A stretch of DNA of 64,000 bases from an uncultured Acidobacteriota bacterium (GCA_963770465.1 CAVYQB010000012.1:3367-67366), one strand, 5' to 3'; shown: positions 1-64,000, numbered from the stretch's first letter. A program made the numbers and translations. The notes: generated by a model from the sequence alone, not told the origin.

Positions 1-1979
1 AGCGCAAGGGATCGGTCCAGAGCTTCGAGCGACTCGTCATACTTTTTCAAGCCGCACAGCACGACTCCTTTGTAGCCCCAAGCATCCGAATCGTTGTCAA
101 ATGCCCTCGCAGCTTTGTCAAAGTACTTGAGAGCCTTTGCGTGCTCCTCCTCGTTGCCGAGTGCCAGACCATAGACGAGAAATATCCCGGGAACGGTCTT
201 ACCCTTGGCCAAGAATGGGAATAGGGTCTCGCGTGCCGCCTTAGGTTTGTCCAATCTTATCAGTGCACGAGCTTTTTGGACCGCAATGACCGGCCCGAGG
301 TCAACGTCAAGTAGAGCAGCATCTTCGTAGGCATCCAAAGCCTCCACATCCCGATTTGCGCTGGCCAGCAGTTCCCCCTGGTCGAAGAACAGCATGGCTT
401 CATTTGGACTCAAATTAATGGCGCGATCAAGAACTTGTTGGGCAAGTTCTCTTGACCCCCCGCGCGCGTACGCGCCAGCCAAGGCTCGCAACATCTCTAC
501 GTTGTGTGGGTCGTCTTCGAGCCTTTTCTCGAGTATAGGGATTAGTTCTGGAGCTCGGTCTAACCAGATCAGCGCTCGAGTGTAGTGCGGCCAATCCTCC
601 GCAATCTTGCTCAGCTCGGCGAGTTGCTGAGCGAAAGCTTGCAACTGCTCGCGGGTGCCTTTTTCTCGACTGAGAGCCCTACATAGAGTGCTAATCTCCG
701 GACTTAGATGCACGTGTGCGTCCTGAACGTCATACTGCCTTAGCGCTGCCTCGAAATAAGATTTTCCTGCGTCTCGTTCACTTGTGCTCGACAGTTTGCG
801 TTCTAGCTCCTCGCGCGAGAACCAGTACCGAATAAAATCCACCAAAAGATATAAGGGACGTTCGTGATGGGTTTTGGCTTCAACACAAATGCGCAGCAGC
901 GGCTCAGTCAGCTCGTAAAAGGCTTGTCTTCCAACTCTATCGACTCTGACGTAGCGGGTGGTTAAAAGCTGTTTCAACTGGCTGGCCGCCGTTTGGTGGG
1001 TTGCGAAACAGCTCGCCGCAATAGTGGTAACGGTTGCGGGCCTTCGGTACTCGCAGAGGAAACTTACGATTTTCTGTTGTTGGGGTGAGAGTCGAGCCAT
1101 CTGTGACTGGTAGTACGGCGTTAGGGCGTCAACGGTCTTCAGGAGAGGCTCAACCGTTAGTTTGGATTCGTTTTGGTTGAGGAAGTCATTGAGGAATCCA
1201 TAGAAGATTACGAAGATTCGATGGTTTCCTCCGGCAAGGTGCTGAACAGCCCTAACGCGTGCTCGACCCACGGCTGTATTCAGGAAGGCTGCCGTCTTCT
1301 CGTCATTATTTAAATGCGCCAATCGCTCCAGTAGGGCAATGGCGCCCTCCAGCGACAGTGGCTGTAAATGGATGACCTCAAAAAAGCCATAAAATGGCGA
1401 GATCTGACGGGAAACGCCAGAGAATAGCGCAGGCGTTGTGGCCAATATTGTCCATTGGGGATATGTTTGTATGAGAGCGCGCCATTGCCTCTGCCCTTGC
1501 TCGCCGATCTTTTCGAATACGGCGTCGAGGTTCTCGATGATCACAAACAGCGTCTTGGTTCCCAGCGTGTCTTGCAAGCAGCGCCACACGCGACCCTCTG
1601 CCTCAGATTTGCTCAACTTCGAGATATCGCCGATGCCAGCGGGGAGTTCTAGACCTGTTTCCTCTAAAGCGGCTTGCAGTGTCCGCAGTAGAAGGTCGAG
1701 AAATGAGGTTATTCCCCATTCATCTTCTTTGAGGTAGGCAATGCAAAGCTTATCCGCTAAGTCCTTTTTTGCTTTGAGCCTGTGATAAACCAGCGACACA
1801 AGGTGGGATTTCCCGATGCCCCGCGGCCCCACGAGCAGCACGTTGTGTTTGGATTTTCCGCGGGCGCTCTGATCAAAGATATCGACGAGACGCTCCGCCA
1901 CCGACTCACGTTGAACGAAGGTACCCTCGATCAGTTCTGGGCTCATGGCGGAGGGATTGAAGGTAGAAAATATCGGCAC
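1..1979 (-). CDS. AAA+/STAND-like P-loop NTPase with winged-helix-like segment and C-terminal TPR repeats (3' end runs off the window)
   Basis: My own minus-strand translation; the ORF is absent from the track because it has no stop in the window. GTG at 1979 follows an AGAGGA SD and lies 1 nt after the upstream stop. Walker A GPRGIGKS (~1806-1829), Walker B LFVIIENLD, wHTH-like LSPQQQKIVSFL...FYELTEPLL, then TPR-like repeats through position 1. Confidence 0.75.
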   Translation of the reverse strand, partial: MPIFSTFNPSAMSPELIEGTFVQRESVAERLVDIFDQSARGKSKHNVLLVGPRGIGKSHLVSLVYHRLKAKKDLADKLCIAYLKEDEWGITSFLDLLLRTLQAALEETGLELPAGIGDISKLSKSEAEGRVWRCLQDTLGTKTLFVIIENLDAVFEKIGEQGQRQWRALIQTYPQWTILATTPALFSGVSRQISPFYGFFEVIHLQPLSLEGAIALLERLAHLNNDEKTAAFLNTAVGRARVRAVQHLAGGNHRIFVIFYGFLNDFLNQNESKLTVEPLLKTVDALTPYYQSQMARLSPQQQKIVSFLCEYRRPATVTTIAASCFATHQTAASQLKQLLTTRYVRVDRVGRQAFYELTEPLLRICVEAKTHHERPLYLLVDFIRYWFSREELERKLSSTSERDAGKSYFEAALRQYDVQDAHVHLSPEISTLCRALSREKGTREQLQAFAQQLAELSKIAEDWPHYTRALIWLDRAPELIPILEKRLEDDPHNVEMLRALAGAYARGGSRELAQQVLDRAINLSPNEAMLFFDQGELLASANRDVEALDAYEDAALLDVDLGPVIAVQKARALIRLDKPKAARETLFPFLAKGKTVPGIFLVYGLALGNEEEHAKALKYFDKAARAFDNDSDAWGYKGVVLCGLKKYDESLEALDRSLA

Positions 1980-1980
1980 G

Positions 1981-3150
1981 TTATCCTCTGGTGTACGTCC
2001 ACCAACTCTGAACGATTGAATAACGGAAGCTAAACATTCCGTCTGCATCCCTGAAAAGATAATGGTCTTTTAGCAAAACCTGCAGGACCTGCCGAAAAAG
2101 TTCTTCTTCAGCAGAAGGGGTTTTGTGCTTGACCAGATTCAGAAGTTCGGATGATGCGGCTGGCCGCCCAAGTCCTGCCAGGGCGTCCAGGGCGTGCAGC
2201 GCAAGTTGCGCCTCGATCGTGCCGTAATACGTTGTTAGTCGGGTTTGATAGTAGCCGAAGTGAGCCGGATCGTTGGGGTCCGCAATGAGGTCTTTCAGAC
2301 ATGATTGAACCCGTTGGCTATGTATTTCTCTGCTGGTATTGCTTATCCTGGCAACTAAATAGTGGATGTAGTAAGGAATGTGGCCAGCTACTTCACTAAG
2401 GGCCATGCTGGCTTTACCAGGATCGTCCAGCACTTTGATGTGCTCGCCTTCGAACAGGAGATTAGCTAGGGATGCTCCGTCAATTGGCTCGATAGGGGTC
2501 ACTTCAATCGTGCGCATGTCGTTGGTCGGATCATTCGCGTAGCCATGCTTACGCAAACTTCCGATTACCTGGTGTATTCCGACCGAACCGGTAAACACCA
2601 TTCGTAAGTTGCTGTACTTCTGTCGAAGCGCCCTAAGGGAATCGAGCAACTCCATCGCATCTTGTTCCCCGGAAGTTTCCTTGACGTTGTACAGAAACAA
2701 AGGCAATTCGTCCCAGAAGAAAATTACCGTCCGCGTTTCGTCGCTGAAGATGTCGTGGAACAACGCGGAAAGAAGGTCTTTCCAGTGCCGTTTTACGTCG
2801 GGAAGTTTGACGTGCCCGATCTCTGTCCCGCCCAGTTTGCCGAGCAATCCCCATATGGCGAGACGGGCCTTCTCCTTTTTCGAAAGTATCGGTTCGACAT
2901 CAGCATAGATGCCTTCGATAAATTCGCTGGGCGAGCGAAAACCCTCTACGTCTCGCAAAAAGCAAAGCTGCTGCGCGACTGGAGCATCAGCCATCTTGCG
3001 AATCACGCTGCTCTTGCCGATTCTTCGTTCGGACGTGAGCACTATGCTTTGGGTCTCTAAGACCTGCCAGAGGTGTGCGACCAGTTTGTCTCGGCCGATA
3101 ACATCCTCCGAGGCTAGGATTCCGCCAGGATTAGCTCTCATGGCCCTCAT
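1981..3150 (-). CDS. P-loop ATPase, archaeal-ATPase (PF01637-like) type
   Basis: ORF track 1981..3174. Walker A-like SERRIGKSS and Walker B VIFFWDELP. I place the start at ATG 3150 (MRAMRANPGG) because the track's TTG 3174 falls inside a near-consensus promoter. Confidence 0.75.
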   Translation of the reverse strand: MRAMRANPGGILASEDVIGRDKLVAHLWQVLETQSIVLTSERRIGKSSVIRKMADAPVAQQLCFLRDVEGFRSPSEFIEGIYADVEPILSKKEKARLAIWGLLGKLGGTEIGHVKLPDVKRHWKDLLSALFHDIFSDETRTVIFFWDELPLFLYNVKETSGEQDAMELLDSLRALRQKYSNLRMVFTGSVGIHQVIGSLRKHGYANDPTNDMRTIEVTPIEPIDGASLANLLFEGEHIKVLDDPGKASMALSEVAGHIPYYIHYLVARISNTSREIHSQRVQSCLKDLIADPNDPAHFGYYQTRLTTYYGTIEAQLALHALDALAGLGRPAASSELLNLVKHKTPSAEEELFRQVLQVLLKDHYLFRDADGMFSFRYSIVQSWWTYTRG

Positions 3151-3156
3151 GGAGTT

Positions 3157-3184
3157 ATTGTACGTCAATTTCAACGTATGTCAA
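3157..3184 (-). promoter_or_regulatory. sigma70-like promoter TTGACA-16-TACAAT, 6 nt upstream of ATG 3150 (possible leaderless mRNA)
   Basis: The minus strand reads ttgaca tacgttgaaattgacg tacaat aactcc ATG. Two ATTGAC(A/G)TAC direct repeats overlap the promoter. Confidence 0.45.
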
Positions 3185-3244
3185 TATTAACGTATTTTTA
3201 GGCTTTGGAAGAATTACCTTATGTAGAATCAGGTTGGTGGGGCA

Positions 3245-3697
3245 TTAGGTGCGGCGGCGGTGGTGGTTGCGGAGTTGGTCCCAGTTTTCTTGGTACGGGG
3301 CCCAGCGACTGGTGGGCTGGGTGGTGTAGAGCATGATTGCGGTTTTCTTTCCGCTGACTATGCGTTTTGCGGGGATTATGTACCAGACGTCTTCGGGGAT
3401 TACGTAGGCGGCCAGGTAGTCGAAGTCTCCGCGCTTGTAGGGCAGGCCGCTGGCGGGGTGGACGTTGCAGCGGTAGCATCCCTCGGGGCGGCGGGAGGTG
3501 GTGGATTTAATTTGGACGCGCACGAAGTGGCCGTGGGTTTCGATGACGGCGTCGTAGGTGGAGGAGTCTCCCCAAGGATTGAATACGTGGAGGCCATGTT
3601 TGGCGGCTGCGGCTATGAACTGTAACTCGGCCCATTCGCCGCGGCGCTTGCCGTTCTTGATGTTGATTTTGATTCTGGGTTTTGTTTGGGATTTCAT
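3245..3697 (-). CDS. stand-alone PD-(D/E)XK endonuclease (PDDEXK_5 / group-I-intron-associated type)
   Basis: ORF 3245..3796 trimmed to internal ATG 3697 (MKSQTKPRIK). Motif GEWAELQFIAAAAKHGLHVFNPWGDSSTYDAVIE...VRVQIKS fits the D...(D/E)xK core. Very GC-rich, with shadow ORFs in other frames. Confidence 0.7.
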   Translation of the reverse strand: MKSQTKPRIKINIKNGKRRGEWAELQFIAAAAKHGLHVFNPWGDSSTYDAVIETHGHFVRVQIKSTTSRRPEGCYRCNVHPASGLPYKRGDFDYLAAYVIPEDVWYIIPAKRIVSGKKTAIMLYTTQPTSRWAPYQENWDQLRNHHRRRT

Positions 3698-3702
3698 TTG
3701 GG

Positions 3703-3732
3703 CAATAAAAAACGCGGCCTGGAGAGGCCGCG
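3703..3732 (-). terminator. intrinsic terminator (8-bp GC stem, 4-nt loop, T6 tract) ending ~6 nt before the nuclease ATG
   Basis: The minus strand reads cgcggcct-ctcc-aggccgcg followed by ttttttatt. Confidence 0.6.
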
Positions 3733-3859
3733 TCCCTTTCTTCTGATCTGTTTCTATTATATCTGGATGAAATAGGTAAACCCGCCAACTTTGCAAAAAT
3801 ATATTTGGCTTATTTGCATGGAGTTAAGATCGATCGTGTAAGTTTTGCCTATTGACAAG

Positions 3860-3909
3860 TTTTTTTCTGAGCAAAGAAAATGCGGCCCACCAAGCTAATC
3901 GTGGGCCGC
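3860..3909 (-). terminator. intrinsic terminator of the PRC-barrel gene
   Basis: Stem gcggcccac/gtgggccgc with a 10-nt loop, followed on the minus strand by attttctttgctc. Confidence 0.55.
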
Positions 3910-3948
3910 ACGCCGAAAGCGCAGGAAAGCCGGCAATCCTGGGATGAT

Positions 3949-4680
3949 TTAAACAGCTTTCTTTAACGTGTCTGCGCTCTCCGACCCTCTGGAAGTCGCA
4001 GTGCCGATGCTGCATGAGGTGCAGCTTGCGACTGCTTCTTTGCGACGTTCGCGCAAGCGAGCCTGGAAGGTGTCCCAGCGGCCGCCGATTCCGGAGGCGC
4101 TGTTGCCGATTACGACCGAATCTGTTCCTGCGGGAACTACTCGTCCGGTGGCGGCGCTGGCGGCTTCTGCGCGATCGCTGCTTCCAAAAGATCCGCTGGC
4201 TACTCTTTGAGACGCATTGGAGACGCCTCCCGCTCGCGGCGTTGACACCTGATTGCCTTGCATCTGCTCCGTCGTTGGGGTTATGTTGCGATCGGTTTCG
4301 GCGCGATGCATTACCGGGCCGGTCTCCCATTTCGAGCGATATTTGCCTTCGTAGTCAGCCCATTTAGCTTCTGAGCTGAGATCTTTTTCGTTGTACGGAG
4401 GGAAACTCTCGATCTGTTCTTTGGTGAGGTCGACGGTGAAGTCGCCTTCGTGCTTGTCGGAGGCGCGCAAACGATTGGCAGGAACTATGAACTGCTTGGT
4501 GCTGAGCCAGCCTCCGGTGTCAACGACGACGTAGTTAATGTTGCCGGTGGAATGATCAAAAATTACATCGTCAATCTTTCCCAGTTTTTCATCTTCTGTT
4601 CCGTACAGCTTGGCTCCGCGTATGTCTTCGGTGGTCTCGGTCAATGGGTAATTGCTTAACGTTCCTTGATGAGACATCAT
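3949..4680 (-). CDS. PRC-barrel domain protein
   Basis: N-terminal GKIDDVIFDHSTGNINYVVVDTGGWLSTKQFIVPANRL is typical of a PRC barrel. The C-terminal half is low-complexity. Confidence 0.7.
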   Translation of the reverse strand: MMSHQGTLSNYPLTETTEDIRGAKLYGTEDEKLGKIDDVIFDHSTGNINYVVVDTGGWLSTKQFIVPANRLRASDKHEGDFTVDLTKEQIESFPPYNEKDLSSEAKWADYEGKYRSKWETGPVMHRAETDRNITPTTEQMQGNQVSTPRAGGVSNASQRVASGSFGSSDRAEAASAATGRVVPAGTDSVVIGNSASGIGGRWDTFQARLRERRKEAVASCTSCSIGTATSRGSESADTLKKAV

Positions 4681-4772
4681 TTTCCTCCTTGTGGTTTAAA
4701 TGCGTTAATTTTGAAAATGTGTTCCTTGTCCCAGGTTAGCGTCCACAGAACGGACGCGAACCTGGGCCCATC

Positions 4773-5972
4773 TCAGTCTGCTGATGCCGATGTTGCCCAC
4801 GGGTCCAGGACAACTTTTGTGCAGTGCTCTTGTTTGTCGCGGAAAATTTTGTACATATCGGGAGCTGCATCGATCGGAACTCTGTGGCTGATCACAAAGC
4901 TGGGATCGATTTCGCCCTTTTCGATGCGCTCGAGTAAGGGCTGCATGAAGCGCATCATGTGAGTCTGGCCGGTTTTCATGGAGAGGCCTTTGTTCATGAA
5001 GGCGCCCATGGGGATGGTGTCGGCGAAGCCGGAATAGACTCCGGGGACGGAAACAGTTCCGCCTTTGCGGCAGGCTTGGATGCATTGGCGCAACACCGTG
5101 GGACGATCGGTTTCCATTTTGAGGGCTTGTTTTGCGCGGTCGACTGCGAACATCAGGCTGTGGTCGTGAGCTTCCATGCCGACCGCGTCCATGCAGGAGT
5201 CGGGGCCGATGTTTGCCGTCATTTCTTTCAAGGTTTCGACGACATCGTCTACTTCTTCGTAGTTGATGGTTTCGGCGCCGCCGTCTCGTGCCATTTTCAG
5301 GCGATAATCAAAACGGTCAATGGCGATTACTCGTTCCGCTCCGAGCATGAAGGCGCTGCGGATGGCGAATTGGCCGACTGGGCCGCATCCCCAGATGGCG
5401 ACGGTGTCGCCGGTCTGGATGTCGCAGTTCACCGCGCCGAAGTAGCCCGTGGGAAAAATGTCGGAGAGGAAAACTACTTTGTCGTCGGAAATTCCGTCGG
5501 GAAGTTTCAGCGGACCCACGTCTGCGAACGGGACGCGCGCGTACTGCGCCTGGCCGCCGGCGTATCCGCCTAGCATGTGGGTGTAGCCGAAGAGGCCGGA
5601 GGGGGAATAGCCCATCATTTTTTCGGCTATCCAGTAATTCGGATTGGAATTTTCGCAGCTGGACCAGAGCTGACGCTCGCAGAAAAAACAGTTGCCGCAT
5701 GCGATGGTAAAAGGAACGACTACGCGGTCGCCGACTTTCAGTTTTTCTTTGTTGACGCCGCTCCCGACTTCGACTACCTCTCCCATGAACTCGTGGCCCA
5801 TAATGTCGCCTTGCTCCATGGTGGGGATAAATCCGTTGTAGAGATGCAAGTCTGAACCGCAGATGCAGGTGCTGGTGATGCGCACGATCGCATCTCGCGG
5901 GTTCAGGATTTTCGGATCAGGAACATTTTCTACGCTCATCTTATGAGTGCCCATCCAACAAACTGCTTTCAT
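4773..5972 (-). CDS. zinc-dependent alcohol/formaldehyde dehydrogenase family protein
   Basis: CGSDLHLY and [12 protein letters not shown] zinc-ADH motifs. GCGPVG Rossmann motif. Confidence 0.85.
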
Positions 5973-6736
5973 GCTGTCCTCCGTTTTGCATTAAAAACTT
6001 CGCTCATTCCAGCGTTGCGTTGTACTGGCTCATCTGGATTGGCGATCCTCAAGGCCGCGGCCATGGCTGAGCGCGGACCATGCGACTGGCCTTCGGTTGT
6101 GGGTATTTCTCCGGTTTCGACCAGCGCCTTGAAACGGCGGAGGTCTTGCTGCATTTTGAAGCTGGCGTTTTTGCCCAACAGTTTGAGGAGTGACGCGCCT
6201 AATCTACCCGCGGGTATGTCGTAGTGGAAGATTGAAGTAAGGATGGTTCCGCGGTTGCCTGGAGCTTCCTTGAATTCGACTAAACCCTCGGCGCTGAAGT
6301 CGGAGTTCGGCAGCGTGCGCCAAGAGATGAATTCGCCTTCGCGCTCATCGACGATTTCCGAATCCCAACTGATTTCTGTTCCCAGAGGTCCGAGTGCGAT
6401 CCACCGATAGCGTTTGTCACTCAGTTTGGTGACGCTCTCAAGGTGATGCATGAATAGCGGCAAGTCTTCGAAGTTGCGATAGAGCAGGTAGGCTTTCATC
6501 GGAGAAGAGTTAAGCAGCACGCTGCCGTGAGCCACGAGCTCGCGCTCGCCCTGGTTGCGTGCACCCATATAAGCCAAAGCCCCGCCAGCCGCGGCAAGAG
6601 CCAGACCTGATTTGGATTTTCTAGTGAGGCCGAAGGCACTGATGGCCGCGCCTGCGATTATTGGAACTACCTGGCGCGCCCGTGATCGCGACGCGCCAGT
6701 TTTCGGGTTGTAATTATTATGAGGCGTTTCTTTCAT
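5969..6736 (-). CDS. SRPBCC (cyclase/dehydrase-like) protein with N-terminal membrane segment
   Basis: The translation has a hydrophobic N-terminus followed by an SRPBCC-like core ([20 protein letters not shown]...). Its stop overlaps the ADH start as ATGA. Confidence 0.65.
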
Positions 6737-6785
6737 TGGTAATCTCCACGACCGTCTCGATAAGACGGACGACTATAAAATTTGG

Positions 6786-6875
6786 TTATTGTGCCAGCAG
6801 GAAACCCAACCCGCGCGAGCCTCCACTGATGAAGACCGTCTTTCCCGCGAGATCGCAGCGTGAATTTCCAAGCAT
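6786..6875 (-). pseudogene. remnant of a short-chain dehydrogenase N-terminus (29 codons, then stop)
   Basis: My own translation gives MLGNSRCDLAGKTVFISGGSRGLGFLLAQ*. It carries the TGxxxGxG-type motif but ends before any catalytic region. Confidence 0.45.
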
Positions 6876-6987
6876 TCTCGCTGCAGTGAGTCCGGCAAAA
6901 GCTCCAGCGGTGAAGGTGACTTTGCTCCCAAGTTGTTTTTAAACATTATTCCTGCAATCCGTTTTTTTTGTGAGTTTGAGCGGACCA

Positions 6988-7320
6988 TCATGCTCGTTTG
7001 CGTTTCACCGTGCTGCCTACGTTCGATGGTTGTTTAACGCTGCCGGGCGTATCTCCGGCAGGTGCAGCCTTTTCGATTTGGGCCTTGTGCGCTTCTTTCC
7101 GCATTTTCTTTTCCGTAAATTTCGGGGCCACCTGATGAGCGAAAACGGCCACCTTCGCCGCTGTCCCCACTGAAACTTCATCCTCAGGTTCTTTTGCCAT
7201 GCGCACAATGGTGGCAACGACTTCTTCCGGTTCGTAAACCGGAGGAATAGGAACCGTTTCGTGACCGGTATAGTTCGCGGCGTGATCAAAAAACGGAGTG
7301 TCGAATGAGGTTGGCATCAC
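6988..7320 (-). pseudogene. 5'-truncated C-terminal fragment of an SDR-family oxidoreductase
   Basis: DTPFFDHAANYTG...PPVYEPEEVVATIVRMAKEP resembles the C-terminal third of SDRs. Only 40 nt separate it from the upstream gene stop, so no Rossmann part can be present. Confidence 0.45.
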
Positions 7321-7361
7321 GGTACAGACGTCTCAGTCATGAATTGCCTCTCACGATTTCC

Positions 7362-7982
7362 CTACTGCTGGCTCTGCTGCGTGTGCATGTTGTTACTTGC
7401 GCTATGCGTCTTGGGCGTAATTTCTTTGGCTTGCTTGAGATGGTCCTGAAGCGTTGGCAAAGTCTGCGAAGCAAAGTCTTTCACTGCTGGATCTTTGCCG
7501 GATCGGCTTTCGTGTTGGAAATCGACGACGTCCTGAGTGTGATCTTTAACCATGTCCGCCATGTAAGCTTTGTCGAATTGCTCGCCGCTCAATTTTGACA
7601 AACGTTCCTTGGTCGCCTTGTCTTTTGCGGAAAGACCCTGGGGAAGCTGAATACCTTCGCTGCTCGCGACTTGCTTTAATTGATCTCCAGCCTTGGTGTG
7701 GTCGTCGACCATCCGTTGTCCAAATTTTTTAACATCATCACTGGAGGCTTTTTCTGTGGCCAGCTTGCCAAGTTCGACTTCGGCCATTCCGCCCTGGGCC
7801 GCGTCATGCACGAATTTCTTGTCGCCGAGGCTGAGGTTCGACCCCGATTTGCTGCTCATTGAAGCTGAGGTCTGAGAGTTGGAGCTGTCCGACATCGAAC
7901 CCGTCTGGGCAATGCCTGCGAGAGGAAACACGGCTACTACCGCGCCCAATGCGAGGTTGGTAAAAATATTTTGTTTTCGCAT
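7362..7982 (-). CDS. DUF4142 domain protein (secreted)
   Basis: Signal peptide plus duplicated DKKFVHDAAQGGMAEVELGKLA / DKAYMADMVKDHTQDV pattern. Confidence 0.8.
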   Translation of the reverse strand: MRKQNIFTNLALGAVVAVFPLAGIAQTGSMSDSSNSQTSASMSSKSGSNLSLGDKKFVHDAAQGGMAEVELGKLATEKASSDDVKKFGQRMVDDHTKAGDQLKQVASSEGIQLPQGLSAKDKATKERLSKLSGEQFDKAYMADMVKDHTQDVVDFQHESRSGKDPAVKDFASQTLPTLQDHLKQAKEITPKTHSASNNMHTQQSQQ

Positions 7983-8136
7983 GATTAATCTCCTGTATCT
8001 AACGAATACTTCCAGCGGGAGATTGGCGCAATCGATGAAAGGCCGTAGGGCTATGGGATGGATGCCTTAAGTGGGGAAATCCTTTTTCTATCTGGTAAGT
8101 AAGCACGAACGTGGACACTTGGGCCTACACTGAATT

Positions 8137-8180
8137 AGGACGGATGCACAGCTGGTGAATCCTGAGCTGGCATCCGTCCT
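8137..8180 (-). terminator. long hairpin downstream of the small acidic-protein gene (no clear U tract)
   Basis: 11-bp stem aggacggatgc/gcatccgtcct with inner cagct/agctg pairing. Confidence 0.35.
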
Positions 8181-8186
8181 GGCTTG

Positions 8187-8423
8187 CTACGCAATTTCCC
8201 GCTCTCTATCTTCATTGTCATCTTCTTCGTCGATATTCTCTTCCGCCCCGGGAGCTCGACGCTGTACCGAGGGATCGCCCTGGTACTCCCGCTCGCTGCC
8301 TGGGGCTCGGCGTTGAGATTCGTCGCCATGCTTTTCCTGTTCGCTGAACGGATTATTTTCTTTCTGCTTGGGTTCTTTCAATTCTCCATCTGGTTCCGGC
8401 GTTGAAACGTTTACTTCTGACAT
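8187..8423 (-). CDS. small acidic hydrophilic protein, unknown function
   Basis: Internal ATG 8423 of ORF 8187..8642, preceded by an AAGGAG SD. Contains a repeated QRRAPG(S/A)E motif. Confidence 0.5.
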   Translation of the reverse strand: MSEVNVSTPEPDGELKEPKQKENNPFSEQEKHGDESQRRAPGSEREYQGDPSVQRRAPGAEENIDEEDDNEDREREIA

Positions 8424-8494
8424 TGTGAAGCTCCTTGATCGAAGTTGGATACGGCTGCTCAGATGAGATATCGATGCGCGAAGATGTCTCGACT

Positions 8495-9466
8495 TCAACG
8501 ACCCTGCAATTGCTCGAAGGTGCACTGATCGGGCCTCTTCTCCGGACGCCAGCGCATGAACTTGGTTCCGTGCCTGAATCGCCCGCCAGAAAAATGGTCG
8601 TAGCTGACTTCGCACACCAGCTTGGGTTTGAGCGGTTGCCATTCGCTCGAACGTTTGGTGCTCCAGCGACTGGGGCCGCCGGGAGCTCGGCCGGTGAACC
8701 CGGGCGGACCGATGAGCGGTTCGACCGTCTTCTTCAGATCCTCGCGCTGTTCGGCGTTAAAGCTGGAAGTAAAGCCCACGTGATCGAGCTGGCCCTCATC
8801 GTTGTAGAGTCCCAATAGAAGTGAGCCGATGCCGTTACCTTTTTCCGCGTAACGAAAGCCGCCGACCACGCAATCGGCAGTGCGGATGCGTTTCACTTTG
8901 ATCATGGCGTTGCGATCGCCGGAGTGATACGGCTCATCGAGGCGTTTAGCTATGATTCCGTCCAGTCCCATGGTCGACTGCTCGCGCATCCACTTTTTGG
9001 CCTGGCGGGATTCGGTTGATGCGGGAGAAAGGCGGATCAATTCCGGAGGAGAGCTAGACGCGAAAAACTCTTCGAGCTTGCGGCGGCGTTCGCTCAGCGG
9101 CAGTTGCACTAACGACTTTCCGTGTCCATCTGCCAGAAGGTCGAAGCACATCAGCGTCGCAGGGGTTGACGCCGATAGTTTGCGAATTCGCGATTCGGCA
9201 GGATGAATCCGCATGAGCAGATCGTCAAACGAAAGACGATCGTCGACGAAGATGACGATTTCTCCATCCAGTACGAATTTGCGCGGCCTCAGCTGAACAA
9301 GGGCGGTGACTAGCTCAGGGAAATAGCGGCCCAGCGGCTGACCGGCTTTGGATTGCAGGAGAATCTTATCGCCGCTGCGAAAGGCCAGACAGCGGAAACC
9401 GTCCCACTTGGGCTCGTAGAGGTAAGGACCGTCTTCAGGTATAGCGTCAGACGACTTCGCTTCCAT
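8495..9466 (-). CDS. ATP-dependent DNA ligase (ligase-domain-only, LigC/LigD-lig type)
   Basis: Adenylation motif I EPKWDGFR. I checked the upstream in-frame sequence by hand and found no ATG, GTG or TTG before the TGA stop. Confidence 0.85.
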   Translation of the reverse strand: MEAKSSDAIPEDGPYLYEPKWDGFRCLAFRSGDKILLQSKAGQPLGRYFPELVTALVQLRPRKFVLDGEIVIFVDDRLSFDDLLMRIHPAESRIRKLSASTPATLMCFDLLADGHGKSLVQLPLSERRRKLEEFFASSSPPELIRLSPASTESRQAKKWMREQSTMGLDGIIAKRLDEPYHSGDRNAMIKVKRIRTADCVVGGFRYAEKGNGIGSLLLGLYNDEGQLDHVGFTSSFNAEQREDLKKTVEPLIGPPGFTGRAPGGPSRWSTKRSSEWQPLKPKLVCEVSYDHFSGGRFRHGTKFMRWRPEKRPDQCTFEQLQGR

Positions 9467-9663
9467 CGGGGGAATAGGGAGGGGTGATCGGCAGATCGAT
9501 GTGGAGGGAACGGCGCGTCTAGGCTTTGAGTCGGAACTGCCGCTGCTTTCGTCCGCGCGGTTGCGCGGCGGGATCCAGTTTTCCTGGCCGTTGGCATTCT
9601 CAATCTTTGATGAGGGATCGGGGTGACTCGGCCATTGCGGCTTTGTGGAGGCCAGGCGGGACG

Positions 9664-9771
9664 CCCGTCATCCCATTAACTGTCATCCCGAGCGTAGCGA
9701 GGGATCTGGGTTTTGGCTGTGGCGTTGACGCCGGCAAGAACCGAGATCCCTCGCTACGCTCGGGATGACAG
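9664..9771. repeat. palindromic REP-like element, family A (GTCATCCCGAGC..AGCGAGGGATCT arms)
   Basis: 26-bp perfect arms: gtcatcccgagcgtagcgagggatct and agatccctcgctacgctcgggatgac. Related copies lie at 26695-26873 and 32259-32373. Confidence 0.85.
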
Positions 9772-9787
9772 CCAGTAGGGTGCTGAA

Positions 9788-11305
9788 TTAAGCGAAGCCG
9801 TCGGGCTGACTTACGGCTCCGATGTGGGCCTGGTCATCGACAAATAGCCGTCCGGCGGTGAGAGCTTGCCGGTCAATTTCCAGCAGATCGAGTTTCTTGA
9901 CTTTTTCTTCCAGCACGCTCAGTGCGGTACCGGACGCGAGACACTCGGTCTCTTCGAGTAGCGCTCCCATCAGTATGATGTTGGCGGCCTTGGTCGAACC
10001 CAGTTTGTCGGCCATTTCGGCCGCTGGAATCGCTACTACCTGTACTCCCGGCGCGGAGAAGTCGGCTGGAACACTGGCTGCGTTGTATAGGATGAGCCCC
10101 CCGCTCACAACTTCTGGGGCGAACTTGCGCAGCGAAAATTCGTTCATGGCGACGAGCACGTCGGCGTGCGAAACCAGCGGCGAGCCGATGCGTTCTTTCG
10201 ACAGGCAAACGTGACAGTGCGCGCTGCCGGAACGCATCTCCGGCCCGTACGATGGCAACCAGCTCACTTCAAGGCCTTCCCGCATGCCCATTTCGATGAG
10301 AAGTTGGCCTAGGAGCAGCACGCCTTGTCCGCCGAAGCCCGCGATTTTAATTTTGACGTCTTTGAAATGGTGGGCGTGTTTGGTTGTGGAAGCGTTGCGC
10401 GCTGCCGCTTTCGGGCCGATTTCCAGTACATCCGAAACGGTGCGTTGCGGGGGCTCGTTGCCCGCTGGAATTTCTGGCTTGCGGTCACGGAATACGTTCA
10501 GCGGAAATGTGGGTATCATCTTGTCGAGAACCCAGCGCCTGGCCTCGACCGGGTCTTTGCCCCAGATGGTCGGACACGGGGACAGGATTTCGACGAAGGA
10601 AAAGCCCGCGCCGTCGCGTTGAAGCTCTAGTGCTTTGCGGATCGCGCGGCGCGCTTTCATGATGTTCTTGTTGTCCGAGAGCGCGACGCGCTCGATGTAG
10701 GCCGGTGCTTCCAGCGTGGCTAGAAGTTCCGCCATGTGCAGCGGGAAGCCTTCATTCGCCGGGCGGCGACCCCAGGGAGAAGTTGTGCTCTTCTGCCCGA
10801 CCAGGGTGGTGGGCGCCATTTGGCCGCCGGTCATGCCATAGATTCCGTTGTTCACGAAGAAGACGGTAATCTTTTCGCCGCGGTTGGCAGCGTGCACGAT
10901 TTCGGCGGTGCCGATGGCGGCGAGGTCTCCGTCTCCCTGATAGGAAATTACGATTTTGTCGGGGCAAGAGCGCTTGATTCCTGTGGCTGAAGCGGGGGCG
11001 CGTCCGTGCGCGACTTGCACATTGCCGACATCAAAATAGTAGTAGGCGAATACGGAGCAGCCTACCGGACTTACGAAGATGGTTTTGTCCTGCAGCCCGA
11101 GTTCCTGTAAGGCTTCGGCAATCAGTTTGTGGGCGACTCCGTGTCCGCAGCCGGGACAGTAGTGAGTCTGGTGCTTCAATTCTGATTTGCGTTCGTACAG
11201 GTCGAAGAATAGCGGCGATCTGGAGTGGACGGTTTCGTATCCGTTATTGTTTAGTTCGGATTTAACTTCGGGATCCACCGCGCTGATTACGCTTTCGTTC
11301 GCCAT
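9788..11305 (-). CDS. 2-oxoacid:ferredoxin oxidoreductase, fused beta (TPP-binding) and gamma subunits
   Basis: The N-terminal half has HYCPGCGHG and GDG..AIG TPP motifs. The C-terminal half IKIAGFGGQGVLLLGQ... matches the gamma/catalytic domain. Confidence 0.85.
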   Translation of the reverse strand: MANESVISAVDPEVKSELNNNGYETVHSRSPLFFDLYERKSELKHQTHYCPGCGHGVAHKLIAEALQELGLQDKTIFVSPVGCSVFAYYYFDVGNVQVAHGRAPASATGIKRSCPDKIVISYQGDGDLAAIGTAEIVHAANRGEKITVFFVNNGIYGMTGGQMAPTTLVGQKSTTSPWGRRPANEGFPLHMAELLATLEAPAYIERVALSDNKNIMKARRAIRKALELQRDGAGFSFVEILSPCPTIWGKDPVEARRWVLDKMIPTFPLNVFRDRKPEIPAGNEPPQRTVSDVLEIGPKAAARNASTTKHAHHFKDVKIKIAGFGGQGVLLLGQLLIEMGMREGLEVSWLPSYGPEMRSGSAHCHVCLSKERIGSPLVSHADVLVAMNEFSLRKFAPEVVSGGLILYNAASVPADFSAPGVQVVAIPAAEMADKLGSTKAANIILMGALLEETECLASGTALSVLEEKVKKLDLLEIDRQALTAGRLFVDDQAHIGAVSQPDGFA

Positions 11306-11346
11306 TGTCGTTTTCCTTTGGACCCTCAGGGGCTAAAGCCCGGTTC

Positions 11347-12546
11347 TTATACGTTTGTAGCGGCACGACTGAAGTCGTGCCCTGTACGAATCCTGACATT
11401 GCGCGGCCCGCTCGGACGAAGCCGTCCGTCACATACGTCTCGCAATGCGCCTCGGTTTTCCGCACCCACTGACGTCATGCCCTTCCGAAATTTCACACGG
11501 CTACGGGCATGCGCTCCAGATACTTGTTGCTGCAGTTCCGCGACGGAAGGCACGTTGCCGCCGACTCGTCCGTAGAATTCAACTGGAACTTTGCCGTTCA
11601 ATGCCAGGCGCACATCTTCCACCATCTGTCCGTTGCTCAATTCGACGACCAGCACTTTTTGTACGTTAGCTGCCGCTTTCGCCAGCGCCTCGGAAGGATA
11701 TGGCCACAGCGTGATGGGGCGGAACAGTCCTGCTTTTACGCCTTGCTTGCGCAACGCCTGGACCGTAGAAAGCAATACCCGCGACACGATGCCGTAGCCA
11801 ACCAGCAGGATTTCCGCGTCTTCGGTGTGGCAGAGTTCCCAGCGCTGCTCGGCTTCTTGTGCGCGGATGTACTTAGCTTCCATACAGCGCTGGTGTTCTT
11901 CGAGTACATCAGTTTCGAGATAGATGGAGCTGACCAGATTGGCCCGAGTCTCCGGCGTACCTTTTACTGCCCAGATTTTTTCTGGGGGATGAATCTCGCG
12001 ATACTCAAGGTCGAGCGGTTCCATCATTTGCCCAATGAAGCCGTCGGCCAGCACTACCGCGGGATTGCGGTACTTGTCGGCGAGTTCGAAGGCCAGCATG
12101 GTGAGTTCGGCCATCTCCTGCACCGACGCGGGTGCGAGCACGATGTTGCGGTAATTGCCGTGTCCGCCGCCCTTTACCATGGCGAAATAATCACTTTGTT
12201 CCGGGGCAATGTTGCCGAGCCCAGGTCCGCCGCGCATTACATCCACAATCACGCATGGCAATTCGGCTCCGGCCAGATAAGACATGCCTTCCTGCATCAA
12301 GCTGATCCCGGGTCCGGAGGAACCCGTCATTACGCGCATGCCCGCTGCCGCGGCGCCGTAGACCATGTTGATGGCAGCGACTTCGCTCTCGGCTTGCAGA
12401 AAAGTTCCGCCGACTTGCGGAAAGTAGAGCGCGGCCGACTCGGCAATTTCGCTGGCTGGAGTGATTGGGTAACCGTAGTATGCGCGGCATCCGGCGAGGA
12501 TGGCGCCTTTCACGACTGCGACGTTTCCTTTACATAGCTGCCGCAT
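11347..12546 (-). CDS. 2-oxoacid:ferredoxin oxidoreductase alpha subunit, with repeat-derived C-terminal extension
   Basis: [11 protein letters not shown] and [12 protein letters not shown] motifs. ATG 12546 has an AAGGAG SD. The last ~55 codons read through hairpin-repeat DNA at 11347-11520. Confidence 0.85.
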
Positions 12547-12808
12547 GTTCCACTCCTTGCGCCGCGGCAAATGCTTTGCCTTTGGCTTTTATGCGGTAAA
12601 CGGTAATCGCGCCCGGCTCGGGACAGCAATAGAAACAGATTCCACAGCCGGTGCAGTCCTTGCCGGTGTAACGCGCTGGATGAACGCCGTAAAGGCTCAA
12701 CTCCGGCGCCAGTTCCAGGCATTTGGGCGGACAGGACTCCACGCAGAGCCCGCACCCTTTGCATTCTTCAATATCGACTGTGACTTTACCGCGCGCTTGG
12801 CCTGCCAT
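12530..12808 (-). CDS. 4Fe-4S dicluster ferredoxin (delta-type subunit)
   Basis: Two CxxCxxCxxxCP motifs: [12 protein letters not shown] and [12 protein letters not shown]. Confidence 0.85.
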
Positions 12809-12811
12809 CTT

Positions 12812-14146
12812 TCACCTCGTTGTCGCGGCTTGCGCAGTTAAAGTCCGCTGCAGCCACCTCGTCTTCTCGCAAAACTGATAAAGCTCTTCCCTAAACTTTG
12901 GGTGTGCAATGTCGATCAAAGCCTGCGCCCGCTGCCGGATGGTTTTTCCGTGCAGGTACGCAACCCCATATTCCGTGACCACGTAACGGATCAAGCCGCG
13001 GGACGTTACCACTCCTGCGCCAGGACTGAGCATGGGAACGATCCGCGAGATGGCGCCGTCTTTTGCGGTGGATGAAATGGCGATGATCGGTTTGCCACCC
13101 TTGGATCGTGACGCGCCACGGAGGAAATCGACTTGCCCACCGATGCCGCTATAGAACTGGCTTCCGATCGAATCGGAGCAGACCTGACCAGTCAGATCGA
13201 TCTGCAGTGCGGAGTTGATGGCCACCATGTTGTCGTTGCGGGCAATCAGTCCGGGATCGTTGGTATAGGCGGTGGGATGGAATTCGAAGATGGGATTGTT
13301 GTCTACGAAACTGAATAACGGTTTCGTACCGATGGCAAATCCAAGAATGATTTTCCGCGGCTTGAAGTTTTTGCGAGCCCCCGTGATCACGCCGGCTTCG
13401 ATCAGGGGAATCACGCCATTGGCCACCAGTTCGCTATGAACCCCAAGATCTTTGCGATCCATGAGAAAGGGCAACACAGCATCCGGTATTCCACCGATGC
13501 CAGTCTGGATCACGGATCCATCTTCAATCAGACTCGCCACGTTGCGCGCGATGGAGACATGCATATCGGTAACTTGCGGCTGCTTCATCTCGCATAGAGG
13601 ACGAGAGGCATCGACCACGGCATCAAGCTCGTTCACATGGATAAAACTGTCGCCGAAGGTACGCGGCATCTGATCGTTGATCTGCGCTACCACGTAGCGA
13701 GCACATTTTGCAGCTGTAAGCGAAGTATCGACGCCTACGCCGAAGCTGCAAAAGCCGTGCGAGTCGGGAGGCGAGAGCGTCAATAAGGCCACGTCGATGG
13801 GCATGGCGCCGCTTTCGAACAGTCCTTCAATCTCACTTAAGTAAATTGGCGTGTAGTCGGCGCGGCCTTCGTTGATGGCTTCCCGCACATTCGGGCCGAT
13901 GAACATGGCGTTATGGCGAAAGTGCCCCACCATCTCGCGAGCCACATAGGGCGCCGCTCCCATGGTCATCATGTGGACGATTTCTACGTCTTCCACGTAG
14001 GAAGCGCGTCGCATCAGCGCTTCGACCAGGGTTTCAGGCTCGGCGCATCCGGGCTGAATGTATACCCGCATTCCCGACCGCACGCATAGCAGCGCTTCTT
14101 CTGCCGTCTGCAACTTGTTTTTGTACTCAAATTCCCACGAAGACAT
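12812..14146 (-). CDS. acetyl-CoA hydrolase/transferase family protein (4-hydroxybutyrate/succinyl-CoA:acetate CoA-transferase-like)
   Basis: Family-typical length and N-terminus (AEEALLCVRSGMRVYIQPGCAEPETLVEAL). GGQVDF motif. Confidence 0.8.
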   Translation of the reverse strand: MSSWEFEYKNKLQTAEEALLCVRSGMRVYIQPGCAEPETLVEALMRRASYVEDVEIVHMMTMGAAPYVAREMVGHFRHNAMFIGPNVREAINEGRADYTPIYLSEIEGLFESGAMPIDVALLTLSPPDSHGFCSFGVGVDTSLTAAKCARYVVAQINDQMPRTFGDSFIHVNELDAVVDASRPLCEMKQPQVTDMHVSIARNVASLIEDGSVIQTGIGGIPDAVLPFLMDRKDLGVHSELVANGVIPLIEAGVITGARKNFKPRKIILGFAIGTKPLFSFVDNNPIFEFHPTAYTNDPGLIARNDNMVAINSALQIDLTGQVCSDSIGSQFYSGIGGQVDFLRGASRSKGGKPIIAISSTAKDGAISRIVPMLSPGAGVVTSRGLIRYVVTEYGVAYLHGKTIRQRAQALIDIAHPKFREELYQFCEKTRWLQRTLTAQAATTR

Positions 14147-14155
14147 TCTTCTCCC

Positions 14156-14623
14156 CTATACAACCGCGCTCGCATGCTGCAGCGGTTCGGAGACGCCTGC
14201 ACGCTCGTACCCCACTGCGGCGTAAAAAATCGCGCGATCAAAAAATTGATCTAGCAACTGCTCCACTTCTAATTCACCGGAAATTTCTGCAGGCCGGTCC
14301 AATACTGCTTCTCGTTGCATGAAATCCCAAAGATTCCGTTTGGTGAGAATAATCGCCCAGATCAATTGACTTAGCGGCACGTGCTGATGGGCGCGCTTCG
14401 CCCCGATTTCCAAATAGCGTTTCTCGACGTCCAACTCGGTTTTGCCCAGAAGCCATTCGGCCAAATGCCGGTAGATTTCATACACCCGTTGCTCGAGTTC
14501 CCCGGGCGGAACGTGGCGGTAGCCGGGGAGCAAAGGGGATTGTTGGGTTTTTTCGAGGAGCCCTGCCGCCAGGGCCTCAGAGTGGGTCTCAACTAACCGG
14601 AGAAGCCTATAACCTAGCATCAT
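14156..14623 (-). CDS. hypothetical protein, RsbRD-N-terminal-like
   Basis: All-helical 155 aa. The pattern YEIYRHLAEWL...YLEIGAKRAHQHVPLSQLIWAI recalls the RsbRD_N domain, from memory only. The gene sits 9 nt upstream of the CoA-transferase. Confidence 0.4.
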   Translation of the reverse strand: MMLGYRLLRLVETHSEALAAGLLEKTQQSPLLPGYRHVPPGELEQRVYEIYRHLAEWLLGKTELDVEKRYLEIGAKRAHQHVPLSQLIWAIILTKRNLWDFMQREAVLDRPAEISGELEVEQLLDQFFDRAIFYAAVGYERAGVSEPLQHASAVV

Positions 14624-14822
14624 CGCCGCCCCTCCTTCACTACTTCGATTGTCGGCCTAAGTTAGCGGCCGGGGCTAGTGCGGACAGCACAGCTGACTGT
14701 GATCTGAATCACATAGGTGACGGAAGTCTTGCGATTCGGCGAGTTTAGGATAATGGAGGGCGGGCGTCCCCGCCCGGCTGGGCAGGTGAGACGCCCGTCC
14801 TTCACGTGCTATTTCGATCTGC

Positions 14823-15083
14823 TTATTCCTTCGGACTTCGGTTCCAGGGCGATTGTTGCGGGTTCCAACTACGGACTTGCTTGTTAAAATCTTTGCCCTG
14901 CTTTTCCTCAGTGCAAGGGGCGAGCGGTTGACCGGCAGCTTCCGCCGCACTTACGTGTTCGGCTAAACATTTTTCCAGCTTTTCGCGGACGCCGCTGTCA
15001 TTCAGCAGGCCGATGAGCTCGGCCCGGTGCATCCGGTCGAGTCCCTGGAGGAGTGGGCACCTTAACAGATCCTGGTCGTTCAT
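14823..15083 (-). CDS. small hypothetical protein downstream of bfr
   Basis: Internal ATG 15083 of ORF 14823..15248. The N-terminus LLRCPLLQGLDRMHRAELIGLL looks like the first strand of a cNMP-binding domain and may be a remnant. Confidence 0.3.
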   Translation of the reverse strand: MNDQDLLRCPLLQGLDRMHRAELIGLLNDSGVREKLEKCLAEHVSAAEAAGQPLAPCTEEKQGKDFNKQVRSWNPQQSPWNRSPKE

Positions 15084-15244
15084 GACTTGCTCCCGGCGCG
15101 AAATTGCTTTATCACGGCCGCCGCGCATCCGGTCGCTTTCAATTAGAAATCTTGTCGGTCGCCAAGGCGGTGATCTTAGGCACAACTCATAGTGAGGTCG
15201 ATCACAAGAAGGCGAATAGAGTGAGCAAAACCGCCGGATCGCGG

Positions 15245-15730
15245 TCAATCTTTTTCCCTGTCATCGTGCAGTTGCTGAGCAAGGTAGTTTCCGATGCCCA
15301 TCTCACTGATGGCGTGAAGTTGGCCTTCCAGCCAGTCGATGTGGTGCTCTTCGTCGAGGAGGATTTTTTCCAGCAGTTCGCGCGATCCGTTGTCGCCTGC
15401 TTTCACGCAGGTTTCAACCCCGTCATTCAGGCGTTTAACCGCGTCATACTCCAGTTGCAGATCGTTCTTGAGTTGATCTTCCAAGCTCTGACCAATGTTG
15501 ATCTTGAAATAGTCGCTCATGTTGGGAGTGCCATCGAGCAGAAGAATGCGTTCCATCAGTTTTTCGGCGTGGGTCATCTCTTCGATCGATTCCTTGCGGG
15601 TATGCTTGGCCATCCGTTCATAACCCCAGTTCTCGCACATTTCAGCGTGCAGAAAATATTGGTTGATGGCCGTGAGTTCTGCTTTCAATACCTGATTGAG
15701 TAATGCAATGACCTTGGCGTCGCCTTTCAT
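15245..15730 (-). CDS. bfr: bacterioferritin
   Basis: MKGDAKVIALLNQVLKAELTAINQYFLHAEM... with ferroxidase residues. Confidence 0.92.
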   Translation of the reverse strand: MKGDAKVIALLNQVLKAELTAINQYFLHAEMCENWGYERMAKHTRKESIEEMTHAEKLMERILLLDGTPNMSDYFKINIGQSLEDQLKNDLQLEYDAVKRLNDGVETCVKAGDNGSRELLEKILLDEEHHIDWLEGQLHAISEMGIGNYLAQQLHDDREKD

Positions 15731-15937
15731 GAGGACCTTTCGAGATAGATTGTTTTAGAGTTTTTACCGGGAAAAGGGAATAATACACCTAGCTGGCGGC
15801 CCGATAAGCATCCCGTTCCCGGAATTCGTTCTCCGCGCGAGCGCTGCTCACAGTGGCCGGTGATGTTGATCACAGCGCGGGACGCGAAAGAGGGCCAGAC
15901 TTAGATCAGAAAGCAGAGTTCTAGCAGGAGGTGGCCA

Positions 15938-16357
15938 ATGAAAACCTCACGCATCATTATCCTGATTGTCACGATTGTTGCCTTGATTCTCATAATCACC
16001 CCAGCAGCAGCGGGACAGAAGTCTGGAACAAGCGTCGTAGTTCCCAAGTACGATAGGACAACCGAAGCCACATTCAAGGGAACCGTGGAAGAGGTAAGGG
16101 ACCGTCAATGCCCGATGAGCGGCGGATTGGGCTCACACTTGGTTTTGAGGCTGTCTCCAACCGAGACCATTGAAGTCCACCTCGCCAGCACGAAATTCGT
16201 GAAGACCTACGATCTTGTCTTCAGCAAAGGCGATGCCATCACCGTGGTCGGCACCAAGGTGCATTTCGAAGGGGTCGAAACCATCTTTGCCCGCGAAGTC
16301 ACCCGGGGCACTGAGACATTCGTCTTTCGCGATAAGGATGGCAATCCGATCTGGTAG
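15938..16357 (+). CDS. secreted hypothetical protein
   Basis: Signal/TM segment IIILIVTIVALILIITPAAA, AGGAGG SD, and a terminator hairpin 25 nt downstream. Confidence 0.6.
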   Translation: MKTSRIIILIVTIVALILIITPAAAGQKSGTSVVVPKYDRTTEATFKGTVEEVRDRQCPMSGGLGSHLVLRLSPTETIEVHLASTKFVKTYDLVFSKGDAITVVGTKVHFEGVETIFAREVTRGTETFVFRDKDGNPIW

Positions 16358-16381
16358 GGGATTGCGCCAGGGTTGGTGTAG

Positions 16382-16401
16382 AGCGGACATTCTTGTCCGC
16401 T
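16382..16401 (+). terminator. hairpin agcggaca-ttct-tgtccgct followed by ttacttttc
   Basis: 8-bp stem. Same core as the GCGGACA..TGTCCGC repeat family. Confidence 0.5.
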
Positions 16402-16443
16402 TTACTTTTCAAAAGCTAGAAAACCAAAACCTAAATCAAAGGC

Positions 16444-16463
16444 GGCGGACAGGAATGTCCGCC
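16444..16463 (-). terminator. hairpin-repeat (GGCGGACA-loop-TGTCCGCC) 3' of the 16476..16850 gene
   Basis: Part of a 35-nt block (16436-16470) repeated with one loop mismatch at 38830-38864. Confidence 0.5.
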
Positions 16464-16475
16464 CTACATTATTTA

Positions 16476-16850
16476 TCAGTTGGCTTTCATTTTCTCTTTC
16501 ACGCTGTGGGCTAGCTTTTCGATCTCTTCAGCTTTTTTCACAACGTCCAGTGACAGGGTATTCTCGTTCGATTTGTCGACATATTGTTTCAGCTCATTAG
16601 CAAGTTTGAGCAGGCTATCAGTGTCGCGCTGCAGCTGCGCCTGACGGTCGCGGTTCGCTTTTTTGGCGAGATCTCTTTCCAGTTTGGCGCGTTGCTCATT
16701 GTCGCGATCGTCGGAGTTGGCGCCAGGCAACGAGCCTAGCCGGGGAATCTGGGTGGGAGATTGCATGGGGCTCTGTACGGACGACTGAGCCGCTAGAACG
16801 GTTGCCATCAGCGGAACAAAGAGAGCCAGCGCGAAGGATTTAAATCGCAC
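16476..16850 (-). CDS. secreted coiled-coil hypothetical protein
   Basis: Signal peptide MRFKSFALALFVPLMATVLAAQ, then a charged helical region. Confidence 0.6.
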   Translation of the reverse strand: MRFKSFALALFVPLMATVLAAQSSVQSPMQSPTQIPRLGSLPGANSDDRDNEQRAKLERDLAKKANRDRQAQLQRDTDSLLKLANELKQYVDKSNENTLSLDVVKKAEEIEKLAHSVKEKMKAN

Positions 16851-16919
16851 GGTAACCTCGTCAACACTGGAATAAGGAAAGCGGCGCGGCCAATCCCTAG
16901 AGGCTGAACTAGCGCGGTT

Positions 16920-17162
16920 TTATGCCCGGACCGCCAGGCGAAGCTGGGCAGTCTCGCTTTCTAAAGGAATCTCTTCTTTGGCCTTCTTGAGTCCCTCGAT
17001 GTAGCAGCGGATCGCGTCCTGTGCCATCCGCCTGGCATCCTCCAGATTTTTCCCTTCCGTTACGAGCCCAGGCAGCGCGGGCACGGTCACGGTGTAGCCG
17101 CCGTGCTCGTTGGCTTGGAAAAATGTCGTGTATTCGTAGGTCTTGCTCTTCCCATTCCTCAT
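16920..17162 (-). CDS. hicB: type II antitoxin HicB
   Basis: GGYTVTVPALPGLVTEGKNLEDARRMAQDAIRCYIE. ATG 17162 has a GGGAGGG SD. Confidence 0.8.
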   Translation of the reverse strand: MRNGKSKTYEYTTFFQANEHGGYTVTVPALPGLVTEGKNLEDARRMAQDAIRCYIEGLKKAKEEIPLESETAQLRLAVRA

Positions 17163-17187
17163 CGTTGCAGCCCTCCCGACCGCTAGC

Positions 17188-17421
17188 CTATTTTCCCAAT
17201 AAGGCCGCAAACTGCTCAACCGTCATCTCACACTGAGCGATGATCGACTTGATCGTCTTCGGCGCCAAATCCCCGCTATGGCTGGGCACTACCACGTGCA
17301 TATGCGTCTTGCTGTTATGCCGCAAGTTGACATGGCTCCCGGTCTGATGATGAACGTGAAAGCCCGCCCGCAAAAGCACCTGTAGGAGCCTTCTGGAAGT
17401 TATGCGCGGCAGCTTGGGCAT
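17188..17421 (-). CDS. hicA: type II toxin HicA (mRNA interferase)
   Basis: LLRAGFHVHHQTGSHVNLRH...VVVPSHSGDLAPKTIKSI is typical of HicA/YcfA. Confidence 0.8.
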   Translation of the reverse strand: MPKLPRITSRRLLQVLLRAGFHVHHQTGSHVNLRHNSKTHMHVVVPSHSGDLAPKTIKSIIAQCEMTVEQFAALLGK

Positions 17422-17430
17422 TGCGTTGCC

Positions 17431-18681
17431 CTACAGCGAACTCATGTTGGCCAAGAACTCGCCGTTTGACTTTGCTTTGTTCAGCTTGTCAATCAGCAGT
17501 TCCATGGCTTCGACCGGCGACAACGGATTCAGTACTCGCCGCAGCACCCAGATGCGCGTCAGGTCTTCTTTCGGGATCAGCAGCTCTTCCTTTCGCGTGC
17601 CGGAGCGTTGGATGTCGATGGCCGGGAAGGTACGCTTGTCGACCAACTTGCGGTCGAGGATGATTTCCGAATTGCCCGTACCTTTGAATTCTTCGAAGAT
17701 CACGTCGTCCATGCGGGAGCCGGTGTCGATTAGCGCTGTCGCGATAATTGTCAGCGATCCGCCTTCTTCAATGTTGCGAGCCGCGCCGAAGAACCGCTTG
17801 GGACGCTGCAGGGCATTTGAGTCGACGCCGCCGGAAAGCACTTTGCCGCTGGGCGGAACGATCGTGTTATAGGCGCGCGCTAGACGAGTGATGGAGTCGA
17901 GCAGAATGACTACGTCGCGCTTGTGTTCGACGAGGCGCTTAGCTTTCTCGATTACCATTTCCGCGACTTGCACGTGGCGGGCAGCAGGTTCGTCGAAAGT
18001 CGAAGAGATCACTTCGCCCTTGACGGAGCGCTGCATATCAGTGACTTCTTCCGGGCGCTCATCGATCAGCAGAACCATCAGCACCACTTCGGGATGATTC
18101 GTCGTGATCGAATTCGCGACGTTCTGCAGCAGCATGGTCTTGCCGGCACGAGGCGGCGAAACGATCAGGCCGCGCTGTCCTTTACCGAGGGGCGTCAGCA
18201 GATCCATGACGCGGGCGCTGACGTTTTCACGCGTGGTTTCGAGCTTGATCCGTTCCTGCGGATAGAGCGGCGTCAGGTTGTCGAACAGGATCTTGTTGCG
18301 GGCCTCGTCGGGCGATTCGAAGTTGACGGCTTCAATCTTGACTAGCGCGAAATATTTTTCGCCCTCATGCGGCGGACGAACCTGGCCGCTGATGGTGTCG
18401 CCGGTCTTGAGATCAAACTTTCGAATTTGCGACGGCGAGACATAAATATCGTCCGGGCCGGGCAAATAGTTGTAATCGGGCGAGCGCAGGAAGCCGTAGC
18501 CGTCGGGCAGGATTTCGAGCACTCCTTCCGCAAAGATGTGGCCTTCTTTTTCGCTTTGGGCTTGAAGAATTTTGAAAATCAGGTCTTGCTTGCGCAATCC
18601 ACTGGCGCCGGGCAGATCCAAGGATCGGGCGATCTTGGTCAGCTCTGTAATATTTTTTTCTTTCAATTCTGCGATGGTCAT
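17431..18681 (-). CDS. rho: transcription termination factor Rho
   Basis: N-terminal [13 protein letters not shown], Walker A PPRAGKT, full-length 416 aa. Confidence 0.97.
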
Positions 18682-18765
18682 TATTTAGTTCACCTGCGAA
18701 GGGATTTTCAAAGGGGGGTTACTCAGAAAAGACTGGTCAACCGCGGGGCAGGACGGCGGGGCTGG

Positions 18766-18981
18766 TTACGCAGCCCGCCGTTGTGCCTCGGCAAAATTTT
18801 CAGGTTCCGACAAAACCGTCTGCCGTTCCGAGCTTGCAATCTTATCCAGAACCTCGTTCATGGTTTCCTGGATCCTGGTGTTGGGCTTGTGAAACTTACG
18901 GGTAGCCTTGGATGCAAGCTGGCAAAGCATATAACGATTCCGCAATGTATGTAAAGCGTCAAAAACGCGATCAGACCGCAT
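18766..18981 (-). CDS. small conserved protein, possibly RNA polymerase omega-like
   Basis: NRYMLCQLASKATRKF resembles the omega NRF/YxLVxxAAxRAR motif. The assignment is weak. Confidence 0.5.
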   Translation of the reverse strand: MRSDRVFDALHTLRNRYMLCQLASKATRKFHKPNTRIQETMNEVLDKIASSERQTVLSEPENFAEAQRRAA

Positions 18982-19211
18982 AATGAGTCATTCTCCTAGT
19001 CCGAGCAAATTGGCCGCACGTCCCTTTTCTGGCAAGAAGAACCGGACCAGAGTGCCTAAGTTACTCAATTCAGATGGGTTGTACGGGAAATCTCTGGTTA
19101 CTGGTATAGATGCTCCGTCTGGCCCGAAAGTTTCTCGGTTTCTAGATTTGTTCGGTCGCCAGCGGAGATTCGTCAGACCAAACTGAGTCACGTAAGCCTT
19201 CGGAACTTTTC

Positions 19212-19240
19212 ACCCTACGTTAGAATGAACGGAACGTCAA
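19212..19240 (-). promoter_or_regulatory. candidate promoter TTGACG-17-TAGGGT for the omega-like/rho/hicAB unit
   Basis: Read on the minus strand. It would give a ~220-nt leader. Confidence 0.3.
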
Positions 19241-19408
19241 GTGTTTCTTGCAATACCATTGAATTTATCGGCGAAACACTCCCGCTGGTCCGGATCAGTT
19301 TCCACACCGCCAATCCAATTCTGCATTAAGCTGTTTACACTAAACCACTTAGCTTGGTTAGCACTATACCCCTAATGTCTAGACCAAAACGGGACGCCCG
19401 TTCTCCAC

Positions 19409-20960
19409 TTACGCCCAGAAAGTCCGATCGAGCGTTCGGTATTGGATCGCTTCAGCAATGTGCTTAGGTTCGATAGACTTTCCTCCTTCTAGATCCGCAA
19501 TAGTTCTGGCTACTTTGAGAATTCGATCGTGGGCGCGCGCGGTCAAACCCTGCTGGGCCATTGCCCGTTCCAATAGCCGTTCGCAGTCGGCGGAAAGATC
19601 GCAGAAAGCGCGGATGTGCCGCGGACCCATTTGCGCGTTGCAGTACAGCTTTTCTTTCGGAGACGCGAGAAATCTCTCTAACTGGCTGCCGCGGGCTCGC
19701 ATTACCCGTTCGCGAATTTTGGCTGAGCTTTCGGGCTCCGAGCTTGACCGCATCTCCTTATAATTCACCGCCGGTACATCAATATGGATGTCGATGCGAT
19801 CCAGCAACGGCCCGGAAATCTTCGACATATAGCGTTGGATCACCAGGGGTGTGCAGTGACACTCACGCGAGCGGTCGTTAAAGTAGCCACAGGGACAGGG
19901 ATTCATGGCGGCCGCCAGCATGAAACGGGCTGGAAAGGTCAGCGACATGGACGCACGGGCGATGCAGACGGTTCCATCCTCCAAAGGCTGGCGCATAACC
20001 TCCAGCACATTGCGGGGAAATTCCGGGAGTTCGTCCAGGAACAGCACGCCATTGTGAGCCAGAGAAACTTCGCCGGGACGGGGAATGGCGCCGCCGCCGA
20101 TCAGTCCCGCGTCAGAGATGGTGTGGTGGGGTGCGCGAAAAGGGCGTACGCCTACCAGTCCCGCGCCGGGATCGAGTACACCGGCTACACTGTGAATCTT
20201 GGTCGTCTCCAGAGCTTCTTCAAAAGTGAACGGCGGCAGGATTGTGGGCATTCGCTTAGCCAGCATGGTCTTGCCTGAACCAGGAGGGCCGATCATCAAA
20301 ATGTTATGGCCTCCGGCGCATGCCACCTCCAGGGCACGCTTGGCGGAGTGCTGGCCGCGCACGTCTTTGAAGTCGACATGAAACTGCTGGGCTTCGCTGA
20401 GTAAGCTTTCGCTGTCGACTTTTAGGGGGACGATGCCGTTGCCGGTATTCACGAAGCGAATCACTTCCAGCAACGATTTCACCGGATAGATTTCTACTCC
20501 AGCAACCATTGCTGCTTCCTTGGCGTTCAACTCAGGCACCACCAGGCGCGAGATTTTTCTGCCGCGCGCCTCAATGGCAATGGGCAAGCGCTCCCCGCAC
20601 TCCGCGAACCCCGCCATCGAGTGACAACTCGCCCACGAAAAGGCAGTCGGGCACCTCCTTCTTATTAAGGCCGCCGTAGGCGCCCAGAATTCCCAGAGCC
20701 ATCGGCAGGTCGAAGCCAGAGCCTTCCTTGCGTATGTCGGCGGGAGCAAGATTGATCGTGATGTGGGTGGGGGGAATATCGTATCCGCAGTTCTTCAGCG
20801 CCGCCCGCACCCGATCGCGGCTTTCACGGACCGCAGCATCAGGAAGGCCGACGGTATGGAAGTGGTCTTCCATTGTCTTAATTCCAGACACGTCAACCTC
20901 GACCTCGATGATGTTGGCATCGATGCCAAAAACTGCGGCACTTAGCGTCTTATAAAGCAT
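19409..20960 (-). pseudogene. comM: Mg-chelatase-like ATPase ComM/YifB, split by a 1-nt frame disruption near 20585
   Basis: ORFs 20571..20960 (N-terminal Lon-like domain) and 19409..20749 (AAA+ and C-terminal parts) are two frames of one protein. The junction reads ...GVRGAL / [10 protein letters not shown].... Confidence 0.8.
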
Positions 20961-21233
20961 CCAAGGTTGTGCGAAACCGGCTCGCTGGATTTTCGAGCAA
21001 ATGGGTCGCGCACCGACAAGTCAGGCTGAGTCACACACTACGCTTTGACGCGTTCAACCCTTGGTGACTAATGAACCGCGAACTTGTGACGAGTGAACAA
21101 TAGGCAAGCGTTTTGTCTGTGAACCAAATTACCCAACACGCTTTGGTTGTTTGCGTCCGCCGGCTGAACTAGGATTCGCCTAGGCTCGGGCTCGTCCCAA
21201 TGCAGCGCGTGCTAATCGTGCCAATGAACCCTT

Positions 21234-23366
21234 ATGTCGGAACCTGAGAAGCCACCGACCCATCCCGAAGGATCACGTAGCAGCTTAGAGCAAGAGGAAG
21301 CCTGGCTATGGCGTATTGCGCTTTTATTTGTGATTCTGCTCGCCACCGGGCTGGCGGCAGAGTCATGGGAAAGGTTGCAAAACCTTCCCTATCATCTGGG
21401 GTTGCTTGCCATTGCAGTTTTCTGCGTTGCCATGGCATTTGTCGGTTTTATATATGGAAGAAGAAAGCGCGTCGCTGAATTAAAAGTTCTGGTGCGCGGC
21501 CTGCAGGAGCGAACGACCGCGCCCACCAGTGAACAACTCGATCAACTGGGAGAAATCATCGCCCGGTCGCAGCGCAGCTTCAAAGAGCTTATCGATTCCT
21601 TTGACGACATTGCTTTCGCCACCGCACTGGACGGAAAAATCAAGACTGTTAATCGACGCGTGACCGAGTTGCTCGGGATCCCCTACAGCGACGTGATCGG
21701 ACATCGCATAGACGAATTTCTGGACGAACCGAAACGTGACGAAGTGGATCGCGGTTTGCCCCGTTTTCTGGAGAAGCGACGCTGGTCCGGCCTGGTTACG
21801 GTGCGGCTGAAGTCGAGTTCAAAGGTCCTCTACTTTGATTGCGCCCTCAACGCGATTGTGAAGGGCGACGAAGTGGTCGGCGTTAGCGCGCTTGCTCGAG
21901 ACGTCACCGAAGAACACCAGAAGGAGCGCCGCTTTACCGAATTGTTCGAAACTTTGCAAGAGGGCGTTTACTTCAGTACTCCGGAAGGCAAGTTGCTCGA
22001 TGGCAATGTCGCGCTGGTTTACGTCCTGGGATACGAAAGTAAGGAGGAATTGCTCGCTCTTGATTCCAGAGCTTTGAACGCCAATCCCAATCAAAGTCCG
22101 GTTCTCGGGCGATCCGCCGATGATCAAGGAGGCGTGCGCACACGCGAAATCACTTTGCGTCGCAAGGACGGCAGTCTCGGCGTGTTTCTTGATACTTCGC
22201 GCGCGGTTTGGGATGCAGGAGGAAAAATCGTTCGCTATCAAGGAACGCTGGTGGATGTATCCGAACGCCGCGAGATGGAGAAGGCTTTGCGCCGTCAGGA
22301 AGAATTCCATCGCTACCTTCTGGAAAGCTTTCCGGATCTCATTCTCGTAATCGATCTAAACGGTCGCTACAGTTTCGTGAGTTCGCGCATTCAGGATCTG
22401 CGCGGCTTCAAACCAGACGATTTGTTAGGCAAGAAAGTCGAGGAGGAAGAAGATTATTCGCCTGAACTGCTTGAACTGTATCGCGACCTGACTGAGGGCC
22501 GTAAGAAATTTGGAACGTGCGACTATAAAGCGCGGCATCGCGATGGAAGTTGGCGCACCATGAGGGCCTCAGCCAGCCCGCTGTTTGATGCGGAAAATAA
22601 ATTAAGCGGCGCCATCGTCTCCGTGCGTGACATTACGGTGGAAAAGAAACTGGAGCAGCAGATCATTCAGAGCGAACGGCTCGCCGCCATGGGACAAATG
22701 ATCGCCGGCTTTGCGCACGAACTCAATAATCCGCTGACCAGCATTTTAGGAATGTCCGAGTTACTACAGGAGGGCGAAGCCCCTGAGTCGGTGCGGAAAC
22801 AAATGGTCACTGTGCAGCAGCAGGCTCGGCGAGCGGCGGAGATTGTTCAGAACCTGATGTACTTTTCTCGTCCACCGGCGCCCGGCAAAAGTCCCATCGA
22901 CCTAAGCGAACTGGTGCAAAGAACTCTGCACCTGCACGCTTATTCCCTGCGCAAGAGCAACATCACCGTCGATTTTCTGAAGGAGACATCACTACCGCCG
23001 GTGAGCGGTGACGCGCACCAATTGATGCAGGTATTCCTGAATCTGGTTTTGAACTCGGAGCAGGCTATGCGCGAGGTACGTGACCATGGGACGTTGCGCA
23101 TCCGCATCAATCAAGACGACAAGTCGGTCTCAGTGGTTTTTCAAGACGATGGTCCGGGAATCTCCCCGGAAATCCTGCCAAACATTTTCGATCCCTTCTA
23201 CACCACCAAACGCCCAGGCCGCGGAACCGGACTCGGCTTAAGCATTTGCAAAGCTATTCTGCGCGAGCATAGCGGAAACGTGGAAGCGGCGTCGGGGCCG
23301 GGCGGCGGAGCGGTGTTCACGGTCACGCTGCCGCTGGCGACGGAGACGACTCCATCCGAGCATTAA
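21234..23366 (+). CDS. membrane sensor histidine kinase with multiple PAS domains
   Basis: N-terminal TM segments, PAS-like repeats, H-box FAHELNNPL, and HATPase N/G boxes (LNSEQAM, DDGPGI, GTGLGL). Confidence 0.9.
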   Translation: MSEPEKPPTHPEGSRSSLEQEEAWLWRIALLFVILLATGLAAESWERLQNLPYHLGLLAIAVFCVAMAFVGFIYGRRKRVAELKVLVRGLQERTTAPTSEQLDQLGEIIARSQRSFKELIDSFDDIAFATALDGKIKTVNRRVTELLGIPYSDVIGHRIDEFLDEPKRDEVDRGLPRFLEKRRWSGLVTVRLKSSSKVLYFDCALNAIVKGDEVVGVSALARDVTEEHQKERRFTELFETLQEGVYFSTPEGKLLDGNVALVYVLGYESKEELLALDSRALNANPNQSPVLGRSADDQGGVRTREITLRRKDGSLGVFLDTSRAVWDAGGKIVRYQGTLVDVSERREMEKALRRQEEFHRYLLESFPDLILVIDLNGRYSFVSSRIQDLRGFKPDDLLGKKVEEEEDYSPELLELYRDLTEGRKKFGTCDYKARHRDGSWRTMRASASPLFDAENKLSGAIVSVRDITVEKKLEQQIIQSERLAAMGQMIAGFAHELNNPLTSILGMSELLQEGEAPESVRKQMVTVQQQARRAAEIVQNLMYFSRPPAPGKSPIDLSELVQRTLHLHAYSLRKSNITVDFLKETSLPPVSGDAHQLMQVFLNLVLNSEQAMREVRDHGTLRIRINQDDKSVSVVFQDDGPGISPEILPNIFDPFYTTKRPGRGTGLGLSICKAILREHSGNVEAASGPGGGAVFTVTLPLATETTPSEH

Positions 23367-23416
23367 AGTTCCTTGCTTTAAATGCGGCCCGATAGCAAGT
23401 CCTCGATTCGTCCCCC

Positions 23417-24601
23417 TCACTTCGAATTCGATTTGTCGAGCTGGGTGATCTTTTTTTCGGCATTGGTTCTTAAGGCGTTGCGCCGTGCTTCGCTGTCCGT
23501 CTTATCAGTTGGCAAAAGTTCCAGCACCTTCTTTGCGTTTCTTAACGCCAAATCTTTTTCTCCGGCTGCCAGATATGCGGCGGCGAGGCTGTCATACGTA
23601 TTGGGTGAATTGGGATAACCAGCCACATTCAGTTTCAAAATTTCCACCGCTCCTTTGGCATCACCAAGCTGAAGGTGTTCGTAGCCGAGCAGGTTGACGA
23701 GACCCTCCGAAAAAATCACAGCGTTGGGATCGTGTTCACGAGCCTGCGCCAGCGTCTTGGCGACTTCATCCGCACCGCCAGGTTTGTCAATCAATTCCAG
23801 AGTGCGAATCACTTGAGGCTGTAGGGCGGTCCCGTTTGTCTTCGGTACGCCGGCCGGATGATTCGTAAGGGTCGCGGCAAACCATCCGGCTATCAGGTCA
23901 ATCAGTTCTTTGTGAACTGTGAACATGTCAGCGCCGTGCCCTCCGGTGGCATAGTGTTCGAACCGGCTGGCGGAGTTTGGCGAGATGCTGAACCACCACT
24001 GCATGGGTTCGACCATATTGCCAAACTCGTCGTCATCTGCCGCGGAAACAAAGATTGGCAGGCCGGAGGATTGCAGGAATAGCCTTCCCGCCCGGTCGGT
24101 CGGGCCGGAGAGCAACATTAACGACTGTATTTCAGAATGCCGCCCCGCCAATTGAATGGAATTGTTGACGCCGCAACTCGCTCCTCCCACACCAATTTTG
24201 GTGCGCACGACATCAGGCTGCGATTCAAGATATTCAAGAGCCATATCGAAATCGCGCGGCCATATTTCGGTGGCCATTTTTTTTTGCTCTTCCGGTGGTA
24301 GTTTATCGTTCGGCGTACCGCCGCTCTCGCCGTACCCGCGGTAGTCTAGGGTGAGAACATCTATGCCTGACGAGGCGAGCCGTTCCGCTAGCCCGTCCCA
24401 CACTTTGCGTTGCCGATTGCATTGATGAAGCAGCAGGACCGCAGGCGCTGGCTTTCCAGCAGCGAAATACGTAGCTTTCAGAACGACTCCATCCGGCGAG
24501 GTAAGGCTTACAATTCGCGCTGGCGGAGTTTGTTGTGCCGCGCATGTCAGTGCAAGCAGGATGAGAAAAAACAGGCCGAAAAAATTGAGCCGATCTGGCA
24601 A
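23417..24601 (-). CDS. secreted alpha/beta hydrolase with C-terminal TPR region
   Basis: Signal peptide, VLLLHQCN...DYRGYGESGG, C-terminal TPR-like repeats. Confidence 0.75.
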   Translation of the reverse strand: MPDRLNFFGLFFLILLALTCAAQQTPPARIVSLTSPDGVVLKATYFAAGKPAPAVLLLHQCNRQRKVWDGLAERLASSGIDVLTLDYRGYGESGGTPNDKLPPEEQKKMATEIWPRDFDMALEYLESQPDVVRTKIGVGGASCGVNNSIQLAGRHSEIQSLMLLSGPTDRAGRLFLQSSGLPIFVSAADDDEFGNMVEPMQWWFSISPNSASRFEHYATGGHGADMFTVHKELIDLIAGWFAATLTNHPAGVPKTNGTALQPQVIRTLELIDKPGGADEVAKTLAQAREHDPNAVIFSEGLVNLLGYEHLQLGDAKGAVEILKLNVAGYPNSPNTYDSLAAAYLAAGEKDLALRNAKKVLELLPTDKTDSEARRNALRTNAEKKITQLDKSNSK

Positions 24602-24680
24602 AGGATCACCTCGATTCTTCTTTGGACTAAAAGAAATGCTAATCGAGCCCCGCTGTGATTCGTCGGCAAATGCCGCGCGC

Positions 24681-24917
24681 TCACGGCAACTGCGCTGGCA
24701 GTGGCTCCGGCCAGAATGCCAACCTTAGAAGTTCTAGCGCGACGTCGGTTTCCCGCCACTGCGGGTGCTCTCGGCGAATCCGCTCCTCGGCCAATTCGCG
24801 CGCAAAGAGACTCATATCAAGCGCTATCAGCAAACGCTGTTCTCCTGACATTGCTCGCTGAATTTGAAGCTGAATGGCTTGCGCCGAAGGACTTGTATCA
24901 GTAAGGGGCACCGCCAA
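24681..24917 (-). CDS. small hypothetical protein
   Basis: 78-aa ORF with no recognisable motif. Coding is plausible from codon look only. Confidence 0.35.
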   Translation of the reverse strand: MAVPLTDTSPSAQAIQLQIQRAMSGEQRLLIALDMSLFARELAEERIRREHPQWRETDVALELLRLAFWPEPLPAQLP

Positions 24918-24978
24918 ATGTTACCACGGCGAAGCCGGCGGAGAGTCTCAACCATTTAGCCGATTGCGCGATGCCCCC

Positions 24979-26172
24979 TTACCTCTCGACGGCCATAGCC
25001 ACGGCATTTCCCCCGCCGAGGCAGAGAGCTGCGATGCCGCGATGCACATCGCGACGAATCATTTCATAGATCAGCGTGACCAGCACGCGCGCTCCGCTGG
25101 CGCCGATGGGATGTCCAATGGCGACTGCTCCGCCGTTCACGTTCACTTTGTTGGGATCGAGTCCGAGTTCGCGCATCACGCCTAGCGCTTGCACGGAGAA
25201 GGCTTCGTTCAATTCATACAGATCCACATCTTCGTTCTTCCATCCGGTCTTTTCCCAGATCTTGCGAACCGCGCCTACGGGCGCCATCATTACCCATTTC
25301 GGTTCGACTCCGCTGGTGGCTTGCGCCACGATTCGGACCATGGGTTTGGCGCCAAGTTGTTGGGCGCGAGTTGCACTGGTGACGACCACGGCGGCGGCGC
25401 CGTCGTTTACTCCGGGTGCGTTGCCGGCGGTTACTGTGCCGTCTTTTTTAAATGCGGGCTTCAGAGATCGCAGGACTTCGATGGTTGTGTCTTCGCGGGG
25501 AGATTCGTCTTTATCAAAGATGATTGGCGCTTCGCCTTTTTTCTTGGACGGCAGCTCAACGGGAACAATCTGGGCTTTGAAGCGGCACTCCTTGATGGCG
25601 GAAAGTGCTTTGCGGTGCGAGTTCACTGCGAACTGGTCCTGCTCTTCTCGAGTGATGCTGTATTTTTCCGCGACGTTCTCGCCCGTAATTCCCATGTGGT
25701 AGTTGTTGTAAATATCCCAGAGCCCGTCGTTCACCATCGAATCGACAATCTGCGCATTTCCCAGACGGTAGCCCTTTCGCGCTTGCGGAAGCAGATACGG
25801 AGCGTTGGTCATGGATTCCATTCCGCCGGCGACGACGATGGAACTGTTGTCCGTCTGTATTGCTTGCGCTGCGAGTGCGACCGCTTTGAGTCCCGAGCCA
25901 CAGACTTTGTTTATTGTCATGGCACCTACCTCGGGAGCGAGTCCGCCAAAAATTGCTGCTTGCCGTGCGGGGTTCTGTCCTAGTCCGGCGGAGACCACAT
26001 TCCCCATGATGCATTCGTCGACTAGCGCGGCATCGATATTGGCGCGCTTCACAGCTTCGCGAACCGTGATCGCTCCCAGTTGCGTGGCGCTCAAATCTGA
26101 AAGACTTCCCTGAAATTTTCCCACCGGAGTGCGACACCCGGAGATGATCACAACATCGTCGAAAGCAGCCAT
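24979..26172 (-). CDS. acetyl-CoA C-acetyltransferase (thiolase II)
   Basis: [11 protein letters not shown], active-site [13 protein letters not shown]-terminal [13 protein letters not shown]. Confidence 0.93.
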
Positions 26173-26451
26173 TTATATGCTCCTGCGATTATTTCTAACT
26201 CTTCAATTATAGATGTCCCAGACAAGAAAAGGATGAATTCGATCAAGCCATGCGGCGACTTCCATGGCGCTTTGGCTTTTTTAAACAAACGGCGATTGAA
26301 ATTGTTGTACGCGAACTACCGCTCACTTTTTTTGCAAAAAGTCTCGCTGGTGGAGACGATGAATGGAATCCCCACGAGGAAATTTCTACTTGAGCTGCTA
26401 TTCAGTGACTTTGGTGTATGGGTCGCATGCTCATTGAACGTCATTTTTTTC

Positions 26452-26480
26452 TTGACTTCACTTTTCATTGACTCTATACA
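26452..26480 (+). promoter_or_regulatory. candidate promoter TTGACT-17-TATACA
   Basis: ttgact tcacttttcattgactc tataca, ~60 nt upstream of the micro-ORF. Confidence 0.4.
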
Positions 26481-26547
26481 TCAATCAGTTGCAACAAATG
26501 ATCGTTGCATTTCAAGTCCATGAAAAATGGAAAGGGAGAATAGATCA

Positions 26548-26595
26548 ATGGCAACCAAAAAGAAAGCAAAGAAGGCCGCAAAGAAGAAACACTAA
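26548..26595 (+). CDS. 15-codon lysine-rich micro-ORF (MATKKKAKKAAKKKH)
   Basis: GGGAGA SD 8-13 nt upstream of the ATG. An intrinsic terminator lies 27 nt after the TAA. Confidence 0.35.
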   Translation: MATKKKAKKAAKKKH

Positions 26596-26621
26596 GAGGC
26601 CTTGAACAAAAAGAACAAGAG

Positions 26622-26651
26622 GGGGACGCAAAAAGCGTCCCCTAAGTTTTT
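26622..26651 (+). terminator. intrinsic terminator ggggacgc-aaaaa-gcgtcccc followed by taagttttt
   Basis: 8-bp GC stem followed by a T-rich tract. Confidence 0.65.
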
Positions 26652-26694
26652 GCGGGTAAGATTGCCCCAGTTGTTCTCATCCCTAAACATCGTC

Positions 26695-26873
26695 GTCATC
26701 CCAAACCATTTTGTCGTCCCGAGCAAACGCGAGGGATCTAGGTTTTTCTGGCGGTCGGCAGAGACCTAGATTCCTCGTCGCTCCGCTCCTCGGAATGACA
26801 GGACGTTGGTTGGAATGACAGGACGTAGGTTGCAATGACAGGACGTAGGTTGGAACGACCGGGCGATGGCTGG
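26695..26873. repeat. REP-like family A element plus 20-nt tandem repeats (AATGACAGGACGTwGGTTGs, 3 copies and 1 degenerate)
   Basis: Left arm gtcgtcccgagcaaacgcgagggatctagg, right arm gattcctcgtcgctccgctcctcggaatgacag. Tandem units start at 26794, 26814, 26834 and 26854. Confidence 0.8.
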
Positions 26874-26908
26874 GTTGACGCGAAAGCGTTCCCAAACGTT
26901 TCGAAGCG

Positions 26909-29878
26909 CTAGTTTGGACGGCGCGATTTGCCGTCCACGGAAAGGTGGTAGAGACGCTTCTCGGTGGCTGGACAAAGACTTCGATAGGCGCAGAAGCGGC
27001 AATTGAAGCTGGGTTTGGGATCGAACCTTCCTGCGGCAACACTCGCTGCGACGCTTTCCACTTTCAATTGGGCTTCCCGAAGTTGAGCATCAGTGCGCTC
27101 CGTAATCACCGTTGTGTTCTCGCCCAGGTTGTAGAGGGCGAGATGTCCGGCGTGGTATCCCCATTTCTCGCGGGCTGCCAGGGCGTAGATGGAAAGTTGC
27201 AAGCTTTCATCCGCATCTTCCTGCGACTGCGGCTTGCCGGTCTTGTAGTCCGTGATTACAACTCGTCCGTCTGGCAGTTTGTCGATGCGGTCGATGCGTC
27301 CAATCACGACCGCGCTGCCGATTCGCACTTCGAAGAATTCTTCGGTATGCAAAACTTCCGGCACGCGAAGCCGCTGGCACGCAGCCAGGAAATCCTGTAA
27401 CTGCTGAATGCCCTGTTCGTCGTAGAGTTGGTATTGATAGCGATCTTGAATTCCCGCCTCATCCAGATCGGCCCGAAAGAATGTGATCAGGGCATCCTGT
27501 GACATCGGCCGCTGAAACCGAACCGAGTCGTAATACACCCGCAGCACGCGATGCATGGTCGCGCCGTACTGCATGGCGGCTGGAACTTCCCCGGGAATTT
27601 TCCATTCCCGTTCGAGCTTGAACTGTAAAGGGCAAACCTCGTATCGCTGCACCGCGCTCGCGCTCAGCTTCGCGCTCAAGTCGGAGGCTGGCGCGAGAGA
27701 AAGCCACTCGGCGATGCGGGTAAGCGTTTCGGTTCCTGCGGCCCCGAAAAGATCAGTCTGAAATCCGCGCGCCGGACGCTCGCGCAAATAACGTTTAAGA
27801 GACGCGTCTTTCACAAGTTCACGCATGAAGCCGGGCGGGCTGGCGTCCTTTCCCTTGCCGCGGCGAGCGTAAATGGTGAGCGAATCCCGGGCGCGAGTCA
27901 TGGCAACGTAGAACAATCGCCGCTCCTCCTGCTCATTCAGGGTCTTGTCGTCCTGCAGAGAAATCGAATCGGGATCACGTAACTCGCGCGGAAATTCCAC
28001 CAGCGATTCTTTGAATGAGCACGGAAAGGAGTTGGAATTGGCTCGCAGAATGAAAACGTGATTGAACTCCAGGCCCTTTGCGGCGTGCGCGGTCATTAAA
28101 CGAACCGCATCATCATCGGTCGACGGCAAAGGAATCGCGCCGCGGGCTTCCTGAAAATACTCCAGGTATTCCAGCAGTTCTCCGATTTCGCCGCTTTTGG
28201 TGGTCGGTTTTTGCTCCCATTTGTTTACGAAATCAAGGATGGCGGCCAGTGGAGGCGAACTACGATCAAACCCAAATGATCGGATGATAATGTTCAGAGC
28301 GGCGAGGCTTTTCGCGGCCGTCTGCGTGATTTCGTCGCGCACCTTCTGCAGAGCAGCCAGCACTGCGCGGCCACCATCAATCTGAGCCAATACCGATCCG
28401 ACGCCGGAATCTTTTTGGTCCCGCGGAATCGACTTGATGCCACTGCGCAGTTTTTCCGGATCGATGGCAAACTGCGGCAACGCCGCCACGCGAAAAAGAC
28501 TGGCGTCGTCCCGTGACGACACGACCGCTCCCAAGCAGGCGAACAGATCACGCGCTTCGGCCGTATCCATCACGTCCATGTTTTCGATTGTGAAGGGAAT
28601 GCCTTGCTCGGCCAATTCTTCGACCAGGTCATCGCGATGGGAGTGCTGCCGGTAAAGAACCGCGAAGTCTTTCCACTTGCATCGAGACTGTTTTTGCTGC
28701 TGGCGTATGGCCGCGACCAAATCTGAACACTCGAGTTCCTTGGCCGTCAGCAGCACAGCTTCTACTGGTGCACTTTTCAACTCCTTACCTTCGCGCAGTG
28801 CATCTTCTTCGCGTGCGGAAATCAGCGGCGAACGCTTATAGGGAAATGCCGCGATCTTCGTTCCAGGGAAAATGTCGGGATTTTTCGAAATGAGCACGTA
28901 AGCGCAACGCAAGATCGGCGTAGTAGAGCGCCGGTTCTTTTCTAAAACGACCAATTTTGCTGCGGGAAACTGATGCTGAAAAAGACCGAAGGCGGCACTC
29001 GACGCGCCACGAAAACGGAAGATGGCCTGATCCGGATCGCCTACCGCGAATACGTTTGATTCTTCTCCTGCCAACTTCTGCAGAATTTTCACCTGAGCGA
29101 AGTTGGCGTCCTGAAACTCGTCCACAAGTATGAAGCGGGCATGCTCACGTTCGCGGCTCAGGAGCGGTTCATCTTGTGCCAGGAGTTGGTGCGCACGGGT
29201 GATCATGTGACCAAAGGTGCCAAGGTTTTCTTCCGAAAGCATGCGCTCGACGGTGGTAATAACATCCGCAATTTCCTGGCACCGTCCCAGCACTTCTTCG
29301 TCGCTAAGCAGGTTGGCCTCTTTGCTCTTACAGACTCGCGGGACCGGCAATTCTCCGCGTGCAAGCTGGCCCACGTAGGACGCGTACTTTTCCGGACCTA
29401 CCAGTTCGTCCTGGCACCGGCGCAAGAAATCCAGCAGGTCGTCCAGAAATTTGGTTACGTTCGCCGCGCGGACGAAGTATTTCAGGTTGAGTTCGCGAAG
29501 CCGTTTACGCAGGTAGATCCAGAGATCCTTGTCGTCGAGCACACCAAATTGTTTTCCGCAGCGGATCAGTAGGTTATTGCAGTAGGCGTGAAAAGTCGTG
29601 ACTTGCAGGCGGGAGACGTCGGTCCCGCGAATCTCAGCGCGAACCCGTTCCTGCATTTCACGGGCAGCATTGTCGGTATAGGTGACGGCTAAAATCTCGT
29701 CAGGTCGAGCGTGCCCTTGCTGAATGAGCCGAGCTATGCGCCGGGTGAGCACGGTGGTTTTGCCCGTGCCCGCGCCTGCGACGACCAGCATAGGTCCATG
29801 CACATGTTCGATGGCTTCACGCTGGCGTTCGTCCGCCTCGAAGGGTCGCGCAGCCGGAATGGGTTTTGAAGCGGCCAC
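26909..29878 (-). CDS. UvrD/Rep-family helicase fused to a C-terminal PD-(D/E)XK (Cas4/RecB-like, Cys-cluster) nuclease; AddA-like
   Basis: Walker A GAGTGKT, helicase motifs, C-terminal CPLQF...DYKTGK...CRFCAYRSLCP. Confidence 0.85.
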   Translation of the reverse strand: MAASKPIPAARPFEADERQREAIEHVHGPMLVVAGAGTGKTTVLTRRIARLIQQGHARPDEILAVTYTDNAAREMQERVRAEIRGTDVSRLQVTTFHAYCNNLLIRCGKQFGVLDDKDLWIYLRKRLRELNLKYFVRAANVTKFLDDLLDFLRRCQDELVGPEKYASYVGQLARGELPVPRVCKSKEANLLSDEEVLGRCQEIADVITTVERMLSEENLGTFGHMITRAHQLLAQDEPLLSREREHARFILVDEFQDANFAQVKILQKLAGEESNVFAVGDPDQAIFRFRGASSAAFGLFQHQFPAAKLVVLEKNRRSTTPILRCAYVLISKNPDIFPGTKIAAFPYKRSPLISAREEDALREGKELKSAPVEAVLLTAKELECSDLVAAIRQQQKQSRCKWKDFAVLYRQHSHRDDLVEELAEQGIPFTIENMDVMDTAEARDLFACLGAVVSSRDDASLFRVAALPQFAIDPEKLRSGIKSIPRDQKDSGVGSVLAQIDGGRAVLAALQKVRDEITQTAAKSLAALNIIIRSFGFDRSSPPLAAILDFVNKWEQKPTTKSGEIGELLEYLEYFQEARGAIPLPSTDDDAVRLMTAHAAKGLEFNHVFILRANSNSFPCSFKESLVEFPRELRDPDSISLQDDKTLNEQEERRLFYVAMTRARDSLTIYARRGKGKDASPPGFMRELVKDASLKRYLRERPARGFQTDLFGAAGTETLTRIAEWLSLAPASDLSAKLSASAVQRYEVCPLQFKLEREWKIPGEVPAAMQYGATMHRVLRVYYDSVRFQRPMSQDALITFFRADLDEAGIQDRYQYQLYDEQGIQQLQDFLAACQRLRVPEVLHTEEFFEVRIGSAVVIGRIDRIDKLPDGRVVITDYKTGKPQSQEDADESLQLSIYALAAREKWGYHAGHLALYNLGENTTVITERTDAQLREAQLKVESVAASVAAGRFDPKPSFNCRFCAYRSLCPATEKRLYHLSVDGKSRRPN

Positions 29879-29994
29879 TGGGCAGGAGCATATCAGAGAT
29901 AGATGAGGATATTTACGTCCGCAAGAGTCAGAAACCTCATCGAAAGGACGCCTGTGCTAAATTCTTAGAATTAATGATTTTTATATTCTTTTAA

Positions 29995-32244
29995 ATGTCT
30001 TCATCCATCCCAAGTGTCAGGCGTCCCGCAGTCAAGGTGTTCGTCGCCACTACGGTGATGCTGACCTTCATTTCTTTCTGGCGTGCGTCCGCTATCGTGC
30101 TCGCCGACCTCGCTTCGTCGGCTTATTACGCGGGCGGCGATGCGGAGAAAGTCATCGGCAAGAGCGCTCCCTGGTTCATCTTGGCGGTAATGTTGTTCAG
30201 CTATGCCGTGCGGGCTCTGTATATCGAGTCCAGCAGCATGTTTGTGCGCGGCGGCGTTTACCGCGTCGTCAAAGAAGCGATGGGCGGCACGCTGGCCAAG
30301 TTCTCCGTCTCAGCGCTACTGTTCGACTACGTGCTCACCGGCCCGATCAGCGCTGTCTCGGCAGGTCAGTACCTGGCGGGCTTCATCGAGGATATGGGCA
30401 AATATCTTCACCATCCGCTGGTTTTTTCCGAGGACCATTTTTCCGCCGGCTTTGCCATTCTGATCGTGTTGTATTTCTGGTGGAAAAACGTCCAGGGCAT
30501 GCACGAATCAAGCGAGAAGGCACTGCAGATCATGATGGTCACAACCGTCATGGTTGTGATCCTGATCATTTGGTGCACCATCACCTGCTTTAAGGTGCCA
30601 GTTCAGTTGCCGCCGAACCCGCTGCATCCCGGGGTGGTGAAGCTCACCAAAGAGTCTCTGGGCTGGCTATACGGGACGCGCCTCAGTCAGATAACTTTGA
30701 TCATTCTCTTCGTCGGATTTGGACACTCCGTCCTTGCCATGAGCGGCGAGGAAACGCTGGCCCAGGTTAACCGCGAAATCGAACATCCCAAGCTGAAGAA
30801 CCTGGAAAAAACTGGCTTGGTCATTTTTATTTATAGCCTGCTGTTCACCTCGCTGGTGTCATTTTTCGCGGTAATGATTATTCCGGATCACGTACGTCAC
30901 GAGTACTTCGCCAACCTCATCGGTGGCATTGCAGTGTACCTGGTCGGTCCCATGTGGCTGAAGCTGATCTTCCATGCCTTCGTGGTGCTGGTCGGCGTAC
31001 TGATTCTGGCGGGCGCGCAGAATACTTCAATCGTAGGTGCGAACGGCGTCTTGAACCGCGTCGCAGAAGACGGCGTTCTTACCGACTGGTTCCAGAAGCC
31101 GCACACCAGATTTGGCACCAGCTACCGCATCATCAATCTGATTGTCGGATTGCAGCTTCTGACCATCATTCTCAGCCGAGGCAATGTTTATGTGCTGGCA
31201 GGACTCTACGCTTTCGGCGTGATCTGGAGCTTTGCCCTGAAGTCGCTGGCGGTTCTGGTATTGCGTTATACGGAGCCAGAGAATCGCCAATGGAAAGTTC
31301 CTGGCAATCTTCACATCGGCGGCCATGAACTGCCTGTGGGCCTGATTCTTATCTCCGCTGTGTTGCTGATTACGGCATTGATAAACCTTTTCACGAAGTC
31401 CGAAGCCACCATCGCCGGAGTTACTTTCAGCGCTGTTTTCTTTGCGATTTTTACCTACTCCGAGCATCGAGTCACGAAACAGCGGCATGGCAAGCCGGAG
31501 AATCTGGATCAATTCCGGGTCTACGGAAATCAGGAACTGGGATCCGGAGCGCTCGGCGTAAGGCCGGGAAACATTCTGGTTGCCGTCCGCGATCCCAGAA
31601 ATCTCTACTATTTGCGCGAGATTCTCAGAAATACGGACACAAATCGTCAAGATCTGGTCGTGATGACGGCTCGCCTCTACCACCGCGAGCATTCCTTCAG
31701 CGGCAGCGCGCAGGTCGAGACCTCGCAAGTTTTCGACCACTACGAGCAGGAATTGTTCACTGCCGCCGTGGCGGTTGCGGAAAAAGAAGGCAAGCCAGTT
31801 TCTCTGCTTGTGGTCCCCGCTACCGACGTCTTCGAGGCGATCATAGTCACTGCGCAACGCCTGGACTCGAGCAAGATCGTCTGCGGCCGTTCCAACAAAC
31901 TCACTCCTGACGAGCAGGCAAAGCTCCTGGGCGACGCGTGGGAACGTCTGCCCGAACCCAGGCCGCGTTTGATTCTGGAGATCCACGAGCCCAATGGAAA
32001 AGTAAATGAGTATCTGCTCGGACCCCACGCCCCGCGCATGCGTCCTCAGGATCTTGAACTGATGCACCAAGTATGGCTCGATATCACCTCCGATCCCAAA
32101 TATGCCGGCGCCCACCACTATCACATCGTTGCGCTGGCACTGGAGGAGTTACGCCGAGAATTAAACAGCGACAAGCGGGCCGAAGTGCTCGCCAAATTGC
32201 TGGATGAAATGCACCGCGATTGCCCGCCCAAGGCCGAGAGTTGA
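29995..32244 (+). CDS. APC-superfamily amino acid permease with C-terminal cytoplasmic (Usp-like) domain
   Basis: ~12 TM segments followed by a ~230-aa soluble tail. Confidence 0.75.
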   Translation: MSSSIPSVRRPAVKVFVATTVMLTFISFWRASAIVLADLASSAYYAGGDAEKVIGKSAPWFILAVMLFSYAVRALYIESSSMFVRGGVYRVVKEAMGGTLAKFSVSALLFDYVLTGPISAVSAGQYLAGFIEDMGKYLHHPLVFSEDHFSAGFAILIVLYFWWKNVQGMHESSEKALQIMMVTTVMVVILIIWCTITCFKVPVQLPPNPLHPGVVKLTKESLGWLYGTRLSQITLIILFVGFGHSVLAMSGEETLAQVNREIEHPKLKNLEKTGLVIFIYSLLFTSLVSFFAVMIIPDHVRHEYFANLIGGIAVYLVGPMWLKLIFHAFVVLVGVLILAGAQNTSIVGANGVLNRVAEDGVLTDWFQKPHTRFGTSYRIINLIVGLQLLTIILSRGNVYVLAGLYAFGVIWSFALKSLAVLVLRYTEPENRQWKVPGNLHIGGHELPVGLILISAVLLITALINLFTKSEATIAGVTFSAVFFAIFTYSEHRVTKQRHGKPENLDQFRVYGNQELGSGALGVRPGNILVAVRDPRNLYYLREILRNTDTNRQDLVVMTARLYHREHSFSGSAQVETSQVFDHYEQELFTAAVAVAEKEGKPVSLLVVPATDVFEAIIVTAQRLDSSKIVCGRSNKLTPDEQAKLLGDAWERLPEPRPRLILEIHEPNGKVNEYLLGPHAPRMRPQDLELMHQVWLDITSDPKYAGAHHYHIVALALEELRRELNSDKRAEVLAKLLDEMHRDCPPKAES

Positions 32245-32258
32245 TGTTTTCAGTCGTT

Positions 32259-32373
32259 GTCATCCCGAGCGGAGCGAGGGATCTAGGTTTTTCGCGTGGC
32301 CGGGGAAACCGAGATTCCTCGTCGCTTCGCTCCTCGGAATGACAGAGTGGATGGAATGAATGACAGAGTGGAT
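32259..32373. repeat. REP-like family A element plus 2 copies of AATGACAGAGTGGAT
   Basis: gtcatcccgagcggagcgagggatctaggttttt ... gagattcctcgtcgcttcgctcctcggaatgacag. Direct repeats at 32338 and 32359. Confidence 0.8.
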
Positions 32374-32460
32374 TTGTCCGAACGGTTGGTATAGACGTTA
32401 AAGTTCTTCATTCTCTCACCCCAGATGATGCGCCTGCTGCTCTCCTGTTAACATCAATCC

Positions 32461-34029
32461 GTGACCCAAAAATCTCCAGTCCGCGTGCGCTTCGCGCCTT
32501 CGCCCACCGGACATCTGCATGTCGGCAACGCTCGCACTGCGCTGTTCAACTGGCTGTTTGCGAGACACCATAAGGGCACGATGGTGCTGCGCATCGAGGA
32601 TACGGATGTGGAACGCAGCGAGGCTCGCTTCGAAGATCAACTCATTTGGGATCTGCATTGGCTCGGCCTCGACTGGGACGAAGGCCCAGACGTCGGTGGT
32701 GCGTATGCCCCATACCGTCAATCCGATCGACTGGATCTTTACCGCGAACACGCCGAGCGCCTGGTGAATGAAGGCAAAGCCTATTTGTGCTTTTGCACCG
32801 AAGACGAATTACAGAAAGAACGCGACAAAGCCTTAGCCGAAAGCCGGCAGCCAATTTATTCCGGCAAGTGCCGCGCCATTGATCCCGAAGAATCAAAGCG
32901 GCGACGCGCTGGAGGTGAAGCTTGCGCCATCCGCTTGCGGATTCCCGAGCACCCCATTCGCTTTCACGACATCGTTCACGGCGACGTAGAGTTCTCAAAT
33001 GAGGTCGTCAGCGATCCCATCATTCTGCGTTCCAACGGCATGCCGGTCTACAACTACGTGGTGGTGATCGATGACGCGCTGATGAAGATCACGCATGTAA
33101 TTCGCGGCGACGATCATCTCTCAAACACGCCCAAGCAAGTCGCGTTGTATGAGGCGCTGGGCTGGCCGGTGCCGGAATTCGCGCACTTGTCGACCATCCT
33201 CGGCGGCGACCGCGAACGGTTATCGAAGCGTCACGGAGCGACTTCGATTGCCAACTTTCGCGACATGGGCGTTTTGCCGGAAGCGCTGGTGAATTATCTG
33301 GCATTGCTGGGCTGGGCCCCCACAGGAGGCACACGCGAGATTTTCAGCCTGCCGGAATTGGTGAAAGAGTTTTCTTTGGAGCGGATCACGCCATCCGCGG
33401 CCGTCTTCGATATGGAAAAACTCTACTGGCTGAACCGCCAGTACATCAAGACCTGGCCCGCAGAGGACATCGCTTCTATTGGAGTGTGGTTTTTCGTTAA
33501 AGCTGGATTGGTCGAGTGCAGCGATGCGGATTGGCCGTGCGCCAAGAGGCTGCCGGCAGTCCAATTGGGCAATGATTTTCATAGCTGGTTTTCGCAGGTC
33601 GTGACGCTGCTCGCGCCTTACGTGGATCGCCTGGACCAACTCCCGGAGAAAGCATCGTTCATCTTCAACTACGACGCGAAGGCTGCCTTAGTCGCGCCTG
33701 ATAACGCTGAAGTCCTGGGCTGGCCAGACAGCAGCGCTGTGTTCGCCAGATTCATCGTCAAGATTCTGACCGCCGAATCGGCCAGTGCGGGCCAACTGAC
33801 AGCCGAACAGTTCAAAAAAATTATCAATGAAGTCAAAGCTGAAACCGGAGCCAAGGGAAAGGAACTGTTTCATCCCATTCGCATTGTGATCACGGGTTCG
33901 CATTCGGGGCCGGACTTCGACAAACTGATTCCCATCCTCGAAGCCGGCAGCCATTTGAAATTGCCAAAGCACGTGCTTAACGTGCGCGAGCGAGTGGAAG
34001 AATTCGCCAAAGCCCAAGCGAATAAATAG
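32461..34029 (+). CDS. gltX: glutamate--tRNA ligase
   Basis: [19 protein letters not shown] (HIGH) and LSKRHG (KMSKS-type). GTG start. Confidence 0.95.
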
Positions 34030-34030
34030 G

Positions 34031-34102
34031 CCACGGATTTACGCGGATCTGCACGGATTTTTCTTTTGTTTTAGTTCCGTGATGATCAGTGCAAATCCGT
34101 GG
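34031..34102. repeat. CACGGATTT repeat cluster forming a hairpin between convergent genes (probable bidirectional terminator)
   Basis: ccacggattt (34031-40) pairs with aaatccgtgg (34093-102). An extra direct copy cacggattt is followed by ttcttttgtttt. Confidence 0.5.
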
Positions 34103-34108
34103 CTGGTT

Positions 34109-35002
34109 TTATCTCAAAATATTCTCTAAAGTCGATCTCAACTCGGGCTTCTGGAAGGCATAGCCACTGGCCGAAAGTTTTGCTGGCTCAACCCGTTGGC
34201 TGGCCAATAAGAGCTCATCGGCCATTTGCCCGAATACCAAGCGTGCCGCGAATGCCGGCATTGGGAGAATCGCCGGGCGCGACAATACTGAAGCCAGTGT
34301 CTTGGTGAATTCCGCATTCCTTACGGGGTTCGGACCTACCACATTGACCGGTCCATGCAGCGTATCGTTCTTCATGGCATGCTGAATTGCGCCGATCACA
34401 TCATCGATGTCGATCCAGCTCATCCATTGGCGCCCGCGGCCAACGATCCCTCCAATTCCCATACGAAACGGAGGTAGCATCTTTCCCAGTGCGCCGCCCG
34501 ATGCACTCAGCACTACGCCAAACCGCATTTGCACGGTGCGTATTTCAGCTTTGGCCGCGGGTTCGGCGGCGGCTTCCCACTCCCGGCAAACTTCAGGAAG
34601 AAAGCCGTTTCCAGAAGAACTTTCTTCGCGTAAGGTTTCTTCCCCGCGATCACCGTAATATCCAATGGCCGACGCTGAAATGAAAACTCGCGGAGCCTGC
34701 GGCGCTGCCGCGAGCGCTTCCGCTAAATTTCGAGTGCCCTGCACCCGGCTTTCATGAACGCGGCGTTTCTTAGCGTCTGTCCAACGACCAACAATGGATT
34801 CGCCCGCTAGATGTACAACCGCGTCGAAGCCAGAAACCGACTCAGGCGCGAGCGGGCGAGATGGATCCCATGCTATATCACCCTTGCCCGATGCCGCTCC
34901 TCGCACCAGGCGCGTGACTTCGTATCCACTCGATTGCAATGCCGGCAGCAAAGCCGAGCCGATCAGACCCGAAGCACCGCTGACTAGAAGCTTGGCAGGC
35001 AT
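34109..35002 (-). CDS. TIGR01777/YfcH-type NAD-dependent epimerase family protein (DUF1731 C-terminus)
   Basis: VSGASGLIGSAL Rossmann motif, ~297 aa, family-typical C-terminus. Confidence 0.8.
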   Translation of the reverse strand: MPAKLLVSGASGLIGSALLPALQSSGYEVTRLVRGAASGKGDIAWDPSRPLAPESVSGFDAVVHLAGESIVGRWTDAKKRRVHESRVQGTRNLAEALAAAPQAPRVFISASAIGYYGDRGEETLREESSSGNGFLPEVCREWEAAAEPAAKAEIRTVQMRFGVVLSASGGALGKMLPPFRMGIGGIVGRGRQWMSWIDIDDVIGAIQHAMKNDTLHGPVNVVGPNPVRNAEFTKTLASVLSRPAILPMPAFAARLVFGQMADELLLASQRVEPAKLSASGYAFQKPELRSTLENILR

Positions 35003-35116
35003 AAAACTAACTCTATCAGTTCACCGCTGGGCAGAGACAGACAAGGTACGTCCCAAAGCCCGCCGCAGGCTTTAGAGACATTGCTTGCAACCTGCAAATC
35101 CCGGCTATAATCGTCT

Positions 35117-37324
35117 ATGGCGACGCTGCGCGAACAGATCGCGACCACCGCCCTGACGGTCACAAAGTTCCGGGAACTGTTGCGCACCATGCGTGCCAAC
35201 CGTCCGACCGACGACCTGGAACTGGTACGCAAAGCCTACGAATTTTCCCAGAAAAATCATGCGGGCCAGCTTCGCGCCTCGGGCGAGCCATACCTGGTCC
35301 ATCCTCTCGGAGTAGCGCAAGTTCTAGCGGAGATGAAGATGGACGCCGTCGCCATCTCCGCCGGATTGCTGCACGACTCGGTCGAAGACACGTCTGTCAC
35401 GATTGTTGACATCCGCAAAGAATTCGGCGAGCAGGTGGCGCATATTGTCGAGGGCGTCACCAAGATCAGCCAGATTGACTTCGCCACGCGCGAGGAGCAG
35501 CAGGCCGAGAATCTGCGCAAAATGATGCTGGCCATGGTCGACGACATTCGTGTCGTTCTGATTAAGTTGGCCGACCGCCTGCACAACATGCGGACGCTCG
35601 AGCATCTTCCGCCGGAACGTCAGCAGAAGATTGCCAAGGAAACCCTGGAGATTTATGGCCCTATTGCGCACCGTCTTGGAATGGGCAAGATTCGCGGCGA
35701 GCTAGAAGACCTGGGATTCCGCTATCTCGATCCTCTAACTTACCAACAGGTGCACGAAGCGGTCGAAGCCCGCCGCAAGCAAGGCGAGCAGTTCCTGGCG
35801 CGAGTTGAACAAACTCTCCGCGACAAGCTGAAAGAAGCGGGCATTACAGCGGAAGTGGAAAGCCGCATCAAGCGTCTGTTTAGCATTCACAAGAAACTTG
35901 TCCGCCAGAAAATCAGCGTTGACCAGGTCTACGATCTCTACGCCATGCGAGTCATCACGAAGTCTTTGCAGGATTGCTATGCGGTGCTGGGTATCGTGCA
36001 CAATGTCTGGCGACCCGTGCCTGGGCGAATCAAAGATTTCATCGCCATGCCGCGGCCAAATTTTTATCAGTCGCTGCATACCTCGGTAATCACCGAGGAT
36101 GGCACGCCGTTCGAAGTGCAGATCCGAACCGAAGAAATGCACCGCATGGCCGAGGAAGGCATCGCAGCGCACTGGAAATACAAGGACGGCCCAGTCTCGG
36201 CCCAGGACGAACAGCGACTGGCCTGGCTGCGGCAGGTAGTCGAATGGCAGCGCGACGTATCTGATCCCACCGAATTTCTTTCTACTCTCAAAATCGATCT
36301 CTATCCCGAAGAGGTTTACACCTTCACGCCCAAAGGCAAAGTTGTAGTGCTGCCTCGCGAATCCACGCCGATCGATTTCGCCTATACCATTCACACTGAG
36401 GTCGGTCACAGTTGCGTGGGCGCGAAGGTGAACGGACGTATGGTGCCGCTGCGGCACAAACTGCACAGCGGCGACATTGTCGAGATCATCACGCAGCCCG
36501 GACACAAGCCCAGCCGTGATTGGCTGGCTGCGGTCAAGTCATCGCGCGCGCGAAACAAAATCAAGCACTGGCTCAACATTCATCAGCGCGAGCGGGCGGT
36601 TGAAATCGGCCGCAAGCTGATTGAAAAAGAAGCGCGTAAATACCGGGTCGCACTGAAAGAGATCAAAGACGAAGAGTTGCGCAAGATTGCCTCCGATTAC
36701 GGCCTGGGTCAGATTGACGATTTGATGGCGGGAATCGGATACGGCAAATTCTCGGCGCGGCAAGTGCTGGCACGGTTGGCGCCTAGCTCCGCTGCGCCAG
36801 TGGCCGACGACGGAGACAAATCTAGCGGCATTGCCAGCGTGGTGCGGCGGGTTTTCGGCGGCGACAGCGGCAACAATGCCATCCGCGTCAAGGGCCACGG
36901 CGACTTGCTCGTTTATCGCGCCCGATGCTGTAATCCCATCCGCGGCGAGGAAGTTGTCGGTTACGTGACCCGCGGCAAAGGCGTCGCTGTTCATGCGCTG
37001 GATTGTCCGAATGTCGTGAACCTGCTCTATGAGCCAGAACGCCGCATCGATGTGGAATGGGCTCGCGACGAAGGAACGCCGAGTTCATATCCGGTAAAGC
37101 TCACTGTTTTCTGCGATGACCGGTTTGGTATGTTGAAACAAATTACGGCCGTGATCAGCGACGCTAAAACTAATATCCGCGATGTCCAGGTGCGCAGCGC
37201 GAATGCGCAGGCTAACATCGATGTTGTTTTGGATATAGCTGACCTCAAGCACCTGGAAAATATCATTAATGGCGTGCGCAAAATTCCTGGCGTACACGAT
37301 GTACAGAGGCTGCAGAAAGTTTAG
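35117..37324 (+). CDS. bifunctional (p)ppGpp synthetase/hydrolase RelA/SpoT
   Basis: HD domain (HPLGVAQVL, HDSVED), synthetase domain, TGS and ACT C-terminal parts. 735 aa. Confidence 0.95.
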   Translation: MATLREQIATTALTVTKFRELLRTMRANRPTDDLELVRKAYEFSQKNHAGQLRASGEPYLVHPLGVAQVLAEMKMDAVAISAGLLHDSVEDTSVTIVDIRKEFGEQVAHIVEGVTKISQIDFATREEQQAENLRKMMLAMVDDIRVVLIKLADRLHNMRTLEHLPPERQQKIAKETLEIYGPIAHRLGMGKIRGELEDLGFRYLDPLTYQQVHEAVEARRKQGEQFLARVEQTLRDKLKEAGITAEVESRIKRLFSIHKKLVRQKISVDQVYDLYAMRVITKSLQDCYAVLGIVHNVWRPVPGRIKDFIAMPRPNFYQSLHTSVITEDGTPFEVQIRTEEMHRMAEEGIAAHWKYKDGPVSAQDEQRLAWLRQVVEWQRDVSDPTEFLSTLKIDLYPEEVYTFTPKGKVVVLPRESTPIDFAYTIHTEVGHSCVGAKVNGRMVPLRHKLHSGDIVEIITQPGHKPSRDWLAAVKSSRARNKIKHWLNIHQRERAVEIGRKLIEKEARKYRVALKEIKDEELRKIASDYGLGQIDDLMAGIGYGKFSARQVLARLAPSSAAPVADDGDKSSGIASVVRRVFGGDSGNNAIRVKGHGDLLVYRARCCNPIRGEEVVGYVTRGKGVAVHALDCPNVVNLLYEPERRIDVEWARDEGTPSSYPVKLTVFCDDRFGMLKQITAVISDAKTNIRDVQVRSANAQANIDVVLDIADLKHLENIINGVRKIPGVHDVQRLQKV

Positions 37325-37343
37325 TGTTGGAACCCAGATCCTT

Positions 37344-37458
37344 CCGCGCACTCTGCGGCTGTTCTCAGCGCTCTCTGCGATTTAAGACTTTGGGTTTGCG
37401 AAAGTTCACCAAAACCTTAAAACGCAGAGAGCGCTGAGAACAGCCGCAGAGTGCGCGG
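37344..37458. repeat. 36-bp perfect inverted repeat with a 43-nt spacer
   Basis: ccgcgcactctgcggctgttctcagcgctctctgcg (37344-37379) and its exact reverse complement (37423-37458). Confidence 0.9.
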
Positions 37459-37577
37459 AGACGAACAATCACTTGCGAAGGAATCGGTCCTGCCGAAATT
37501 TAACGCAGCGAATGGTTGTGCATTTGATATCATCTGCGTTCGCCTGCTAATCATAGGCGCGATTTGTTGGAGGATGA

Positions 37578-37955
37578 ATGCGCGATGTAATCTCCACCAA
37601 AGATGCCCCGCAAGCGATTGGGCCATACTCGCAGGCGATTCGGGCTAACGGATTCGTATTTGTCTCAGGACAAGTGGCCATCGATCCCGCGACTCAGCAG
37701 GTTCTCGGCGGAGACGTTGCGGCCCAGACGGATCGCGTGCTCAAAAACCTTTCCGCGATTTTGGATGCTGCGGGAAGTAGTCTGGAGAAAGTGGTGCGCT
37801 CGACCGTGTTCCTCAAAAACATGGCCGATTTTAGTGCCATGAATGAAGTTTACGGGCGGTATTTCAACGCCAAGCCGCCAGCGCGATCGACCGTCGAAGT
37901 CGCTCGGTTGCCGAAAGATGTGCTGGTCGAAATCGATGTGATTGCATTAGCCTAA
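37578..37955 (+). CDS. ridA: RidA/YjgF family reactive-intermediate deaminase
   Basis: APQAIGPYSQAI...FVSGQ...RSTVEVARLP. Confidence 0.92.
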   Translation: MRDVISTKDAPQAIGPYSQAIRANGFVFVSGQVAIDPATQQVLGGDVAAQTDRVLKNLSAILDAAGSSLEKVVRSTVFLKNMADFSAMNEVYGRYFNAKPPARSTVEVARLPKDVLVEIDVIALA

Positions 37956-37994
37956 ATTTTTGCTCTTAATTAAACTCAATCCTCAGGAGAACAA

Positions 37995-38453
37995 TTGATG
38001 CTGAAGAGTGCTTGTTTGATTGTGATGGTTGTTTTCGTAGCTGCGGCGCTTTTTGCGCAGAGCAGCAAGATACCCGACAACAATTCGCCCACAAAGGTTA
38101 CCGGCGACGGAACCAAGACCGCCGACGGCCTGCAGTATTGGGACATAAAAGTCGGTACGGGCCCTACTGCTGCCGCGGGCCAGAGCGCCAAGGTCCATTA
38201 CACCGGATGGCTAACCAGCGGCAAGAAATTCGACAGCTCCCTCGATCGCGGCGAGCCCTTTGTCGTGGAACCTTTGGGCAGCGCTCCGGTCATTCAAGGG
38301 TGGAATGAAGGCATTATCGGCATGAAGGTAGGCGGCAAGCGGCAGTTGCGCATCCCCCCGCAACTCGGCTATGGAGCGCGTGGGACGCCGGGTGGCCCGA
38401 TCCCTCCCAACGCGACGCTAATCTTTGATGTGGAATTGTTGGGCGTGCGATAG
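37995..38453 (+). CDS. secreted FKBP-type peptidyl-prolyl cis-trans isomerase
   Basis: VHYTGWL..GKKFDSS...VIQGWNEGIIGMKVGGKRQLRIPP.LGYG. Confidence 0.92.
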   Translation: MMLKSACLIVMVVFVAAALFAQSSKIPDNNSPTKVTGDGTKTADGLQYWDIKVGTGPTAAAGQSAKVHYTGWLTSGKKFDSSLDRGEPFVVEPLGSAPVIQGWNEGIIGMKVGGKRQLRIPPQLGYGARGTPGGPIPPNATLIFDVELLGVR

Positions 38454-38481
38454 GCTTTGCCGCGAACTCGGAGCTAGGAGA

Positions 38482-38525
38482 ATTTACGATTTCCAATTGT
38501 CAATTTGCAATTGGAAATCGTAAAT
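38482..38525. terminator. bidirectional terminator hairpin (18-bp perfect stem) between FKBP and rpmB
   Basis: atttacgatttccaattg / caattggaaatcgtaaat with an 8-nt loop. Confidence 0.6.
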
Positions 38526-38551
38526 CTGGGATGAAGGTCTTTAGCCCGTTC

Positions 38552-38740
38552 TCAGGCCTTAACGACTTTGCCGCTGCGCAGGCAGGAGGTGCACACGCGC
38601 ATGCGTTTCGCGCCGCCTTTTACTTTGGCGCGAACCGGGCGCAAGTTGACGTTCCAGCGCCGGCGGGACACGTTATGAGCGTGGCTGATGGTGTTTCCAA
38701 ATTGCGGCCCTTTGCCGCAGATATCACAAACTTGTGCCAT
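38552..38740 (-). CDS. rpmB: 50S ribosomal protein L28
   Basis: MAQVCDICGKGPQFGNTISHAHNVSRRRWNVNL. Confidence 0.95.
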   Translation of the reverse strand: MAQVCDICGKGPQFGNTISHAHNVSRRRWNVNLRPVRAKVKGGAKRMRVCTSCLRSGKVVKA

Positions 38741-38837
38741 GACAACTCCAGAAAAGTTCAGAACTTAATCGAAGTATAGATTCTACCGGAGTGGAGCTGA
38801 CTTGAGCAAATGTCAGCGCCTAAAACCAGTCAAAGGC

Positions 38838-38857
38838 GGCGGACAAGAATGTCCGCC
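38838..38857 (-). terminator. hairpin-repeat GGCGGACA-loop-TGTCCGCC 3' of the hydrolase gene
   Basis: Second copy of the 35-nt block seen at 16436-16470. Confidence 0.5.
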
Positions 38858-38863
38858 CTACAT

Positions 38864-39790
38864 TCAGTGTTCTAGAATCCAGTCTCTGATCAAGCCTAGA
38901 ATTTCCGGAGTCTCCGGGTCCCACAGCGTGGTGTGAGGCACGTCCGGAAAGATCTTAAAAGACTTGTCGGTGGAAGCACACAACTTGTCGAACGCGATGC
39001 ACTCCCGATGGCTCACCACCCGGTCTTTGCCGCCTTTGATAAGGAGCGTAGGCGCATGCACGCGAGGTGCGATTTTCCATCGCCAGCCGAACACAATCCG
39101 CTGCACATCCAGCAGGTAGCCAAAACTGATGTGCTTGTACGATAGCGGATCGACGCGACGCCGCGCGACGAACTCCAGATCACGCGAACTTTCCTCAAGA
39201 CGCCTGCCCACAAGGCTGATTACTGGCTCGCGATGAGCCAGTGCAAGGTAAGGCATCAGGCTCAAGCTTTCGAGACTCACAAACTGGCTTAGGTCGAGAT
39301 TCAAAGCTAAGGCAAGTAGAATAAGCCCGCCGAGCTCGCGGCTGTTGCGCTTCGCGTAGTTAAGAGCAAGGTCGGCGCCCATGCTGTCACCCAGCAAGAA
39401 AACCTTGGCCGTCGGCCGCTGCTCCTTCACCAAGCGGATCATGCATTCGACGTCTGCTCCCACTTCAATAGAAGTGCCGACGTATCCGCGTCGGCCCTGT
39501 GAGAGACCGTGCCCGCGGGCGTCCAATGCATAGACTTCCGTGCCGCTGGAGTTCAGGGCTTCAGCGACAATTTTGTAGGGACCGCTGTGGTATCCAATGC
39601 CATGCAGCACTACCACAACTCGACCGTTCCACGACGTTGTGGCCGGCCAGTGGCGATAGAAAAGGCGTGTCTGATCAACAGAGGAAACGTATCCGTGGCG
39701 GTCAGCAATCGTGGCTGACAGCCGAGGTATATCCTCGGCCGAGATGACCTCGGGCGGCATCAGTTGTTCTATCGAAGCGGAATCGAGCAT
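38864..39790 (-). CDS. alpha/beta hydrolase (lysophospholipase/monoacylglycerol-lipase-like)
   Basis: VVVLHGIGYHSG, nucleophile elbow GDSMGA. Confidence 0.8.
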   Translation of the reverse strand: MLDSASIEQLMPPEVISAEDIPRLSATIADRHGYVSSVDQTRLFYRHWPATTSWNGRVVVVLHGIGYHSGPYKIVAEALNSSGTEVYALDARGHGLSQGRRGYVGTSIEVGADVECMIRLVKEQRPTAKVFLLGDSMGADLALNYAKRNSRELGGLILLALALNLDLSQFVSLESLSLMPYLALAHREPVISLVGRRLEESSRDLEFVARRRVDPLSYKHISFGYLLDVQRIVFGWRWKIAPRVHAPTLLIKGGKDRVVSHRECIAFDKLCASTDKSFKIFPDVPHTTLWDPETPEILGLIRDWILEH

Positions 39791-39983
39791 GCAGGAGTTA
39801 TGAATAAGACTGTTCTATTCATAACATGCCGCAGAGCGCGAATGCTATTCCCCTGTGGGAATCGACCATTACCAACGGATATGATTCTCTCGTGTGCGTC
39901 CGGTCTCACGAATTCGTGCCTCCCGGGATCGCAAGTATTTTGACATTGCGAGCTCAGCGGTGCGGCTGTGCGATACTAAATTT

Positions 39984-40364
39984 ATGGCGGCTTCGGACCC
40001 GAAATCGGTGAAAGTAAACTTAAGTACTGGTACTGGCCTTGATATCGAGTGGAAGGACGGCCACCAGTCGCACTATTCGTTTCCATTCCTGCGGGATGCC
40101 TGTCCCTGCGCCCTATGCGATGAGACGCGAACCAAGACGCACCTCCAGCCCGGAGAGCCTGCCAAGCCTGCGCCGGGAACGCTGCCCATGTTCAAACCCA
40201 CAGTCAAAGCGACTTCGGCGGAAGGCGTGGGCAAGTACGCGATCAAGTTTCATTTCAACGACGGGCACGAGTTGGGGATTTACTCGTGGCAGTTCTTGCG
40301 GGACTGGTGCCCCTGCGAGGAGTGCAAGAAAGCACGGGCCAGCCACGCCGGCGCACATCACTAG
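39984..40364 (+). CDS. DUF971 domain protein
   Basis: Duplicated ...HYSFPFLRDACPCALC / ...IYSWQFLRDWCPCEEC pattern. Internal ATG 39984 chosen as start. Confidence 0.75.
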   Translation: MAASDPKSVKVNLSTGTGLDIEWKDGHQSHYSFPFLRDACPCALCDETRTKTHLQPGEPAKPAPGTLPMFKPTVKATSAEGVGKYAIKFHFNDGHELGIYSWQFLRDWCPCEECKKARASHAGAHH

Positions 40365-40517
40365 AAAATACGGCTAGAAATGCGATGGCCCCGATTTCTC
40401 GGGGCCAGCAATTCTTGGGTACTTACAGCACCCTGTCGACTTCCTTAAATATAGTTCACCACGATTTTCGGTCAAGTGACTTACGACGAATCCCTTGTAA
40501 AATCAAAGTAGCCGATT

Positions 40518-43151
40518 TTGGAGCTTCTCCCGACTTTGTCTTTTCTTGATCAACTTAATCCGCAGCAGCGTGAGGCTGTTGAAACTGTCGACGGGCCCGT
40601 ACTGATCCTAGCTGGCGCCGGGAGCGGGAAGACTCGCGTTATCACTTACCGGATCGCCAATTTGATCGAGAACGTGGGCGTGATGCCGGAATCAATCCTC
40701 GCGATGACGTTCACCAACAAAGCGGCGTCGGAGATGGTGGAACGCGTCGACAAGCTGGTGGGCGGATTGTCCATTGCCAAGCCGGTCATCTCTACGTTCC
40801 ATTCTTTCTGCGTGCGGGTATTGCGGCGCGACATCGAGGCGCTGCGCATTCCTTCATCCGTTCCTGGCAAGCCGCCCATCGGACACACCAAAAGTTTTGT
40901 CATTTATGACGAGAGCGATCAGGCGCAGCTCGTCAGGTCAGTTATGCGGCGGTTGGGCATTGACGACAAGCAGACTACACCGCGTTCCGTGCTGGCGCAT
41001 ATTTCCTGGGCGAAGAATCACATGCTTGATCCTCAGGAAGTTTATTTACAATCGGCTGATCCGAAGACGGAGCGCGTGGCCCAGATTTACGCCGAGTACA
41101 AGAAAGAATTGGCTAAGGCCAACGCCCTCGATTTCGATGATCTGCTGCTCGAAACCGTGCGATTGCTCAAAGCCGCTCCTGAAGTACGGGAATATTACAA
41201 CCGGCGGTTTCAGTACATTCTGGTCGATGAATATCAGGACACGAATCGGCCGCAGTACGAATTGATGCGACTGCTCGCGGGAACCCGGCACAACGTGTGC
41301 GCCGTCGGCGATGAGGACCAGTCGATTTATTCGTGGCGCGGCGCGGACATTCGCAATATTCTGGAGTTTGAAAAAGATTTTCCCGAGGCAAAGATTATTC
41401 GGCTGGAACAGAATTATCGGTCGACACAAAACATTCTGCAGGCAGCGTCGACGGTGGTGGCGAATAACCTCAAGCGCAAAGGCAAGAATCTGTGGACGTC
41501 GCGTCAGGGTGGCACCAAGCTCGGCTATTACGAAGCTCCGGATGGCGAGAACGAGGCATTGTTCGCGGCTGATTATATTGCGAAGTATTTGCGGGAGGCC
41601 GTGGATCAAGGCGAGAATGCGCGCGCGGCGGTGCTTTACCGTACCAATTCGCAGTCGCGGCTGTTCGAAGAAGCAATGCGCCGCTACCAGTTGAGGTATC
41701 ACGTGGTCGGCGGATTTTCTTTCTACGAACGCGCCGAAATCAAAGACATGATTTCGTATTTGAAAGTTATCCATAACGTGGACGACACGATTTCCCTGTT
41801 GCGCGTGATTAATACGCCCGTGCGTGGGATCGGCAAGACGACACTCGAAACTTTGGAGCGGGTCGCTCTCGAGACTGGAGTTTCGCTGTGGGGTGCGATA
41901 AGCGAGATGATCAAACGTCAGCTTTTGCCGCAGCGGGCATTGGCTGCGCTGAAGAGTTTCCGGGCGCTTATTGAAGATGGGCGGGCCATGCTGGCGGGAA
42001 CTTATGTGGAAAGGTTGGAACAGACTGCGCGAGGGGAAGAAGATGCAGTCGCGCTCGACGAATCGCCGGAGGAGACAGACATTTCCTTTGATCCCAGCGA
42101 AGACGAAAATATTTCGTTCGACTTCGGAGATGCTGACCTGGCTACTGGAACTCTTAGCCCATCCGAAGCGGGCGAGGGCGCCCGCTCCACACCAACTGAC
42201 GATGGCTTCCGAACCCCTGGCGGTCCGGCTAGCACCGCCGAAATTTTGAAGTTCCTTATCGACCGCACTGGTTACATCAAACTGCTTGAAGAAGAAGACA
42301 CGCCCGAGGCTTACTCTCGAATTGAGAACCTGCGCGAACTGGTGAATGCCGCAATGGATTCGCGTGACCGAGGCGAAACGCTGGATCAGTTTCTCGATCA
42401 TGCCGCGCTGGTGAGCGATGCTGACGCCTATGACGAACGGGCACAGATCACGTTGATGACCCTGCACGCCGCCAAAGGCCTGGAGTTCTCCCTAGTTTTT
42501 CTCGCCGGCCTGGAAGAAGGATTGTTCCCACACTCTCGAACTTTTTTGCAGCTGGATGATATCGAAGAGGAACGGCGCTTGTGCTACGTGGGTATGACGC
42601 GGGCAATGGACACGCTTATCTTGACCCGCGCTGTATACCGCCGTCGTTATGGGACCGATCTGCCTGAAGCCAGTGTGCCTTCACGATTTCTTGAAGAAGT
42701 GCCCGCGGAGTTGGTCGAGGAACTGGGTGGGTCGCGGCGGAAGCGGGAGTCTTCGCGGATAAATTCGCGGACAGGAATGTCCGCGCCACACGAACCAGAG
42801 CAGCAAGCTCACTACGCGTACGAGGATGAGGATCAAAGCTCTGCAAACTGGAATGCTCCCAGCAAACTACGGGCTCCTGCTTATTCTGGACGCAGTTACA
42901 ATTCCATCGACAACATCGCGGAGTTTTTCGCTTCGCGCGGGAAGAAATTTTCCACGCCGAAGTTGCCGGTCGAGGAACCCAAAGGCAAAAAGGGTTTTCG
43001 GCCCGGACAGAAGGTGCGGCATCCGAAATATGGCGAGGGCACGGTCTATCATCGCGAAGGAGACGGTGAAGAGGCCAAGATTACGGTACAATTCCCTCGC
43101 TTCGGTTTGAAGAAGCTGGTGGAGAAGTATGCGCAGTTGGAGAGAGCGTAA
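40518..43151 (+). CDS. pcrA: ATP-dependent DNA helicase PcrA/UvrD with long acidic insertion and C-terminal Tudor-like tail
   Basis: LNPQQREAV, GAGSGKT, DEYQDTN, C-terminal GQKVRHPKYGEGTV. TTG start as in the track. Confidence 0.9.
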   Translation: MELLPTLSFLDQLNPQQREAVETVDGPVLILAGAGSGKTRVITYRIANLIENVGVMPESILAMTFTNKAASEMVERVDKLVGGLSIAKPVISTFHSFCVRVLRRDIEALRIPSSVPGKPPIGHTKSFVIYDESDQAQLVRSVMRRLGIDDKQTTPRSVLAHISWAKNHMLDPQEVYLQSADPKTERVAQIYAEYKKELAKANALDFDDLLLETVRLLKAAPEVREYYNRRFQYILVDEYQDTNRPQYELMRLLAGTRHNVCAVGDEDQSIYSWRGADIRNILEFEKDFPEAKIIRLEQNYRSTQNILQAASTVVANNLKRKGKNLWTSRQGGTKLGYYEAPDGENEALFAADYIAKYLREAVDQGENARAAVLYRTNSQSRLFEEAMRRYQLRYHVVGGFSFYERAEIKDMISYLKVIHNVDDTISLLRVINTPVRGIGKTTLETLERVALETGVSLWGAISEMIKRQLLPQRALAALKSFRALIEDGRAMLAGTYVERLEQTARGEEDAVALDESPEETDISFDPSEDENISFDFGDADLATGTLSPSEAGEGARSTPTDDGFRTPGGPASTAEILKFLIDRTGYIKLLEEEDTPEAYSRIENLRELVNAAMDSRDRGETLDQFLDHAALVSDADAYDERAQITLMTLHAAKGLEFSLVFLAGLEEGLFPHSRTFLQLDDIEEERRLCYVGMTRAMDTLILTRAVYRRRYGTDLPEASVPSRFLEEVPAELVEELGGSRRKRESSRINSRTGMSAPHEPEQQAHYAYEDEDQSSANWNAPSKLRAPAYSGRSYNSIDNIAEFFASRGKKFSTPKLPVEEPKGKKGFRPGQKVRHPKYGEGTVYHREGDGEEAKITVQFPRFGLKKLVEKYAQLERA

Positions 43152-43176
43152 GAACGAAAAGTGATTTTGTAATCGG

Positions 43177-43200
43177 GTAATTGGGAAGATCCCCAATTAC
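43177..43200 (+). terminator. hairpin gtaattggg-loop-cccaattac after pcrA
   Basis: 9-bp stem 26 nt after the stop. No strong U tract. Confidence 0.35.
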
Positions 43201-43237
43201 GCAATTACCAAATTACAAATCCGCAATCAGGACACTC

Positions 43238-43399
43238 ATGGCAAATACAAAAACACTGAGCAAAGAAGAACGTAAGAAAGCAAAACGAACATCGCGTAAG
43301 AAAGTGAAAACCGAAAAGCCGTTGAAGCCGCGGGAGTACGCCCGCGGATCCAAGAAGCGAAAAGTGAAGAAGATGGTGCGCGGCGCGGCGAAGAGATAA
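43238..43399 (+). CDS. 53-aa lysine/arginine-rich small protein
   Basis: Internal ATG of ORF 43181..43399, giving MANTKTLSKEERKKAKRTSRKKVK.... An 11-bp perfect hairpin (43410-43437) lies 10 nt after the stop. Confidence 0.35.
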   Translation: MANTKTLSKEERKKAKRTSRKKVKTEKPLKPREYARGSKKRKVKKMVRGAAKR

Positions 43400-43474
43400 C
43401 CGGTGGCAATTGGCCAGCGACAGCGTTCGCTGGCCAAGCGCTGACCATGACTTCGGCTCCGGAGACAACGCCCT

Positions 43475-45079
43475 TTGGCTCAAATCCCGACCACCGATAA
43501 TCACACTACGGAAGGCAGTCCTCGCACCTCGGACAACCAGCTTTTCTGTTGCAAGTCCATCGATAAACTGATCTCCGATTCGGAGGAGCCGGAGCGAAGG
43601 CTGAAAAAGACCCTGGGCCCGGTCTCGCTCACGGCTCTCGGCATTGGCGCGGTGATCGGATCGGGCATTTTCACGGTGATCGGCACGGCGATCGGAGGTC
43701 AGAAGTTCGATACCTCGTCGATTCTGAACGCGCCGCTGCTGGATTTTCTGGTTACGCACCACGCCTCGCTGGGGCGGCCGGGCGCGGGTCCAGCGCTCGC
43801 ACTCTCATTGGTCCTCGTCGCTATTGTCTGCGCTTTCACCGGACTCTGTTATGCCGAGCTCGCGTCGATGATTCCGATTGCGGGCAGCGCTTACACATAC
43901 ACCTACGCAACCATGGGCGAACTCATCGCCTGGATCATTGGTTGGGACCTGATTCTCGAATACGCCGTGAGCAATATGGCAGTGAGCGTGGGCTTCTCAG
44001 CCCATTTGGTGGGCATGTTTGACTGGTTCGGATTTCATCCTGCGTTGCGGTGGATTTCACCTGCGTACTTACCGGGAGGCTTGACGGATCTGAAGGGCGA
44101 TGTCCTTTATACTCCCGGCCTCCACTTCGGTTTCAACTTCCCGGCGTTTTTTGTGGTCATGATTTTGACCGTGATCCTGGTGCGAGGCATTCGCGAGTCG
44201 GCAGAGGCCAACAATGTGATGGTCCTTCTGAAGATTGCGGCTATTCTCGCGTTCGTCATCGTGGGCGCGCAATACGTGCATCCGAGCAACTGGCAGCCTT
44301 TCGCGCCCAACGGATGGTCCGGCATCCTGACCGGTGGCTCGATTATATTTTTCACCTACATTGGATTCGATTCGGTCTCGACCGCTGCCGAAGAAGCCCG
44401 CAATCCGCAACGCGATTTGCCGATCGGCATTATTGCCACGCTGGTCGTGTGCACCATTCTTTACATCGGCGTCGCGATTGTGCTCACCGGCATCGTGCCC
44501 TGGCAGTCAGTGCGCGACGATGCCGCGCCCGTCGTCAATGCAATGAAATTGCTAACCGTGCGTACCGGCTCGCACACTTTGAGCTGGATTCATCTGGGAG
44601 TGCTGTTCGGGGCAATGATGGGGATGATCTCGTCGCTACTGGTTTTCCAGCTTGGGCAAGCGCGGGTGTGGTTCTCCATGTCTCGCGATGGTCTGCTACC
44701 CAGGCTTTTCGGCCGCGTTCACCCGCGTTTCCGCACGCCCGCGACAGCCACCTGGATCGCCGGTCTCCTGGTTGGAATTCCCGCCGGCTTTCTCGACATC
44801 GGCACGCTTTCTGATCTGTCGAATATCGGCACGCTGTTCGCCTTTGTACTCGTATCCATCGGCGTGATAATTTTGCGTTATCGCGATCCCGGCCGCCGCC
44901 GCGGGTTTCGCGCCCCAGGCGGCATTGCGGCACCCGTGCTAAGCGTATTCTTCTGCGTCCTGCTGATGTCCGGTTTGCCAATCTTGACCTGGCTGCGATT
45001 CTTCGCCTGGCTCGCCATCGGATTGACCGTCTACGCGCTTTACAGCCGCCATCACAGCGAATTTTCTAGGAAACCGTAG
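43475..45079 (+). CDS. APC-family (cationic amino acid transporter-like) permease
   Basis: Multi-TM translation with GIGAVIGSGIF and FTYIGFDSVSTAAEEARNPQRDLP motifs. Confidence 0.85.
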   Translation: MAQIPTTDNHTTEGSPRTSDNQLFCCKSIDKLISDSEEPERRLKKTLGPVSLTALGIGAVIGSGIFTVIGTAIGGQKFDTSSILNAPLLDFLVTHHASLGRPGAGPALALSLVLVAIVCAFTGLCYAELASMIPIAGSAYTYTYATMGELIAWIIGWDLILEYAVSNMAVSVGFSAHLVGMFDWFGFHPALRWISPAYLPGGLTDLKGDVLYTPGLHFGFNFPAFFVVMILTVILVRGIRESAEANNVMVLLKIAAILAFVIVGAQYVHPSNWQPFAPNGWSGILTGGSIIFFTYIGFDSVSTAAEEARNPQRDLPIGIIATLVVCTILYIGVAIVLTGIVPWQSVRDDAAPVVNAMKLLTVRTGSHTLSWIHLGVLFGAMMGMISSLLVFQLGQARVWFSMSRDGLLPRLFGRVHPRFRTPATATWIAGLLVGIPAGFLDIGTLSDLSNIGTLFAFVLVSIGVIILRYRDPGRRRGFRAPGGIAAPVLSVFFCVLLMSGLPILTWLRFFAWLAIGLTVYALYSRHHSEFSRKP

Positions 45080-45093
45080 TTTGCGCTCAGTGA

Positions 45094-45873
45094 TCACTTG
45101 GCAGAGCCGGGTGCAATGTCGAAGCCGTAGGTCCTCAACACATCCGCAACCGCATCTGACTTGAAGTAGGACAAGAATTGCCCTGCCGCTTCCTTATTTT
45201 TGGACGACTTCAAAATGACACAGGCCTGTTCAATCGGCGGGTATTCTGTGACAGGGACCTCGACGTACCGGCCTTTGTCTTTCATGTTTGGAGATAGCGC
45301 CAGCGACAACGCCACGATGCCAACATCGGCCGCTCCGGAAACAACAAACGAAGCTGTCTGCGAAATATTTTCGCCAAGCACAAACTTGTCCTTCACTTTT
45401 TCGTAGATGTTTGCTTTCTGCATTGCTGCGACAGCGGCCTGCCCGTACGGAGCATGTGGCGGGTTGGCCACGGCGATCTTCTTGACGGCACCATCCAATA
45501 GAACCTGCATGCCTGATTTCAAATCGAGTCTTGACTCGTTTTTAACCCAGATCACAATCTTGCCATCGGCGTATGGGTAGAAGCTTCCCGGCTCGATCAA
45601 TCCAGCAGCTTCCAGTTTTTTCGGATAGTCGAGGTTAGCCGAAAAGAACATGTCAAAGGGAGCGCCGTTCTGAATCTGCTGGAAAAAATTCCCCGACGAA
45701 CCATAAGTGACCTTTACCGTCTTCCCCGTCTCTTTTTGGAATCGCACGGCCACATCTTGCATCGCAAATTGCAGATCTGCCGCGGCCGCTACCGTGATTT
45801 CCTGCGCCCGGCATAACGGCGAAATGAGCCCGATCGCTCCCATCACGATAAGGCTCAGTCTTTGCAAGTTCAT
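45094..45873 (-). CDS. modA: molybdate ABC transporter substrate-binding protein
   Basis: Signal peptide, AAADLQFAM...YGSSGNFFQQIQNGAPFDMFFSAN. No modBC adjacent. Confidence 0.85.
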   Translation of the reverse strand: MNLQRLSLIVMGAIGLISPLCRAQEITVAAAADLQFAMQDVAVRFQKETGKTVKVTYGSSGNFFQQIQNGAPFDMFFSANLDYPKKLEAAGLIEPGSFYPYADGKIVIWVKNESRLDLKSGMQVLLDGAVKKIAVANPPHAPYGQAAVAAMQKANIYEKVKDKFVLGENISQTASFVVSGAADVGIVALSLALSPNMKDKGRYVEVPVTEYPPIEQACVILKSSKNKEAAGQFLSYFKSDAVADVLRTYGFDIAPGSAK

Positions 45874-45887
45874 CTATTCTTTCCCGA

Positions 45888-46736
45888 CTACGGCGCTACA
45901 TCTTTGATGTGAGTTGCAATGTACCACTGATTGCCGAATGCGTCCTTCACTGCACCGCTGCGGTCGCCGTAAGGCTGGTCGACTGGCTCGGCAATTGAAG
46001 TGGCACCGGCCTGCAACGCTCGCTGATACGTCGCATCACAATCGGGCACGTACAGATAAAACATGGTTGGTATAGGCGGATACTTCCCCTGCGCCTCGCC
46101 CATCTCCACCACTGAGTCCCCGACGCGTATCTCGGCGTGATGAACAACGCCCTCAGGGGATGCATATTTTCCAATTTCCTGCGCCCCAAAAGCCCGCTTC
46201 AAAAAGTTAATGACGGGCTCCGCGCGCAGCGGATGCATATATACATTAACGTTGTTCAGTCCTTTCGGCGTGTACGTCTCGCCCTGGCTGGTAGCGATAT
46301 ACCAATAATTTCCCGCCGGATCTTTCACGCCGCCCGAGCGCTCGCCGTACTCCTGATCTCTGGGTTCGTCGATCGAGGTTGCGCCTGCCTCCAGCGCCTG
46401 TTTGTAAACCGCATCACAATCCGGCACGTAGAGGTGGAGCGCATGAATATTCGCCGTCGAACGGAATTCACGCCCGGGAATTCCACCGCCGATCATAAGC
46501 ATCGAATCGCCGATGCGTACTTCGGCGTGCAGTCCGCCCGCCGATCCTACCGTTCGGAACATCTCTTCGCCACCGAAAGCGTGTTTAGTAAACTCCAGCA
46601 AAGCCGGACCGTCCGCCGCAACCATGTAAGGCGTCACCGTGCGATAGCCTTCAGGAATCGGTTTAACCGCGGGCTTCTTAGCTTTCTCCTCTTTCATCAT
46701 CGCCCGGAAACGGCGGTGCATCTCCTCAACTGACAT
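45888..46736 (-). CDS. tandem two-domain VOC (glyoxalase/PhnB-like) protein; may be the 3' part of a disrupted longer gene
   Basis: Two VOC repeats ending DPAGNYWYIAT and DAFGNQWYIATH. ATG 46736 has an AAGGAAGAG SD. See the finding on the frame shift. Confidence 0.7.
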   Translation of the reverse strand: MSVEEMHRRFRAMMKEEKAKKPAVKPIPEGYRTVTPYMVAADGPALLEFTKHAFGGEEMFRTVGSAGGLHAEVRIGDSMLMIGGGIPGREFRSTANIHALHLYVPDCDAVYKQALEAGATSIDEPRDQEYGERSGGVKDPAGNYWYIATSQGETYTPKGLNNVNVYMHPLRAEPVINFLKRAFGAQEIGKYASPEGVVHHAEIRVGDSVVEMGEAQGKYPPIPTMFYLYVPDCDATYQRALQAGATSIAEPVDQPYGDRSGAVKDAFGNQWYIATHIKDVAP

Positions 46737-47349
46737 CTCTTCCTTTACTGTGGAAATGGCTCCACAGATATCCGAAGGGATCAAGCACAATGCCTTCCCG
46801 ACGACCATAGAATTGATCTGCAATCGGGCGCACTATTTTGCACCCGGCGGAAACTGCGCGGTCCACGAAAGAGTCCACGTCGGGTACCTGGACTGACATA
46901 CTAACCGGCGAACTGCCCGTCGTCTCGGCGCTGTAGCGTCCGCCTTCCGGCCACTCATCGGTCACCATAATCACGGAATCCCCAATCAAAAGCTCGGCGT
47001 GAGGAATGCCTGTTTCGATCTCGAAGCGCATGGTTTCCTTCGCTCCGAAAGCCTTCTGGTAGAATTCGATCGCTTTCGCCGCAGACTTGTAGGTTAATCT
47101 TGGTGCGGCGGAGGTGTGTGTTGCAGCCACAGGTGCTGTCGTAGTTGCCATCGAAATACTCCTTTCTAAATCATTCTTTAAACGAATTTTGAAATCTGCC
47201 TGCGGCAAATCGCGCAACTCAGCAGCGAGGCGGAGAAGCGGGCTAACTCCAGCTTCCGCACGCGGCAAGGCGGCGCTGGGATGATCGATCATCCCCTGCA
47301 GCGCTTCGTCGAGTTGCTCGATCAAACTGCGCTTAGGCATCTTTATCAA
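46726..47349 (-). CDS. anti-sigma-like N-terminal region fused to one VOC/PhnB-like domain
   Basis: Overlaps the ECF sigma stop by 17 nt. The VOC domain ends DPFGYLW and then leaves the family consensus. Confidence 0.65.
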   Translation of the reverse strand: MIKMPKRSLIEQLDEALQGMIDHPSAALPRAEAGVSPLLRLAAELRDLPQADFKIRLKNDLERSISMATTTAPVAATHTSAAPRLTYKSAAKAIEFYQKAFGAKETMRFEIETGIPHAELLIGDSVIMVTDEWPEGGRYSAETTGSSPVSMSVQVPDVDSFVDRAVSAGCKIVRPIADQFYGRREGIVLDPFGYLWSHFHSKGRDVS

Positions 47350-47983
47350 CCGGCTTCGTCATTCTCTTCGTGTGACTTTGTGTCCGGAGCCTGCCCTGAG
47401 CGGAGTCGAAGGGTGGTTTCGCTTCTTCGATTTCCGCCCGCAGAGTTTGCAAACCTCGGAATTGCAACTGCTTCACCGCACCTTCAGTTCGTCCCAACGC
47501 CTCCGCTATTTCGCGGATGCTTTTCTCCTCGGCAAATCGCATCGCAATCACCCGCCGCTGATCTTCAGGAAGCTGCTCGACCAAACGAAACAACCGCGCC
47601 CGTCGCTCCACGTCCTCGAGATCGGCGAGGACACTCGCGTTTTCTGCCAGCTCCGGAGGATCAGCCACCACCAATTCTCTTCCCCCACGTTGCGCCTTAT
47701 CCGCAATTGCATTGGCCGCAATCTTGAACAGCCACGACGCAAAAGGCGCGCCTCGCCATTCGAAACGACGAAGGTTGGCAAGCGCCCTGTGAAATACCTC
47801 AGAAGTCAAATCCTCCGCGGCATCGCGATCGCCCACCCGCCCGGCGATAAATGCATAGACGCGTTCAAAATTGATCTCGTACAGTTCAGCAAAGCGGGAG
47901 GCATCCTTCTGCGCAGCCTCAACCAGCAGGCGTTCCTCTGCCTGCTCCGGGGACCGCTTCGATGCCGGTGCTCGAAGGACCAT
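47333..47983 (-). CDS. ECF-type RNA polymerase sigma-70 family factor
   Basis: Region 2 (FERVYAFIAGRVGDRDAAEDLTSEVF) and region 4 (LPEDQRRVIAMRFAEEKSIREIAEALGRTEGAVKQL). Confidence 0.88.
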   Translation of the reverse strand: MVLRAPASKRSPEQAEERLLVEAAQKDASRFAELYEINFERVYAFIAGRVGDRDAAEDLTSEVFHRALANLRRFEWRGAPFASWLFKIAANAIADKAQRGGRELVVADPPELAENASVLADLEDVERRARLFRLVEQLPEDQRRVIAMRFAEEKSIREIAEALGRTEGAVKQLQFRGLQTLRAEIEEAKPPFDSAQGRLRTQSHTKRMTKPVDKDA

Positions 47984-48036
47984 CGCGCCTCTAACTATAT
48001 AAACGATTGCGGGAAGGAAAGGTCACGCAGAATGAT

Positions 48037-48573
48037 TCATTGGACAGAATATCGCTCCGCGCCATGCCAGGCACTCAAGCGGGGAATCCAACGCGGAACA
48101 TTGGCGCGAAAGGCTTCATACTCCGCTCCAAAAGTCCGGCGCAACGTCGGCTCCTCGTAGAACACGACAAACAGGTGGGCAGCCAGCCACGGAATCAGGG
48201 CGTATTCCAGAACTCGCACGTCCCCAAACAGCAATCCCTGCCCGAGGATTACCGCAACGACCGCCAGGTACATGGGATTCCGTACATAGCAATAAAGCCC
48301 GCTGATCACCAGATGCCGCGTGGGGAAAATGGGCGCCGGCGTTCCTAAGCCTTTGAGTGCAAAACGGGCAAAAGAATCGAACAGCAAGGGAACGCCCGCC
48401 AGAATCAGCAAAACTCCCAGCCATCTAAAAGGAGAAAAATGCAGAAGCGGAGCGCGAATGTGCCAGCGAGAAATCCACCAAGGTACAAGTCCAGCCACGG
48501 TCCCCGGCGCAATCAGAAGGAAAAAGACCGTCCCCACAACCGCCGAGACTCGCCTGACCGCATCCGAACTCAA
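48037..48573 (-). CDS. isoprenylcysteine carboxyl methyltransferase (ICMT/PEMT) family membrane protein
   Basis: Multi-TM. RNPMYLAVVAVILGQGLLFG motif. TTG start overlaps the upstream stop (TTGA). Confidence 0.75.
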   Translation of the reverse strand: MSSDAVRRVSAVVGTVFFLLIAPGTVAGLVPWWISRWHIRAPLLHFSPFRWLGVLLILAGVPLLFDSFARFALKGLGTPAPIFPTRHLVISGLYCYVRNPMYLAVVAVILGQGLLFGDVRVLEYALIPWLAAHLFVVFYEEPTLRRTFGAEYEAFRANVPRWIPRLSAWHGAERYSVQ

Positions 48574-48944
48574 CGCGACGGAGCCTTGTCCGACTCCTCC
48601 ACCTTCCGAACGCTATATCTGGGCCCGGACAAGCAGGTCGCCTCGCCTGCCGGCTCGGTTGCCTCGGAACGAGGGCTTTCGCGTTTCACCAGGAAGGTAT
48701 GCATCGTAAAGCAAGTCACATCTCCATCCCGCGTATAGTCCGACTGAGGATATCGCAGGTCTGCTGCATCACCCGCAGTCACGTTGACAAAACCGTAGCG
48801 CTGGATTGCGGAAGGGCTGAGCCGATTTGTGTTCGATGAGCTTACCGCCGCTTGCGCTGACGAAAGCTGCCGCGCTGAATCGCTGGCCTCACAAACCGAA
48901 ACCAAACCCCACAACAAAATCACCAGGAGGCATGAAATCCGCAT
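48570..48944 (-). CDS. secreted hypothetical protein
   Basis: ATG 48944 with GGAGG SD. Signal peptide MRISCLLVILLWGLVSVCEA. Confidence 0.55.
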   Translation of the reverse strand: MRISCLLVILLWGLVSVCEASDSARQLSSAQAAVSSSNTNRLSPSAIQRYGFVNVTAGDAADLRYPQSDYTRDGDVTCFTMHTFLVKRESPRSEATEPAGEATCLSGPRYSVRKVEESDKAPSR

Positions 48945-49196
48945 AAGGTAACCTCCGATAAGCCGAATTATAGCGCCAACGGTCAGCAAGGTGGGGTAAA
49001 TCCAAGTGGATAAAGTAAAAGCGGAACCCCTACACACTGGATGGGGAGAGCTTAAATGCGGGGCCCCGCTTCTTGGAGCGATACTTTTTTACACCCACGG
49101 CAGATCAGAACAACAAATAATTGATTGTTGTTCCATTTTCAGAACAGCTTTGTTTTTCAGAGCTAAGGGCTGGCTAACAGGAAGGCAAAGCCTGAC

Positions 49197-50162
49197 TCAA
49201 GCAAGACGCTCCAAAAAGTTTTGCAACTCTTGCGGGATCGGCCGGGCAAATGACAGCGCTTCACCACTCCGAGGATGCTGCAACTGCAACTCAGCAGCGT
49301 GCAGAAAATTTCTGGGAAGAGAAATCGTGGCGAGGTTTTTCGCGGTCAGTTCGCGGGGGGCGCCGTAGAGCGTATCCCCGACAACCGGATGCCGAAGCGA
49401 AGCCAGATGCACCCTGATCTGATGGGTTCGCCCAGTGTCAATCCGTAATTCCAACAAAGTGAATTTTCCATATGTCGAACTGATTCGTTGTTGCGTTGTG
49501 TAGTGCGTAATGGCTTCGCGGCCCCCAGTGCGTTGCGTGGTCATTCTTGTTCGCCGTACGCGGTCGCGGCTGATGCTGCTGCTGATGGTTCCGCGGTCGA
49601 ACTTTACCCAACCATGCACCAAGGCAATATATTTTTTCTTGACCATGCGGCGGGCGAACTGCGCCGCCAGTTTGCGATGCGCCTCGTCGTTTTTTGCAAC
49701 CACGATCAGCCCACTCGTGGCTTTATCCAAACGATGCACGATGCCGGGACGCAACTCCCCGCCGACGCCTGACAGTTGCCCGAACCGGTGCAGCAGCGCA
49801 TTCACCAGCGTACCCCGATTGCGCTCACTTTCAGTTGCACCCGCCCCAGCATGCACCATCATGCCCGCGGCTTTGTTAATTACCGCCAAGTCGTCATCCT
49901 CGTAGACGATGTCAAGCGGAATATTCTCAGCTATCGCACGCAAAGGTGGCAGCTTCACTTCTGCAAGAATGGATATCCGTTCGCCGCCGCGCAGTCGCAA
50001 CGAGGCTTTGGATGCGCCGTCGTTAACCAGCACCTTTTTTTCGTCGATTAATTGCTGGACTCGAGCGCGACTGATGTCAGGAATCTGGCTAACGAGGAAT
50101 TGGTCCAGGCGCTTCCCAGCGTCTACAGGCGATGCGATGAAATGTTTGGGGAACGTCTTCAC
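49197..50162 (-). CDS. rluD: RluA-family 23S rRNA pseudouridine synthase (RluD-like)
   Basis: S4 domain N-terminus, catalytic HRLDKATSGLIVVAK. Confidence 0.9.
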   Translation of the reverse strand: MKTFPKHFIASPVDAGKRLDQFLVSQIPDISRARVQQLIDEKKVLVNDGASKASLRLRGGERISILAEVKLPPLRAIAENIPLDIVYEDDDLAVINKAAGMMVHAGAGATESERNRGTLVNALLHRFGQLSGVGGELRPGIVHRLDKATSGLIVVAKNDEAHRKLAAQFARRMVKKKYIALVHGWVKFDRGTISSSISRDRVRRTRMTTQRTGGREAITHYTTQQRISSTYGKFTLLELRIDTGRTHQIRVHLASLRHPVVGDTLYGAPRELTAKNLATISLPRNFLHAAELQLQHPRSGEALSFARPIPQELQNFLERLA

Positions 50163-50270
50163 AGGGGCGAAGTAATCCGCGTCAAGAATACCGCGACCGT
50201 CAACACCACGAAGACAAAAACGAATAACTAGGTTGTTCTCTGTGTCTCTGTGTCTCTGTGGTGAAAAAAA

Positions 50271-51074
50271 CTACCGCGCAGCGTGCGCTGGCAGAGCCTT
50301 CATCCCCGGGCGCAGCCACCAGATCAGGCCGCCAAGGATGACCAGCCCAATCGATATCAACTGGGTTCCGCTCATGATTCCGCCGAATACGGAACCGCGT
50401 CCTGGATCGTCGCGAAGGAACTCAAGAAAATAGCGGGCCACGCCGTAGAGGAAGAAGTAAGCCGCAACTACTTGTCCGTCGAATTTCTTGTGCTTTAGCA
50501 ACCACATCAAAATGAAAAAATTCGCCAACTCGACGGCCGCCTCAAAAAGTTGCGTCGGCTCCAGCGGAACTCCCAGCGGCGTACCCACCCAGGCTTGGGC
50601 GATGGGATTAGTAAACGTCACACCCCAGAAGTGCCCGGTCGGTTTGCCATAGCAACAGCCGGCGGCAAAACAGCCCACGCGTCCGAGCGCGTGTCCAAAG
50701 GCCAAACCCGGGGCGAACGCATCGCACGTTGCAAGCGCAGGCATGTGCTGCTTGCGGACGTACCACGCCGCAGCCAAAAATCCTGCAATTAGGCCTCCTG
50801 AGAAAACTCCGCCCGCCTGCAAAGTACCGAAGCTGAAAATTTCGCCCACATGGGCGCGGTAGTAGCCCCAGTCATAGGCAATGTAAAGAATTTTTGCGCC
50901 CAGAATTCCGCAGAGAACGACGAGGATTCCCAGATTCCATGCGTCGTCGCCGTTGATTCCCTGCTTCTCCGAATTGCGCACGCTGATCCACAATCCGATC
51001 AGCACGCCTAAGGAGACGAGCAGTCCGTAGGTGGGCAAACTGAAGTTGCCAATATGGAAGAGTCTAGGAAGCAC
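50271..51074 (-). CDS. lgt: prolipoprotein diacylglyceryl transferase
   Basis: YGLLVSLGVLIG..., GRVGCFAAGCCYGKPT. Confidence 0.93.
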   Translation of the reverse strand: MLPRLFHIGNFSLPTYGLLVSLGVLIGLWISVRNSEKQGINGDDAWNLGILVVLCGILGAKILYIAYDWGYYRAHVGEIFSFGTLQAGGVFSGGLIAGFLAAAWYVRKQHMPALATCDAFAPGLAFGHALGRVGCFAAGCCYGKPTGHFWGVTFTNPIAQAWVGTPLGVPLEPTQLFEAAVELANFFILMWLLKHKKFDGQVVAAYFFLYGVARYFLEFLRDDPGRGSVFGGIMSGTQLISIGLVILGGLIWWLRPGMKALPAHAAR

Positions 51075-51124
51075 TGTTTGTTAGATGCAAAGCACTGAGA
51101 ATTCGTCGCCGCCAGTGTAGCAGG

Positions 51125-51342
51125 GGAACAGCAGAAGAGAAAGCAAGCCGACCCACCTAGCCGTGTGTTGGGCCGAGAATGAACCCGTCGGTAGACGTTG
51201 GGAACCCGCCGCGACCCTTTAGGCATCTCCGCATGGCGGAGCATCGCACACCGGATCTACTTGTACGAGTCAGGCCCCCGTTCATTCGGTGTTGGTTCAA
51301 AAATCGGTTACCACCATCACCAACTTCGCAGGTCGGCTTTCA
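51125..51342 (-). ncRNA. candidate ~200-nt structured sRNA (family unknown)
   Basis: Promoter-like TTGCTA-17-TAGGAT (51349-51377, minus). 9-bp end-closing helix 51331-39/51145-53, nested 8-bp helix 51280-87/51177-84, apical hairpin 51227-41, U-rich tail gcuuucucuucu. No coding potential. Confidence 0.3.
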
Positions 51343-51439
51343 CTCCGAATCCTAGGGAAATCCCGCTGACTTAGCAAGGGGCAGTGCACAAATAGTTGGC
51401 ACTCGGTTTGCCAGCAACTTTCGTGCTTACTCGTCCTTT

Positions 51440-51799
51440 TCAGAGAAGTTTTGACGCTTGCGGACTTGGCAGCGCTGGATGCTCATTGCGCGCCTCTTCT
51501 TCGATGATCGCGTTGCGCTTGGATTTGCGATAGACGTTTACCACCGCGATCGTCCAGAACGGGACCAAATCCACTCCGGGCACAAGTTTGACGAGAAACG
51601 ACGGCAGAAATTCCCAGTGCCATCCCAGCAGGTGAACCAGCGCGGCCGCCACGCCAACATCCAGGATGTCATCGGCGGGCGAGAAACCACCTTCGGCGAA
51701 TAGGGGAAGAAATACGATTTGTAGCACGTCAGCTACAATGGCCAGCGCCATGGCGGCTTTAAATTGCGGACCTGGGGAGATTTCGATGTCGTCAGTCAT
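51440..51799 (-). CDS. small membrane protein, unknown function
   Basis: Three predicted hydrophobic helices in the translation. Confidence 0.55.
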   Translation of the reverse strand: MTDDIEISPGPQFKAAMALAIVADVLQIVFLPLFAEGGFSPADDILDVGVAAALVHLLGWHWEFLPSFLVKLVPGVDLVPFWTIAVVNVYRKSKRNAIIEEEARNEHPALPSPQASKLL

Positions 51800-51883
51800 G
51801 GCAATCCTGCTTCACTTATTCTAGCCGATTCCTCCTTGCCTTGAAGTCGAATTTCGTAGAGTGACCTTTCTCGGAGTCAGCTT

Positions 51884-52303
51884 CTAGCGTGCTCGCCGGC
51901 GCTTGGCGTTGTCGCGCAGCCAAGTCGCAAATGCAGTCTCGTCGAGCGTGCCTGCCGCAAGCTCAAAGACAGCCCGAGTGGCATCTTCCTCACTGGCGCT
52001 AAAGACAAAGCCGTGGAGTTCAAGAAACAGAACCCCAATCACGAAACCGGTCCGCTTGTTGCCATCGACAAAAGGATGGTTGCGAACGATGCCGGCCGCA
52101 TAAAGGGCGGACATTGCGACGATGTCGTGAGAGTCGGCATAGGCGTGATGTTGGCGGGGAGGCGCTAGAGCGGATTGCAGAAGTCCCCGGTCGCGCAATC
52201 CCGGCGCACCGCCGTGGATGGCTAAGAGGCGGTCATGGATCGCTATGACGTCACGTTCCTCAATCCAGAGCGGTTCTTTCTTAGCTTGACTGCGCGCTTT
52301 CAC
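51884..52303 (-). CDS. doc: type II toxin Doc (Fic/DOC family, death-on-curing)
   Basis: Fic motif HPFVDGNKRTG. Start overlaps the antitoxin stop (ATGA). Confidence 0.85.
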   Translation of the reverse strand: MKARSQAKKEPLWIEERDVIAIHDRLLAIHGGAPGLRDRGLLQSALAPPRQHHAYADSHDIVAMSALYAAGIVRNHPFVDGNKRTGFVIGVLFLELHGFVFSASEEDATRAVFELAAGTLDETAFATWLRDNAKRRRAR

Positions 52304-52527
52304 TTTGAGAGTGCGTGAAGTGTATTGCGGTAGCGAGCCATGATCTGTTCAGCCTTCGCCATTTTCTTCTCGAATGCGGGATCGTAAGGCGTAAGCCGGT
52401 AATCACCGTCTGCCGCCTCAATCAGAAAAAGCCGCTCTCCGTCTCGCGTGTGGAGACGGCCAATCACTTCCTTGGGAAGGACCACGCCGAGCGAATTACC
52501 GAATTTGCGGACCTTGAGTTCAACCAT
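52300..52527 (-). CDS. AbrB/MazE/SpoVT-fold antitoxin partnered with Doc
   Basis: MVELKVRKFGNSLGVVLPKEV is a swapped-hairpin motif. ATG 52527 has a GGAG SD. Confidence 0.8.
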   Translation of the reverse strand: MVELKVRKFGNSLGVVLPKEVIGRLHTRDGERLFLIEAADGDYRLTPYDPAFEKKMAKAEQIMARYRNTLHALSK

Positions 52528-52539
52528 AAGATCTCCGTA

Positions 52540-52553
52540 ATTACAATTGTAAT
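52540..52553. promoter_or_regulatory. 14-bp perfect palindrome ATTACAATTGTAAT, candidate operator of the Doc module
   Basis: Lies 13 nt upstream of the antitoxin start codon in the divergent intergenic region. Confidence 0.4.
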
Positions 52554-52642
52554 AACGTAAGCCCACGGGCGGCAAGTTACGAATATGTCCCGCCATGTCA
52601 TAGTTGATTGTTCGTGCCATTTGTCGCTATAATTAACGACAA

Positions 52643-53077
52643 ATGGCAAACGAACTGCGGTCGGTGGTACGGGAGCTAGGCGGAGAGCGCGCCCTGGGAC
52701 GGGCGATGATAAACGATCGGGACCTGCGAGAGGCAATTCGCGAAGGGTTTCCGCATGCAGTGCTTGAACAACTGATGCAGGCGGCGGGCTTGACCCTCAA
52801 AGAGCTGGCCGATGCGCTGGACCTCTCTTCTCGCAGCTTGCAGCGCCGTCGCCGCGGCCGGCTGGCACGATTTGAATCTGACCGGCTGTACCGGCTCGCC
52901 CGCCTTCTCGCGCTGGCGCGCGAAAGTCTGGGAGACGCCGCACGAGCAAGCCGATGGCTCAAGCGCGCGAATCGCACTTTGGGTGGAATTGCGCCGATCG
53001 CCGCGATCGATACCGAACTCGGGGCCCGCCAGGTGGAAAATCTGCTGGGTCGCATTGCGTATGGCGGCATCAGTTGA
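52643..53077 (+). CDS. Xre/MbcA/ParS-type antitoxin (DUF2384 toxin-binding domain)
   Basis: LSSRSLQRRRRGRLARFESDRLYRLARLLALA...WLKRANRTLGGIAPIAAIDTELGARQVENLLGRIAYG. Confidence 0.85.
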   Translation: MANELRSVVRELGGERALGRAMINDRDLREAIREGFPHAVLEQLMQAAGLTLKELADALDLSSRSLQRRRRGRLARFESDRLYRLARLLALARESLGDAARASRWLKRANRTLGGIAPIAAIDTELGARQVENLLGRIAYGGIS

Positions 53078-53562
53078 CGCGAGTCTTCCGCGTGCTGCGC
53101 GCGGCGTATGCCCGCGCTCCATTCGACGGTGAGGGAGCTTACCGGTACGGCGGGCGATGGTCAAGCCCCGGAACCCGACTTGCCTACGCCTCTGAACATC
53201 AGTCTCTCGCCATGCTGGAATACTTTGTTCATCTGGATCCGGAGGACCCACCGGACGACTTAGTGTTGGCCACCGCAGAGGTTTCTGAGAGCTTGCCTCG
53301 CGAACGTGTTGAAGCCAGTGGCCTGCCAGCTGATTGGCGGGAGACTCCCGCTCCGCCCAGGCTTGCCCACATCGGCGACGACTTCGTAAACAAGGCGAAA
53401 AACTGCGTGCTGCTCGTCCCTTCCGCCTTGGCTGTGAGCGAGAACAACTGGCTGATCAATCCGCAGCACCCCGAGTTCAAGCAGATAACAATTAATCGAG
53501 CAGAGCCACTCAGCTACGATCCGCGCATGTTTCGGAAGACCCCGCGCCGACGCAAGCATTGA
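53074..53562 (+). CDS. RES-domain toxin (MbcT/ParT-type NAD+-targeting family)
   Basis: R..YGGRWSSPG...YASEH..LAMLE (R-E-S residues). TTG 53074 overlaps the antitoxin stop (TTGA). Confidence 0.8.
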   Translation: MTRVFRVLRAAYARAPFDGEGAYRYGGRWSSPGTRLAYASEHQSLAMLEYFVHLDPEDPPDDLVLATAEVSESLPRERVEASGLPADWRETPAPPRLAHIGDDFVNKAKNCVLLVPSALAVSENNWLINPQHPEFKQITINRAEPLSYDPRMFRKTPRRRKH

Positions 53563-53564
53563 GG

Positions 53565-54230
53565 CTAGGCGCTGGCTGCTTCCTGATTTCCCAGCGGCAG
53601 GAAATATTGCGTTCCTTTGATCGGGGCGGAAACTTTTCGCAGCAGCTCTTGCAGGTCCTGGTTGCGCTCCACGAAATCAATCTCCGAGGTATTGACGATC
53701 AGCAGATCCGACGAGGTGTAATGAAAAAAGAAGTGTTCGTAGGCTTTGATTACTTCTTCGAGATATTCCTCGTTGATCGCCTTCTCTCCCGGCGCATTCT
53801 TTTTCTTCAGACGTTTTTTCAGCACCTCGGGAGTGGCCTGCAGATAGATCACCAGGTCGGGTGTGGGAAGTTGTTCGCGAAAGTGGTTGTAGTAGCGATT
53901 GTAGGTTTCGAGTTCCTGGTCGGTGAGATTGAGGCAAGCGAAGAGCTTGTCTTTTTCGAAGACGAAATCGGTGACCACGGATTTCTGCGATCGCGGTCCG
54001 AGGTCGAGGGCGCGAAGTTGCTCAAAGCGGCGAATCAGAAAAGCGAATTGCGCCTGAAATCCGGCGCCTCGCTCGCCATCGTAAAAGGCGCGAAGAAACG
54101 GATTGTCGTCGGCCTCCATGACGCGCTGCGCGTTGAGACGCTCAGCCAGAATCCGCGTCAGCGTGCTCTTTCCGACGCGTATAGGACCTTCCACGGCGAT
54201 GTAGCGGGGCAGTTCGAAAAGGTTGGCCAT
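53565..54230 (-). CDS. deoxynucleoside kinase
   Basis: P-loop EGPIRVGKST, ...FQAQFAFLIRRF, dNK-like length. Confidence 0.85.
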   Translation of the reverse strand: MANLFELPRYIAVEGPIRVGKSTLTRILAERLNAQRVMEADDNPFLRAFYDGERGAGFQAQFAFLIRRFEQLRALDLGPRSQKSVVTDFVFEKDKLFACLNLTDQELETYNRYYNHFREQLPTPDLVIYLQATPEVLKKRLKKKNAPGEKAINEEYLEEVIKAYEHFFFHYTSSDLLIVNTSEIDFVERNQDLQELLRKVSAPIKGTQYFLPLGNQEAASA

Positions 54231-54329
54231 GAGCTAGAGGACTCTGACTTCGAATGGCAGGATATCCCGCCTGAGCTTCGAACGCAATTGAGGGAAGAGT
54301 AACCCCTGTTTTCATCGCGGGCACTCAGC

Positions 54330-55097
54330 GTGCAGAAAAACAATTACAATCGCGGGAGAATGAGCAGTTTCGTCCTTGGCGCAGGTCTCACTGCGGCAGC
54401 TATCGCCGCGGGCTACCAGTGCATGGCGCCGCGTGGCCAGTGGTACGGACGAACGTTCACTGGGCTGCAGCCCGAGTCCAAACAACTGGCCCTGACGTAC
54501 GACGATGGTCCGAACGACCCGCACACTTTTCGTTTGCTGGAAGTGCTGGCCAAACACGATGTGAAGGCAACATTTTTTCTTATCGGCCGCTTTGTGAAAC
54601 AACGGCCAGACATTGCACGCGAGTTGATAAGCGCCGGACACGTGGTTGGCAATCACACTTTCAGCCATCCCAATCTGATCTTCGCAACCGCAGAGCAAAC
54701 CAAGACAGAATTGACCACCTGCGAGCAGGCGTTGAGTGATGCCGTCGGAGAACATTCGCGGCTGTTTCGTCCTCCGTTTGGCGGACGCCGGCCGAGTACT
54801 CTGCGTATTGCGCGGGCGCTTGGCTTGGAGCCGGTGATGTGGAGCGTCACCGGTTGGGACTGGAAAGGAAAACCTGCAGAGTACGTCGAGCGCAAAGTGA
54901 ACCAGCAAGTTCGCGGCGGCGACGTGATTCTGTTACACGACGGAAGCCATGCGGCGTTTGGCGCGGATCGCTCACAGAGCGTAATAGCAACTGACTGCCT
55001 GATTGCGCGATATCGATCTGAAGAGTACGAATTTTTGACCGTCCCGGAGATGATGGCAAAGCGGGCTGTCAGCTCTCAGCTTTCAGCTCTCGGCTAA
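54330..55097 (+). CDS. polysaccharide deacetylase (CE4/NodB) family protein
   Basis: TYDDGP, ATFFLIG, GNHTFSHP motifs. Confidence 0.88.
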   Translation: MQKNNYNRGRMSSFVLGAGLTAAAIAAGYQCMAPRGQWYGRTFTGLQPESKQLALTYDDGPNDPHTFRLLEVLAKHDVKATFFLIGRFVKQRPDIARELISAGHVVGNHTFSHPNLIFATAEQTKTELTTCEQALSDAVGEHSRLFRPPFGGRRPSTLRIARALGLEPVMWSVTGWDWKGKPAEYVERKVNQQVRGGDVILLHDGSHAAFGADRSQSVIATDCLIARYRSEEYEFLTVPEMMAKRAVSSQLSALG

Positions 55098-55146
55098 CGC
55101 CGCGGCGCTGCGCGCCTGACCGGGTCTGAGACCCCGTCCCACACAA

Positions 55147-55806
55147 CTACTCGAATTGTTTTCGAAAAGTGGCGAGTTGTTGTTTCAAGTCAGCCAGTTC
55201 TTTTCGAACATTGGCAACTTCGTCTTCTAATCGCGCGATGCGATCGCCGTCAGCTGCGCTTTTTGGAACAGACGAGTGCATCGAGGCAACATCTGATGTG
55301 GCGTCTTCAACATCACCGGAAAGCAAATGCTTGTAGCGCGACTCTTTGGTCCCCGGCTGTCTCGGAAGAACTCTTACCAAAGCGGGATCGCGCTGCATCA
55401 GGCGCTGCAAGCTGGATTGCACCTCGGTCAAGTCTTCGAAATGATGCATGCGGTCGGTGCGTCCGCGAAGTTCGCCGGGAGTCTGCGGACCTCGCAACAG
55501 CAGCACGCAGAGAATCGCGGTTTCGCCGCGCGTAAAATTGAAGACTTCCTGCAGGCGATGTTCGTATTTGGTGACGCGGCTGTCGGCGCTGCTGGTCGGG
55601 CCGGCGAGCCGTTTAGCCTGGAGGGTGTCCAGCGCCTGCCGGACCGGGTCTTCGTCCAGATTCATTACTGGATCGCGATTGTTTTTCTGGTTGCACGCGT
55701 TGACCAGCGCGTTCAGCGAAAGAGGATAGTAATCCGGCGTAGTGACATCTTTTTCAACCAGTGAACCGAGCACCCTGGCTTCGACTTCATTCAGAACTAT
55801 ATCCAT
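55147..55806 (-). CDS. yceH: YceH/UPF0502 (DUF480) family protein
   Basis: EARVLGSLVEKDVTTPDYYPLSLNALVNACNQKNNRDPVM. Confidence 0.85.
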   Translation of the reverse strand: MDIVLNEVEARVLGSLVEKDVTTPDYYPLSLNALVNACNQKNNRDPVMNLDEDPVRQALDTLQAKRLAGPTSSADSRVTKYEHRLQEVFNFTRGETAILCVLLLRGPQTPGELRGRTDRMHHFEDLTEVQSSLQRLMQRDPALVRVLPRQPGTKESRYKHLLSGDVEDATSDVASMHSSVPKSAADGDRIARLEDEVANVRKELADLKQQLATFRKQFE

Positions 55807-56089
55807 TGCGAATCCTTCGCGGCAGACCGGGACCTAGAGATTGTACAGAGAGTGCGGGTATTCGAGGTCGCAGCGGCGAGTCGAGCTTCGCTCGACCTGG
55901 GCGGACGAGGCGTCCGCCCCTGCGTGAGTCAACATTCGGGCGCCCGCGCCACGCACCTCGAATAGATTCCTTTAATCTCTGTCATAAGCTTTTTTGATTG
56001 GCAGCAAGTGCTGCTCCGCGATACCCTACCAAGTTCTGATCATCCCCTGAAAACACATCAGAGTTTTCACGAAACTCATAAGGAGATTC

Positions 56090-57520
56090 ATGCCGACCGA
56101 ACTGCGAAATTTTTTGGCTATCCCGTACGACGAATTGGAAGAGATGAACTTGAACGCGAAAGAGCAGCGTCAGAATCGTGTTCCCATTCACAAGATTCAA
56201 GAAGAGCGGATTGAATACCTCAGCGAAGAGAAACGCATCAAGGCTGTAACCGTGCTGTTCAGCGACCTTGAAGGCCGCCTGCACATGCTCGATTACGACA
56301 AAAAATTCCTGATCAAGAGCTGGGACAATCTTACATTCGATGGCTCGTCGATTCGCGGTTTCACTGCGCAGCGGGAAAGCGATCTTCGTCTGGGAATCGA
56401 TTGGGGCGCATTCTACTGGGGTCCAGCCGACGTTTTCGGACCCGGCAAAGTGCTGGTCTTCGGCGACGTAATCGATAAGGGTGGTACACCCTACAGCGCC
56501 GACATCCGCGGCATTCTCAAAACTTATGCCGAGGGACTGAATAAAAAACACGGTTACACGCTGAACGCGGCCAACGAAATTGAAGGCTTTCTGTTTCAGG
56601 GGCCGGATGCGGAGCGGCGCTATCACGAGACGGGAAAGTTTGAGTACGTGAACACCGGCGGCTATTATCATTCGCTGCCCGGCGACGTGTTGCGCTCTTT
56701 CATCGATACTACGGCGGAAGTGCAGCGTAGCATGGGTTTTCAGAATGAAAAAGATCATCCCGAAGTGGCGCCTTCACAGTTCGAAATCAACTATGGCTAC
56801 GGCGAAGTAGTGGCTGCGGCCGACCAGATACAGCTCTACAAGCTCATTTGCCGCCAGGTTGCGACCAAAATGGGGTGCACTGCGTCCTTCTTACCCAAAC
56901 CTGTGGTCGGCGTAAATGGCAGCGGAATGCACACCAACGTTTCGATCAGTAAAGGCGGCAAGAATTTATTTTGGGATGCGAAAGGCGAAGAGAAGCTCAG
57001 CAAAATCGGCTGGGAATTTATCGACCGCATTCTCACCCACGGCAACGATCTCTGCCTGCTATTAAACGCCAGCGTCAATGCTTATCGCCGCTTGGACCCG
57101 CATTTCGAGGCACCGAATCAGATCAAAGCTTCGCCAACTGACCGCGGATCGATGATTCGCATTCCAATCGGCAACGAAAAAAGCATGCGCGTGGAAGTTC
57201 GCTCGGTTTCGCCGGACGCCAATCCGTATCTGGTTATGCTGTCGATCTTCAAGACTGGACTCGACGGCGATACCGCCAAGATCAAAAACTTGCGCCAGGC
57301 GCAGCGCTTCTTGCCGGATAACATCTACGACGCGCTGGCGAATTTTCGCAACGCCGATTGGACAACGAAATTGCTTGGCGAAGATGTGAAGGCTCGCTAC
57401 GCCGATTTGAAGCAGGCGTCGGCTGATCGTTGTCCGCGGCTGCTGGGAACGTTCGTGAAGGCTCCCGAAGTGCAGTATCACCACGACGTGTACAACCAGT
57501 TCCTGTGGAATTTGTTCTAA
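56090..57520 (+). CDS. glnA: glutamine synthetase family protein (type I-like)
   Basis: Beta-grasp N-terminus (FDGSSIRGF) and catalytic domain (KPVVGVNGSGMHTNVS, NAYRRL). Confidence 0.85.
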   Translation: MPTELRNFLAIPYDELEEMNLNAKEQRQNRVPIHKIQEERIEYLSEEKRIKAVTVLFSDLEGRLHMLDYDKKFLIKSWDNLTFDGSSIRGFTAQRESDLRLGIDWGAFYWGPADVFGPGKVLVFGDVIDKGGTPYSADIRGILKTYAEGLNKKHGYTLNAANEIEGFLFQGPDAERRYHETGKFEYVNTGGYYHSLPGDVLRSFIDTTAEVQRSMGFQNEKDHPEVAPSQFEINYGYGEVVAAADQIQLYKLICRQVATKMGCTASFLPKPVVGVNGSGMHTNVSISKGGKNLFWDAKGEEKLSKIGWEFIDRILTHGNDLCLLLNASVNAYRRLDPHFEAPNQIKASPTDRGSMIRIPIGNEKSMRVEVRSVSPDANPYLVMLSIFKTGLDGDTAKIKNLRQAQRFLPDNIYDALANFRNADWTTKLLGEDVKARYADLKQASADRCPRLLGTFVKAPEVQYHHDVYNQFLWNLF

Positions 57521-57679
57521 ATCCACGCCCATAGTCTTGTGAAATTAACATTCCGTTAACCTCTTAGGCCGCTTCCGTGGTTATAAGAAAAGTGTAGTTG
57601 CCGCTTCATGGAAGTCCGCAGGTGTTAGTCCGGGGCACGCCGGACGTCACTATCAAACCTCTGGCCAAGGAGAGTCTTA

Positions 57680-59020
57680 ATGGCTATCAATCGTAGAGAT
57701 TTTATTCGCGGTGCTGCTGGTGCGTCCGGGGCGTTGGCTGCAGGGTCGGTGCTCGGCAAAAATCTGTTGGCCAGCGAAACTGAAGGCTTACCGATACTGC
57801 CAAGCCCCAACGATTCCGGTATCGAGCACATCGTTTTCGTAATGATGGAGAATCGCAGTTTCGATCATTTGCTGGGTTGGCTGCCGGGCGCGAAGGGCCA
57901 CCAGGGCGGCCTGAGTTACAAAGATAAAAATGGTGTATCCCATGACACCTATCGTCTGCAGAGTTATACCGGCTGTCCGCATCCTGATCCTGACCACTCG
58001 TACGAGGGCGGACGCTCCGAGTACGATCACGGCAAAATGGATGGTTGGCTGCGCACAACGACGAACGACGTTTACTGCATTGGCTACTACGCGGAGGAAG
58101 ATCTAAAGTTCTTCAGCGCCTTCGCGCGAAACTATACGACGCTGGATAATTTCTTTCCGTCGATTCTGTCTTCGACATTTCCGAACCGCATGTTCTCGTG
58201 GGCTGCCCAGACCGACCGCCTGGATAACTCCGTCACCATTTCGAAACTGCCCACGATTCTCGACACTTTAGCTGCGGCGAACGTAGGCGTTACCTACTAT
58301 TTCAACAATGTTCCTTTCCTGGCGTTGTGGGGAACCAAGTATCTTTCGGTTTCGGCTCCCTACGCGGAGTTCCTGGTTCAGGCTGCTCTTGGGACGCTGC
58401 CGCCAGTTTCATTTGTCGATCCCATTTACACCATCACTGACGACGGCACTGGAAATGACGATCATCCGCATGCTGACTTGCGACGCGGAGAAGCTTTTGT
58501 TCAGCAAGTCTTTAACGCCGTGACCCAGGGACCTGATTGGGACAACACTGTGCTGATCATCAGCCGTGATGAGTGGGGTGGTTTCTTTGAACACATCGTT
58601 CCGCCGCGCGTCATCGCCCCTAACGATGTTGACAAAGATCTGGTACATGGCAAAGCGCTGCTAGGCTGCCGCGTGCCGGTGGTTATCGCTTCGCCATTCA
58701 GTCGCGGGAATCCTAACAGTCCGCGAATCAATTCGCTGCTGTACGATCACACTTCGGTGCTGAAGTTTATTGAGTGGCGATTTAGCCTTCCGCCGCTAAC
58801 CAAACGCGATGCATCAAACGAAATCAACAACCTGGTATATGCGCTTGATTTGAACAATCCGAATCCTGCCGTGCCATCGCTGCCTAACGTGACCGCACCT
58901 CCGCCCAAAGGTTGCCCCGGCGCAATCGTCAACGGCCATGCGAACGGTAGGACGGATTCTTATGATTTGCTTCAGGCTGCTGCTCTGCAGGGGTGGCCAG
59001 TGTCCGCCGAATTGCCCTGA
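57680..59020 (+). CDS. Tat-exported phosphoesterase family protein (phospholipase C/AcpA-like)
   Basis: Twin-arginine signal NRRDFIRGAAGA. MENRSFDHLLG motif of the phosphoesterase family. Confidence 0.85.
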   Translation: MAINRRDFIRGAAGASGALAAGSVLGKNLLASETEGLPILPSPNDSGIEHIVFVMMENRSFDHLLGWLPGAKGHQGGLSYKDKNGVSHDTYRLQSYTGCPHPDPDHSYEGGRSEYDHGKMDGWLRTTTNDVYCIGYYAEEDLKFFSAFARNYTTLDNFFPSILSSTFPNRMFSWAAQTDRLDNSVTISKLPTILDTLAAANVGVTYYFNNVPFLALWGTKYLSVSAPYAEFLVQAALGTLPPVSFVDPIYTITDDGTGNDDHPHADLRRGEAFVQQVFNAVTQGPDWDNTVLIISRDEWGGFFEHIVPPRVIAPNDVDKDLVHGKALLGCRVPVVIASPFSRGNPNSPRINSLLYDHTSVLKFIEWRFSLPPLTKRDASNEINNLVYALDLNNPNPAVPSLPNVTAPPPKGCPGAIVNGHANGRTDSYDLLQAAALQGWPVSAELP

Positions 59021-59044
59021 TCGCCTTTGCTAATTAATCCGCAT

Positions 59045-59072
59045 GTAGAGACGTAGCTTGCTACGTCTCTAC
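59045..59072 (+). terminator. 13-bp perfect palindromic hairpin after the phosphoesterase gene
   Basis: gtagagacgtagc tt gctacgtctctac. No U tract. Confidence 0.4.
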
Positions 59073-59192
59073 GGAGCTTCATCGTCGTAGCACCTCCGTG
59101 CGTCACAATTTAGTGGAAGGGTGAGCACGCTACTGTCATAATTATGGGTTGAGGGAGCGTATCCTCTGGCCACAACCTCGGTAATTCAAAAC

Positions 59193-60875
59193 TTGGAAGA
59201 GCGCTGGCTGCCTGCGTCCATTCTTTGCCTGCGCGATTACAGCCCGAATAAATTCCTGCACGACTTGATCGCGGGCGTAACCGTCGGATTAGTGGCGTTA
59301 CCGCTGGCCATGGCATTTGCCATTGCTTCTGGCTTGTCACCGCAAGCGGGAATTTATTGCGCAGTGGTGACCGGGTTCCTCATTTCCGCATTAGGCGGAT
59401 CGAAGACGCAAATTGGAGGACCGACTGGCGCATTTGTCGTGGTAGTGGCGGGAATTGTCGCGGTGCACGGCGTCGATGGCCTGTTCATGTGCACGGTGAT
59501 GGCCGGCGTTCTACTCGTCATTCTTGGCGCGACGGGCATGGGCACGGCCGTGAAGTTCATCCCGCGGCCCATCGTGATTGGTTTCACCAACGGAATCGCG
59601 GTTCTGATTGCCAGCACGCAAATTAAAGATTTGTTTGGATTGAAGATCGACAAGGTTCCGGGAATTTTCTGGCTGCGCATGGAAACCATAGCGGCAAATT
59701 TCCATACGCTGTCGTATGCAGCCACAGTACTCGGCGTCGTAACCCTGGTAACCCTGCTGGCATGCCGCGCGTTTTCGAATCGTATTCCCGGACCCATTGT
59801 CGCAATGATCGCCGGCACGATAGCAGTGGTCGCATTCAAACTTCCAGTTGAAACCATTGGCACACGTTTCGGAGGAATTCCCAGCGGCCTACCTCATTTT
59901 GCCATTCCGCACTTTCGCACCGATCTTATTCACGGGTTGCTCGGTCCAGCATTCACGGTTGCCATGCTCGGCGCAATTGAGTCGTTGATGTCAGCCGTTG
60001 TGGCCGACCGGATGAGCAACGACCATCACAACCCGAATGTTGAATTGATGGCGCAGGGCGTCGCCAATATTGTTTCCCCTATGTTCGGCGGACTGCCCGC
60101 CACGGGCGCGATTGCGCGCACCGCAACTAATATCCGCGCTGGTGCTAAGACTCCGGTTGCGGGAATGATTCACTCGCTCACCTTGGTATGCGTGCTCCTG
60201 TTCGCCGCGCGTCTGACCAGCTATATTCCGATGGCCGCACTGTCAGCGATTTTGCTGGTAGTCGCCTACAACATGGGTGAATGGCGCGAGATTCCGCAAC
60301 TACTCAAGCTCACGAAAACTGACATAAGCATATGGTTGGTCACGTTTGCGCTTACAGTGTTTGCCGACCTCACGGTCGCAGTCGAGGCGGGCATGATTCT
60401 CGCGGCATTGCTCTTCATTGGGCGAGTCGCGAACACGACGACGGTATCGCAGGTTACTGACGATTACGTGGAAGATGGACGCGTACACATTCTGCAGGAC
60501 AAAGACATTCCGTACTACGCCACGATCTTCCGCATTCACGGACCGTTCCTGTTTGGGGCGACTGACAAAGTCTCGACGATCATCAACAAGATTGATGAAT
60601 TACCGCCAGTGGTAATTCTGCGTTTGCGCAACATGACTGCGATCGACGCCACCGGTTTATTCGCACTGGAAGAAGTGGCGCGCGAGTTGCATGCGGCTAA
60701 GCGCACGTTGATCCTCTGCGGTGCCCGCGAACAGCCCGCCAAGCTTATCCGGCAAGCCGAGTTTGAAGATGTAATCGGACACGAAAATATTTGCGACAAC
60801 GTGCAGGACGCGCTGCGCCGAGCGGAAGACGTCTTTGAGGGTCTGGAAACTCAGGCCACGGCGGGCGCCTCCTGA
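59193..60875 (+). CDS. SulP-family anion transporter with C-terminal STAS domain
   Basis: DLIAGVTVGLVALPLAMAFAIASG, multi-TM, STAS tail. Confidence 0.9.
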   Translation: MEERWLPASILCLRDYSPNKFLHDLIAGVTVGLVALPLAMAFAIASGLSPQAGIYCAVVTGFLISALGGSKTQIGGPTGAFVVVVAGIVAVHGVDGLFMCTVMAGVLLVILGATGMGTAVKFIPRPIVIGFTNGIAVLIASTQIKDLFGLKIDKVPGIFWLRMETIAANFHTLSYAATVLGVVTLVTLLACRAFSNRIPGPIVAMIAGTIAVVAFKLPVETIGTRFGGIPSGLPHFAIPHFRTDLIHGLLGPAFTVAMLGAIESLMSAVVADRMSNDHHNPNVELMAQGVANIVSPMFGGLPATGAIARTATNIRAGAKTPVAGMIHSLTLVCVLLFAARLTSYIPMAALSAILLVVAYNMGEWREIPQLLKLTKTDISIWLVTFALTVFADLTVAVEAGMILAALLFIGRVANTTTVSQVTDDYVEDGRVHILQDKDIPYYATIFRIHGPFLFGATDKVSTIINKIDELPPVVILRLRNMTAIDATGLFALEEVARELHAAKRTLILCGAREQPAKLIRQAEFEDVIGHENICDNVQDALRRAEDVFEGLETQATAGAS

Positions 60876-60943
60876 GCCCGGTGCTCCCCCGAGGCCGAAC
60901 TCATACACTTTGACGCCCGCCAAGACCCAGCGGAAAGTGAAAC

Positions 60944-61243
60944 TTACTTACTGCCGGCAGTGTCCGTGGCCGGAGCCGCCTGGGTTATTCCCAGGTAGCC
61001 TTCCACCGCTTGCGTGGACAAGTCTGTGAGAACGGAAATTTGTGAGACTGACTGGCCTTGCGTATTCAAAAGCTGGACTTGCGCGTCTTCTGAAAGTTTC
61101 ACAGTGTATGCGGTTGTGTTAGTTTTACTGGCTTGCTTCACTGCTGTGGCTGGTGCTGTATTTGTTGTTTGTGGTTGCGCTGCGGCGGCTTGCGGGGCGG
61201 CGCCAAAGTCGAAATTGGTTCCCCCAGAAATCGGAGTTGCCAT
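60944..61243 (-). CDS. small hypothetical protein (low-complexity N-terminal half)
   Basis: Strong GAAGGAGGAA SD directly upstream of the ATG. Confidence 0.55.
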   Translation of the reverse strand: MATPISGGTNFDFGAAPQAAAAQPQTTNTAPATAVKQASKTNTTAYTVKLSEDAQVQLLNTQGQSVSQISVLTDLSTQAVEGYLGITQAAPATDTAGSK

Positions 61244-61394
61244 AATATTCCTCCTTCAACCTACCGTTATCCTGGATTATCGGCAGCTCCGCACATAACT
61301 TTAGGACCTACTTGACCCCTCGGAACCGTGATGGTTCTAAAGTATTTAGAAGAACACCCGAGACAAAACGCACGGGGAGGACGCCCGCCTACTC

Positions 61395-61877
61395 CTACTT
61401 TCTGCTTTGAGCGAGCGCTGCGGTAGTGGCTTTGGTCGCTCTTAGATAGTCGGCGGGCGCAATCAGGATTTGCATTCCCCGTACGCCCGCCGAAACTGAA
61501 ATCAGGTCGAAAAGTTCGACGGTCTCGTCCACATACACCGGATAATCTTTCTTAGCAGCTAAGCCCGTGACTCCGCCGCGAATGTATCCGGTAAGCACTG
61601 GCAATTCCTTGACCCTAACCAATTGAATCTTGCGGTCTCCAGATGCGGCGCTCAGGGCTTTGAGATCGAGTTCAGTGTCGCCGGGGATCACGGCCATGCA
61701 GACCCCATTACGGTCGCCACGAGCCAGCAGCGTCTTAAACACTTGCTCGGCGGGTAATCCAATTTTCGCCGCGACGCTTTCGGCTGCGAGGTCTGCGGGA
61801 TCGACTTCGTATTCTCGCAGTTCATAAGTGATCCCCAGTTGATCAAGGAGGCGCGCCGCGTTGGTCTTGCGGACCAT
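61395..61877 (-). CDS. ybaK: Cys-tRNA(Pro)/Cys-tRNA(Cys) deacylase YbaK
   Basis: [19 protein letters not shown]...[10 protein letters not shown]. Confidence 0.9.
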
Positions 61878-61892
61878 GCTTGAATTCTATCC

Positions 61893-61965
61893 TTTGTAGC
61901 GCTGGCATCTCGTCGGCTGGGGGCGTTCGCCCGCCTTCGGGCCGCCAAGATGGCGGCGCTACAAA
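61893..61965. repeat. imperfect 73-nt palindromic repeat (TTTGTAGCGC...GCGCTACAAA)
   Basis: 10-bp perfect outer arms. Inner arms ggcatctcgtcggc / gccgccaagatggc are partly complementary. Confidence 0.6.
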
Positions 61966-62086
61966 ATCCGCCGAGTTCTGGGCTACGCCTTCGCATCGTG
62001 AATTTTCCAGCTCCATGAGGTATTGCCAGGTTGCCAGTTTGGGGCTTGCGGCTTTATAGTCGGTTTGCAGATGAGAGGAGTGCTCG

Positions 62087-62440
62087 ATGCTCCGAATGCT
62101 TTTGCACTGGGTGGTTACGGCGCTGGCGGTTTGGATCACCTCGCGGGTTGTGCCGGGGTTTTATGTCAATGGCGCCAGCGCGGCCCTGATTGCCGCAGTC
62201 GTCATCGGACTGGTGAATGCGACCATCGGTCTGTTTTTGAAGATCATCACCTTCCCGCTCACCATCCTGACCTTTGGACTTTTCTGGTTTGTGATTAATG
62301 CCATCATGCTGGAACTGGCGTCCGCCTTCGTTCCTGGCTTTCACATCACAACTTTTGGAGCTGCATTTATAGGGGCGATCGTGCTCACCTTGGTGAACAC
62401 GCTGCTCAAGTGGCTGGTGATGCCGTCGCCGCGCGCATAA
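62087..62440 (+). CDS. phage-holin-family (Phage_holin_4_2/YvlD-like) membrane protein
   Basis: Four TM helices. LAVWITSRVVPGF...FWFVINAIMLELASAFVPGF. Confidence 0.75.
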   Translation: MLRMLLHWVVTALAVWITSRVVPGFYVNGASAALIAAVVIGLVNATIGLFLKIITFPLTILTFGLFWFVINAIMLELASAFVPGFHITTFGAAFIGAIVLTLVNTLLKWLVMPSPRA

Positions 62441-62453
62441 TTTTCGGAGTAAC

Positions 62454-63311
62454 TTACTGATCGCTTTTCGCCCGCTTGGCCGGATTCATCAACTTCCATT
62501 CGTCTTCAGTTAACAATCTTCCTAAGCTGGTGAATTCGCCTGCGCCCTGTAATTGTTCGCCTCCGTCCATGACCACCACTTCGCCATTGATGTATCCGGA
62601 GCCATCGCTCACCAGAAAAACTGCAAGATTCGCCAATTCCTCGAGAGTACCGAAGCGGTGCATAGGAATTCGCTTTCGGGCAAACTCTTCCAACTCCGGC
62701 CGCGGAAGCAAACGCGAGAATGCTCCTTCGGTGGGAATGGGTCCGGGAGCGATAGCGTTCATGCGGATGCCACGGTCTCCCCATTCCACCGCGAGACTGC
62801 GAGTCAGCGCGACAACTCCGGCCTTGGCCATTGCCGAAGGAACCACGTAAGCTGAGCCAGTCGATGTATAGGTGGCGGCAATGTTCAAGACGTTTCCGGC
62901 GTGGGATTCTTTCAACCATCTGCGGCCACAAGCCATGGTGAGGTTGATTGTGCCCGTCAGCACAATTCCGAGCACGGCTTCAAAGGCGCGGGGAGAAAGT
63001 TCTTCCGTGCGAGCCAGAAAGTTTCCAGCGGCGTTGTTCACCAGGATATCGAGCGGAGCCGCGCTCCAAATCGTCTCGACCATTTGTTCCACCTGTGCGA
63101 GGTCGCGAACGTCGCAAGGGAAAGAATGAATTCTATTCGGAGCCACGCGGTTCAACTCTGCTTCTGTCTCTGATAAAACTTCGCGACGGCGTCCGCAGAT
63201 GTACACCGTGGCCCCCAGCTGCAGAAAACGGTGGGCCATGCTTTTGCCCAGGCCGGTACCGCCGCCAGTAATGAGAATGCGTTTGTCGCGCAGCAGATCA
63301 GGTTGAAACAT
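62454..63311 (-). CDS. SDR-family oxidoreductase (2,4-dienoyl-CoA reductase-like)
   Basis: ITGGGTGLG, NNAAGNF, YxxxK region (SAMAKAG). Confidence 0.85.
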   Translation of the reverse strand: MFQPDLLRDKRILITGGGTGLGKSMAHRFLQLGATVYICGRRREVLSETEAELNRVAPNRIHSFPCDVRDLAQVEQMVETIWSAAPLDILVNNAAGNFLARTEELSPRAFEAVLGIVLTGTINLTMACGRRWLKESHAGNVLNIAATYTSTGSAYVVPSAMAKAGVVALTRSLAVEWGDRGIRMNAIAPGPIPTEGAFSRLLPRPELEEFARKRIPMHRFGTLEELANLAVFLVSDGSGYINGEVVVMDGGEQLQGAGEFTSLGRLLTEDEWKLMNPAKRAKSDQ

Positions 63312-63368
63312 GATTCGTTTTAACCAGGAATGAGCGATTGTAATCCAGCAAGCCCCGCGACTGGATCA

Positions 63369-64000
63369 TCAGGATTGAGGATGTCTTTTCTTATTCAGCT
63401 TGCGACGAATATCGGGCCAGAACTCTTTCACCACGATGGTAACCGTGTCGTACCCGACCTGGCTTCCCCAAACGCTGGCGGTGTTCGGCACATTGCGATC
63501 GCCTCTCGGATGGTAGCTATATGTTGAAATAGCCGACGACACGGCGCTGCCAACGACTTCGGAGTAGTTAAATTGCTCGCCTCCGGAATCGGTCCGGGTA
63601 ACAAAGATGCGGCTGACTGCGTATCCGGTGCGATGCCAGAATCCCCCTTTTCCCGACTGGAAAAAACGAGGATCCTGATGCAGGAAAGCGGGGAAAATAG
63701 CGCCGGTAAAGTAGTTCTCGATGGTGCCGTCGGCAAAGTATGCTCCGAAGCGTTTGCCATAACCTTCGGCGCCCTGTCCATAGCCGGGTTCGCTGTTCTC
63801 CGCTTGGCTAATCCCAGCCAGAAGTCCGTACCATGGAATTTGGATGTAATCGAATGACCCGCGAGTCACTACTTTAAATTTTTGCCCGACCGTGAGCGGC
63901 GGAACTTGCCCGCTATTTTCCAGCGTCAAGAAGTTTGGCAGGGCGTAGAAAAGCCGGTCGTTCGAGGTGCCCTGGTTCTTGTCGGCAGATTTTGGGTCCG
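63369..64000 (-). CDS. hypothetical protein (5' end beyond window)
   Basis: The track ORF 63369..63929 stays open in frame upstream to the window edge (...DRLFYALPNFLTLEN...). Confidence 0.6.
   Translation of the reverse strand, partial: DPKSADKNQGTSNDRLFYALPNFLTLENSGQVPPLTVGQKFKVVTRGSFDYIQIPWYGLLAGISQAENSEPGYGQGAEGYGKRFGAYFADGTIENYFTGAIFPAFLHQDPRFFQSGKGGFWHRTGYAVSRIFVTRTDSGGEQFNYSEVVGSAVSSAISTYSYHPRGDRNVPNTASVWGSQVGYDTVTIVVKEFWPDIRRKLNKKRHPQS

Follow-up and report, generated by a model that had tools for sequence, protein, structure and literature searches.

An uncharacterised, mobile pair of NTPase genes that travels with its own predicted operator array and may act in conflict

What are two adjacent P-loop NTPase genes doing side by side in an uncultured Acidobacteriota bacterium, and do they form a unit? 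The window (the whole stretch of 64,000 nucleotides that was analysed) carries them as neighbouring minus-strand ORFs, P1 (1981-3141) and P2 (<1-1979), which an earlier note had read as a candidate sensor or conflict module. Our reading is that the two genes make up a self-contained cassette that moves horizontally, carries its own operator, acts as a switch and has a role in conflict; we give this statement, taken as a whole, a probability of roughly 0.45. The features on which it draws are collected in Table 1.

Table 1. Features of the P1-P2 locus (window coordinates)
Feature	Position	Strand	Remarks
P2 gene, 5' part only	1..1979	-	659 codons, rest cut by window edge; GTG start at 1979
P2 domain order	1..1979	-	NTPase of ORC/Cdc6-STAND-like type, lid and winged helix, followed by TPR repeats
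P2 TPR repeat region, residues ~466-659	1..582	-	Cut by window edge; putative sensor, fast-evolving
P2 winged helix, residues 297-357	909..1091	-	NF033788 match, model, conservation
P2 degenerate Walker B, LFVIIENLD	1524..1550	-	hhhhEN where AAA+ proteins have hhhhDE
P2 Walker A, GPRGIGKS	1806..1829	-	G50, P51, R52, G53, G55, K56 invariant (alignment A4)
Coupling junction	1977..1989	-	AGAGGA (1989-1984), TAA P1 stop (1983-1981), C (1980), GTG P2 start (1979-1977)
P1 gene	1981..3141	-	Arch_ATPase-like AAA+ NTPase, lid, C-terminal winged helix; 386 aa from ATG 3141
P1 C-terminal winged helix (KDHY ... FRYSIVxxWW)	1999..2109	-	Model and invariant residues
P1 canonical Walker B, VIFFWDELP	2701..2727	-	D144, E145; end of strand 138-144 in model
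P1 Walker A variant, SERRIGKSS	3007..3033	-	S in place of first G; RRxGK[ST] signature
Promoter from operator array	3157..3195	-	Three units, 16-bp spacing; promoter scan 11/12 match
Array unit TTGACGTACAAT	3168-3157	-	Contains -10 TACAAT
Array unit TTGACATACGTT	3184-3173	-	Contains -35 TTGACA
Array partial unit ATACGTT	3195-3189	-	
P3, PD-(D/E)XK_5 endonuclease gene	3245..3697	-	150 aa; PF11645 E 1.4e-18; PADLOC 'HEase' E 4e-11
Intrinsic-terminator-like hairpin and T-tract	3704..3733	-	Stem 3733-3712, T-tract 3711-3704; stem reported on + strand in scan

Each gene has its own Walker A and Walker B, as had been claimed, and all four motifs were located. P1 ends where the earlier note had placed its end, but its start had been set too far upstream (at 3150): most homologs, which are 385-400 aa long, begin MRANPGG, corresponding to the ATG at 3141, with ATG 3150 and TTG 3174 as alternatives. 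For P2 the N-termini of homologs (MPIFSTF or MAIFSTF) favour the GTG start; its close relatives are 800-830 aa long, and lengths among the loci run from 424 to 1250 aa. Translational coupling of P1 and P2 is supported: the junction reads as previously described, with the GTG one nucleotide past the TAA and its own Shine-Dalgarno sequence, and elsewhere the P2 ORF either adjoins the 3' end of P1 or starts within it, with an overlap of 4 nt in, for example, L012, L014, L016, L022, L038-L041, L055 and L078. Co-occurrence of the pair in other genomes, raised as a check on the module, was found throughout: of 80 genome loci, from more than 10 phyla, 75 have a P2 homolog immediately 3' of P1. These are all of the intact loci (75/75); of the other five, three run off a contig end, one is interrupted by IS200/605 and one is a remnant. 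The arrangement recurs in pairs only 22-26% identical on Segatella, Clostridium and Moraxella plasmids, and no third conserved gene stands beside the pair among the loci compared.

The AF2 model of P1 (pLDDT 88, pTM 0.85) has an AAA+ core followed by a lid and, C-terminally, a winged helix (H346-358, E362-364, E370-372, H375-385; D359, H360, Y361, F372 and W381 invariant) like those of 2qen (PABY2304; E 6.7e-12, TM 0.62/0.68) and 2fna (SSO1545; E 1.4e-10, TM 0.65/0.70), its best Foldseek matches, which bears out the proposed Arch-ATPase likeness. P1 shares its overall fold with the Arch_ATPase family (PF01637, ATPase_2), as well as the RRxGK[ST] form of Walker A and a lid GhP motif; the invariant residues of its nucleotide-binding motifs are E38, R39, R40, G42 and K43 in Walker A (alignment A1) and F142, W143, E145 and P147 in Walker B, with D144 nearly so. 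It differs in being bacterial, in being always paired with a TPR-bearing paralog and in having a dedicated operator. At the sequence level the window's P1 has no match to PF01637 at E <= 0.1 (gathering score 33.2 bits), its Pfam matches being AAA_22 (E 6e-4, 20.6 bits) and AAA_16 (14.5 bits) only, and even distant P1-like plasmid proteins (E 5e-7 to 5e-6, 26.8-30.3 bits) stay below that cut-off. We know of no established function for the PF01637 proteins themselves. Further Foldseek matches of the P1 model are to the helper NLRs NRC2 and NRC3 (TMq 0.57-0.62); paired plant NLRs, a sensor with a helper, likewise set two paralogous NOD-type NTPases side by side, one with an elaborate sensor, a likeness that we treat as analogy only, P1 having no CC, TIR or other executioner domain.

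P2 follows the domain order of the STAND NTPases (Avs; the NLRs Apaf-1, CED-4 and NRC), namely NTPase, helical lid, winged helix and C-terminal TPR, as seen in the secondary structure of the AF2 model (residues 1-463, pLDDT 78), in the HTH and TPR matches and in fold matches to CED-4 and Apaf-1. The winged helix (H298-310, H316-323, H330-338, E343-348, E351-356 in the model) matches the ArsR/SmtB-type HTH NF033788 over residues 299-362 (E 1e-5), TPR families (TPR_14, TPR_19, TPR_2, TPR_16) begin at residue ~470, and the P2 profile matches TPR proteins in the PDB; the winged-helix-like segment and TPR repeats reported earlier are thus both present, and the lack of a fused effector also held up. 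Searches with Pfam, PADLOC and NCBIfam models found no effector domain in P1 or P2, only ~40 residues precede the P2 P-loop, and the C-terminal 150-aa domain of full-length homologs has no Pfam or PDB match. Mean pairwise identity is highest in the lid and winged helix (70%), intermediate in the NTPase (54%) and lowest in the TPR region (32%). P2 resembles STAND proteins also in a fast-evolving sensor part of variable length and in its patchy distribution. In Pfam the window's P2 matches AAA_16 (E 6e-10) and neither NACHT nor NB-ARC, and the STAND models stay below their cut-offs (nSTAND6, E 0.0059, 17.1 versus 27.7 bits; nSTAND1, E 0.019, 15.1 versus 27.1 bits); the 22%-identical Moraxella homolog passes NACHT (30.2 versus 26.7 bits). 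P2 departs from STAND proteins in its Walker B, where an invariant EN (E148, N149, where strand 142-147 of the model ends; DN in the Moraxella homolog) replaces the DD or DE of hhhhD[DE], in a sensor-2-like GGNxR motif as in ORC/Cdc6, in needing a second paralogous NTPase gene and in carrying its own operator. Judged by position, the catalytic base of this Walker B has probably been lost. Membership of P2 in Avs was considered and rejected, there being no N-terminal or fused effector, and the PADLOC Avs2 match (E 0.0043) covering residues 37-64 only (28 residues).

The best fold matches of the P2 model are to Orc1/Cdc6 (2qby, the S. solfataricus Orc1-1/Orc1-3 heterodimer on origin DNA; E 1e-8), followed by ORC4, CED-4 and Apaf-1. 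As in P2, an AAA+ module with a winged helix is found in Orc1/Cdc6, where it binds repeated DNA elements beside its own gene and two paralogs act together; the present pair differs in its TPR extension, in repeats that coincide with promoter elements, in its bacterial hosts and in having no conserved arginine finger (the candidate SR motif at the box VII position reads SRQ, SDH, SSQ or RDE in homologs). Assignment of P2 to the Orc1/Cdc6 family itself failed by a wide margin (TIGR02928, 23.7 versus 181.3 bits; PRK00411, 12.6 versus 417 bits). P1 and P2 are distant paralogs: their profiles align over 298 columns, from the NTPase to the winged helix, which is matched to its counterpart (hhalign E 1.3e-4, probability 54%), and both models match a common group of folds. 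Two features were absent from the earlier note, this paralogy and a conserved operator array that travels with the pair.

No name for the pair came from PADLOC, NCBIfam or PDB sequence searches or from the literature, in agreement with the view that it is not a named defence system. Against the systems of PADLOC-DB v2.0.0 there was no match, the best values being E 0.027 for P1 and E 4.5e-4 for P2 (DndF, P-loop region only).

The pair had been thought to be acquired, partly on the basis of a GC contrast of about 10 points. That figure is too large: GC is lower by only about 3 points (52.4% in region 1-3184 versus 55.1% for the window), which nevertheless places the region in the lowest 1.5% of equal-sized windows. 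The composition of the pair deviates modestly from that of the window (GC z = -2.2 for P1 and -1.4 for P2; GC3 58% versus 63.7 +/- 3.8%), and its codon usage is among the least typical there, P1 and P2 ranking first and second from the bottom in likelihood among 23 long genes. Acquisition is better argued from distribution: the pair is scattered over more than 10 phyla and, in the window, has no synteny even with its closest relatives, flanking genes being shared only among a few closely related Oscillatoriales genomes, which marks the pair as non-core and horizontally acquired. One locus lies on an ICE and others on plasmids, and 530-bp repeats, 94% identical to each other, lie on either side of the L100 cassette. 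No homologs were found in phage genomes or IMG/VR, and so there is no prophage-hotspot signal, a point against the preferred reading. The pair is thus neither a syntenic core regulator nor confined to this genome, and its GC content and codon usage are not unremarkable; these were the three outcomes that the earlier note had named as counting against it.

What travels with the genes is a predicted operator array, two to four direct repeats of TTGACRTACRWT units with a 16-bp period and a palindromic core ACGTACGT, which in the window supply the -35 and -10 elements of the P1 promoter. The first ATG (3150) lies 6 nt past the -10, so that the P1 mRNA would be leaderless or nearly so. The element is conserved even where the flanking DNA is unalignable. 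A site is present in 47 of 63 loci, whereas among control windows the share is 1.7% for random and 2.9% for GC-matched ones; TACGTCAA was seen 35 times against 0.31 expected, and 14 of 15 spacings are exactly 16 bp. Distant pairs have repeat arrays of their own in lineage-specific variants (that of Segatella likewise with a 16-bp period). A conserved array at its own promoter, moving with the pair, points to autoregulation by a cassette-encoded protein; the winged helix of P2, as its most conserved segment, is the likeliest reader of the operator, and a comparison of operator type with recognition-helix sequence gave no clear pattern. We are confident of this anatomy, a conserved pair with an operator and autoregulation, in which DNA binding is predicted from sequence.

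The same anatomy could belong to an ordinary regulator. A pair of signal-responsive transcription factors resembling MalT, AfsR or the LAL regulators would bind a metabolite or host protein through the TPR region and, by ATP-dependent oligomerisation on the repeats, control its own promoter and unlinked host genes, in a physiological rather than a conflict role. MalT and the LAL regulators, too, combine a repeat sensor with an ATP-dependent switch, and they bind direct repeats arrayed at promoters, as is predicted here; the array overlaps the promoter, both proteins have a winged helix of the DNA-binding type, neither has an effector domain and many loci lie among housekeeping genes. Some STAND clades work not in immunity but as transcription regulators (PMC13581612), and we count this too in favour of such a regulator. 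Against it, a regulator would require targets, whereas the cassette passes between phyla by itself, without a conserved neighbour or linked target genes. TTGACATACGTT and TTGACGTACAAT are the sole two exact operator matches in the 64-kb window, one-mismatch matches there (2 versus 1.3 expected) do not exceed chance, and the +/-10 kb flanks hold nothing beyond four weak intragenic pairs. The operators overlap the -35 and -10, which suggests repression and not activation as by MalT; output domains of the LuxR or BTAD type are lacking (GerE/LuxR HTH matches are absent from P2 and from the Pfam lists of 800-830-aa full-length homologs), there are two proteins instead of one, and pairs occur on ICEs and plasmids beside defence systems. 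We consider this explanation unlikely, at something like one chance in four.

The conflict role draws on such neighbourhoods. Defence or toxin-antitoxin genes occur in ~6 of 11 Pfam-annotated contexts, a raw count in which several of the defence contexts come from related clades and are not independent: Pycsar with AbiE on the ICE, a Pycsar remnant with PemK and Abi_2, an LmuB-like (Lamassu-like) gene, TIR genes near the pair, a Qat/PRTase-CE island, and WYL and DUF262 genes. The 145 nearest neighbours, drawn from 60 genome loci, show no enrichment of any defence family and are mostly metabolic or housekeeping genes, and the visible flank in the window consists of ordinary genes. The pair is indeed uncharacterised, as had been proposed. 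With defence genes in about half of the annotated contexts and housekeeping genes in the others, a defence or conflict role is plausible, and we hold it tentatively, at slightly less than even odds.

A nuclease gene does lie immediately upstream of P1, as had been reported, its ORF being 150 rather than 183 aa. The hairpin and T-tract fall inside the nominal ORF; they end the transcript of the upstream PRC-barrel gene and form the upstream limit of the P3-P1-P2 block. If P1 and P2 sensed a signal and activated this adjacent PD-(D/E)XK_5 protein as effector, the three would make a nuclease system, and P3 homologs do occur on the same strand upstream of P1 in the window, L081-83 and L003 and nowhere else in the 1.57 Mb of loci searched. 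The window's P3 is 41% identical to its positional counterpart in L081. The three P3 genes are 33-41% identical where the P1 genes are 70-79%, which could mean repeated recruitment to the same position. P3 is, however, missing from ~100 other loci of the 105, the close relatives L001, L002, L084 and L086 included, and P1-P2 has its own promoter downstream of P3, which makes the proposed membership of the nuclease in the module improbable; P3 is a clade-restricted neighbour, linked only in the closest acidobacterial clade, and not a conserved part. PF11645 also covers intron-type homing endonucleases, so that P3 may be an independent selfish gene.

Archaeal origins adjoin orc1/cdc6 in a comparable arrangement. 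That the pair is instead a replication or maintenance module of a small mobile element, with the ORC/Cdc6-like pair as initiator or loader and the repeats as iteron- or ORB-like binding sites, would suit the 2qby fold match of P2, direct repeats immediately 5' of the gene, where the DNA is AT-rich (mean GC 42%), and the L100 repeats, as expected after single-crossover insertion of circular DNA, but is very improbable given only 2-4 repeats that coincide with -35 and -10, no helicase, integrase or other element gene conserved beside the pair, no room for an unwinding element in the ~60 nt that separate the repeats from the P3 stop in the window, and the family score and variable arginine finger described above.

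Under the preferred reading, a mobile cassette with a switch and a conflict role, P1 and P2 would be made together and form a hetero-oligomer, which at rest would sit on the repeats, probably through the P2 winged helix, and repress its own promoter. The TPR and C-terminal region of P2 would sense a trigger, and the most plausible one is a protein from an invading element. Nucleotide-dependent re-oligomerisation, with P2 as ATP-bound switch and P1 as hydrolysing partner, would then free the operator and produce an output. This output would most likely be ATP-driven action on DNA by the ORC-like assembly, or the recruitment of an unlinked or variable partner, which in the window's clade could be the PD-(D/E)XK nuclease. 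Whatever its output, the pair is a real, widespread, mobile and uncharacterised two-NTPase switch.

P1 and P2, two minus-strand genes for paralogous NTPases, make up a mobile cassette that takes its own operator-promoter with it. The anatomy proposed in the earlier note (two open reading frames, each with its Walker motifs, a winged helix and TPR repeats in the second, and a tight junction between them) is borne out by the ORFs, by the Pfam and NCBIfam domains and by the starts of homologs; the junction reads AGAGGA-TAA-C-GTG. We scanned a P1 alignment against GTDB at one genome per species, obtaining 80 loci (fetched loci with P1 homologs are designated by L numbers) from Acidobacteriota, Cyanobacteria, Planctomycetota, Gemmatimonadota, Myxococcota, Verrucomicrobiota, Gammaproteobacteria, Actinomycetota, Armatimonadota, Ignavibacteria-like bacteria and others. 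In 75 of the 80, the next gene 3' of P1 on that strand is a P2 homolog, which usually abuts or overlaps it, and the pairing that had been noticed in this one genome is thus confirmed elsewhere.

Coordinates of the features discussed (window positions unless a locus or residues are named)
Feature	Position	Strand	Remarks
P1 ORF	1981-3174	minus	longest form; 386 aa from the ATG at 3141
P1 variant Walker A, SERRIGKSS	3007-3033	minus	
P1 canonical Walker B, VIFFWDELP	2701-2727	minus	
P2	GTG 1979 to beyond window edge	minus	659 codons visible
P2 Walker A, GPRGIGKS	1806-1829	minus	
P2 Walker B, LFVIIENLD	1524-1550	minus	
P2 ArsR/SmtB-like winged helix	residues 297-357		E 1e-5
P2 TPR repeats	from about residue 466		
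Operator units	3195-3189 (partial), 3184-3173, 3168-3157	minus	
P3, PD-(D/E)XK_5 nuclease	3245-3697	minus	PF11645, E 1.4e-18; 150 aa from the ATG at 3697
valS-derived direct repeats	L100:9394-9921 and L100:13941-14468		also in L101 and L102

The N-terminus MRANPGG, found in most of about 1,000 detected P1 homologs, points to ATG 3141 as the P1 start in the window. The best Pfam match of the protein is AAA_22 (E 6e-4); it does not reach the cut-off of the PF01637 model, neither Pfam nor NCBIfam has a family for it (an NCBIfam search names nothing), and a profile search of PDB sequences returned no relative (best E 0.27). The AlphaFold model is confident (pLDDT 88, pTM 0.85), and Foldseek places two solved 'archaeal ATPase' proteins at the top (2qen, E 7e-12, and 2fna, E 1e-10; TM 0.62-0.70), followed by Orc1/Cdc6, RuvB, the plant helper NLRs NRC2/3 and Avs3; the fold, as modeled, is that of an Arch_ATPase, with an AAA+ core, a lid and a C-terminal winged helix. 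The P1 family comprises 2,742 clusters at 50% identity (E ≤ 1e-3), 675 of them at E ≤ 1e-30, and nearly every member is 380-405 aa long. The sole clearly longer protein among the top 150 P1 relatives is P0288 (932 aa, P1 module at residues 548-930), which may reflect a gene fusion or an error of gene calling; its 547-aa N-terminal extension has no Pfam match and no recognisable extra domain, so that this only long P1-containing protein provides no 'Rosetta stone' clue to function.

The GTG start of P2 agrees with homolog N-termini, and close relatives of the protein are 800-830 aa long; a search for the exact protein, to complete P2, found no record of it. A model of residues 1-463 (pLDDT 78) matches the folds of Orc1/Cdc6 (2qby, E 1e-8), ORC4, CED-4, Apaf-1 and 2fna, and a PDB profile search with the P2 N-terminus gave P-loop or HTH fragments only. 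In its Walker B motif, P2 always has E-N in place of the D-E or D-D of AAA+ and STAND proteins; judged by position, it lacks the catalytic base, and from this motif we would expect P2 to bind ATP and to hydrolyze it poorly. Mean pairwise identity within P2 is highest in the lid and winged helix (70%) and falls to 54% in the NTPase, 38% in the C-terminal domain and 32% in the TPR region, the repeats also being the source of the length variation across loci (424-1250 aa). Full-length homologs end, after the TPR repeats, in a conserved domain of about 150 aa (about residues 670-820 in homologs such as the protein P0121), which would lie beyond window position 1; its invariant motifs are H..H, W and LLELPxEQRxL, and searches of Pfam and of PDB sequences matched it to nothing. 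An hhalign profile-profile comparison (E 1.3e-4, 54% probability) aligns 298 columns of P1 and P2, which extend from the N-terminal strand to include the winged helix; given this alignment and their common fold group, we take the two proteins to be distant paralogs.

Of the five loci lacking P2, three stop at a contig end, one has a P1 truncated by an IS200/605 element and one is a remnant. In L048 (10001-12916) the 3' end of P1 is cut by an IS200/IS605-type insertion (a 134-aa TnpA-like and a 423-aa TnpB-like ORF) and P2 is missing, and L047 retains a 171-codon P1 remnant; both are examples of cassette decay. The Oscillatoriales loci L021, L027-L034 and L077 have a gap of about 210-520 bp between P1 and P2 instead of an overlap. 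The arrangement extends to plasmid proteins only 22-26% identical to P1 (from Segatella copri, Clostridium tagluense and Moraxella osloensis), each of which is followed by an overlapping gene; against the P2 profile, the Moraxella downstream protein scores 99.8% probability (E 6.5e-30) and the short Segatella one 83.5%. On the Moraxella osloensis plasmid pSKB0120-2 (L107:7122-12001), the P2-like gene is directly followed, with overlap, by two very large ORFs (1248 and over 1580 aa) that lack annotation and may be part of the operon of this distant variant. All-against-all clustering of the neighboring ORFs of the 80 loci revealed no third conserved gene and no effector, the only common neighbors being those of near-identical Oscillatoriales genomes.

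What does travel with the two genes is their promoter. When the DNA upstream of P1 is aligned among loci with otherwise unalignable flanks, a conserved block emerges, TTGTACGTTGATATTGACATACGTT..AA.TAACGTACAAT, in which the unit TTGAC[G/A]TAC[G/A][T/A]T, with palindromic core ACGTACGT, recurs across loci and phyla. The units are direct repeats (one to three scored copies per locus), spaced by exactly 16 bp in 14 of 15 cases and by 32 bp in the other. In the 150 nt upstream of P1 the 8-mer TACGTCAA is found 35 times, compared with 0.31 occurrences expected from the rest of the loci, and at least one operator site lies within 160 nt upstream in 47 of 63 non-redundant loci, compared with 1.7% of random and 2.9% of GC-matched control windows. 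Divergent pairs carry other repeats in the same position (for example GACTTATGTC, AACGCGCGTT and TGTACA). The Moraxella pair has two copies of a TTTAACTATAA/TTATAGTTAAA palindrome, the Clostridium pair two copies of TGACAAnnnAATTTTTGTyAA, and the Segatella pair three repeat copies, again with a 16-bp period. In the window, the units at 3184-3173 and 3168-3157 (the only exact matches within the 64 kb) supply, respectively, the -35 element TTGACA and the -10 element TACAAT of a predicted promoter (11/12 match). Only 6 nt separate the -10 from the first ATG, and the predicted P1 mRNA would therefore be leaderless or nearly so.

Because the operator sites overlap the -35 and the -10, negative autoregulation is likely, and because the cassette has no other conserved companion gene, the protein that reads the operator must be P1 or P2. 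The winged helix of P2, of the ArsR/MarR type with a basic wing and the most conserved segment of the protein, would be the better candidate; a comparison by eye of operator variants with recognition-helix sequences, which phylogeny confounds, gave no assignment to the winged helix of either protein. A plain regulator of host physiology would be expected to have targets outside the cassette. Further operator sites in the window are not above chance, and in other loci a search for a regulon gave four weak site pairs, all inside unrelated ORFs. This reading is made rather unlikely by the behavior of the cassette, which is self-sufficient and moves across phyla with no target genes; for the same reason, a role in defense or conflict fits better.

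An alternative centered on P3, the nuclease gene upstream of P1, would make the pair part of a P3-dependent nuclease system. The nominal 183-aa P3 ORF contains, within 3704-3796, a strong hairpin (stem 3733-3712) and a T-run (3711-3704) on the coding strand, indicating that the real gene is the 150-aa form; the homolog in L081 has 149 aa, and a promoter scan found no good promoter between the terminator-like hairpin and the ATG. P3-like genes occur in the window, in L081-83 (L081:5998-6447) and in L003 (7983-8414), always upstream of P1 on the same strand, and nowhere else in the 1.57 Mb of fetched loci. The association with P1 is real and limited to the closest acidobacterial clade; even there, the equally close loci L001, L002, L084 and L086 lack P3. 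The P3 proteins are 33-41% identical and the adjacent P1 proteins 70-79%, which points either to rapid evolution or to homing-endonuclease-like genes having inserted at one spot repeatedly and independently. Since P3 is clade-limited, absent from close loci and divergent, and since P1-P2 have their own predicted promoter, we regard it as an accessory or independent selfish gene and not as a defining one; its presence in only three related contexts rules it out as an integral component and leaves a P3-dependent system improbable. An ORC-like replication or maintenance module, for which the fold matches to Orc1/Cdc6 could be cited, is more improbable still.

The surroundings of the cassette vary. 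The visible flank in the window is ordinary (PRC-barrel, alcohol dehydrogenase, SRPBCC, DUF4142, ATP-dependent ligase, 2-oxoacid:ferredoxin oxidoreductase, acetyl-CoA hydrolase and Rho); the ligase (8495-9466) is a stand-alone, LigD-like ATP-dependent DNA ligase (DNA_ligase_A_M + A_C) that appears ordinary in this metabolic setting. None of these genes was found in the flanks of even the closest relatives (no synteny), and the 145 nearest neighbors of the pair in 60 genomes include no enriched family and are mostly metabolic genes. In L100-102 the cassette sits between direct repeats of about 530 bp (94% identity) that consist of the valS 5' end plus 28 nt upstream; the upstream copy is an 80-aa ValRS fragment, and ISAZ013 and ISL3 transposases adjoin. 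This arrangement suggests a Campbell-type single-crossover insertion of circular DNA carrying the cassette and a donor valS fragment. Carriage by phages or prophages was rejected, no homolog having been found in IMG/VR or among 50,697 phage genomes. The GC contrast claimed in the earlier note rested on wrong figures: the computed value for region 1-3184 is 52.4% compared with 55.1% for the window, within the lowest 1.5% of equal-sized windows (z-scores -2.2 for P1 and -1.4 for P2; GC3 58% versus 63.7 +/- 3.8%). In synonymous codon usage, P1 and P2 are the least typical of 23 long genes. With composition deviating this modestly, the foreign origin that the earlier note proposed is weakly, not strongly, indicated.

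Several annotated contexts are defense islands and others are housekeeping regions. On an integrative and conjugative element (ICE; T4SS genes, integrase) the pair has a Pycsar operon (PycC, E 1e-75, E2-like gene and PycTM) on one side and AbiEii/DUF6088 on the other; elsewhere it accompanies a Pycsar remnant with PemK, Abi_2 and an AAA_23 ATPase, or an LmuB-like SMC with a phosphoesterase and a PIN protein, and in some contexts TIR-domain genes lie 1-4 kb away. The Moraxella osloensis plasmid pNP7-2 (L088:1590-12871) carries a distant P1-like/P2-like pair with a QatC-like gene, QatD, a Ser/Thr kinase, transposases and, in the same island, a dUTPase, PRTase-CE (PF24390) and an ORC-CDC6-like protein (PF24389); the Segatella context holds WYL and DUF262 genes. 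The Pycsar-type operon (PycC, E2-like, PycTM) is divergently upstream of the pair at L093:6682-9498 and L097:6695-9504, and in L097-L099 the cyclase is split into fragments of 213 and 162 aa and is probably a pseudogene. Between the pair and AbiEii/DUF6088 on the ICE lies a 1090-aa ORF (L093:14053-17325; also in L094-L096), which has no Pfam or PADLOC match and is thus another uncharacterized resident of this defense island.

Roughly half of the annotated contexts are in line with a role in defense or conflict, and on circumstantial evidence we give the pair a probability of about 0.45 of being a defense module. In our reading of the cassette, P1 and P2 would form a hetero-complex, the cassette would repress itself, the variable TPR/C-terminal region would sense the trigger, and P2 would hold nucleotide and P1 hydrolyze it, the whole acting as an ATP-dependent switch. 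No effector domain is present in P1 or P2. A more specific proposal, which we put forward tentatively and consider rather doubtful, is a new type of bacterial immune receptor, effector-less, of sensor/helper design and built of paralogous NOD-type NTPases, with the ORC-like DNA complex itself as executioner. The resting pair would be parked on its own promoter; once an invader was sensed through the hypervariable TPR/C-terminal region, an ORC-like, ATP-driven complex would assemble on DNA and block replication or transcription, using no nuclease, TIR or pore domain. Such sensor/helper pairing would formally resemble that of paired plant NLRs.

The building blocks (AAA+/STAND-like NTPase, winged helix and TPR) are known. 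The obligatory paralog pair, the sensor partner's E-N Walker B, the lack of any effector and the conserved 16-bp operator array are not described in the libraries and literature examined. The earlier note had not recognized a named defense system, and none was identified here: PADLOC, NCBIfam and Pfam return generic P-loop, TPR and HTH matches only, which rejects identity with a named family or system, and neither they nor PDB sequence profiles hold an account of the pair. We likewise found no published description of it in the literature on PF01637/DUF234 and COG1672 ATPases, on STAND/TPR two-gene layouts and on NTP-dependent conflict systems.

Bacterial STAND/NLR-like receptors studied so far, such as Avs and bNACHT, are mostly single proteins with fused effectors, whereas P1-P2 has two components and no effector. 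Should P1-P2 prove to be a module of immunity or conflict, a two-component, effector-less architecture would join these receptors, and a large unexplained group of Arch_ATPase-like folds would gain a function. Whatever the biology, the 16-bp operator array predicts autoregulation and a specific protein-DNA contact. The P1 family, with its 2,742 clusters, is not rare, and the cassette offers a compact ATP-dependent, possibly ligand-dependent switch that works across phyla.
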